Shown: one piece after another, positions 1 to 27,231 of the stretch
Layout of the letters: each line of letters starts with the position of its first letter
How positions within the stretch are numbered: the first letter of the stretch is position 1
Virus record (IMG/VR): IMGVR_UViG_3300037458_000654
Location: 1-27,231 of that record
DNA from: a virus
Lineage: Duplodnaviria; Caudoviricetes
DNA: 27,231 bases
Strand: one strand, 5' to 3'
Notes under the pieces: model-generated
Databases searched by the model: none
Told to the model about the DNA's origin: nothing
Seen by the model: the letters and a program-made list of their open reading frames with translations, nothing else
Made by a program: the position numbers and the translations under genes

Positions 1-2
1 CG

Positions 3-269
3 CTTCACGAGTTAGGACACTGGACGGGTCACGAATCGAGACTTGATCGCGAGTTCGGTAAGCGGTTTGGCGATCATGCCTATGCCGCCGAGGAACTGGT
101 GGCCGAGATCAGTTGCGCCATCACACGAGCGCGGATCGGGTTATCTGGCGAGGTTCAACATGCCAGCTATTTATCGCACTGGCTTGACGTATTGAAGAAA
201 GACCCGAGATTCATATTGACGGCGGCGAGTGCCGCCAGCAAGGCCAGCGATTTCTTGATCGATAAGTGA
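3..269 (+). CDS. ardC: ArdC-like antirestriction / ssDNA-binding protein, C-terminal zincin-like domain (5' partial)
   Basis: Hand translation LHELGHWTGHESRLDREFGKRFGDHAYAAEELVAE...QHASYLSHWLDVLKKD...AASAASKASDFL* matches the HExxH / YAxEELVAE / HASYxxxWL motifs of the ArdC family; absent from the ORF track because it is truncated by the window edge. Confidence 0.88.
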   Translation, partial: LHELGHWTGHESRLDREFGKRFGDHAYAAEELVAEISCAITRARIGLSGEVQHASYLSHWLDVLKKDPRFILTAASAASKASDFLIDK

Positions 270-328
270 CCCCGACCAGCAGCACAGTTCTTATTTTGTG
301 CTGCTACTCGGTTTCATTGTCGAAACCG
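263..328 (+). promoter_or_regulatory. Structured intergenic RNA element, copy 1 (overlapping alternative hairpins)
   Basis: TAAGTGAcCCCGA, stem AGCAGCACAG/TTGTGCTGCT, then CTCGGTTTCATT..GAAACCG; the same flanking sequences recur at 2073-2131. Confidence 0.65.
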
Positions 329-347
329 TTCACCGGAGATAAATACA

Positions 348-479
348 ATGTATACGATCTATTTTGATTTTCGTGGTAAAGGCGGATTTATCCAAAATAT
401 TGACGAGTCTGCATTGGCGATGATGGAACAGATTATTTCTCGCAGGGCGTTTATCGTCTTTGTGGAGAAACAAACATGA
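348..479 (+). CDS. Small hypothetical protein (43 aa, MYTIYFDFRGKGG...)
   Basis: GGAG RBS; ATGA overlap with the next ORF; hand-translated. Confidence 0.6.
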   Translation: MYTIYFDFRGKGGFIQNIDESALAMMEQIISRRAFIVFVEKQT

Positions 480-637
480 GCCACCAAGTAAAATTCGTTA
501 TTTGGATAATGGACGAGCAAAATATGAAGTGGGTCGTGATCCGGTCATGCGATATCAACGAGTTGCTCTCGATGCGCCGAGAACTCCTTGAGTGTGGAAT
601 TGAATGTACCACGATCAAAAAGGAGAAGCTTAGATGA
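476..637 (+). CDS. Small hypothetical protein (53 aa, MSHQVKFVIW...)
   Basis: GGAG RBS; ATGA overlaps at both ends; hand-translated. Confidence 0.6.
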   Translation: MSHQVKFVIWIMDEQNMKWVVIRSCDINELLSMRRELLECGIECTTIKKEKLR

Positions 638-810
638 GAGATATGAAGCGGCTCCTGCAAGCAATCTATGACGATTACATGTTTGTTCCTAATAGCGAAG
701 TCATAGAACAGATCATCGGTGGCAAGAAGTATCGATTCATTTTGCCGCAAGATCGGCAAGATCAACGCCAATGGCAAGAAGCATATTCGGAGGTTGAAAG
801 CAATGAATGA
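634..810 (+). CDS. Small hypothetical protein (58 aa, MRDMKRLLQAIY...)
   Basis: AAGGAG RBS; ATGA coupling; hand-translated. Confidence 0.6.
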   Translation: MRDMKRLLQAIYDDYMFVPNSEVIEQIIGGKKYRFILPQDRQDQRQWQEAYSEVESNE

Positions 811-1024
811 TCTTATTCACAACCAAATATCTTTACTGGAATCACAGAGCTTTTGGAATGAAATTTATCTCAAGTTCCCTGGTTCTGAAGAATATATTAT
901 CAAGTGTTTGCTTGATAACGAGCTTCGTTATCTTGAGGATAACGAATATATTTTTGAACAATGGGAGAAAGATCGGTTGCGCTATCTGCGTGATCGCAAG
1001 AATGACAACGGCGGTTCTTTTTAG
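803..1024 (+). CDS. Hypothetical protein (MNDLIHNQ...)
   Basis: ORF track 719..1024 restarted at ATG 803, which follows GGAGG at 789-793. Confidence 0.6.
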   Translation: MNDLIHNQISLLESQSFWNEIYLKFPGSEEYIIKCLLDNELRYLEDNEYIFEQWEKDRLRYLRDRKNDNGGSF

Positions 1025-1033
1025 GAGATAACC

Positions 1034-1270
1034 ATGTCAGCATCATTTAACATTCATGGCGTATATCGTATCGAGGTTTCAGCCTACACGTTTCCCTATT
1101 TTGAAGGGCAAACAGAAGGCAGAAAAACCCACGTTCAGAATATCTATTTATATGACGAGAATGATCGTCGTATAGGTGATATCGGAATCTTTCTCGAAGA
1201 CCCGAACGCGGCGATGCGCGTTGGGAATCTTGAAAAGCTTGATATTGAAGAGTCTTACGTGAGTCTTTAA
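1034..1270 (+). CDS. Hypothetical protein
   Basis: AGGAG RBS; 78 aa ORF in the operon direction. Confidence 0.7.
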   Translation: MSASFNIHGVYRIEVSAYTFPYFEGQTEGRKTHVQNIYLYDENDRRIGDIGIFLEDPNAAMRVGNLEKLDIEESYVSL

Positions 1271-1276
1271 CTTATC

Positions 1277-1306
1277 TACCGGAAGTGGTATAATACACTT
1301 CCGGTA
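1277..1306 (+). promoter_or_regulatory. Extended -10 promoter (TGGTATAAT) enclosed by an 11-bp perfect inverted repeat
   Basis: TACCGGAAGTG gtataata CACTTCCGGTA; TATAAT at 1289-1294. Confidence 0.6.
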
Positions 1307-1325
1307 ATTCTTTAAGCGAGAGCAT

Positions 1326-1550
1326 ATGAGACAACTTCATTGGGATCCAACTGCTATATGGCGGGCTGGTATGGATAATATCAAGACTCACATTCCATGC
1401 AATACTCGCATGATCGATCTAGCTGATTGGCTTAGGTCAATCGGCTGCGAGTTGGATTGGGATTGTTACGAAAAAAGATTGCAAGTTGTTCCACGTAAGG
1501 AGAAGAGATATGCAAAGCCTAATGGCCGTATTAAGTTCGGCCAAAAGTAA
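1326..1550 (+). CDS. Hypothetical protein
   Basis: 74 aa ORF directly downstream of the promoter. Confidence 0.6.
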   Translation: MRQLHWDPTAIWRAGMDNIKTHIPCNTRMIDLADWLRSIGCELDWDCYEKRLQVVPRKEKRYAKPNGRIKFGQK

Positions 1551-1758
1551 CCCATCACCATTAATTTTGTGGTGTAATCGGAAGTTTGAATTTGTCAGCG
1601 TAGGATATGCACCTGAAATAAGATCGATGCAGATCGCTTGCTTCGATTATAACAACAAGTGTCGGTTATGTATCCGATACCAAGTAGATTTAGAAAGTGA
1701 CAAATGGAACTATGATATTGTCACGGGAAGCAAGTACAGGAGAATTGAAATCGAATAA
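1510..1758 (+). CDS. Hypothetical protein (MQSLMAVL...)
   Basis: ORF track 1486..1758 restarted at ATG 1510 after AAGGAG. Confidence 0.55.
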   Translation: MQSLMAVLSSAKSNPSPLILWCNRKFEFVSVGYAPEIRSMQIACFDYNNKCRLCIRYQVDLESDKWNYDIVTGSKYRRIEIE

Positions 1759-1823
1759 ATAATAAAGCTCTCGATAATGCCAGTTACCGAGAGCTTGTTG
1801 CTAACCAAAATCAGGAGAGATTC

Positions 1824-2045
1824 ATGATAGCTGATTTTCAGCGTATCCCAAACGTGGTTGCCTGTCAATACCTTGACGATCAGATCGCCAGCCGATTAGA
1901 TGAAATGATCGGAAAGTGGCTCAGTCGAGAACCTGCCATCGCAGAAGCGCATCGCAAGGCTATTCAGGCCGCTAACAACGAGTTTCATGCGTATGAAGAG
2001 TGGTTGTGCCAGCAAGCCCCACCCGATGACGATCTGCCCTGGTAA
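1824..2045 (+). CDS. Hypothetical protein with acidic C-terminus (..DDDLPW)
   Basis: AGGAG RBS; 73 aa ORF. Confidence 0.7.
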   Translation: MIADFQRIPNVVACQYLDDQIASRLDEMIGKWLSREPAIAEAHRKAIQAANNEFHAYEEWLCQQAPPDDDLPW

Positions 2046-2056
2046 GATAACCGAGT

Positions 2057-2072
2057 GCGCCACGGAGGGCGC
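2057..2072 (+). promoter_or_regulatory. CsrA/RsmA-type hairpin (ANGGAN loop)
   Basis: GCGCC-ACGGAG-GGCGC. Confidence 0.45.
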
Positions 2073-2131
2073 TAAGTGAACCCGAAGCATAGGCAGTATG
2101 CTGCTTATGCTCGGTTTCATTTGGAAACCGA
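2073..2131 (+). promoter_or_regulatory. Structured intergenic RNA element, copy 2
   Basis: TAAGTGAaCCCGA, stem AGCATAGGCAG/CTGCTTATGCT, then CTCGGTTTCATTTGGAAACCGA. Confidence 0.65.
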
Positions 2132-2149
2132 TAACCTAGAGAAATTACA

Positions 2150-2359
2150 ATGAGAAACCCAAGACAAATTGATAGACTCAATGAATCGATTGAAGAACCT
2201 AACCGCAAAGCAGGCGTAAAATGCAAATGCGGAAGTGTAAATACAGTATGGATTTATGGTGGTGGATACCAAGATGCCGATGCTTCAAGAGGTATGCCAA
2301 TAATTGAAACAAATGGAGAAATTGCATGTAATGACTGTGGATTTACTTGGTGGGATTGA
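2150..2359 (+). CDS. Small Cys-containing (Zn-ribbon-like) hypothetical protein
   Basis: CKCG...CNDCG motifs; 69 aa. Confidence 0.65.
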   Translation: MRNPRQIDRLNESIEEPNRKAGVKCKCGSVNTVWIYGGGYQDADASRGMPIIETNGEIACNDCGFTWWD

Positions 2360-2390
2360 TAATTGGTAAAATGCAAGAAGGAGTGATTTA

Positions 2391-3017
2391 ATGAAAACTT
2401 TTGTAGAATTGAGAAAGATCGATGTATCTGAACACATCGAAAAGAAGAATAATCTATCATATCTGTCCTGGGCGTTTGCAGTAGATGAATTGCTGCAAGC
2501 CGATCCGGCGGCGGTATGGGAGTATAGGTTCTTTGATTATGAAACCGGGCAGGTTCCCTATTGCCGGATCAATGAAACCTGCATGGTATTTTGCGCGGTG
2601 ACTGCATTTGGTAAAACCATGATCGCCCAGTTGCCGGTCATGGATCATCGCAACAAGGCTATTCAGAATCCCGATGCCTTTGCCGTCAATACCGCCATGC
2701 AACGCTGTTTGGCGAAAGCGATCAGCCTACACGGTATCGGATTGTATATCTATGCTGGCGAAGACTTGCCTGAACAGGAGAAACCAGAGCCGGTATCCGA
2801 AGAAATGATTGTGTCGGTATTAGCGCATATTGAAACACTGATTAGCGAGGATCAGGTGAGGGCTTATTATCCGAAAGCCAAGGCTGGCTTAAAAATCATC
2901 GGCAAGGGTCAACTCCAGGATCGGTTGGAAACCGCTTGCAAGAAGCGGATTGCAAAGATTCAGATTGAGAATGCAAAGCGTGAAGGGCTTGATTCTCAAT
3001 CAGATCGTACTGATTAG
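2391..3017 (+). CDS. Sak-type single-strand annealing protein (DUF1071)
   Basis: LRKIDVSEHIEKKNNLSYLSWAFAV...LPVMDHRNKAIQNPDAFAVNTAMQRCLAKAISLHGIGLYIYAGEDLP is the family signature; AAGGAG RBS. Confidence 0.9.
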   Translation: MKTFVELRKIDVSEHIEKKNNLSYLSWAFAVDELLQADPAAVWEYRFFDYETGQVPYCRINETCMVFCAVTAFGKTMIAQLPVMDHRNKAIQNPDAFAVNTAMQRCLAKAISLHGIGLYIYAGEDLPEQEKPEPVSEEMIVSVLAHIETLISEDQVRAYYPKAKAGLKIIGKGQLQDRLETACKKRIAKIQIENAKREGLDSQSDRTD

Positions 3018-3082
3018 TATATATTAATAACCGAGACTCCATCATTATCGGTGGAGTCTTTATAACCATAAAGGAAATTATA

Positions 3083-3259
3083 ATGGAGATTGTCGATCTT
3101 GAAGAACGAGTAAGGTTCTTTGATAAGAGAAGGAATCAATATGGGATCTTGGTTACAAGGAAGTATCATAAAACAACCTTATGGATAATGCTTTACGATG
3201 ATTGGACTATCGAAGAGCTAACCCAGTCTGATTTAAAGACAATCACTAAGGTACAATGA
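3083..3259 (+). CDS. Small hypothetical protein (58 aa, MEIVDLEERVRFF...)
   Basis: AAGGA RBS; hand-translated. Confidence 0.6.
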   Translation: MEIVDLEERVRFFDKRRNQYGILVTRKYHKTTLWIMLYDDWTIEELTQSDLKTITKVQ

Positions 3260-3260
3260 A

Positions 3261-3359
3261 ATGATATGCACATCATGCGGTGAAGAACGAGACGATGTGG
3301 AACGTCGTTATTCATTTTGCGGCATGTCGCTTGGAGCGATGGGTTCGGCGACTGGTTGA
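3261..3359 (+). pseudogene. Probable truncated gene (MICTSCGEERDDVERRYSFCG...) running into an attC half-site
   Basis: CxxC start with only 32 codons; the 3' third is attC-arm sequence. Confidence 0.4.
3326..3349 (-). mobile_element. attC-like half site (one arm only)
   Basis: Minus strand reads GCCGAAC CCATC GCTCCAAG CGAC = R box, 5-nt spacer, L box. Confidence 0.65.
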
Positions 3360-3371
3360 ACGGAGGAAGAA

Positions 3372-3677
3372 ATGGCAAAGGCACTACCGAAAAAATGGTT
3401 TGCAGGATTTAAGGCCAGCATTTCACTGCGAAAAGTCGATAAGTGGGCTGAACACAGGAAGTCGTTCAGGCCGTATTTTGACACATGGGAAGAAGCGCAT
3501 TTGCACATGCTTTGCGCAGCCGAAAAGCGCCTTGATAAGGCCAAGCGCGAGGCAAAATCCGCAGAACGTCACTTGGAAAAAGTGCGCTCATTGAAGACGC
3601 CGAACGCAGAGTTGAGCGGCGGCGAAGCCGTACGATCGGACGACTTGTGGGAATCAATTGATTCTGTTAAACGTTAA
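3372..3677 (+). CDS. Cassette-borne hypothetical protein; C-terminus (PNAELSGGEAVRSDDL) encoded by the attC-like site
   Basis: GGAGG RBS; bracketed by the complementary boxes GTTCGGCG (3343-3350) and CGCCGAAC (3598-3605). Confidence 0.75.
   Translation: MAKALPKKWFAGFKASISLRKVDKWAEHRKSFRPYFDTWEEAHLHMLCAAEKRLDKAKREAKSAERHLEKVRSLKTPNAELSGGEAVRSDDLWESIDSVKR
3599..3651 (-). mobile_element. Degenerate attC-like site
   Basis: GCCGAAC GCAGA GTTGAGCGG CGGCGAAGCCG T aCGaTCGgAC GACTT GTggg; right arm mutated. Confidence 0.7.
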
Positions 3678-3688
3678 ACGAGGTAACT

Positions 3689-3880
3689 ATGTTTTATTCT
3701 ACAGAAATAAATGCTTTTATTGGTTCTGATTCTAATGAAGAAGTACGATGTGAATGTATATCAGTATATAATAATAAAGAGCATGATGTTGTTAAAATAT
3801 CACAAGGAGGAATTGAAATATGTATTAAGAAAGAACATATAGATATATTCTTAAAAATGATTAAAGATTGTATGCGATAA
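3689..3880 (+). CDS. Hypothetical protein (AT-rich)
   Basis: GAGG RBS; 63 aa. Confidence 0.65.
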   Translation: MFYSTEINAFIGSDSNEEVRCECISVYNNKEHDVVKISQGGIEICIKKEHIDIFLKMIKDCMR

Positions 3881-3907
3881 TCTTATAAACATTAGGAGAT
3901 AAATAGA

Positions 3908-5341
3908 ATGACTCCAACCACGCAACAACGCGCCATCATCGACCGAGTAAGAAGTGGATGCAATCTCTCGGTAAACGCCGGTCCGGGTACCGGTAAAACG
4001 GCAACCAATGGAATGGTGGCAAAGGCGTCCACGGATAAGAACATCGTTAACTTCTGTTTCAATCGCAGTACCAAACTACAAGCCGATCAGAAGATGCCGG
4101 CTCATGTTAAGAATTACACTTTTCATGGTGCGGCATACGCACAGATCGGCAAGTATTACGCGGGCAAGTTAAACACCAAACTCCAACCGAACGTGATCGC
4201 CGGTCGGTTTGGGTGCGATGCGAGAACGGCGATGCTTGCCAAGTATACCTTGCGGCGTTATGCCCTATCCGATGATGGCGCGATCATGGGCTGGCACGTA
4301 CCTCGCGAGGCGGTGCTAGCGGTGGATGAGAAGGATCGCAACGCTTTCAAGGATGAGATCGTCACCCTCGCCAAGAAAACCTGGTATGCCTGCATGAATT
4401 ACAAGGATCGTTCATTTGGGATCGAGCATGACTTCTATTTGAAGCAGTGGGTTGAGGAAGGTGCTCGCTTGCCAGGACGGTTTCAACTCGGGCTGGTGGA
4501 CGAGGCTCAGGATATGGTTCCGGTGAATATCAAAGCGATCCACAAGATGCGTTTCGAGCAGACCGTGCTTACTGGCGATCCTAAGCAGGAGTTGTATTTG
4601 TGGCGCGGCGGGCAAGATGCAATGCGAGCGATGGGTTATGACGAGTTGCCGCTTACGCTATCTCATCGGTTTGGACCCTCCATCGCCGATGTTGCCAATC
4701 AAGTGATCGATCTATTTCCAGAAAAGCATCATCACTTGACCGGCGATGCCAAGATCGATAGTTCGATCTGCTATGGATCGCCAATCGATCCGCATGTAGT
4801 ATTGTGCAGGAGCAACGCCGGGCTGCTCGGTGAAACCGTGAACGCGGTACGCAAAGGCAAGCGGATTCACGTGGTGGGCAGTATCTTTGATTCGATCTTG
4901 CTGATGGAGAGTGCGTGGTATCTGTCAATCGGAGAGAAAGCCAAGGTCAAGCATCCGACCATGGCGATGATCGGTGACTGGAATGCGGCGCTAGAACTGG
5001 CTACCGAGGATGCTGAGATCGCGCAAGCGGTCAAGCGAGTCGATGAATACGGTGGTCAAATTCCCTCGCTGGTGGACGAGTTACGCTGCGCCGGCGAGAC
5101 CAGCCGCGACCGAGCCGATGTGGTACTTTCTACCGTCCACAAGTTCAAAGGCGACGAAGCGGATGTGGTAAAATTAGGCGATGACTTCCCCGATTTGGTA
5201 CGGTGGAGCAAGAAGGATCGCGCCTATATCCCACTAAAAGGCGAGTTGTGCGTATTCTTTGTGGCCGTCACTAGAGCGCGGCGGAAGTTATACGCCAATC
5301 GCACCATGGAACAGTTGAAAGTGTGGAAAGAACTCTTATGA
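3908..5341 (+). CDS. UvrD/Rep-like SF1 DNA helicase
   Basis: Walker A AGPGTGKT, VDEAQD, GDPKQ, LTLSHRF, STVHKFKGDEAD, VAVTRAR. Confidence 0.92.
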   Translation: MTPTTQQRAIIDRVRSGCNLSVNAGPGTGKTATNGMVAKASTDKNIVNFCFNRSTKLQADQKMPAHVKNYTFHGAAYAQIGKYYAGKLNTKLQPNVIAGRFGCDARTAMLAKYTLRRYALSDDGAIMGWHVPREAVLAVDEKDRNAFKDEIVTLAKKTWYACMNYKDRSFGIEHDFYLKQWVEEGARLPGRFQLGLVDEAQDMVPVNIKAIHKMRFEQTVLTGDPKQELYLWRGGQDAMRAMGYDELPLTLSHRFGPSIADVANQVIDLFPEKHHHLTGDAKIDSSICYGSPIDPHVVLCRSNAGLLGETVNAVRKGKRIHVVGSIFDSILLMESAWYLSIGEKAKVKHPTMAMIGDWNAALELATEDAEIAQAVKRVDEYGGQIPSLVDELRCAGETSRDRADVVLSTVHKFKGDEADVVKLGDDFPDLVRWSKKDRAYIPLKGELCVFFVAVTRARRKLYANRTMEQLKVWKELL

Positions 5342-5451
5342 GGACGCTACTAAACGTTATTATCTCATTAATCCTGATGGCTTTATTTATAGGTAAGTTA
5401 TACGTGCTGGCGATATTGCTATTGTTAGCCTTTGCATGGCGAGGTTTGTAA
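5338..5451 (+). CDS. Small hydrophobic membrane peptide (37 aa)
   Basis: MRTLLNVIISLILMALFIGKLYVLAILLLLAFAWRGL; ATGA and TAATG coupling on its two sides. Confidence 0.55.
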   Translation: MRTLLNVIISLILMALFIGKLYVLAILLLLAFAWRGL

Positions 5452-5615
5452 TGGCTAACTATCTAAGGAAAGCCAAGCGAGCCGAGTTGCAAGTGGATAG
5501 GGCTTGGCGCAAGCAAGAGAAAGCCAAGCGGCGATGTTGCCCGCACTGTAAAAGTAAGTCGATCATAAAAGCAAATGACGGATGGCAGTGTAATAATTGC
5601 CATAGACTGTTTTAA
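5451..5615 (+). CDS. Basic Zn-ribbon protein (54 aa)
   Basis: GAGG RBS; CPHC...WQCNNC; hand-translated. Confidence 0.65.
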   Translation: MANYLRKAKRAELQVDRAWRKQEKAKRRCCPHCKSKSIIKANDGWQCNNCHRLF

Positions 5616-5625
5616 ATGGTATAAT
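5597..5625 (+). promoter_or_regulatory. sigma70-type promoter
   Basis: TTGCCA-17 bp-TATAAT with a TG extension. Confidence 0.7.
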
Positions 5626-5645
5626 TATTTCGTTTGGAGGTAAGT

Positions 5646-5963
5646 ATGAGTGTTCGACAAGAGAATCGATACAAGAAACTAATAATCTCGCAAGGACGAG
5701 AGATAACTGACAGGCAGCGCGAGATTGAAGCGGCTTTTATGGTGCGCACGCCGAGAAAGTCAATAATGCCTCCAACTCCTTATGCGTGCCGCCGTGATGT
5801 TCGCGCATGGATGCGTAATAACGCGGAACATTATGAAACCGCCACAGAGATTGTCGAGGCAGCAAACATTATTTTTCGTTTGCCGGATGATTGTTTAGAT
5901 GATGAAACGCATTGGATATGGGATGATGCGGTAGACGCAGTAGATGCAATTGACGAAGTATAG
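5646..5963 (+). CDS. Hypothetical protein
   Basis: GGAGG RBS before ATG 5646 (ORF track 5634..5963). Confidence 0.7.
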   Translation: MSVRQENRYKKLIISQGREITDRQREIEAAFMVRTPRKSIMPPTPYACRRDVRAWMRNNAEHYETATEIVEAANIIFRLPDDCLDDETHWIWDDAVDAVDAIDEV

Positions 5964-5967
5964 CTTT

Positions 5968-6030
5968 TAACTATTCACAAAGCGTATTCTTTCGAGAGTA
6001 CGCTTGATGAATGGTTAATCATGCCATTCA
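5968..6030 (+). promoter_or_regulatory. Structured intergenic RNA element, copy 3 (same architecture, different sequence)
   Basis: TAACTATTCA/TGAATGGTTA basal stem, AAGCGTATTCT-TTCG-AGAGTACGCTT upper stem, alternative TGAATGG/CCATTCA stem. Confidence 0.6.
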
Positions 6031-6081
6031 AAACAAAGTAACTAACTCGGAGCAAGTAAATGGCTAGTTTAAACAAAGCGA

Positions 6082-6417
6082 TTGGAACGTAGGGTTATGC
6101 GCATCGTTTCCGAAGCTGAGTTTTCCATGGCGATCCGGCTGCGGTTGATGGGCGTGAAGGCGCGGTCCGTAGTTGGGCCAGGCCGAAGTGGATCGATTGC
6201 CAGTGTGTATGCCTCGCACATTCTCGGAATTCCGTTTATACCATACGGCACCGAATGCCCTGAACATCTGCGCCCGCTGCTGATCGTGGATACGGCACGG
6301 AAGAGCGGCGCGACGTTGCGGAAGGCCGAACGCAGGTATGGCGGTGACTGCGTTGTGGTGCATGTGTTCAACGAGCCGCCAAGGCTGCGATTCTGGTACG
6401 AGCCAGAGGCGCATAAC
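6082..6417 (-). mobile_element. Solitary gene cassette with an attC half-site
   Basis: TGGAAC GTAGG GTTATGCGC at the left end and the exact complement GCGCATAAC (6409-6417) at the right end. Confidence 0.7.
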
Positions 6418-6429
6418 AAAGCAAAGTAA
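6097..6429 (+). CDS. Minimal phosphoribosyltransferase-like protein (cassette cargo)
   Basis: VVGPGRSGSIASVYASHILGIP and LLIVDTARKSGATL resemble the type I PRTase PPi and PRPP loops; the ATG lies inside the GTTATGC box (ORF track starts at TTG 6082). Confidence 0.65.
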   Translation: MRIVSEAEFSMAIRLRLMGVKARSVVGPGRSGSIASVYASHILGIPFIPYGTECPEHLRPLLIVDTARKSGATLRKAERRYGGDCVVVHVFNEPPRLRFWYEPEAHNKAK

Positions 6430-6448
6430 ACCTACTCGGAGCAAGTAA

Positions 6449-6859
6449 ATGGCTAGTTTAAACAAAGCGATGTTGATCGGCAATCTCGGCAAAGACCCGG
6501 AAACCAAAGTGATGGAAAGTGGAAAATCGGTTTGCAACTTTTCGGTTGCGACTTCGGAAACCTGGAAGGATAAGAACAGCGGCGAGAAGAAAGAGAAGTC
6601 TGAGTGGCATAACATCGTTGTCTTCGATAAGTTGGCCGATGTATGCGCCAACTATCTCAAGAAGGGATCGAAAGTCTATATCGAGGGCAAGATTCAGACC
6701 CGCAAATGGACGGATAAGAATGGGGTTGATCGCTACACGACAGAGATCGTGGCATCTGAAATGAAGATGCTATCGTCAAAGAAAGATGGCGAGCAACCGG
6801 CTAAGGCGGCTCCTGCTGCCGCACCTGCTGATGATTTTGACGACGACGTGCCGTTCTGA
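6449..6859 (+). CDS. ssb: Single-stranded DNA-binding protein
   Basis: [15 protein letters not shown]...EWHNIV...[19 protein letters not shown]...DFDDDVPF. Confidence 0.97.
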
Positions 6860-6870
6860 TCTATTACATA

Positions 6871-6888
6871 TGCGCCATGGATGGTGCA
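6871..6888 (+). promoter_or_regulatory. CsrA/RsmA-type hairpin (ANGGAN loop)
   Basis: TGCGCC-ATGGAT-GGTGCA. Confidence 0.45.
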
Positions 6889-6906
6889 ATTGATTGGAGA
6901 TAAAGA

Positions 6907-7170
6907 ATGGCATTATCTGATTATAGATTATGCGATGTATGCGGAGGAAAAGCATTTTATGATGCTGTTATGGAATATGAAGGCAAAACTCCATACCGTA
7001 CTGCTGGTTACGCGCAATACGATGATAATGAAATGAATGAAAAACATGGATTATGCCTTGGATATTTAGGAGACTGGGCTGTTATTTGTTTATCTTGTTC
7101 TGTTAAATATAGAACAGCTATAGTGCCTAAAGATATATGGGAACGCATGAAGATATATGGGAACGCATGA
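6907..7170 (+). CDS. Hypothetical protein with CxxC pairs
   Basis: GGAG RBS; CDVC...CLSC. Confidence 0.7.
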   Translation: MALSDYRLCDVCGGKAFYDAVMEYEGKTPYRTAGYAQYDDNEMNEKHGLCLGYLGDWAVICLSCSVKYRTAIVPKDIWERMKIYGNA

Positions 7171-7171
7171 A
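7130..7171. repeat. 20-bp perfect tandem duplication
   Basis: AGATATATGGGAACGCATGA x2 (7131-7170). Confidence 0.95.
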
Positions 7172-7195
7172 CATAGAAAAATCGGAGAGATAAAA

Positions 7196-7411
7196 ATGAA
7201 GAGTTGCGCTAATTGCGAAAATTATGTCAGAGAAGAAGAATCCTGGGAGATGCCTCATATTTATTGGTATGAGTGCAAAGCTCGTCCAGGAATGGAAAAT
7301 CTTACTTCGTTTCCTTTCAAAAATACAAAATGCAAAAGTTTTACTCAAAAACAAATAGGTTCTTTATCAGAGATATTGATTGGAGATAAAAATGAGCAAC
7401 GCACTTCTTAA
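7196..7411 (+). CDS. Hypothetical Cys-rich protein (MKSCANCENY...)
   Basis: GGAG RBS before ATG 7196 (ORF track 7157..7411). Confidence 0.65.
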   Translation: MKSCANCENYVREEESWEMPHIYWYECKARPGMENLTSFPFKNTKCKSFTQKQIGSLSEILIGDKNEQRTS

Positions 7412-7712
7412 TTTCCATCTTATGATGGGAGAACCATGCGGTGATGCAGGATTAGATGAAATAGCAGATTGGGCAGGAGAACTTTTAATAAATGGTTCCG
7501 AGCGTTGGAGGCCAATCGAAACGGCTCCTCGTGATGGAACCTATATCATTATAGCCGGGAATAGTGGATATATGACGACTCCTCTTCGGGCTGGAGTATG
7601 CAGATTCGACAATGAATATCGTGAACCATATTCATGGAGAAATTATGCAAATGATAGCTTTTTAGACGGTGGAGAACCACCTATTGTTTGGATTCCATTG
7701 CCAAGGAGATAG
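7392..7712 (+). CDS. DUF551-like phage protein
   Basis: WRPIETAPRDG...PIVWIPLP motif; GGAG RBS before ATG 7392. Confidence 0.7.
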   Translation: MSNALLNFHLMMGEPCGDAGLDEIADWAGELLINGSERWRPIETAPRDGTYIIIAGNSGYMTTPLRAGVCRFDNEYREPYSWRNYANDSFLDGGEPPIVWIPLPRR

Positions 7713-7715
7713 ATT

Positions 7716-8540
7716 ATGATCACTAAAATGGATGCGGTAGAATATCATCTATTGAATAGTCTATCGGCTTCACAACTTAATCTACTCAACAAATCACCGG
7801 CGCACTATAAAGCAAGCATCGATGGTTTATTGAAATATGATTCAAAGGCGCTCGATCTCGGCAAGAAGGTTCACTTGCGACTGGAATCAAAAGAATTATT
7901 CGATCAGAAGTATGTGCTCAAAACAGCCGATCACGATGGGAGAACAAAAAACGGGAAAGCGGCCATCGCTGATATTAGAAGCAATGGTATGGAATTGATT
8001 ACCAATGAGGAACTGGATCAGATAGAGAACACGATTCGCAGTTACGAATCGTGTAATGACGATCTGGTTAGGATTGCCAGGGAAAGTAATGGCATGAACG
8101 AGATTACCGTGCTGTGGGAGGAGCGCGACCGAGCCATGCGCTGCCGTCCTGATCGCTTGATCTATCCATCAGAAGAGGATGGTGAGTGGTTGTGCGAGCA
8201 GTTTCCGATGTTGTTCTCGTCATCGTTTGGGATTACATTGGACGTAGACTTCAAAACAACCTCAAGATTTCCCGATCCTAAAACCTGGTTCTGGCACAGC
8301 CGAGATTACGGGTATCCACTGGCGGCGAGTCATTATCTTACTGGTACCCATGCCGATGCGTTCTTGTGGATCGTGCTGGAAGTTAATCCACCGTATACCG
8401 TGACTCGGTATCTGCTATCGCCACAAACCAAGGAGCAGATGGACGTTAGGCGGCACGAACTGATCGATCTGTTGGAGAAATGCGAGGCCAGCAACACATG
8501 GCCATCGCTGGTTCTCAATAACACGGATACCCTGGTTTAG
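7716..8540 (+). CDS. PD-(D/E)XK exonuclease, RecE / exonuclease VIII-like (DUF3799)
   Basis: EYH...LSASQL...KSPAHY...LGKKVH...RCRPD...DFKTT...Y; AAGGAG RBS. Confidence 0.85.
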   Translation: MITKMDAVEYHLLNSLSASQLNLLNKSPAHYKASIDGLLKYDSKALDLGKKVHLRLESKELFDQKYVLKTADHDGRTKNGKAAIADIRSNGMELITNEELDQIENTIRSYESCNDDLVRIARESNGMNEITVLWEERDRAMRCRPDRLIYPSEEDGEWLCEQFPMLFSSSFGITLDVDFKTTSRFPDPKTWFWHSRDYGYPLAASHYLTGTHADAFLWIVLEVNPPYTVTRYLLSPQTKEQMDVRRHELIDLLEKCEASNTWPSLVLNNTDTLV

Positions 8541-8543
8541 CGG

Positions 8544-8633
8544 GCCTGTAGGACGCCCTACAGCAAAGGCTACCCGAAACCCTAGGTAGCCTGCTAAAAT
8601 CGCCTGTAGGGCTTCTCAGGCTGTTTTAAGGCC
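8544..8633. other. GC-rich multi-hairpin intergenic element
   Basis: CTGTAGG/CCTACAG and AGGCTACC/GGTAGCCT stems; GCCTGTAGG repeated at 8544 and 8602. Confidence 0.55.
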
Positions 8634-8649
8634 ATTCACAAACGACACC

Positions 8650-8931
8650 ATGGAAACACCCTACACCGCAACCGCGATCCGTATCCTGACGCCCGACGAG
8701 GCGGCGGATCGCTTTACCTTTGCCGAGGTCGCTCGGCTGGCATCTCGTTATCCATCGGTCGCGCCGGAGTTTATCGCTCGGTTGGTGGAGGCGTGCGCGC
8801 TTGCCAACTTCCCGCTCGATCTGGCGGTTCGACGTTATCTCGATAAGGATCGGTCGATATCGGTAACGCCTGAACTCCTGGAAGTCCATCGCGATTTATT
8901 AACGCGCGCTCATCGAGTCCCTCGTGCTTGA
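8650..8931 (+). CDS. Hypothetical protein
   Basis: 93 aa ORF; weak RBS. Confidence 0.65.
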   Translation: METPYTATAIRILTPDEAADRFTFAEVARLASRYPSVAPEFIARLVEACALANFPLDLAVRRYLDKDRSISVTPELLEVHRDLLTRAHRVPRA

Positions 8932-9311
8932 CGACCTCATCGAGTCCCTATGATTACTTTTGGAGTACCAAAATGGTTGACGAAGTTTATTCTGGTGGAT
9001 ATCTAATCGAATCAGATGTGTTTGTTCCTGTTGTAAAACAACTTGCGGGAAATGGATTTGTTTGTAACGAGAACTTAGCAGCTAAGTTATGGACAAGATA
9101 TTCAAAAGATCAGTACGCAACCTGGATTGCTATTGATGAAGAAAGTTTGATTAGATTCGTCGAGTGGATTGAATCTGATCTTGATCGTGATGCTGCATTA
9201 TCTTAGATGACCATACTCATTGAGTCCCTGTCGAGTCCTACAAACCCTATCGAGTCCTTAGAGGAAGGCGACCCTGTCGAGTCCCTAACCGATACCGAGA
9301 TCGACGAGTCC
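8909..9311 (+). repeat. Seven GAGTCC-core direct repeats
   Basis: Cores at 8915, 8942, 9222, 9233, 9252, 9279, 9306; longest unit CTCATCGAGTCCCT. Confidence 0.85.
8973..9206 (+). CDS. Hypothetical protein (AT-rich, between the repeats)
   Basis: GGAG RBS before ATG 8973 (ORF track 8928..9206). Confidence 0.65.
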   Translation: MVDEVYSGGYLIESDVFVPVVKQLAGNGFVCNENLAAKLWTRYSKDQYATWIAIDEESLIRFVEWIESDLDRDAALS

Positions 9312-9728
9312 ACCCTTCCCTATGCGCTGGAAGCCGAGATCGATCCGGTCGATGTAATGGTGCGCTTCATCCATCGACTTATCCAACGACCTTCCAAGAA
9401 GTTTCCCATCACCCCAGATCGAGACCGTCTGATCGTGACAGTCCTGCTCGCCATCATTTCTGACCCAAACCACTATCTAAACAGAATAGTTACCAATCCT
9501 TTGATGAAGGTCTATTTAGAGCGTGGTGGCAGAGTCTATCGGGCTGGTCCGATCGCCAGGAACATGCGGGAAGATGACCAGTTCGATCATACCGTTCAGT
9601 ACCTTTACGACTATGGGATACCGATTCCTGATATTGCCAGAGCCTTGTCGGTAGGAAGGCGAGCCGTCGCCAAGCGTATCAAGTACCGACGTGGAGAAGA
9701 TATTAAAACTTTCGAGAGCGATACTTGA
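9207..9728 (+). CDS. Putative DNA-binding protein with acidic repeat N-terminus and C-terminal HTH
   Basis: YLYDYGIPIPDIARALSVGRRAVAKRI is HTH-like. Confidence 0.6.
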   Translation: MTILIESLSSPTNPIESLEEGDPVESLTDTEIDESTLPYALEAEIDPVDVMVRFIHRLIQRPSKKFPITPDRDRLIVTVLLAIISDPNHYLNRIVTNPLMKVYLERGGRVYRAGPIARNMREDDQFDHTVQYLYDYGIPIPDIARALSVGRRAVAKRIKYRRGEDIKTFESDT

Positions 9729-9753
9729 CTGCTTTCTATTAGCATGGTATTAT
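9725..9753 (+). promoter_or_regulatory. sigma70-type promoter for the H-NS-like gene
   Basis: TTGACT-17 bp-TATTAT with a TG extension. Confidence 0.75.
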
Positions 9754-9799
9754 ACTTCCTGTTAAACGAGTTCAACGTAACAATCTATAGGATACATCA

Positions 9800-10135
9800 A
9801 TGTCTTTCAACGAAATTATCGAAGGTAAGAATTCCGACGAGTTGGATGCTCTGATCAAGGCTGCGGAAGCGGCCAAACAGTCAGCCAAGGATCGCGATCT
9901 CGAAGAGTTCAACGAACTGGTGGAGAAGGTGAAGGCGCGTGGCGAGTCGCTCGGCCTGAACGTTCGCAGCTACTTTGTCGAGAAGAAGGTGATTTCAGAC
10001 AAGTACGTCAATCCAGGAAATCCCGATCAGAAGTGGAACGGGCGCGGTCCTACCCCGGAGTGGATGAAAACTCTGTTTGGCGATCTTCCCAAGGAGCAGT
10101 GGAAGGAAGCCAAGAAGGCTTATCTGATTCAGTAA
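9800..10135 (+). CDS. hns: H-NS family nucleoid-associated protein
   Basis: Coiled N-terminus, A..LGL linker and KYVNPGNPDQKWNGRGPTPEWM DNA-binding domain motif. Confidence 0.85.
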   Translation: MSFNEIIEGKNSDELDALIKAAEAAKQSAKDRDLEEFNELVEKVKARGESLGLNVRSYFVEKKVISDKYVNPGNPDQKWNGRGPTPEWMKTLFGDLPKEQWKEAKKAYLIQ

Positions 10136-10143
10136 GCATCAAT

Positions 10144-10201
10144 CTCCGTAGGTATATATACCTACGGAGTGCAAACAAAAAGTGTTGAGGTATATATACC
10201 T
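10144..10201. promoter_or_regulatory. 26-bp perfect palindrome plus a second copy of its 14-bp core
   Basis: CTCCGTAGGTATATATACCTACGGAG (10144-10169); AGGTATATATACCT again at 10188-10201, covering the next RBS. Confidence 0.7.
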
Positions 10202-10330
10202 ATGACAGATATGCTTGAAGAGTTGCCTATGACAGATATAATACATAATCTCTGCGAAAGGATCAGAAAACTGCAATCTTACATAGCGGCTTTGGTACGT
10301 CAATGGACTAAAGAGATAGATGAGCGATAG
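10202..10330 (+). CDS. Small hypothetical protein (42 aa, MTDMLEELPMTDII...)
   Basis: GAGG RBS; hand-translated; overlaps the next ORF. Confidence 0.5.
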   Translation: MTDMLEELPMTDIIHNLCERIRKLQSYIAALVRQWTKEIDER

Positions 10331-10508
10331 CAACGATTTTCCGAGAGTTATCTCAGGTTGCAAAGCCATTCATGGCTGTAGTGAAAAGAATAAGTGTGAA
10401 CGATACCATCAATATTTAAGATCGAAGCCAGGATTTGGATTTAACGCCAATCATACCTGTATTATTCCACTAAAACATTTTATCAAATGCAACTCATCAT
10501 CGAATTAA
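10320..10508 (+). CDS. Small Cys-rich hypothetical protein
   Basis: 62 aa ORF overlapping both neighbours. Confidence 0.55.
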   Translation: MSDSNDFPRVISGCKAIHGCSEKNKCERYHQYLRSKPGFGFNANHTCIIPLKHFIKCNSSSN

Positions 10509-10831
10509 ACGAATCTGATCTCGTCCCGATTGCCGAGAACGCGATCAAATACTTGTTAAGAAACGATCAGTACGGAGGAACTGGAGAAGCTGCGGAGTAT
10601 ATCAAGAATCAGACGAGATACGCGTTGATGGAGCATCTTAGAAATATTGATCTTTATGGAAAGGTTCAAGGTATAGCAACAACCTGCTTTAACGATATTG
10701 TTGAAGATGTGGTCAGACAAGAAATCATTGGAATTATCAAAAAAACTGTCAAAGAACTGAAAGATAAAGGAATGGTAACAGAGGCGCATAACGACCAAGG
10801 TGAGGCACAGCCTCCAACAAAAAAGCTATGA
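10487..10831 (+). CDS. Hypothetical protein whose C-terminus (HNDQGEAQPPTKKL) is encoded by attC-like site 1
   Basis: 114 aa ORF; stop codon lies inside the attC loop. Confidence 0.65.
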   Translation: MQLIIELNESDLVPIAENAIKYLLRNDQYGGTGEAAEYIKNQTRYALMEHLRNIDLYGKVQGIATTCFNDIVEDVVRQEIIGIIKKTVKELKDKGMVTEAHNDQGEAQPPTKKL

Positions 10832-10883
10832 ATACACCTAAAGACTCAACGGGAGGCTGTTGTCCTCCACCGCCTTGTTCGGC
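10786..10883 (-). mobile_element. attC-like site 1 (98 bp)
   Basis: GCATAAC GACCAA GGTGAGG CACAGCCTCC ..loop.. GGAGGCTGT TGT CCTCCACC GCCTT GTTCGGC. Confidence 0.82.
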
Positions 10884-11070
10884 TTCTTCTATTCGCGAGA
10901 AGTCGGAAACCGAGCGATGGTTCTTCATCGCAGACTGGTGCAAGAAAAAGGGCATCTCTCCAATGAATGCTGACAACTTCAATCGTGCCGCGATGGAGTG
11001 GGCGAAGCTGAATTGCTTTGAGCCGAACGCAAAGCTAAGCGGGACACAACAGCGCGAGGACAAACCATGA
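10828..11070 (+). CDS. Cassette hypothetical protein, starting in the loop of site 1 and ending in the loop of site 2
   Basis: ATGA overlaps at both ends; body bounded by GTTCGGCT/AGCCGAAC. Confidence 0.7.
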   Translation: MNTPKDSTGGCCPPPPCSASSIREKSETERWFFIADWCKKKGISPMNADNFNRAAMEWAKLNCFEPNAKLSGTQQREDKP

Positions 11071-11139
11071 CTGAAGACACAACTACCGACCCCAACAACA
11101 GGCCCGCTGTTGTGGCTCCGCTTGAGCGACAAGTTAGGC
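11022..11139 (-). mobile_element. attC-like site 2 (118 bp)
   Basis: GCCGAAC GCAAA GCTAAGCGG GA CACAACAGCG ..loop.. CGCTGTTGTG GCT CCGCTTGAGC GACAA GTTAGGC. Confidence 0.85.
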
Positions 11140-11402
11140 GCTACCCGCTGGACGTTGAAGGCGGGCAGACGGACGAAGGCGCCTACTGCATGAGTAAGGG
11201 GCACCACGACAAGGCGGCGTTTCTTGAGGAAGCGCGCATTTGGTGGGGCGATGAGATGGAGAACTGGACCGAGCCGGAACACAAGTGGCTGCGCGTGGTG
11301 CCCGACCCCAGCGAAGAGTGGCGGCGCGGATTGCTGATGGACGCCAAACCGCACTCGCGTGGGGCGTTCCCGGCGACGTGGACAGAGCGCCGTAGCGCCT
11401 AA
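11067..11402 (+). CDS. Cassette hypothetical protein with RBS and ATG inside the loop of site 2
   Basis: GAGGA at 11056-11060, ATG 11067; stop is the TAA of GCCTAAC; body bounded by the 12-bp complement GTTAGGCGCTAC/GTAGCGCCTAAC. Confidence 0.78.
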   Translation: MTEDTTTDPNNRPAVVAPLERQVRRYPLDVEGGQTDEGAYCMSKGHHDKAAFLEEARIWWGDEMENWTEPEHKWLRVVPDPSEEWRRGLLMDAKPHSRGAFPATWTERRSA

Positions 11403-11444
11403 CGCTCGGATGAGCGGCTTGTCCGCTCCATCCGATGGTTAGGA
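11397..11444 (-). mobile_element. attC-like site 3 (48 bp, very short)
   Basis: GCCTAAC GCTCG GATGAGCGG CTTGT CCGCTCCATC CGATG GTTAGGA. Confidence 0.8.
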
Positions 11445-11484
11445 TTAATGCGGATGGTAGTCTGCTTCATAGAAAAATATTCTA

Positions 11485-11724
11485 ATGAAAGCACGTTGTG
11501 GTTGCAACATGCTCACTATTGTACATAACTTAATGACTATTCCAAGTATAAAGTTTGTCTGCCCGAAATGCGGCAAAACCGAGTTGAGTATTTCAACTAG
11601 ACCGCTATACTGTCATTGCGAGGGTAGAGGAGCAACACGCACTAATTGGGATTTGTCAGGACCAGTAAAAAAAGTGCGGAAGCGCAAGTTTACCACTAAA
11701 ACTAGGATGATAAAGGATAAATAG
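11485..11724 (+). CDS. Basic Cys-rich (Zn-finger-like) protein
   Basis: CGC...CPKCG...CHC; 79 aa. Confidence 0.55.
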   Translation: MKARCGCNMLTIVHNLMTIPSIKFVCPKCGKTELSISTRPLYCHCEGRGATRTNWDLSGPVKKVRKRKFTTKTRMIKDK

Positions 11725-11738
11725 AGGGTGTTATTTTT

Positions 11739-11960
11739 ATGAGCAAGCGTTGGTCTGAGAGTAAAAAAGATTTAGTTATAAATAAAGAAATCGATCTCTT
11801 CTTAAAGGAGATTGTTACTATTTTTCAAAAGTATAACTTATCAATCGGTCATGAAGATCGAAATGGTGACTTTTTGATAGAAAAATATTCTATCGAAAAC
11901 TCGTTATGGTTACAAGATGCTCATGATAATACTGATAAACAATCTCGTGATGAGACATAA
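11739..11960 (+). CDS. Hypothetical protein, last gene of the + arm
   Basis: 73 aa; GAGG upstream. Confidence 0.65.
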   Translation: MSKRWSESKKDLVINKEIDLFLKEIVTIFQKYNLSIGHEDRNGDFLIEKYSIENSLWLQDAHDNTDKQSRDET

Positions 11961-11962
11961 GA

Positions 11963-12115
11963 TTACTTCTTCTTAGACTTCTTACGCTTTTTCTTTGCCT
12001 TTCTCGCTACGCTTAGAGCAATTGCTATTGATTGCTTTTGCGATTTTCCGCTTTTCATCTCTCTCTTGATATTCTTACTAATACTTTTCGCGCTAAAACC
12101 TTTGATAAGCGGCAT
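11963..12115 (-). CDS. Small highly basic phage protein (50 aa)
   Basis: Hand translation MPLIKGFSAKSISKNIKREMKSGKSQKQSIAIALSVARKAKKKRKKSKKK; GAGGAG RBS; resembles a recurrent phage family. Confidence 0.75.
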   Translation of the reverse strand: MPLIKGFSAKSISKNIKREMKSGKSQKQSIAIALSVARKAKKKRKKSKKK

Positions 12116-12127
12116 ATCGAGTTCTCC

Positions 12128-12361
12128 TCATACGACATAGATAGTCGGTTCGCTCGTTTTACGTCCTACGATCTGCCCGTTCGCAAGGATCACTTCATCA
12201 CCTGGACGATACTGGGTGGCATCGGTACCTGTCTTGCGTAACCGTTGCGATCCAATCACCGTGGCAATCGTTATCGAGTCCCCAGAAGTAGCGATAACCT
12301 TGCCGCTTGAAACAGGACGATCTTGAAGTAACTGCTTGAGTTGTTTTAAAGGGTGCATCAC
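12128..12361 (-). CDS. Small putative tail-tip (OB-fold-like) protein
   Basis: GKVIATSGDSITIAT...YRPGDEVILANGQIVG; ATGA coupling. Confidence 0.65.
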   Translation of the reverse strand: MMHPLKQLKQLLQDRPVSSGKVIATSGDSITIATVIGSQRLRKTGTDATQYRPGDEVILANGQIVGRKTSEPTIYVV

Positions 12362-12669
12362 ACTCTCGGCTTGCGTAAGTTGATGGTCGTGGAGGCAGAC
12401 ATATTACCCGCATCATCCGTCGAAATACGATGGCTAACTCCAGTCACTTTCCCTCGCCACACCCCCAACGCTGAATCATCCACCTGCACGATCTCTCCCA
12501 AACGCACGTCGCGCAGCTTGATCTCCAACACGGGCGCATCAGCGAGCGCACCTTGATCGAGTTCCGCTCGCCCACGACTCAACGCCGCCTCAACGGTGGA
12601 TAATAATACGTCCTGAATGTCATCGCCTGGAGAAATCCCTTCTCCACGAATAACCACGATGTCGACCAT
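12358..12669 (-). CDS. Putative tail hub / structural protein
   Basis: ALSRGRAELD...RLGEIVQVDD..GVWRGKVTGVSH; coupled within the tail operon. Confidence 0.65.
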   Translation of the reverse strand: MVDIVVIRGEGISPGDDIQDVLLSTVEAALSRGRAELDQGALADAPVLEIKLRDVRLGEIVQVDDSALGVWRGKVTGVSHRISTDDAGNMSASTTINLRKPRV

Positions 12670-13202
12670 CAGGCAATACTACCAATCGCGATAATCAGAA
12701 CTTCGGTGATATCCTCGGGTACCGCACGCAAGGTGTATAACGAGCCTGTCGTCGTATATTGAGCACGTAATACCCCTGCCACACTTGATCCATCAGCCAT
12801 TTTTAAGTTAGATCGTGTTCGTTCGGGTAGGGTAGTGATTTGAGTAACCTCTGTTCCCACGATCTTCAAACAGCGACCCTGCCATTCCAGAGTGACCGAT
12901 CCCGAGGGTGGATACCCGAGACTACCACTATCCGAGTTCGAGAAGGTAATATACTCATCAATCGTCTTCGAAGCCGATCCCGATGCGGTAACACCCCCCG
13001 ATGTGGATGCTGGACCGTATTCCACCGTCACGTTAGAGTCCTTAAACATCCAAAATCCAACCGTATCACCTGGAGAGAAGGAAGTGTCTCCCCCATTCAA
13101 TCCATCTTCACGATCATCGATTTCAAGTTTAAGAACACCCTCGGTAGCGGTCGTATCTTCCGAGAAATTAACATTAAGCGTAGCGACAACTACCTCAGCC
13201 AT
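12669..13202 (-). CDS. Putative virion structural protein
   Basis: Beta-rich, S/T/G-rich 177 aa ORF in the tail operon. Confidence 0.7.
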   Translation of the reverse strand: MAEVVVATLNVNFSEDTTATEGVLKLEIDDREDGLNGGDTSFSPGDTVGFWMFKDSNVTVEYGPASTSGGVTASGSASKTIDEYITFSNSDSGSLGYPPSGSVTLEWQGRCLKIVGTEVTQITTLPERTRSNLKMADGSSVAGVLRAQYTTTGSLYTLRAVPEDITEVLIIAIGSIA

Positions 13203-15414
13203 TTTGCGTCTCCAATAATAAGAATTGTGCTTCTATTTCTTCAACCGGCTCCGAACAGTTTATTGGAACCGATAAATATCTGGTAACGTATTCCACCTTC
13301 GCTAAACTGTAGCCACCATACGATCCGTTACCTGCTTCGATAGTGGTGGCATAAGGCGTGTAAACCGCCGCACCCAAATCCTCATCCAACCAATCCAGAG
13401 AAGTCAGCGTCATGATCGGATAGGATGTTGAACTGGTGCGCTCGGAGAAAGTAATGATTTCAGCGGGATAATCGTCGTTGTCATCATTAATGGCTCGCGT
13501 TCCTTCAGTAACCGCACCTACCGAGATGACCGATGGTCGGGTAGTCACGATCCGCAGTCCTTCCCGCCACGGCGATATAAACACATAGAGAATCCCATTA
13601 CGTGGATCGTCGTTCTCGCCAATCTTGTTCGGTACATACTCCAAACGATCTTGGAAGCCCGCTTCACTATCGTAAATGCGTACTCTATCGATCAATTCAT
13701 CTTGCGTAGGTGATTCATTGGCTGAATAAATAACCCGTTCATCGAGTTCATGATCAGCGCCAACCCCGTCGAGTCCCGCAATCGAGGTTGGCCAACGATG
13801 CCTACAGACAATACCACCACCGGGTTCGGATTCGATCAAACCGCCAACCGCCTCCACTACCTGCTTAGCGACGGTGAGGGGATCGGAACGTTCCGCAGCC
13901 AGTCGATAGGCGGGAATCATCCAGTCCACCACATGCCAGGTATTCGCACCCAACAGTTCCGTCACCACGGCGGAGGCCATGATCGGTATATCCCAGGTCT
14001 TGGTAAGACGATCCGCGCGAGGCCGCGCCTTGGCAACCAATGGCGACAATCCAGAAATCGTGCAGGTTTCTTGATAATTGCCTTGATCATCGATGCTTCG
14101 TTGCAACGAGCGACTATCAACAATAAAGTTAAAGTCTACATTAAGCAAACGAATAACAAAAGCGGTATCACGTGGGAATCGAATATAATCTTGTGAATCC
14201 TTGAGCGTCATCTCACATTGCCAATAGGGAGAATCCTCATCGGCAGTGATCGATATTTCCATGAAATCATACGTGTTTAAACCACCATCACCTACTGTTA
14301 TCAATCCAGCGTCAATAATGGATGTCGTCGATATGGAATGATAGCGTGTTTCATGCAGTTGGCGTTGTTCGATATCAGCCTTCCATCCAGATTCGTGTAG
14401 GATAGCGTCTTGCACAATCGACTGATAAAGGATTTCATGCAGTAAGAGAGCAGGCGCGAATGACGCATAACTAACAGTATGGAAGTGGGTGGCTGTACTA
14501 AACGATGCTGATGAATAAAGAACTTCATGTAATCTATTTTCTAATACTAACGCGGAAGCATTATAAGAAACTTCATGGTAAGCATAATCACTTTCTACAC
14601 CAAAAGCTCTATAAAGAACTTCATGAAGTCGACTACTTGAAGTGGCTGGTGCTGTTAGTGTAGCTTCATAAGAAATAAGATGTGTTCTTTGACCTTCGGC
14701 AGTCCATGAAATCGTATGAAAACGCTGTTGTGGACTTAGATCATAACTAATATTATGAAGACGAGAACTGGATACTCCATAATATACTTCATGAAGTCGT
14801 GGGGCGGGTTCTTCTCCTTGAATGATAACTGTAAAACTAGGCCACGTAGCAGCAAGATAGTTTAATGTAGTTGTATATCCACGAGCGAGTAAGGGGCCTA
14901 TTCCTATAAATCCTATCGACACATTACCTTCAGCGCCAGCACTATCTATTGGTCCTATTTCTATACTACCAATATTCTCGTCTTTTTCTATTTCATACGC
15001 GGACGCATACAGAGGTCCAATACCAACATGACCCGCGCTATAATCGATAACAATTTCGGTATCTTCACCTTCACAATCAATAGGACCAATCCTAATCAAT
15101 CCATAATTAGGTGATCCTTCCGCTCCTATTATATCAACTGGACCTATACGTATTGCTGCTTTAACTCTATCCAGCAAGGTTGCGCTAATATCAATAGGTC
15201 CAATACTAGCAGAACCAAAGTTTTTATCTCCCTCTACACCTATCGCGCCTAACGGACCTATAGGAATTTCACCGGATTCATAACCATCATTATACTGATC
15301 TTCATAATCAGTAATAAGTGCGTTTTGTATATTATCAAGATAACCGTATAACGAGCAATCTCCAAATAAAACACTACCGCTCTTTTTAGAACTTGTGTAT
15401 ACTAGAGTTGCCAT
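13195..15414 (-). CDS. Putative tail protein with IGP and His repeats and a hub-like C-terminal half
   Basis: 739 aa; repeated IGP[I/L] and Hxxx[Y/W] units; position in the tail operon. Confidence 0.75.
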   Translation of the reverse strand: MATLVYTSSKKSGSVLFGDCSLYGYLDNIQNALITDYEDQYNDGYESGEIPIGPLGAIGVEGDKNFGSASIGPIDISATLLDRVKAAIRIGPVDIIGAEGSPNYGLIRIGPIDCEGEDTEIVIDYSAGHVGIGPLYASAYEIEKDENIGSIEIGPIDSAGAEGNVSIGFIGIGPLLARGYTTTLNYLAATWPSFTVIIQGEEPAPRLHEVYYGVSSSRLHNISYDLSPQQRFHTISWTAEGQRTHLISYEATLTAPATSSSRLHEVLYRAFGVESDYAYHEVSYNASALVLENRLHEVLYSSASFSTATHFHTVSYASFAPALLLHEILYQSIVQDAILHESGWKADIEQRQLHETRYHSISTTSIIDAGLITVGDGGLNTYDFMEISITADEDSPYWQCEMTLKDSQDYIRFPRDTAFVIRLLNVDFNFIVDSRSLQRSIDDQGNYQETCTISGLSPLVAKARPRADRLTKTWDIPIMASAVVTELLGANTWHVVDWMIPAYRLAAERSDPLTVAKQVVEAVGGLIESEPGGGIVCRHRWPTSIAGLDGVGADHELDERVIYSANESPTQDELIDRVRIYDSEAGFQDRLEYVPNKIGENDDPRNGILYVFISPWREGLRIVTTRPSVISVGAVTEGTRAINDDNDDYPAEIITFSERTSSTSYPIMTLTSLDWLDEDLGAAVYTPYATTIEAGNGSYGGYSLAKVEYVTRYLSVPINCSEPVEEIEAQFLLLETQNG

Positions 15415-15426
15415 GTTATATCAGCC

Positions 15427-15747
15427 TTAGCAAGGAACAGCTTCGTCAGTGTAATATCTTATTTCTTCATTAACACGCTCTATTTTAAATAACGTGTTAT
15501 CGAATGGAAATGATTGAAGAGAAGTAAGCAATGAACCACTTTCTATAATAGCGTATCGTCCTCTATCTATAAAAAATCCAAACTCAATTTCATTCTTCGA
15601 TACATTTTGATTAGAAGAATTTAAGCCGCATACAACGCCAATAGCACTCTTAGGAACCGAGAATGTAAAACAGCCGTCACCTAACAAGGTCGCTACAGTC
15701 CTTGCGCCTGCGTCCCAAGCAAAATCATACTCGTATCGTATAGTCAT
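15427..15747 (-). CDS. Putative structural protein (beta-sandwich-like)
   Basis: 106 aa; TAATG coupling. Confidence 0.65.
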   Translation of the reverse strand: MTIRYEYDFAWDAGARTVATLLGDGCFTFSVPKSAIGVVCGLNSSNQNVSKNEIEFGFFIDRGRYAIIESGSLLTSLQSFPFDNTLFKIERVNEEIRYYTDEAVPC

Positions 15748-15992
15748 TATGGCACCAGTATAATTTGATCGCAGCCTTTAGAAAGGGCTACTTGTACTGC
15801 TGGAGGTAAAGAAATAGAAATAAAACAAATTACTATTTGTGGTACGGGTTCTACTGGTTGTGGGTCTGGTGTATTATCAATAGGATCGATTGGTCTGCCG
15901 CCATCAAAAGGATTTTTAGGCTTAGTTATTGGCTCGCCATCATCGACTCGACGCATTCCAGTAATTTTTACCAAGTCAGATGAACAAGCCAT
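15747..15992 (-). CDS. Pro-rich hypothetical protein
   Basis: 81 aa, in operon. Confidence 0.6.
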   Translation of the reverse strand: MACSSDLVKITGMRRVDDGEPITKPKNPFDGGRPIDPIDNTPDPQPVEPVPQIVICFISISLPPAVQVALSKGCDQIILVP

Positions 15993-15994
15993 TT

Positions 15995-16441
15995 CTACAT
16001 CCCCAGTTGGATTGTAAAATAATCTATTGAAATATTTGTTAAACTTGTTATGGAATTCGTATACAATATCAATTCATCACCAACCACCCCATCAATACGT
16101 GGATAATAAACACTAGTTATTAATGGATCGTTACCGCTCCAATAAAATCGCCACCAACTTGCCGTTCCTGATCGAATACCTTTAAGCCGCCAGATTCCTA
16201 AATTAGTAAGTATTCCTGGCGATCCTGCTTGTAAAAATAAGCCAGCCTCGTAAGGATCGTTTGGAAATACAAAAGCACGACCTTCCGTGGTTATTTGTCC
16301 TAGTTCAACCCCTGATGGCGCGTTATCTGGCGTGGAAGGAAGAGTACCCGAATAAACTCGGATAATCCCTCCATTCATCATCATGCCAAGGCCATAATTT
16401 CCGGCCAAGGCATTACGCAATCCAGTGGAAAATCGCGCCAT
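15995..16441 (-). CDS. Virion structural protein, paralogue of the upstream gene
   Basis: MARFSTGLRNALA...GGIIRVYSGTLPSTPD...GTASWWR...RIDG; GAGGA RBS before ATG 16441. Confidence 0.75.
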   Translation of the reverse strand: MARFSTGLRNALAGNYGLGMMMNGGIIRVYSGTLPSTPDNAPSGVELGQITTEGRAFVFPNDPYEAGLFLQAGSPGILTNLGIWRLKGIRSGTASWWRFYWSGNDPLITSVYYPRIDGVVGDELILYTNSITSLTNISIDYFTIQLGM

Positions 16442-16451
16442 TGGGGTTTCC

Positions 16452-16913
16452 TCAGTTAGTAAGAACCGACACAGAGAAGGCATCCAAAATCTTGGCGTCT
16501 AAATCGGTATCGGTAACAAGCACTGGGGTTGTTAGGAAAATATCGGAAGTCGCCAGATTTCCACAGGTTCCCTGAATACGGCAATACGCGGTTGAAATGC
16601 CACCAATAGTCGCGCCTTTCTCAGTCGAACCAATCAATCGCCAGTAATTAGGCGTGCCCGCCACCGTTGCTCCTTGCCACGTTTCCGTGGTTTCCTTCAC
16701 GCAAGCGGTATCAACCGCTGAAGACTCGAACGTCACGCCAGTACCATCGCCATCCACCGTAACCGTCCAGCACAACGTACCCGCCACCGCCGCGTCCGCT
16801 GTCGCCGGCTCGGTACCCTCATAGAACATGACTTGCCCACCATCAAAAGCCGCTTTAACCGAACCAGTGACGGCCAGATGAGTACGAAGTCCAGAAGAAG
16901 TTTTAACAGCCAT
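16452..16913 (-). CDS. Virion structural protein
   Basis: MAVKTSSGLRTHLA...GGQVMFYEGTEPATAD...GTPNYWR...RIQG. Confidence 0.75.
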   Translation of the reverse strand: MAVKTSSGLRTHLAVTGSVKAAFDGGQVMFYEGTEPATADAAVAGTLCWTVTVDGDGTGVTFESSAVDTACVKETTETWQGATVAGTPNYWRLIGSTEKGATIGGISTAYCRIQGTCGNLATSDIFLTTPVLVTDTDLDAKILDAFSVSVLTN

Positions 16914-16922
16914 AATTTACTC

Positions 16923-17072
16923 TCACCATTTACGTTTAGGACAGAATAACCAAACTCGTGCGGAGATACGACAGCCACACACATCACAAACCCACTTTTT
17001 ATCGAGTAGCTTTCTATGCTCACATTGCAAACATATCGCTGTTCTCTTTTGAATAAACTTAGGTAAATTCAT
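16923..17072 (-). CDS. Small Cys-rich protein (49 aa)
   Basis: Hand translation MNLPKFIQKRTAICLQCEH...CDVCGC...CPKRKW; TAATG coupling. Confidence 0.7.
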   Translation of the reverse strand: MNLPKFIQKRTAICLQCEHRKLLDKKWVCDVCGCRISARVWLFCPKRKW

Positions 17073-17515
17073 TATTCACAATACTCAATACAGTTTACAT
17101 AGGAAGTCCAAACACAGCCCGTTGGAACCCAATCTGTAAATATTTCAATATCACTTATTAGTAAGTCATTATATCCATTAACAGTGCCATACCATCCATT
17201 AGGAGTTATTGAATTAATACATTCTCCATCAACTTGATCGCCTACATCTAATAGAAGTTCTATAGGCGGTGTGCCATCAGTGGGTATGCCACTATATATA
17301 TCAAAATATGCCTCAAACCAGTTTACTTCGGCCCCATTCGTATAACTAAATCTAACTCCAAAAACATTCCCACCATCCAATTGAACCGGATTATCTGCTT
17401 TAAAAGTTAAAACATCACTTGTCGCTGTAAGAGACCACTGCCCCGATCCTAAATATAAAGTATAGGTAGTTTCTTGCCAGAACTCATTGGTAGATGCTGG
17501 AAGCCAATCAGCCAT
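17072..17515 (-). CDS. Hypothetical structural protein
   Basis: 147 aa; AAGGAG RBS. Confidence 0.7.
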   Translation of the reverse strand: MADWLPASTNEFWQETTYTLYLGSGQWSLTATSDVLTFKADNPVQLDGGNVFGVRFSYTNGAEVNWFEAYFDIYSGIPTDGTPPIELLLDVGDQVDGECINSITPNGWYGTVNGYNDLLISDIEIFTDWVPTGCVWTSYVNCIEYCE

Positions 17516-18059
17516 TGATTCTTCTCCTTACGCTATCAGCATTGTAATGCCTACGCCAAACATAAAAAGGCTTATTTATAAAACTGATTGCATAATCTTT
17601 ATCTATTAAAGATTCTATAAAACATCGCCCTTCTGATTTTGTTGCTTTATTATGATCCCAGTTTTCAAAATCACTTAAATACTTTAAAGCAATCTCTCGT
17701 TTAATAACTATCAAATGATGAACCCAGTCGTTACAAAAAGTTTTATCGTCTACTTTTCCAGATATTCCTGTTATATATTCTTGCGTACAAGCAGCTACCG
17801 TATTTTCTTTTTCAATAGCATCAATACACGCTTCAAATCCACCAGCAAGGACATAATCATCAGGGTCTACCCATGATACATAGTTACTATTGCTCGCACG
17901 AAAAGCAAGCGCCCTGGCCTTGCCTAAATCATCTTTTATTCCAGAGCATACCTGTATATTGACGGACTCTTCTTTTAAAGAATTCATACATTTATCAAAC
18001 CATTCCTTATTATCTCCAGGCATGGTAAGAACATGTACATCAATAAGGTGTTTATTCAT
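17508..18059 (-). CDS. Glycosyltransferase family 2 (GT-A fold)
   Basis: IDVHVLT...CMNSL...LGKARALAF...YVSWVDPDDY (DxD); ATG 18059 after AGGTG (ORF track starts at 18068). Confidence 0.8.
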   Translation of the reverse strand: MNKHLIDVHVLTMPGDNKEWFDKCMNSLKEESVNIQVCSGIKDDLGKARALAFRASNSNYVSWVDPDDYVLAGGFEACIDAIEKENTVAACTQEYITGISGKVDDKTFCNDWVHHLIVIKREIALKYLSDFENWDHNKATKSEGRCFIESLIDKDYAISFINKPFYVWRRHYNADSVRRRING

Positions 18060-20787
18060 AAATAACACCTAGCGGTCTAATATCCGTCAACTCGCCAATC
18101 CCTACCAAATCCTCAAGCAAGAAATTGGCATCAATTATCGTTCTTTCCTTTACTGTCGGAGAAGAGCTAGTGAATCCCCATACCGGACCTACATAAAATT
18201 GGGAGGCTACCTTATCTTTGTATTTTGCTGAATATCCATAACCTTCATTAAAAGCAATCCAATTAACAGGAATTCCTATTTCATAGCCATGAATCATGTG
18301 AGTTCCGCTAGCACGAACGGTATCTTCCACATAAAAATTAACCGTACTAAACATCTTTGAATAGCTTGCTGGATATGTCCCAACTATAGTCTTGGCAACA
18401 TAAAACTTTCTAGTAGGGTAGGCGTCAAGATGATATTCTATGTAATAACTTCCCCCAGACGGCATGTTAAAATAAACCGGTATTGCGGCCCATACCCCAA
18501 ACGAAACCAGGAACTTATGCACACACAAAATATTGTGCATGACATCGCCATACGATCCATTCTGTTTAGTTATACTTCTAACTACCGTATAGGCATCAGT
18601 TGTTAAATCTACCGATGGATAAGATTTCAACAGCTCATTGTTATAATAAACATCAGCTTGAATGGCTAACCCAACTCCACCCGAATTAACAAAATCTATT
18701 TTATATTTTATATAGGATACATCTTCAGTAATCGGATTAAAATACAAAAAGTTTATAAAATAGTTATCGTCAATCCCGGTATAATAATTTTCACTATAAA
18801 TATCACTCGATCCAGAGAAGTTAATCTTTTTTATTTGTAATCTCTTGCCAGATGCAAATATAATCGTATCATTTGCACTAAACTCGGTACTGAATTCTGT
18901 AGCACTCGTCCATTTCTGATCGGATAGCAAATCCATCTCATAACCAATATATCTCGTATTTCCATTAAGGTCTACAAAAGGTAGGATATTTACAGTACCA
19001 GATCCTTCTTGTTTATAATTATATTTATCGTTAGGTTCATCATAGGCAGACACAGTATAAGTAATATCTGGTCCATTTATAATATCGCCAAACGAAAAAC
19101 CACTATTACCATTAAAGTTTAAAATACGTTGTCCAGCCGGGCACAGCGGGAAACTATCGCTAGGAAGATCAGTAAAGTAATACGTATATTCGTCGTCTGT
19201 TAAAAGCTCGGAACATAATGAAAAAGCGGTGTTACCATCAAATGAAAACCAGAAACACGATATAAAGGGAATATCTTTAACACCGAGTCTTATACTGTAT
19301 TCTAACTCCCAATCGTCGTGTGCCGCGTAAACAGGACGCCGATAAGCATACACGGTTACAGCATTTTCATTGCTTGGATCACGTAGACTGAAAATTACCC
19401 TAAAGCACAATAACCCATCATGCATGAAAACAATCGTTCCTTGGTTTACCGCATACGCTCCTTTATCCTGTTCAGCATCATAGATCGGTTTAATAAAGAA
19501 CGGACGACCTTTATAATAACAATAAGTTGCTCCGTTCTCATACTGGTACGGCCTACTGACTGGAGAAAAATAATTGGTTGTTGTAACGACACCATAACTC
19601 GTTCTATGCTCGCAATAACCCGCATAGAGCCAACGCTGATGTTGTACGAATAACTGCGCCCATGCTTTACCAGATACCGGTGGATCGTAAGACTCATCAA
19701 GAGAACTTGGTATTCCCGCAACACTACCTTTTTCCGTGATGGTGGCGGCTACGTTTCCAAATACATCCAGCGATGTGGAACCTGCTGGCTCGTCCCAAGT
19801 GCTACTGATCATGTTCGCGTAATGCAGTGGCGACTCCCGCCATCCTAACGCGGCTTGCACACCCGCTTCGGCTGAAAAACCACTTGCGGACGCACTTAAA
19901 AATAGATTCTCTGCATAGCCAGAAAAGACACCACCATTCAATAACCGATATTCAACGGTTCCGTACCCGTTTCTATAAAGTTCCTCGTTTTCATGAAACA
20001 TAACCTGAGCGCGTTGTACCTCACTCAAGATCATCCGTGAAGCACTAACAAAACCTCGTATTTCTCTACTAACAGGCTCTCTTCCTACCTCGGCTCTATA
20101 TACATTGGTCTCTTGGAAAATAGCTTCATAAGCATCGTTGTCATATAATAACTCTTCAGGCCAGTGACAGTACCAATCATCATCCTCTGATTCGTAGATC
20201 AATGCTTCACGATCAGCATCAAATTGTCTGTTAGGTAGCTCACCAACTAAATTACCATCACCATCAACAGTAGGTCTTGTTAAGCTACTAAAATTATAGC
20301 CAGCCGTCCATCTATTAATGCCCGGCACATCAGGCCAATTTGTTCTATTATCAGATATTTCCCAAAAATTATCATCGGATGCGGTTGGCTCGTAACCTAA
20401 TGGCCAATAGACTATTTTAATTTTAGGAGAAGAAACCGCCGTTGCTGATTCTCTAAGTCTACTATTTGTTTCTGGAAGTTGTAATGATGTTAAAATATCT
20501 TCTGATATTCCAGATATATACTCAAAACGATCTAAATATTTATTATTAATAAATCTATTTATAAGGCATTGGTTTAATGCTTCATTACCAATAGTAAGTA
20601 GTGTTCCAAACGGTGCATTTATCTTTTCTCCAGTAATTCGATCACGCTTTGGAAAACCATATCCATATTGTGCAAATACAGTATGCGGAGTAAGAACTAT
20701 TCCTTCTGGCTCCCATGCGAAACAAGCAAAGTTATAACCTAACGACCATCGCAATCCTGATGCAAAATGCCGTCCTCTACCACTCAT
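18052..20787 (-). CDS. Large putative tail protein with an internal CAP/SCP domain
   Basis: TNVYRAEVGREP...MFH...YAENL...ALGWRESPLHYANM; 911 aa in the tail operon. Confidence 0.75.
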   Translation of the reverse strand: MSGRGRHFASGLRWSLGYNFACFAWEPEGIVLTPHTVFAQYGYGFPKRDRITGEKINAPFGTLLTIGNEALNQCLINRFINNKYLDRFEYISGISEDILTSLQLPETNSRLRESATAVSSPKIKIVYWPLGYEPTASDDNFWEISDNRTNWPDVPGINRWTAGYNFSSLTRPTVDGDGNLVGELPNRQFDADREALIYESEDDDWYCHWPEELLYDNDAYEAIFQETNVYRAEVGREPVSREIRGFVSASRMILSEVQRAQVMFHENEELYRNGYGTVEYRLLNGGVFSGYAENLFLSASASGFSAEAGVQAALGWRESPLHYANMISSTWDEPAGSTSLDVFGNVAATITEKGSVAGIPSSLDESYDPPVSGKAWAQLFVQHQRWLYAGYCEHRTSYGVVTTTNYFSPVSRPYQYENGATYCYYKGRPFFIKPIYDAEQDKGAYAVNQGTIVFMHDGLLCFRVIFSLRDPSNENAVTVYAYRRPVYAAHDDWELEYSIRLGVKDIPFISCFWFSFDGNTAFSLCSELLTDDEYTYYFTDLPSDSFPLCPAGQRILNFNGNSGFSFGDIINGPDITYTVSAYDEPNDKYNYKQEGSGTVNILPFVDLNGNTRYIGYEMDLLSDQKWTSATEFSTEFSANDTIIFASGKRLQIKKINFSGSSDIYSENYYTGIDDNYFINFLYFNPITEDVSYIKYKIDFVNSGGVGLAIQADVYYNNELLKSYPSVDLTTDAYTVVRSITKQNGSYGDVMHNILCVHKFLVSFGVWAAIPVYFNMPSGGSYYIEYHLDAYPTRKFYVAKTIVGTYPASYSKMFSTVNFYVEDTVRASGTHMIHGYEIGIPVNWIAFNEGYGYSAKYKDKVASQFYVGPVWGFTSSSPTVKERTIIDANFLLEDLVGIGELTDIRPLGVIYE

Positions 20788-21869
20788 TACCGTGGCCTCG
20801 AATAAGCGGATGCACCAGGATATTCATTCTGAATTTTAGCTATCACTTCTTGTTTATCGACTTCAAGAAATACTTCACGCCAACTCCCAAAAACTTGGGC
20901 GTGTCTGAAATCCTCGGCATTAGATGCTTTCGATCCACCTGGAGGTTCACCAAACCGAATTTCATAAAGTGGATTGTAATCAGAATTACCAAAATAGGGA
21001 TTCTCCCATCCCCAATAACCATCACCGCCATTATTGAAATCGTTGTATCTTAAATAACCTGAACTACTCACTTCGACAATCAAATGGACTCGTTCATCCA
21101 CAAAACAATTACCACCATCCACCGTATCGGTATAACCATCAAATGTTCCATCAGGTGGATAATCAGACCGTTCGTCACCTACTTTTTCTCGATTGTTGTC
21201 ATACGTCGATTGCCAATTTCGTGGAAACTCCCACACGCCTTGCGGATCGAGTACGATCTTTGATACCACCCGCGCATATTCCACAAAATCAGGAGATTCC
21301 TTTATATCCAACTCCATTTCCAATGTTTCAACCGCTTGCTCGTTATAAGCAAATAAACTCCCCAATCCAAATACGCCACCATACACCCCCGCCGCGCCTG
21401 TCGTCGTCTGCGTAAACTGGGGTATATAATAAACAACTTGATATAAAACAGTATAAGATACCGAACAGACTCCATAAACAGATTGATCGACTACGATAAC
21501 ATCATTATCACTATCGTAGATAATAGTAGGATACACTCTACTAAAAGTAACTCGTCCCAATCTATCCGTGTTCTTTCTCATAAACACCGAACGAGTAAGA
21601 TCGAAAGTAACGCCTGTGGCGTTTGGGTATTTCAGAGTAGCCGTCCTGCTATCTGAAAATGTTACGCCTTCTCCCCAAATATATCTGGAGCGCATTTCAG
21701 CACCAGTAGCCGTTCCTACTGAAGCGATATATTCAGCCGGCATCGAAGAATAACAGTGTACGATAAGTTCCCCATAGTAACCAAGCCGTTTTGTAGCTTG
21801 CACCAAGACAATACGACCACCACGTTCCGAGAACGATACTGAAAGCGTGGAGGTCGTTAGTTCGGTCAT
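20787..21869 (-). CDS. Putative virion structural protein
   Basis: 360 aa, coupled within the tail operon. Confidence 0.7.
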   Translation of the reverse strand: MTELTTSTLSVSFSERGGRIVLVQATKRLGYYGELIVHCYSSMPAEYIASVGTATGAEMRSRYIWGEGVTFSDSRTATLKYPNATGVTFDLTRSVFMRKNTDRLGRVTFSRVYPTIIYDSDNDVIVVDQSVYGVCSVSYTVLYQVVYYIPQFTQTTTGAAGVYGGVFGLGSLFAYNEQAVETLEMELDIKESPDFVEYARVVSKIVLDPQGVWEFPRNWQSTYDNNREKVGDERSDYPPDGTFDGYTDTVDGGNCFVDERVHLIVEVSSSGYLRYNDFNNGGDGYWGWENPYFGNSDYNPLYEIRFGEPPGGSKASNAEDFRHAQVFGSWREVFLEVDKQEVIAKIQNEYPGASAYSRPR

Positions 21870-21870
21870 T

Positions 21871-22854
21871 TCAAGACTCGACGAAGAACATCAAACCACG
21901 ACTCTGTGAACCAAATGCCGTGCAACCCGCCGGAACAATCCGTTTCTCAAGAATCGGAACGGATGGCGGGATCGTGGTAATCACCACGGTATTACCAGCA
22001 ACAAAAGTACCCCCCCAACACGTCGCTGGAACCGAGAAATAAGCCGCGCCTTTCCCAACATTGGTGGGCGCATACGTGGTATCGCGAGTACCTCCCGCCA
22101 AGGTGATCCCCGCATCGGAGGTTACATTGAAGGCCGTCGCGCTAGTGAAGGTGAAGGTAACGGTCTGATAGATCGATCCCAAATTCCCCACCACCATGTA
22201 CGCTTCCGAGAAGGTGCCAGCGACACTCGTCACCGATTTGCCCGTGGTGGCTCCAGCGACCCCTGTTTCCTCAATTAACGAGGACACATAGGTATTGGTA
22301 TCACTGTAATCGTTGGCAAGCGTGCCCGCCAAGGTAATAGTGACGACATCGCCCAACACGGAAGGTGTGCCACTGATGGTATGAATCTCGGCGGTGCCCC
22401 CTGTTCCCAAACTGGTTTCGTTACTGATACGAATCGATTCTCCATCACGAAAGATGATAACCGCGCCATCCTCCACCAGCACGTCAATCGAGTTCGCGCC
22501 CGTCAACACACTATCATCTAGCGCGCCAACCCCGTAGAGGGCCGGAGAGCCAAATCCAGATTGAATGTTGGTTTGCGTGCCCTTGGCGAGATAGAGGCTG
22601 TCCTCGCCCGCCGTAGGCCGCCACAAGCCTACTCGCAACGTGGTGGCGGTCTCGTTGGCGGCGTTGTCCACCCGCACGAAGCCTTTGCGCCATTGCGTGG
22701 CACCTGTCGTCAACGTAGCCTCGGGAACATTGGGCCACCAGGTATTGCTCCCCCCAGACACCACTTCGGTCTCGGAAATCTTGCCACCATTACTGCTGGT
22801 GTCATTCACCACGGCTGACGCATAATAAACCAATTCACTACCAACAATCGCCAT
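21871..22854 (-). CDS. Putative tail structural protein
   Basis: 327 aa, T/G/S/V-rich; second gene after the tape measure gene. Confidence 0.75.
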   Translation of the reverse strand: MAIVGSELVYYASAVVNDTSSNGGKISETEVVSGGSNTWWPNVPEATLTTGATQWRKGFVRVDNAANETATTLRVGLWRPTAGEDSLYLAKGTQTNIQSGFGSPALYGVGALDDSVLTGANSIDVLVEDGAVIIFRDGESIRISNETSLGTGGTAEIHTISGTPSVLGDVVTITLAGTLANDYSDTNTYVSSLIEETGVAGATTGKSVTSVAGTFSEAYMVVGNLGSIYQTVTFTFTSATAFNVTSDAGITLAGGTRDTTYAPTNVGKGAAYFSVPATCWGGTFVAGNTVVITTIPPSVPILEKRIVPAGCTAFGSQSRGLMFFVES

Positions 22855-22855
22855 A

Positions 22856-23227
22856 TTAATCTACCTGAATAAGATAAATAGAACCGGTATAATACAAACG
22901 GCGCGGATCGACGGGGACTAATTGCAGCGGTCCAGAATCACGCCGAAAGCGTACCGTACATGAAAAAGAATCATAAACAAACGCCAAACTTTGCGATGTT
23001 TCCGCCAAACTAATCAGTGAATTAACGGTAGCAACCGATAACCAGCCCCATGGTAGTTCCACGGTCAAGGTGATCGGTCGTCCACCCCGCGCATTTTCCA
23101 TCACCACTGGATTCCCCGCGAGCGCATACCGAATCGTCTGGCCAATGGGTTGCCAATCCAAGCGATCCACCCATTCGATTTGTGACTCGTCGCGACTGGT
23201 GAACTGCACGCTGCCGAGACTTCTCAT
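22856..23227 (-). CDS. Putative distal tail protein
   Basis: WVDRLDWQPIGQTIRYALAG...GRPITL motif; immediately follows the tape measure gene. Confidence 0.65.
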   Translation of the reverse strand: MRSLGSVQFTSRDESQIEWVDRLDWQPIGQTIRYALAGNPVVMENARGGRPITLTVELPWGWLSVATVNSLISLAETSQSLAFVYDSFSCTVRFRRDSGPLQLVPVDPRRLYYTGSIYLIQVD

Positions 23228-26200
23228 GCGGCTCTCCCGACGCTGGTGAGCAGATTGGCAAGGGCTACGGCTTGATCGCGAGAACCTGATAACCGAATCG
23301 ACTTCTGTCCTGGAACGTTGATCACGATGGGCGCTCCAGTCACTTCTCCACCACTCGCCATGCGTGGGATAGAAACATTATTGATCAATGGACTTCTAAA
23401 TTTTCCACCGAGTCGATTCATTTGTTCCAACTGTCCTATTCCAATGGAACGTGCTGCTTCCTTGCGTAAGACGAACTCCCCAGGCTCTAACAAATAATGC
23501 AATCGATCACCACCACCATAACCAGGGATAGGCCCGCCTAATCGTTTTGCGTCAACCGATCCACGATTTACAATATCGGCAAATACTTTGATGGTTGCGG
23601 TACGACTATTAAAGTCAGCGATAGCCGCATTAACCGCTTCATAGGCCGGATCAGTATTACCATCAACGAATAAATCCACTGACTGAGTAATATCGTTAAT
23701 TTCTTTTTGTAATTGCGTTAGCGATTCTGGTTCAGCAGTAATTGGCACCTGTCCGACTTGCTGCATTACTTTATTGACTTCGGAAACAAATGCCTGCATC
23801 GAATCTGGAGTAGGTTTACCAAACGGAATAGGAATGCCAGTAGTTAAGGTTTGCTGAATCTGCTCTACACCATTCTTTATTGATTCTGGTGTAAATTCCA
23901 AGCCCGGCTTAACGATAGTCAATCGATTGAGTTGCCTATTCCAACCTTCGGTATCGGTTACATCTACTTTATCTATTTTTATCGTATAACCTTGCGCATT
24001 CAAGGAATTCTGTATCTCTGGAGATAGCGCCGCAACTTGTTCCTTGGTATTATCATTGGAGAAATTGATATAATAATTACCTTTATCAATTCCGGTTTGA
24101 ACTTCGGAGACTAACGCTTGCACGGATTCTTGGGTAGGCTTCCCTAATGGAATAGAAATGCCATCTGGCAGGGCTTCTTGAACCTGTTTTATTCCACTAT
24201 TTAATTGTGATTTTAGGGTATTAGTATTTATTGAAACAGTAATGGTGGGTTTCGGTGTTACCTCATCAAGATTCTTCTGAACCTCATCTACGCTAGCTTT
24301 TGCCTCTTCTTTTGTAGGCGATTTAAGATTAGATTGAATCTCTGCATTTTTTAATACCTTTTGATAGTCTTTAGATAGTTTAGTCTGACTTTCAATTAGC
24401 GCTGTCTGATCTTCATAAATCTTTTTAAGTCTATTTGCATTACCCAATTCCCTGGCTTTCGCTGCGGCATAAGTAAGTTGCTCATTAGCTTGTTCTCTCA
24501 ACGCATCCAAAGTATCCTTACGAGTAGCGGCTTCTTGTTCATTAGCCCCTACTCCTTTCTTTACTTCTTCATTGTATTTACTTACCGCGTCTTGCGATTG
24601 TGTCCATGCGTCATATGCCGCTTTATCCTTGGCGGATTTCTCAAAGAAATCAGCGGCTTCTTGCGTGATCTGACCTTGAGCCGCCCACCGTTTATATTGT
24701 GATACCGAAACCTCAAGTAATGACTCGTTATATGCTTGACTTAGCTTTAGTTTATCTTGTTCTAATTTAGCCTGTTCCTTGGAAATAACCAATAAAGGAT
24801 TCTTGGCTCTAGCTTCTGTTCTTAAATTATCAAGATATTCTTTATGGAATAAAGAGCGTTGTTTTTCTCTATCCGTGGCTTGTGCTAGTAAGATGTTCTG
24901 TTTTTCAAGTTCACGATTAATAGCTAATCTTTCAAAGTTCTTACCAATAACATCGGCAATTCCTTCAAAAGATTCCTTGGTTCTTGCTTTCCAATTAGCC
25001 CCTTCCCGTGTTATCGCGGCAGTCATTTCCTTTAATTTAGCAACTTCTTTATTATAGGAATCATCAACTGTTTTGCTTCTTTCCTTGATCGCATCTGTGG
25101 ATTTCTTATATTCTTTATCTAATTCTCTAATTTTAAATAAAACATCTTTAACTTCTTCATTAGTTCCAAAGATTTCTTTCCAATTTCGTTTAATATCTAA
25201 TATAGCTCTATTAAACTCATGCTTTATATTCTCTATTATTATGGATATATAACTAGAAGCCTCATTAAATGCGGCTTTAAGCCCTTCTACAATAACTTTT
25301 CTAAGTTGTACGGGAACTTGATCGAATAGAGTAATCTGTCTTCCAAGGGTCTCAAATAAGTCCTTGGTTGAAGCAACAAATACTCCGATACCTTGATCTA
25401 TGCCTTGAAGCACGGATACCGCACCAACCACAATCTTTGAGAAATCAATATTTGCAACCGCGTCTTCTATGGGCTGTAATGCAATTCTGGCTTCTCTCGG
25501 AAGAGATTCAAATAGAAATTTAAAATTACGAATCAATCCAGTTGGAGAAAATTCAACGTTACTTAGTGCATTTTTTATATCACCACCTAACGCACCAAGA
25601 TCGTTTTTTACATCACTAGCAAACTGACCAATAGTTCTTGAAAGTGCTGTTATCTCGCCAGCAAATCCTTGTACTCCATTTTTAGCATCAGATAATATAC
25701 CCTCAACATAAAGAATCACATCGCCAAATGCTCTCCATATTCCAGTATCACCAATAGCTTTGAACAACAAAAGCATTTGATTCTGCAATAAAGCTAGCTT
25801 TTGATCAACGGTAAACTTTGATCTTTCGAGAACTTGATAGGTATTTTTCCATTCCTTTGAAACCAATACTATTGTTCTACGCAGATTATCGCCTTTAATG
25901 ACCCCCTGTTCCATGAACTTAAAAAGTTCTGCTGGAGAAATTTTAAGGGCTCGCGCAAAATCTTGAATAGCCGTTGGTAATTGCTCACCTAATTGCTGTC
26001 TGAGTTCTTCGGCAAAGAGTTGATCCTTTGCTAGAATCTGTCCCATGGCGCGGAATCCGCGCTCAAACTGAACCGCATTGGCTCCCGTTGTGCTTAATGC
26101 ATTACCAAGCGCTTCAAAAAGTTCTTGGGTCTTTAATCCTTCAAGCGAGGTATTCTTGGTAGCGGCATTAAGCGCCAAGAAGGATTGTGAAACATAACGT

Positions 26201-27231
26201 ATCGGTAAGCCCAACTTTTCAGCGGAACCTGTCAACCGATCAAAATAAACATCACCTTGTCCGCCAGTAATGGCATTAAGACCACGAAGCAACTTTTCAA
26301 TTTCACGATTGGCTTCCGCAAAAGCAGCAATAATCTGATAAATTACACCGGCTGTTGCAAATCCCGCCATCTGCGGACCAAAGGCAAAACGTAACGCCGC
26401 ACCAAACTCCTGTGCAGCATTCATATTGCCTTTTAATAGTTTGCCGAGCGTGGAAACCTGTTGTCCCTGTCTGCCGAGCGCTAGCGTCCCTTGATTGGTT
26501 GCGCGAATCCTTTGAATCTCGGCGCGTGCTTCTGCTTCTAACTCACGAACACGAGACTGCAACCCCGTTCGAGTACCTCTGGAAGTAGATAACTCACTTT
26601 GCAGTTGCAATCTACGGGCATTGGCTTGCGCATTAGCCAATCCAGTAAGCTGCTTGATTTCTTGGGTAAGCGACTGCTCATAGGCTTTCTGAGCGGCGAT
26701 CTTGGCATTGATCTGCTTGATCTCGTCGCTTCTTAAACTAGAAGTATTTCTTTGAAGTGCAAGTTCCTTATTTTTCTGAGCTATTTTTTTATCAAAAAGA
26801 GTATTTTCTTTAACATATTGTTTTGCGAGTTTAACGTTATCTTCTAATATAGCTCTATTAGCAGCTCTAATTTTATCAGCCTGTTGTTTTAATGTATTAT
26901 CTGATATTCCTGTTTGTTTTTGTGTTCGTTTTGCTTCTTTATATTTATCAACCATTAAAGATAGTTCTGCTCGCGCAAGACGCAAATCTTTACTAAGTTT
27001 ATCAGCACCAAGCGATCTGTATACTCCTTTCTCAGCACGTAAACTACGAATGCTATTTTGTAGTGGGACTATCGCACTATTTGATTTTAGTAATTCATCC
27101 TTAACTTTTGCGAGATCATTTTGAAAGGTCTTGAGCGTACCCGCACTAACCGCCGCATTAAGCGCGGTATATTTAGCACGCAGATCATCTAATGCTTTAG
27201 TGGAAACACCTAAACCCGCAAAAGCGGTTTT
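23224..27231 (-). CDS. Tail tape measure protein (5' partial)
   Basis: Tape-measure domain (AMGQILAKDQLFAEELRQQLGEQLP), long coiled coils, C-terminal GGPIPGYGGGD..LEPGEFVL; frame checked by hand and open to the window end. Confidence 0.92.
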   Translation of the reverse strand, partial: KTAFAGLGVSTKALDDLRAKYTALNAAVSAGTLKTFQNDLAKVKDELLKSNSAIVPLQNSIRSLRAEKGVYRSLGADKLSKDLRLARAELSLMVDKYKEAKRTQKQTGISDNTLKQQADKIRAANRAILEDNVKLAKQYVKENTLFDKKIAQKNKELALQRNTSSLRSDEIKQINAKIAAQKAYEQSLTQEIKQLTGLANAQANARRLQLQSELSTSRGTRTGLQSRVRELEAEARAEIQRIRATNQGTLALGRQGQQVSTLGKLLKGNMNAAQEFGAALRFAFGPQMAGFATAGVIYQIIAAFAEANREIEKLLRGLNAITGGQGDVYFDRLTGSAEKLGLPIRYVSQSFLALNAATKNTSLEGLKTQELFEALGNALSTTGANAVQFERGFRAMGQILAKDQLFAEELRQQLGEQLPTAIQDFARALKISPAELFKFMEQGVIKGDNLRRTIVLVSKEWKNTYQVLERSKFTVDQKLALLQNQMLLLFKAIGDTGIWRAFGDVILYVEGILSDAKNGVQGFAGEITALSRTIGQFASDVKNDLGALGGDIKNALSNVEFSPTGLIRNFKFLFESLPREARIALQPIEDAVANIDFSKIVVGAVSVLQGIDQGIGVFVASTKDLFETLGRQITLFDQVPVQLRKVIVEGLKAAFNEASSYISIIIENIKHEFNRAILDIKRNWKEIFGTNEEVKDVLFKIRELDKEYKKSTDAIKERSKTVDDSYNKEVAKLKEMTAAITREGANWKARTKESFEGIADVIGKNFERLAINRELEKQNILLAQATDREKQRSLFHKEYLDNLRTEARAKNPLLVISKEQAKLEQDKLKLSQAYNESLLEVSVSQYKRWAAQGQITQEAADFFEKSAKDKAAYDAWTQSQDAVSKYNEEVKKGVGANEQEAATRKDTLDALREQANEQLTYAAAKARELGNANRLKKIYEDQTALIESQTKLSKDYQKVLKNAEIQSNLKSPTKEEAKASVDEVQKNLDEVTPKPTITVSINTNTLKSQLNSGIKQVQEALPDGISIPLGKPTQESVQALVSEVQTGIDKGNYYINFSNDNTKEQVAALSPEIQNSLNAQGYTIKIDKVDVTDTEGWNRQLNRLTIVKPGLEFTPESIKNGVEQIQQTLTTGIPIPFGKPTPDSMQAFVSEVNKVMQQVGQVPITAEPESLTQLQKEINDITQSVDLFVDGNTDPAYEAVNAAIADFNSRTATIKVFADIVNRGSVDAKRLGGPIPGYGGGDRLHYLLEPGEFVLRKEAARSIGIGQLEQMNRLGGKFRSPLINNVSIPRMASGGEVTGAPIVINVPGQKSIRLSGSRDQAVALANLLTSVGRAA

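Follow-up and report, generated by a model that had tools for sequence, protein, structure and literature searches.

The window analysed here is a whole virus contig of 27,231 bases, corresponding to a record that is about 36% complete. Its plus strand carries early genes for Sak, a helicase, SSB, an ExoVIII-like nuclease and an H-NS-like protein, and the tail genes of the contig are located on the minus strand. In the early region, a resident phage gene (10487-10770, plus strand) is followed by a stub of 21 nt (10771-10791, plus strand) that extends to the AA|C crossover of the first of three imperfect palindromes. These hairpins are situated at 10786-10883 (site 1), 11022-11139 (site 2) and 11397-11444 (site 3), where an earlier note on this DNA had correctly placed three sites resembling integron attC sites. 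Two small plus-strand genes without assigned function accompany them: gene 2 (10828-11070) codes for 80 aa, and gene 3 (11067-11402) codes for 111 aa, exhibits a GC content of 63% and belongs to phrog_10472. Site 3 has no cargo of its own and is bordered by a frameshifted phage gene remnant (11445-11528, plus strand).

The two genes had been described as intervening between the sites, a wording that does not hold, as both start inside hairpin loops (ATG at 10828 in site 1 and at 11067 in site 2). Consequently, both arms of these two hairpins are translated: site 1 supplies the first 17 residues of gene 2 and site 2 its last 14. Each loop ATG overlaps the upstream stop codon as ATGA, and in site 2 a GAGG motif is found in the loop together with the start of gene 3. 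As the loop thus holds a ribosome site and an overlapping start codon, each unit would carry its own translation start into the phage early operon. Among viral sites of at least 70 nt, an in-frame loop ATG was present on the plus side in 41 of 66 and on the minus side in 7 of 66, compared to 33 and 11, respectively, of 214 bacterial sites.

The body of gene 2 has 13 homologs whose N- and C-termini are different, and one viral locus (L062) carries a site 1-type hairpin and gene 2 together, while a viral scan by alignment yielded no confirmed relatives of this gene. Pfam gave no match for gene 2 or gene 3, the Atlas no usable match for a cargo function and the solved folds none above Z 4.4. For the predicted structure of gene 3 (mean pLDDT 78), the only matches are to small phage proteins (80-105 aa) that are themselves uncharacterised, and distant gene 3 homologs occur at viral loci in which our own detector finds no site. 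On these two grounds, the cargo resembles ordinary early genes of phages.

Anatomy of the hairpins

All three hairpins are imperfect palindromes with R and L boxes, an AAC/GTT core and unpaired spacers of 5-6 nt, and they carry extrahelical bases on one arm, the first and last of which are six pairs apart. As the earlier note had claimed, an extra base is located on the right arm of each site. Site 1 has an extra C and two extra T in this arm, site 2 an extra G and an extra T six pairs apart, and in site 3 a C is extrahelical and the T is part of the loop; the first extrahelical base, usually a G, is therefore a C at sites 1 and 3. Folded as single-stranded plus DNA and compared to shuffled sequences, the sites reached z values of -2.1, -4.5 and -5.0, respectively. 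For site 2, the fold of minimum energy has a paired stem and L box and an unpaired outer box. Three sites of the same polarity within 1 kb were found by our own detector in none of 60 shuffles. The detector also flagged a hairpin at 5969-6016, which was rejected as an attC site as it shows neither attC spacing nor a model match, and the purine skew of the sites gave a mixed signal and was discarded as evidence.

A two-arm pattern search in bacterial loci yielded 141 matches. A covariance model, R1, was built with a structure specified by hand from 43 of 65 extracted bacterial-array attC sites, picked by length and non-redundancy. Four of the five bacterial genomes tested that carry the attC family of the source arrays encode an IntI above cut-off, and one source-array IntI is apparently located on the same contig as an array of 13 matches. 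The earlier note had proposed a covariance-model check on both strands with IntegronFinder; run with R1, our own model based on bacterial attC sites only, this check recovered exactly the three sites, all on the minus strand, with 26.6 (site 1), 50.9 (site 2) and 34.6 bits (site 3). The next best match in the 27-kb window scored 11.7 bits. Since all matches lie on the minus strand, this is the top strand of the sites, and the strand that IntI would be predicted to bind is the plus strand, which is the coding strand.

Sequence variation is in agreement with a conserved fold. In an alignment of 18 phage sites, which includes site 1 and stands without sites 2 and 3, compensatory changes were found in 15 of 20 consensus pairs, the AAC/GTT pairs show no variation, and the bulges occur on the right arm. 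Copies of site 1 with 88-94% identity exist in seven other viral contigs with different flanks, and its 22-nt core is present at 16 viral loci. A copy of site 2 (92% identical) is situated between other genes in a further locus (L001), and the arms of this site resemble those of bacterial arrays, the best agreeing at 34 of 40 arm positions. With 98, 118 and 48 nt, the sites include one, site 3, that falls below the range of 57-141 bp given for attC sites in the available text of PMC5027507, though a phage site of 50 nt was found to be active (PMC9892861, part of which was available). A close relative of site 3 is a solo site in L209/L210. In L210 (1993-2032), this site-3-like hairpin is cargo-less, with the end of a gene on one side and a strong promoter-like sequence on the other.

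Inside the three sites, no plus-strand promoter and no terminator match was found, and Rfam gave no meaningful match over 10000-12200. The array had no blastn match among 50,697 GenBank phage records, and for site 1, a search of 301 genomes from the phylum of G006 gave just three matches of 20-22 nt and none that was close.

At least two attC sites thus occur within a few kb, as identified with our own model. The absence of an integrase from the window, claimed by the earlier note, was confirmed: no tyrosine recombinase match (PF00589) was detected in the 27-kb contig, and no intI lies beside the array in this incomplete record. The feature is real, namely a CALIN with reversed cargo, which is cassette-like and yet no canonical cassette array; any activity in this phage would be hypothetical.

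Polarity of the array and the mobile unit

In a canonical cassette, the gene is located on the top strand and is followed by its attC site. Here, the genes lie on the bottom strand and the site precedes the gene, so that the polarity proposed in the earlier note (sites canonical on the minus strand, cargo on the plus strand) stands. The mutually complementary boxes at the gene ends, from which independently excisable cassettes had been deduced, are present as well, with 8 and 12 bp. They carry no polarity information, since they occur in viral and in canonical bacterial arrays alike (on average 4.8 and 6.1 bases beyond the triplet, respectively), and they were rejected as a test of polarity.

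The proposal that the mobile unit is an attC site followed by a gene gained support from the sharing of flanks and from solo units in relatives. Among 98 distinct viral and metagenome sites, five pairs share a flank, which is the downstream flank in all five and the upstream flank in none. Four of these pairs are clear, with the likeness beginning at AA|C, and one of them consists of site 1 with gene 2 of the window and its counterpart in L062. In L062, the left flank matches the site that lies upstream at that locus. Examination of ten loci revealed three solo units (L016, L025 and L027), each composed of a hairpin, a gene and an orphan AA|C box. Among the 12 distinct settings in which the site-1 core occurs, two (L013 and L016) have a left edge that reads AT|C, which fits GWT, the secondary target of IntI described in the available text of 10.1101/2022.09.11.507474.

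The coding strand in the gaps between sites was called with a codon model, for which all 27 calls made on 30 pieces of long window genes were correct and which was wrong on the window's own gene-3 gap. At the strict threshold, 20 of 62 viral gaps were reversed, one was canonical and 41 were unclear, versus 4 reversed, 53 canonical and 84 unclear of 141 bacterial gaps, counts in which the gaps of one genome are non-independent and the viral set was partly retrieved with hairpin-coded peptides. For a viral set obtained with the same pattern as the bacterial one (30 gaps), nine reversed gaps stood against no canonical one at the strict threshold and 12 against 12 at the loose one. A reversed array was also observed in a Burkholderiales genome with two IntI genes (L118:3493-5456), possibly within a prophage.

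It is highly improbable that these are ordinary bacterial cassettes on the minus strand, with the plus-strand ORFs as shadow frames. The codon model did prefer the minus strand for the gene-3 gap by 3.8, a minus-strand ORF of 201 codons spans the region and canonical arrays exist in viral records (L038, TJE1). Against this, the plus-strand proteins belong to conserved families with invariant residues and a PHROG match, the confidently predicted fold is common to phage proteins, and the genes run in the direction shared by all early genes, with coupling through ATGA.

Hairpin exchange, integrases and the arrival of the block

Hairpins and gene bodies occur in many combinations. One hairpin-coded N-terminus heads at least 10 unrelated proteins. 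Of 20 aligned gene-3 homologs, 15 have a complete N-terminus, and these carry 15 different hairpin-type N-termini. In 41 of 55 gene-3 pairs with bodies at least 90% identical, the 12 residues preceding the body agree at no more than 60%. At the protein level, the point of change coincides with the right GTT box codons. Judged from these sequences, the right G|TT box, too, appears to be a place at which hairpins and gene bodies are exchanged against each other. In addition, two loci (L014 and L017) exhibit chimeric hairpins with mismatched arms, which show that a further type of exchange takes place, within the loop and not mediated by IntI.

A series of steps may account for these arrangements. 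The plus strand would fold into the hairpin, IntI would cut at AA|C in the left box, and the hairpin and the downstream gene would leave and insert as one. A rarer exchange at the right G|TT box or in the loop would provide a gene with a new hairpin and a new N-terminus. Recombination of the attC top strand takes place at far lower frequency (PMC5027507, in the text available); a rare event of this kind, followed by normal re-insertion, could place a new hairpin on an old gene body.

Alternatively, the attC-derived hairpins might by now serve mainly as linkers for homology-based swapping (Sak/exonuclease) and for translation coupling, similar to PeSLs, so that IntI would be dispensable. The window encodes both Sak and an ExoVIII-like nuclease, and the chimeric hairpins and the 15 different N-termini of the gene-3 homologs would be expected from such swapping. 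There is also a precedent for shuffling in the PeSLs of T4-type phages, units of promoter and terminator that are exchanged between similar copies and mark shuffling points (Arbiol et al., 2010; PMC2839356, in the part available). Like the hairpins described here, these stem-loops lie between small accessory phage genes, but the window sites have attC anatomy and contain neither a sigma-70 promoter nor a terminator motif. Moreover, adjacent sites in the window are too unlike for homologous exchange. The invariant AAC/GTT, the one-sided bulges and the covariation point to site-specific recombination, as do the AT|C insertion edges, the solo units with orphan boxes and the adjacent IntI genes, which makes the linker role quite unlikely.

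IntI genes of this kind were found elsewhere. When the 48 viral records behind the loci were searched with the IntI model, seven matched and two passed the cut-off. One of the two that passed (G436) is a canonical integron. Nine of ten near-complete viral records had no match, so that most such phages would need a borrowed enzyme. In the phage contig G423, a co-directional intI (278 bits, above cut-off) is located about 300 nt downstream of a site-1-family hairpin, and by our own reading an attI-like double box precedes its start. The hairpin directly upstream of this gene (L221; G423:C1:26123-27430) is a chimeric site-1-family hairpin, to which R1 gave no score. In G318, a divergent IntI-like gene (180 bits) abuts nine reversed attC sites, and the cargo genes point toward the integrase. 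The best PDB match of this protein is VchIntIA, with the insertion region and catalytic residues aligned. The Atlas clusters closest to it have viral shares of 88% and 68%, which is a lead only. The geometry of intI and attC in G318 is the usual one; only the genes are inverted. This array (L216:4053-11315) has an attI-like end, a DNA methyltransferase-like gene is among its cargo, and the integrase is followed by replication-type genes.

As IntI-type genes abut such hairpins in two phage contigs, an IntI-type enzyme is the likely mover of these units. The part of the earlier proposal that named a tyrosine recombinase as the mover is therefore retained, and the part in which this phage itself gains or shuffles the cassettes through IntI is unsupported, as the block is missing as a whole from relatives and its left edge lies off AA|C. 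Contigs from three of four runs join position 10770 to 11518 with intervening letters; these contigs were placed at 85% likeness, and the short sides of the joints comprise 30, 30 and 121 letters. Removal of a single cassette was seen in none of the 15 joints shown of 19. Other run contigs depart from the window at the edges of site 3. The expectation that breakpoints in related phages would fall at AA|C thus holds for the left edge of the hairpin-gene unit in relatives and fails for the edges of the block, the left one being located 21 nt upstream of the crossover.

The edges also indicate what was replaced. The resident gene has five homologs, one of them 92% identical, which end in KDKGELLT or similar. 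The window departs after KDKG at 10770, where the relatives diverge and the native C-terminus was replaced on arrival of the block. The 21-nt stub probably derives from the 3' end of a previous cassette: over its final 14 nt, the C among them, it is identical to the terminal part of a relic cassette gene (6404-6417). On the right, the frameshifted remnant is a paralog of the 3' half of the ORF at 11739-11960 (80% identical, repeat D2), and this likeness extends into the outer box of site 3. The GC content of the block is 56%, versus 39% and 35% in its flanks, the former value also being that of the resident gene. From the left edge 21 nt off the crossover, the lack of a single-cassette joint among those shown, the GC contrast and the remnant on the right flank, we infer that the block was imported whole by non-IntI recombination.

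Active shuffling of the array in this phage, by an IntI of the host or of an unseen phage and with the three sites inserted singly, would be compatible with the intact state of sites 1 and 2, with a contig just 36% complete, with the IntI genes of the bacterial genomes that share the attC family and with the recombination of phage attC sites by IntI1 (PMC9892861, in the text available). It is unlikely in view of the left edge, which lies 21 nt outside the box and cuts the resident gene short, and of site 3, for which cargo with a matching end box is absent and no attI-like box was seen downstream. The absence of single-cassette variants among the joints shown weighs little, since contigs drop rare variants. 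In a search by eye, no box complementary to site 3 was found downstream of the array. A CATAAC at 11524, likewise assessed by eye and against the attI layout, is without the second box found before intI in G318 and G423. As neither intI nor attI was found here, further shuffling would need an enzyme of the host or of a co-infecting phage.

Taken together, we favor, with a probability of roughly 0.8, a locus of three attC-type hairpins and two small genes in reversed layout, likely built and moved as cassettes by an IntI-type integrase in other phages and probably carried here as one block by ordinary recombination.

Relation to known integrons and to relics in the window

Clusters of attC sites in phages are known already. 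Qi et al. (2023; PMC9892861, of which part was available) reported 17 phage CALINs and showed that IntI1 recombined five of six tested phage attC sites, including the 50-nt site of TJE1. As in the window, these phages contain at least two attC sites and no intI, and the TJE1 site is near site 3 in size. TJE1 differs in being canonical, whereas in the window the genes occupy the bottom strand and have their starts in the loop. Among the published CALINs, MW202573 proved to be reversed with respect to its annotated genes (L215:2069-3738; the first 30 kb of 34.6 kb were scanned). The main text of PMC9892861, as available, contains neither "opposite" nor "revers-" and no mention of this reversal. 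A further phage site in our set (L031, about 397-448, reverse orientation) is near-identical to the aadA7 attC in the available supplement of the same study. For the reversed layout, which is the new element, we found no describing paper in the literature covered, which takes in few subscription journals.

Compared to the attC sites of class 1 and sedentary chromosomal integrons (Nivina et al., 2016; PMC5027507, in the text available), the sites share the arrangement of R box, spacer, L box and stem, the AAC crossover triplet, extrahelical bases on one arm with the first and last six pairs apart, and complementary cassette ends. Bacterial attC sites and the window sites also have sequence families in common. 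Unlike in bacterial cassettes, the gene is inverted, the unit runs from site to gene and the site codes for protein on both arms. Bacterial integrons further differ by their intI and attI, which were not found in the window; in G318 and G423, the genes point toward intI. Insertion of cassettes by IntI at GWT outside integrons was described by Loot et al. (10.1101/2022.09.11.507474, in the text available). The solo units with AT|C edges among the site-1 relatives resemble such SALINs and attG insertions, while the edges of the window block are unlike GWT insertion.

These comparisons lead to a tentative proposal, which we regard as possible without calling it probable: phages may run their own mirror-image integron, in which virus-enriched IntI lineages move hairpin-first cassettes of ordinary early genes, the attC loop acts as a start codon that travels with the unit, and top-strand recombination now and then joins hairpins to new gene bodies. 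Integrons are viewed as bacterial gene-capture devices of fixed polarity, and the phage cases as the result of infrequent capture. With a reversed form adapted to phages, these viruses would have a site-specific means of trading accessory genes, and one class of variable N-termini in their small proteins would be accounted for. Re-pairing by top-strand recombination would represent a visible route of new cassette birth, and cassette genesis would become testable, since one gene body is observed next to many attC sites that differ from each other. On its own, the window is a minor and probably passive case. It is of particular value for the empty alleles and two decayed relics, which show the entry of cassettes into a phage and their erosion.

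The first relic (3297-3651, minus strand) is a decayed second unit of two eroded attC-like sites around a plus-strand gene at 3372-3677, with weak R1 matches of 8.6 and 11.7 bits and complementary ends GTTCGGCG and CGCCGAAC. It is absent in relatives (3253-3648 missing, joint 3252-3649), the right break falling in a degenerate outer box, and a viral scan gave no confirmed relatives of its gene. The other (6082-6429, plus strand) is a cassette-type gene that has lost its hairpin, bounded by GTTATGCGC (6094) and GCGCATAAC (6409). It lies inside a 43-nt direct repeat that duplicates the start of ssb (6040-6471) and is absent in relatives. This gene has 147 relatives, with a Pfam match in none of seven tested, and one homolog (P0155) continues into a hairpin-type arm. 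Both relics are GC-rich.

The best-matching runs for the contig are wetland metagenomes, which may themselves be its source samples, and small shares of the stretch are present in five RNA runs. The best matches of the SSB and the H-NS-like protein are proteobacterial, with 64% and 37% identity, respectively. P0216 had only matches of 35-36% in 401 genomes of the phylum of G006 and in GenBank phages. An ORF at 8928-9206 is flanked by short repeated ATCGAGTCC motifs (8912-9287) and is missing in relatives (joint 8947-9244). The H-NS-like protein is encoded upstream of the array (9800-10135), and a sigma-70-type promoter match precedes its gene (9725-9753). Just past this gene, a perfect palindrome (10144-10169) and a repeated AGGTATATATACCT motif (10144-10202) form an operator- or terminator-like element.

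Follow-up and report, generated by a model that had tools for sequence, protein, structure and literature searches.

A textbook integron cassette consists of a promoterless gene followed by a mostly non-coding attC site, and it is read from the promoter of the integron.

Phage CALINs, with sites active with IntI1, were published by Qi et al. 2023 (PMC9892861). Like the array analyzed here, they comprise attC arrays and small genes in integrase-less phages, and phage TJE1 has two annotated genes, orf1 and orf2, that likewise enter an attC arm before reaching their stop. However, the three TJE1 sites are short, forward and located 3' of genes, whereas those analyzed here are long, reversed and located 5' of genes, and hold the start. 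The available portions of the main text and supplement of that paper contain no mention of a reversed, start-bearing layout. The attI1 frames ORF-11, ORF-17 and ORF-18, and short attC ORFs, aid translation downstream (Hanau-Bercot 2002 and Jacquier 2009, via PMC8876359). In the ORF-11 type, as here, translation signals overlap an integron site, and a frame extends past the crossover point to a stop provided by the neighbor. By contrast, frames of that type encode separate short peptides in forward arrays, whereas in the present array an in-frame fusion joins the start to the gene of the cassette, with which it travels, the borrowed part being the C-terminal tail. Cases of ORFs internal to attC are termed anecdotal in PMC11511950. 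Synthetic coding attC sites (Nivina et al. 2020, PMC7439510) resemble the present ones in that the attC structure tolerates coding sequence, but those were engineered whereas the sites described here are natural and contain both a stop and a start. The orientation of intI is treated in PMC4889954, and Treponema integrons were rejected as a precedent for reversed genes, the inverted element there being intI instead (PMC3607928). A literature search that took in few subscription journals and no bioRxiv supplements returned no paper on reversed cassettes starting in an attC loop.

The DNA analyzed here is a stretch of 27,231 nucleotides from a tailed phage (hereafter the window). It probably carries an array of back-to-front integron-type cassettes, in which attC is on the opposite strand, 5' of the gene, likely provides the start codon from its loop and would be cut by IntI at AA|C. 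The moving unit would be a site plus the gene downstream of it. From the sequence we infer that an integron integrase, probably that of the host, would act on the sites by cutting at AA|C in the left arm, that the loop ATG would be used, the loop supplying the start codon of the gene and, at site 2, a ribosome-binding site as well, and that the cassettes would be expressed from phage promoters. Reversed phage cassettes with a start-bearing attC would be new relative to the published forward phage CALINs.

An array of attC-type hairpins opposite to the genes

With a completeness of 36%, the window, a phage contig, contains on its plus strand an early region with genes for Sak, a UvrD-like helicase, SSB, exonuclease VIII and H-NS, and on its minus strand tail genes. 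The minus strand, which is antisense to the genes of the array, has three attC-type hairpins, at positions 10786–10883 (site 1, 98 nt), 11022–11139 (site 2, 118 nt) and 11397–11444 (site 3, 48 nt). The detector used was a custom-built, orientation-specific scorer of the attC layout, distinct from IntegronFinder. It gave 86 matches at a score of at least 20 in 265,572 bases (the window plus 56 loci) and none at that score in one shuffle of the same bases. Sites 1, 2 and 3 scored 23.0, 23.8 and 19.2, respectively, as attC on the minus strand only, where all three show the RYYYAAC ... GTTRRRY boxes, spacers of 5–6 nt and paired L boxes. Compared with shuffles, the hairpins folded as RNA with z values of −3.5, −2.7 and −5.7 and, as plus-strand DNA, folded into imperfect hairpins with z values of −2.7, −3.3 and −6.1 (about −6 for site 3). 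Boxes, an extrahelical base and a single-strand hairpin, all hallmarks of attC, are thus present in every site, and the attC-like nature that the preliminary description had ascribed to them is borne out by box layout, extra base, folds and the comparison of detector matches with the shuffle. The hairpins are beyond chance, and the array is a genuine feature, a variant of integron cassettes. A scan of the window for symmetric hairpins did not pick up sites 1–3, an Rfam search gave no match, and blastn of the array, site 1 and site 2 found no match in cultured phages. Another hairpin (5965–6020), a 56-nt intergenic palindrome ending in TTAAC/GTTAA, scored on both strands and was left uncounted. 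In a search by left arm, 7 of 23 matches were not sites (L035, L036, L047, L051 and L054–L056), and one further locus, L046, retains the left arm alone.

The orientation of the sites was deduced from two features. On the plus strand, the extra base of sites 1–3 lies in the arm opposite AAC, and an extrahelical base opposite the AAC arm marks the recombinogenic strand (PMC5027507). In addition, when site 1 is read on the minus strand its first 20 nt are identical to a 60-nt attC (locus L107) that is located 3' of a forward gene and adjoins a bacterial IntI. The arms of site 1 nearly match this and two other attC sites (L093, L079) of chromosomal integrons in the class of G029, an uncultured Akkermansia sp., but those sites have about 60 nt and forward genes, whereas site 1 has a 36-nt loop with a stop and a start. 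Since the sites are on the minus strand, crossover is predicted at AA|C in the left arm, at 10791|10792, 11027|11028 and 11402|11403 for sites 1, 2 and 3, so that each site would go with the gene downstream of it. The reversed layout is shown by these sequence comparisons. Assigning gene orientation from ORF coverage gave 38 reversed, 28 unclear and 14 same-sense calls; in GC-rich DNA this measure proved too noisy and was dropped.

Cassette B (10792–11027; cores GTTCGGC and GCCGAAC) would thus comprise site 1 and a body, and gene B (10828–11070, plus strand, 80 aa) consists of a leader of about 17 aa from site 1, a conserved core and a 14-aa tail from site 2. Cassette C (11028–11402; cores GTTAGGC and GCCTAAC) would comprise site 2 and a body, and gene C (11067–11402, plus strand, 111 aa, phrog_10472) has a leader of about 23 aa from site 2 and stops at the TAA of the core, in site 3, the short site that has no start in its loop. 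Pfam and Atlas gave no function for genes B and C. As integron gene cassettes do, B and C have complementary cores of their own, matching in 4/4 positions, and B, like the cassette shared by L038 and L048, occurs in differing contexts. With three sites in 660 nt and no intI nearby, the array conforms to the definition of a CALIN (at least two close attC sites), an assignment made independently of IntegronFinder. Unlike in a classical forward cassette, the genes run antisense to attC and have their starts inside the site. The window lacks the intI and attI beside the array that would make a complete integron.

Two more cassettes lie upstream. Lone cassette X (6094–6417; GTTATGC ... GCATAAC) has a truncated site and an ATG inside the core itself; gene X is found in a cassette form (L067) and in a plain form (L068). 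It is flanked by the two copies (6040–6082 and 6429–6471) of a 43-nt duplication covering the ribosome site and initial codons of ssb; the upstream copy encodes a 10-aa peptide with its stop 4 nt before the ATG of X. A further reversed cassette (3343–3605; GTTCGGC ... GCCGAAC) is located between decayed sites; its GGAGG and ATG (3372) are 3' of GTT, hence it has no loop start. A sigma-70-like promoter match, by consensus only, upstream of the H-NS gene (9725–9753, plus strand) could direct transcription of the array in the sense of the genes. Other repeats were observed in the window: a ATCGAGTCCCT-like motif (8912–9300) is repeated where ORFs 8928 and 9207 start, and positions 11466–11524 and 11874–11932 form a 59-nt repeat of 80% identity, the short fragment 3' of site 3 (11466–11524) resembling the C-terminus of ORF 11739–11960.

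Borrowed tails and possible translational coupling

In ORF A (10487–10831, plus strand), a resident gene of the phage, site 1 sequence has replaced the native end. As stated in the preliminary description, this ORF extends across the left arm of site 1, and its TGA (10829–10831) overlaps the ATG of gene B (10828) as ATGA. It reads AAC (10790–10792) as Asn, and both its stop and the 14 residues at its end, N-DQGEAQPPTKKL, are supplied by the site. All five ORF A homologs (5/5) have 99–101 aa and end at KGEL.. with no tail, and in L066 there is no site at the counterpart of ORF A; ORF 10487 was thereby ruled out as a cassette. A 14-nt stretch at its end (10779–10792, plus strand) is identical to the 3' end of cassette X (6404–6417), and the exact 14-mer occurs only at 6404 and 10779. 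The stretch is likely a remnant of a cassette end attached to ORF A, the identity suggesting a homology-mediated join. In contigs of runs X1 and X2, 234 different letters stand directly 5' of the ORF A start (10484–10487), which is a variable slot among sister strains.

The same arrangement recurs at the next junction, again in agreement with what had been described. Gene B leaves site 1 through its right arm and, further on, traverses the left arm of site 2, where it encodes PNAKLSG. Its TGA (11068–11070) overlaps the ATG of gene C (11067) as ATGA in the loop of site 2, where GAGGA (11056–11060) lies 6 nt 5' of the ATG. The broader statement that the sites carry the translation signals of their cassettes held for the starts in loops 1 and 2 and for GAGGA in site 2, but not for site 1, whose loop has no Shine-Dalgarno sequence, nor for site 3. 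Of the recurrent peptides attributed to the arms, PNAKLSG lies in the frame of gene B, but in site 3 an in-frame stop precedes LHPMVR, and LERRVM requires a TTG start upstream of ATG 6097, so that these two are probably untranslated.

The upstream frame at AAC was assessed for 48 independent sites, one per family. It reads Asn in 23 and xAA in 13 (11 of which stop at TAA), is the third frame in two and is unclear in ten. A gene ending in frame on AAC (Asn) would borrow its last 2–20 residues and its stop from the following site, and one ending on the core TAA would terminate by itself. Homologs of gene B diverge right after 'PN', and the tail from site 1 follows unrelated genes. More generally, one body ends in differing tails and one tail follows unrelated bodies, which indicates that tails are exchanged at AAC. 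These comparisons support the swapping of C-terminal tails proposed earlier, which holds only because the cassettes are reversed, an orientation that the preliminary description had missed.

In its strong form, the earlier proposal made the loop an obligate translational coupler, a cassette being expressed only when the upstream gene ends on ATGA. The lack of a Shine-Dalgarno sequence in site 1 is in line with this, as is the placement of the ATG within a hairpin of the mRNA (−32 to −37 kcal/mol) that ribosomes would unfold, although the ATG of site 1 itself is predicted to be unpaired. Of the 13 distinct site 1 contexts with an intact AAC, 11 have the Asn frame as their longest open frame upstream. 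In 14 of 26 families the first stop in this frame falls within −8 to +6 nt of the ATG, versus 6 and 2 for the other frames; yet the phase bias is marginal (13/26, p = 0.058) and ATGA occurs in just 5 of 11 independent read-through junctions. Furthermore, in L024 and L025 the gene preceding a loop of the site 2 type has already ended some 40 nt upstream, at the TAA of the core. For a coupler of the ORF-11 type, in which expression downstream would require the upstream gene to terminate close to the start, these figures are mixed, and obligate coupling is rather doubtful. No clear link was found between the presence of a Shine-Dalgarno sequence and the type of upstream end, ATGA overlaps are frequent between ordinary genes of the window, and a single RNA run yielded short contig pieces only, uninformative on expression. 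Coupling through ATGA is plausible at site 1, which has no Shine-Dalgarno sequence, but not as a general rule.

Mobility and polarity of the cassettes

Site 1 recurs in other phage contigs beside unrelated neighbors, and identity within its family starts at AAC and fades at or just past GTT. Comparison of 71 sites in 55 families showed agreement of a cassette's own cores in 4/4 variable positions for 29 of the 39 adjacent pairs; for the composite site the figure was 8 of 39 (p = 5e-6). Among 2485 pairs of sites, four share site family and downstream body with differing upstream DNA (including window/L026 and L038/L048), two share upstream DNA with different sites and no pair has both the upstream DNA and the site in common. 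These counts are low (6 pairs), one pair being within a single locus and one at the score threshold. The co-variation of cores and this linkage bear indirectly on a putative recombination by IntI at G|TT. In L026, site 1 and body B stand behind another upstream gene, in L025 a near-identical site 2 precedes a different body, and L038 and L048 have one cassette in common and different neighbors. Swaps of tails and of neighbors are thus shown by sequence comparison. Homologs of gene B share the core and differ in leader and tail. The viral contigs searched gave no gene B loci; of four metagenome loci, L029 was spurious and L027 and L028 had no intact sites. In wetland runs, site 3 occurs in contigs with several other flanks, and the summed contig depth of its positions 11400–11442 is far above that of the neighbors.

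A search of the window, 36% of the complete genome, for a tyrosine recombinase (PF00589) gave no match. IntI was found over the cut-off in one of 28 virus records (G007) and in none of the five near-complete ones. G007 has the terminase, portal and capsid genes of a phage, and its IntI lies about 230 nt from a loop of the site 1 type. In this record, which has head and tail genes, the IntI (G007:C1:26132–27380; loci L058, L018) is in an early operon, adjoining Sak4 and SSB genes, and a promoter-like TTGACT-17-CACTAT points away from intI. Of 40 stretches beside bacterial IntI, 20 contained sites, 47 in all. A reverse loop ATG was present in 43 of 58 long sites from phage and metagenome loci, a count that includes sites picked via ATG-containing patterns, and in 7 of 22 long sites beside bacterial IntI (p = 7e-4). 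By their sequences, some of these seven were judged to precede small phage-like genes, which makes it appear that reversed cassettes are taken up by host integrons. One bacterial array beside intI (L065 10163–11312, G029:C40) appears to contain forward cassettes and two reversed ones with a loop ATG.

It could be argued that the sites, though derived from attC, now serve mainly as short homology linkers, with the phage annealing proteins Sak or Sak4 shuffling genes via the common arms and loop and no integrase taking part. The window has genes for Sak, SSB and exonuclease VIII and no integrase, AAC has been lost in some copies (L034, L037), and short identities are found at the end of ORF A (14 nt) and around cassette X (43 nt). 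Moreover, a chimeric site (L018 / L058 2694–2791) combines the left arm of one family with the right arm of site 1; its arms pair poorly and are joined in the common loop around the ATG. Together with the 43-nt duplication, this chimera points to homologous recombination as a second route. As the main process it is nonetheless improbable: family identity starts at AAC, cores co-vary within cassettes, the extra base is retained, and phage-like reversed cassettes adjoin IntI in bacterial integrons (L065, L098, L108).

It is still harder to sustain that the cassettes are forward, in the classical manner, with crossover at G|TT of the right arm and exchange of N-terminal leaders, not tails. One leader, that of gene B, is indeed found on ten unrelated bodies (P0026–P0035), body B occurs with several different leaders, and for some attC sites top-strand recombination at a low rate is described (PMC5027507). 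However, the position of the extra base, the homology of the minus strand to forward bacterial attC and the linkage of each site to its downstream body all contradict this layout and make it very unlikely.

Probable loop start codons and a possible origin of cassettes

In gene C, the conserved YPL starts three codons 3' of GTT and the first internal Met is residue 42; in gene B, the core starts at GTT itself and the first internal Met is residue 46. No usable start thus lies between the GTT box and the conserved core in bodies B and C. Among 48 independent sites (one per family, with the searched families excluded), the loop ATG was in the frame of the body in 17 of 27 clear cases, versus 10 of 54 in the other frames (p = 1e-4). 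For 38 long sites, an ATG open into the next body was present in 24 on the reverse strand versus 10 on the attC strand. TATGAA was invariant in ten loop variants collected by the left arm alone, in which most flanking loop columns vary, and in L037 the loop is 1 nt shorter and the body is correspondingly in another frame. That the loop ATGs are incidental, ORF callers having extended frames whose true starts follow GTT, is barely credible in view of these data, even though the leaders are low-complexity and unconserved and two cassettes of the window, 3343–3605 (ATG 3372) and X (ATG 6097), do start at or after GTT. With the plain relatives considered below, the absence of body starts after GTT, the invariant ATG and the frame enrichment make it very likely that the loop ATGs, those of sites 1 and 2 included, are true starts, as originally proposed.

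Plain relatives of gene C begin a few residues 5' of YPL, just before the conserved segment, so that in gene C the site has taken the place of the native start. Distant relatives of gene C are present in 27 phage records, and inspection of one, in Vibrio phage H20, found no site at a score of at least 17. A tree of the gene C core (20 rows, 92 columns; L005, L012, L013, L014, L016, P0008, P0010 and P0012 omitted as duplicates, fragments or fusions) requires four to five changes to account for the attC-led forms, and an origin in one clade was rejected (AU, p = 0.003). Plain and attC-led forms are intermixed on this tree, hinting at repeated cassette birth, with the reservations that P-row labels come from the peptide alone, that support is weak and that losses could account for part of the pattern.

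These relationships suggest that ordinary phage genes can be converted into mobile cassettes. It is possible, with the balance somewhat against it, that phages act as a cassette factory, an attC module with its own start codon being grafted repeatedly onto ordinary phage genes. The module would take the place of the native start and an AAC core would be placed at the far end; the reversed cassettes would then join any phage operon via the IntI of the host, exchange tails and sometimes enter host integrons. If so, plain and cassette forms would be before-and-after pairs for how cassettes arise, and the mixture of both in the gene C family offers a way to test the conversion of genes into cassettes. 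With a pool of cassettes of opposite polarity, in which the site is the junction between genes, integrase-less phages would shuffle accessory genes while keeping the operon intact, and many annotated N- and C-termini of phage proteins would be attC arms, not protein features.
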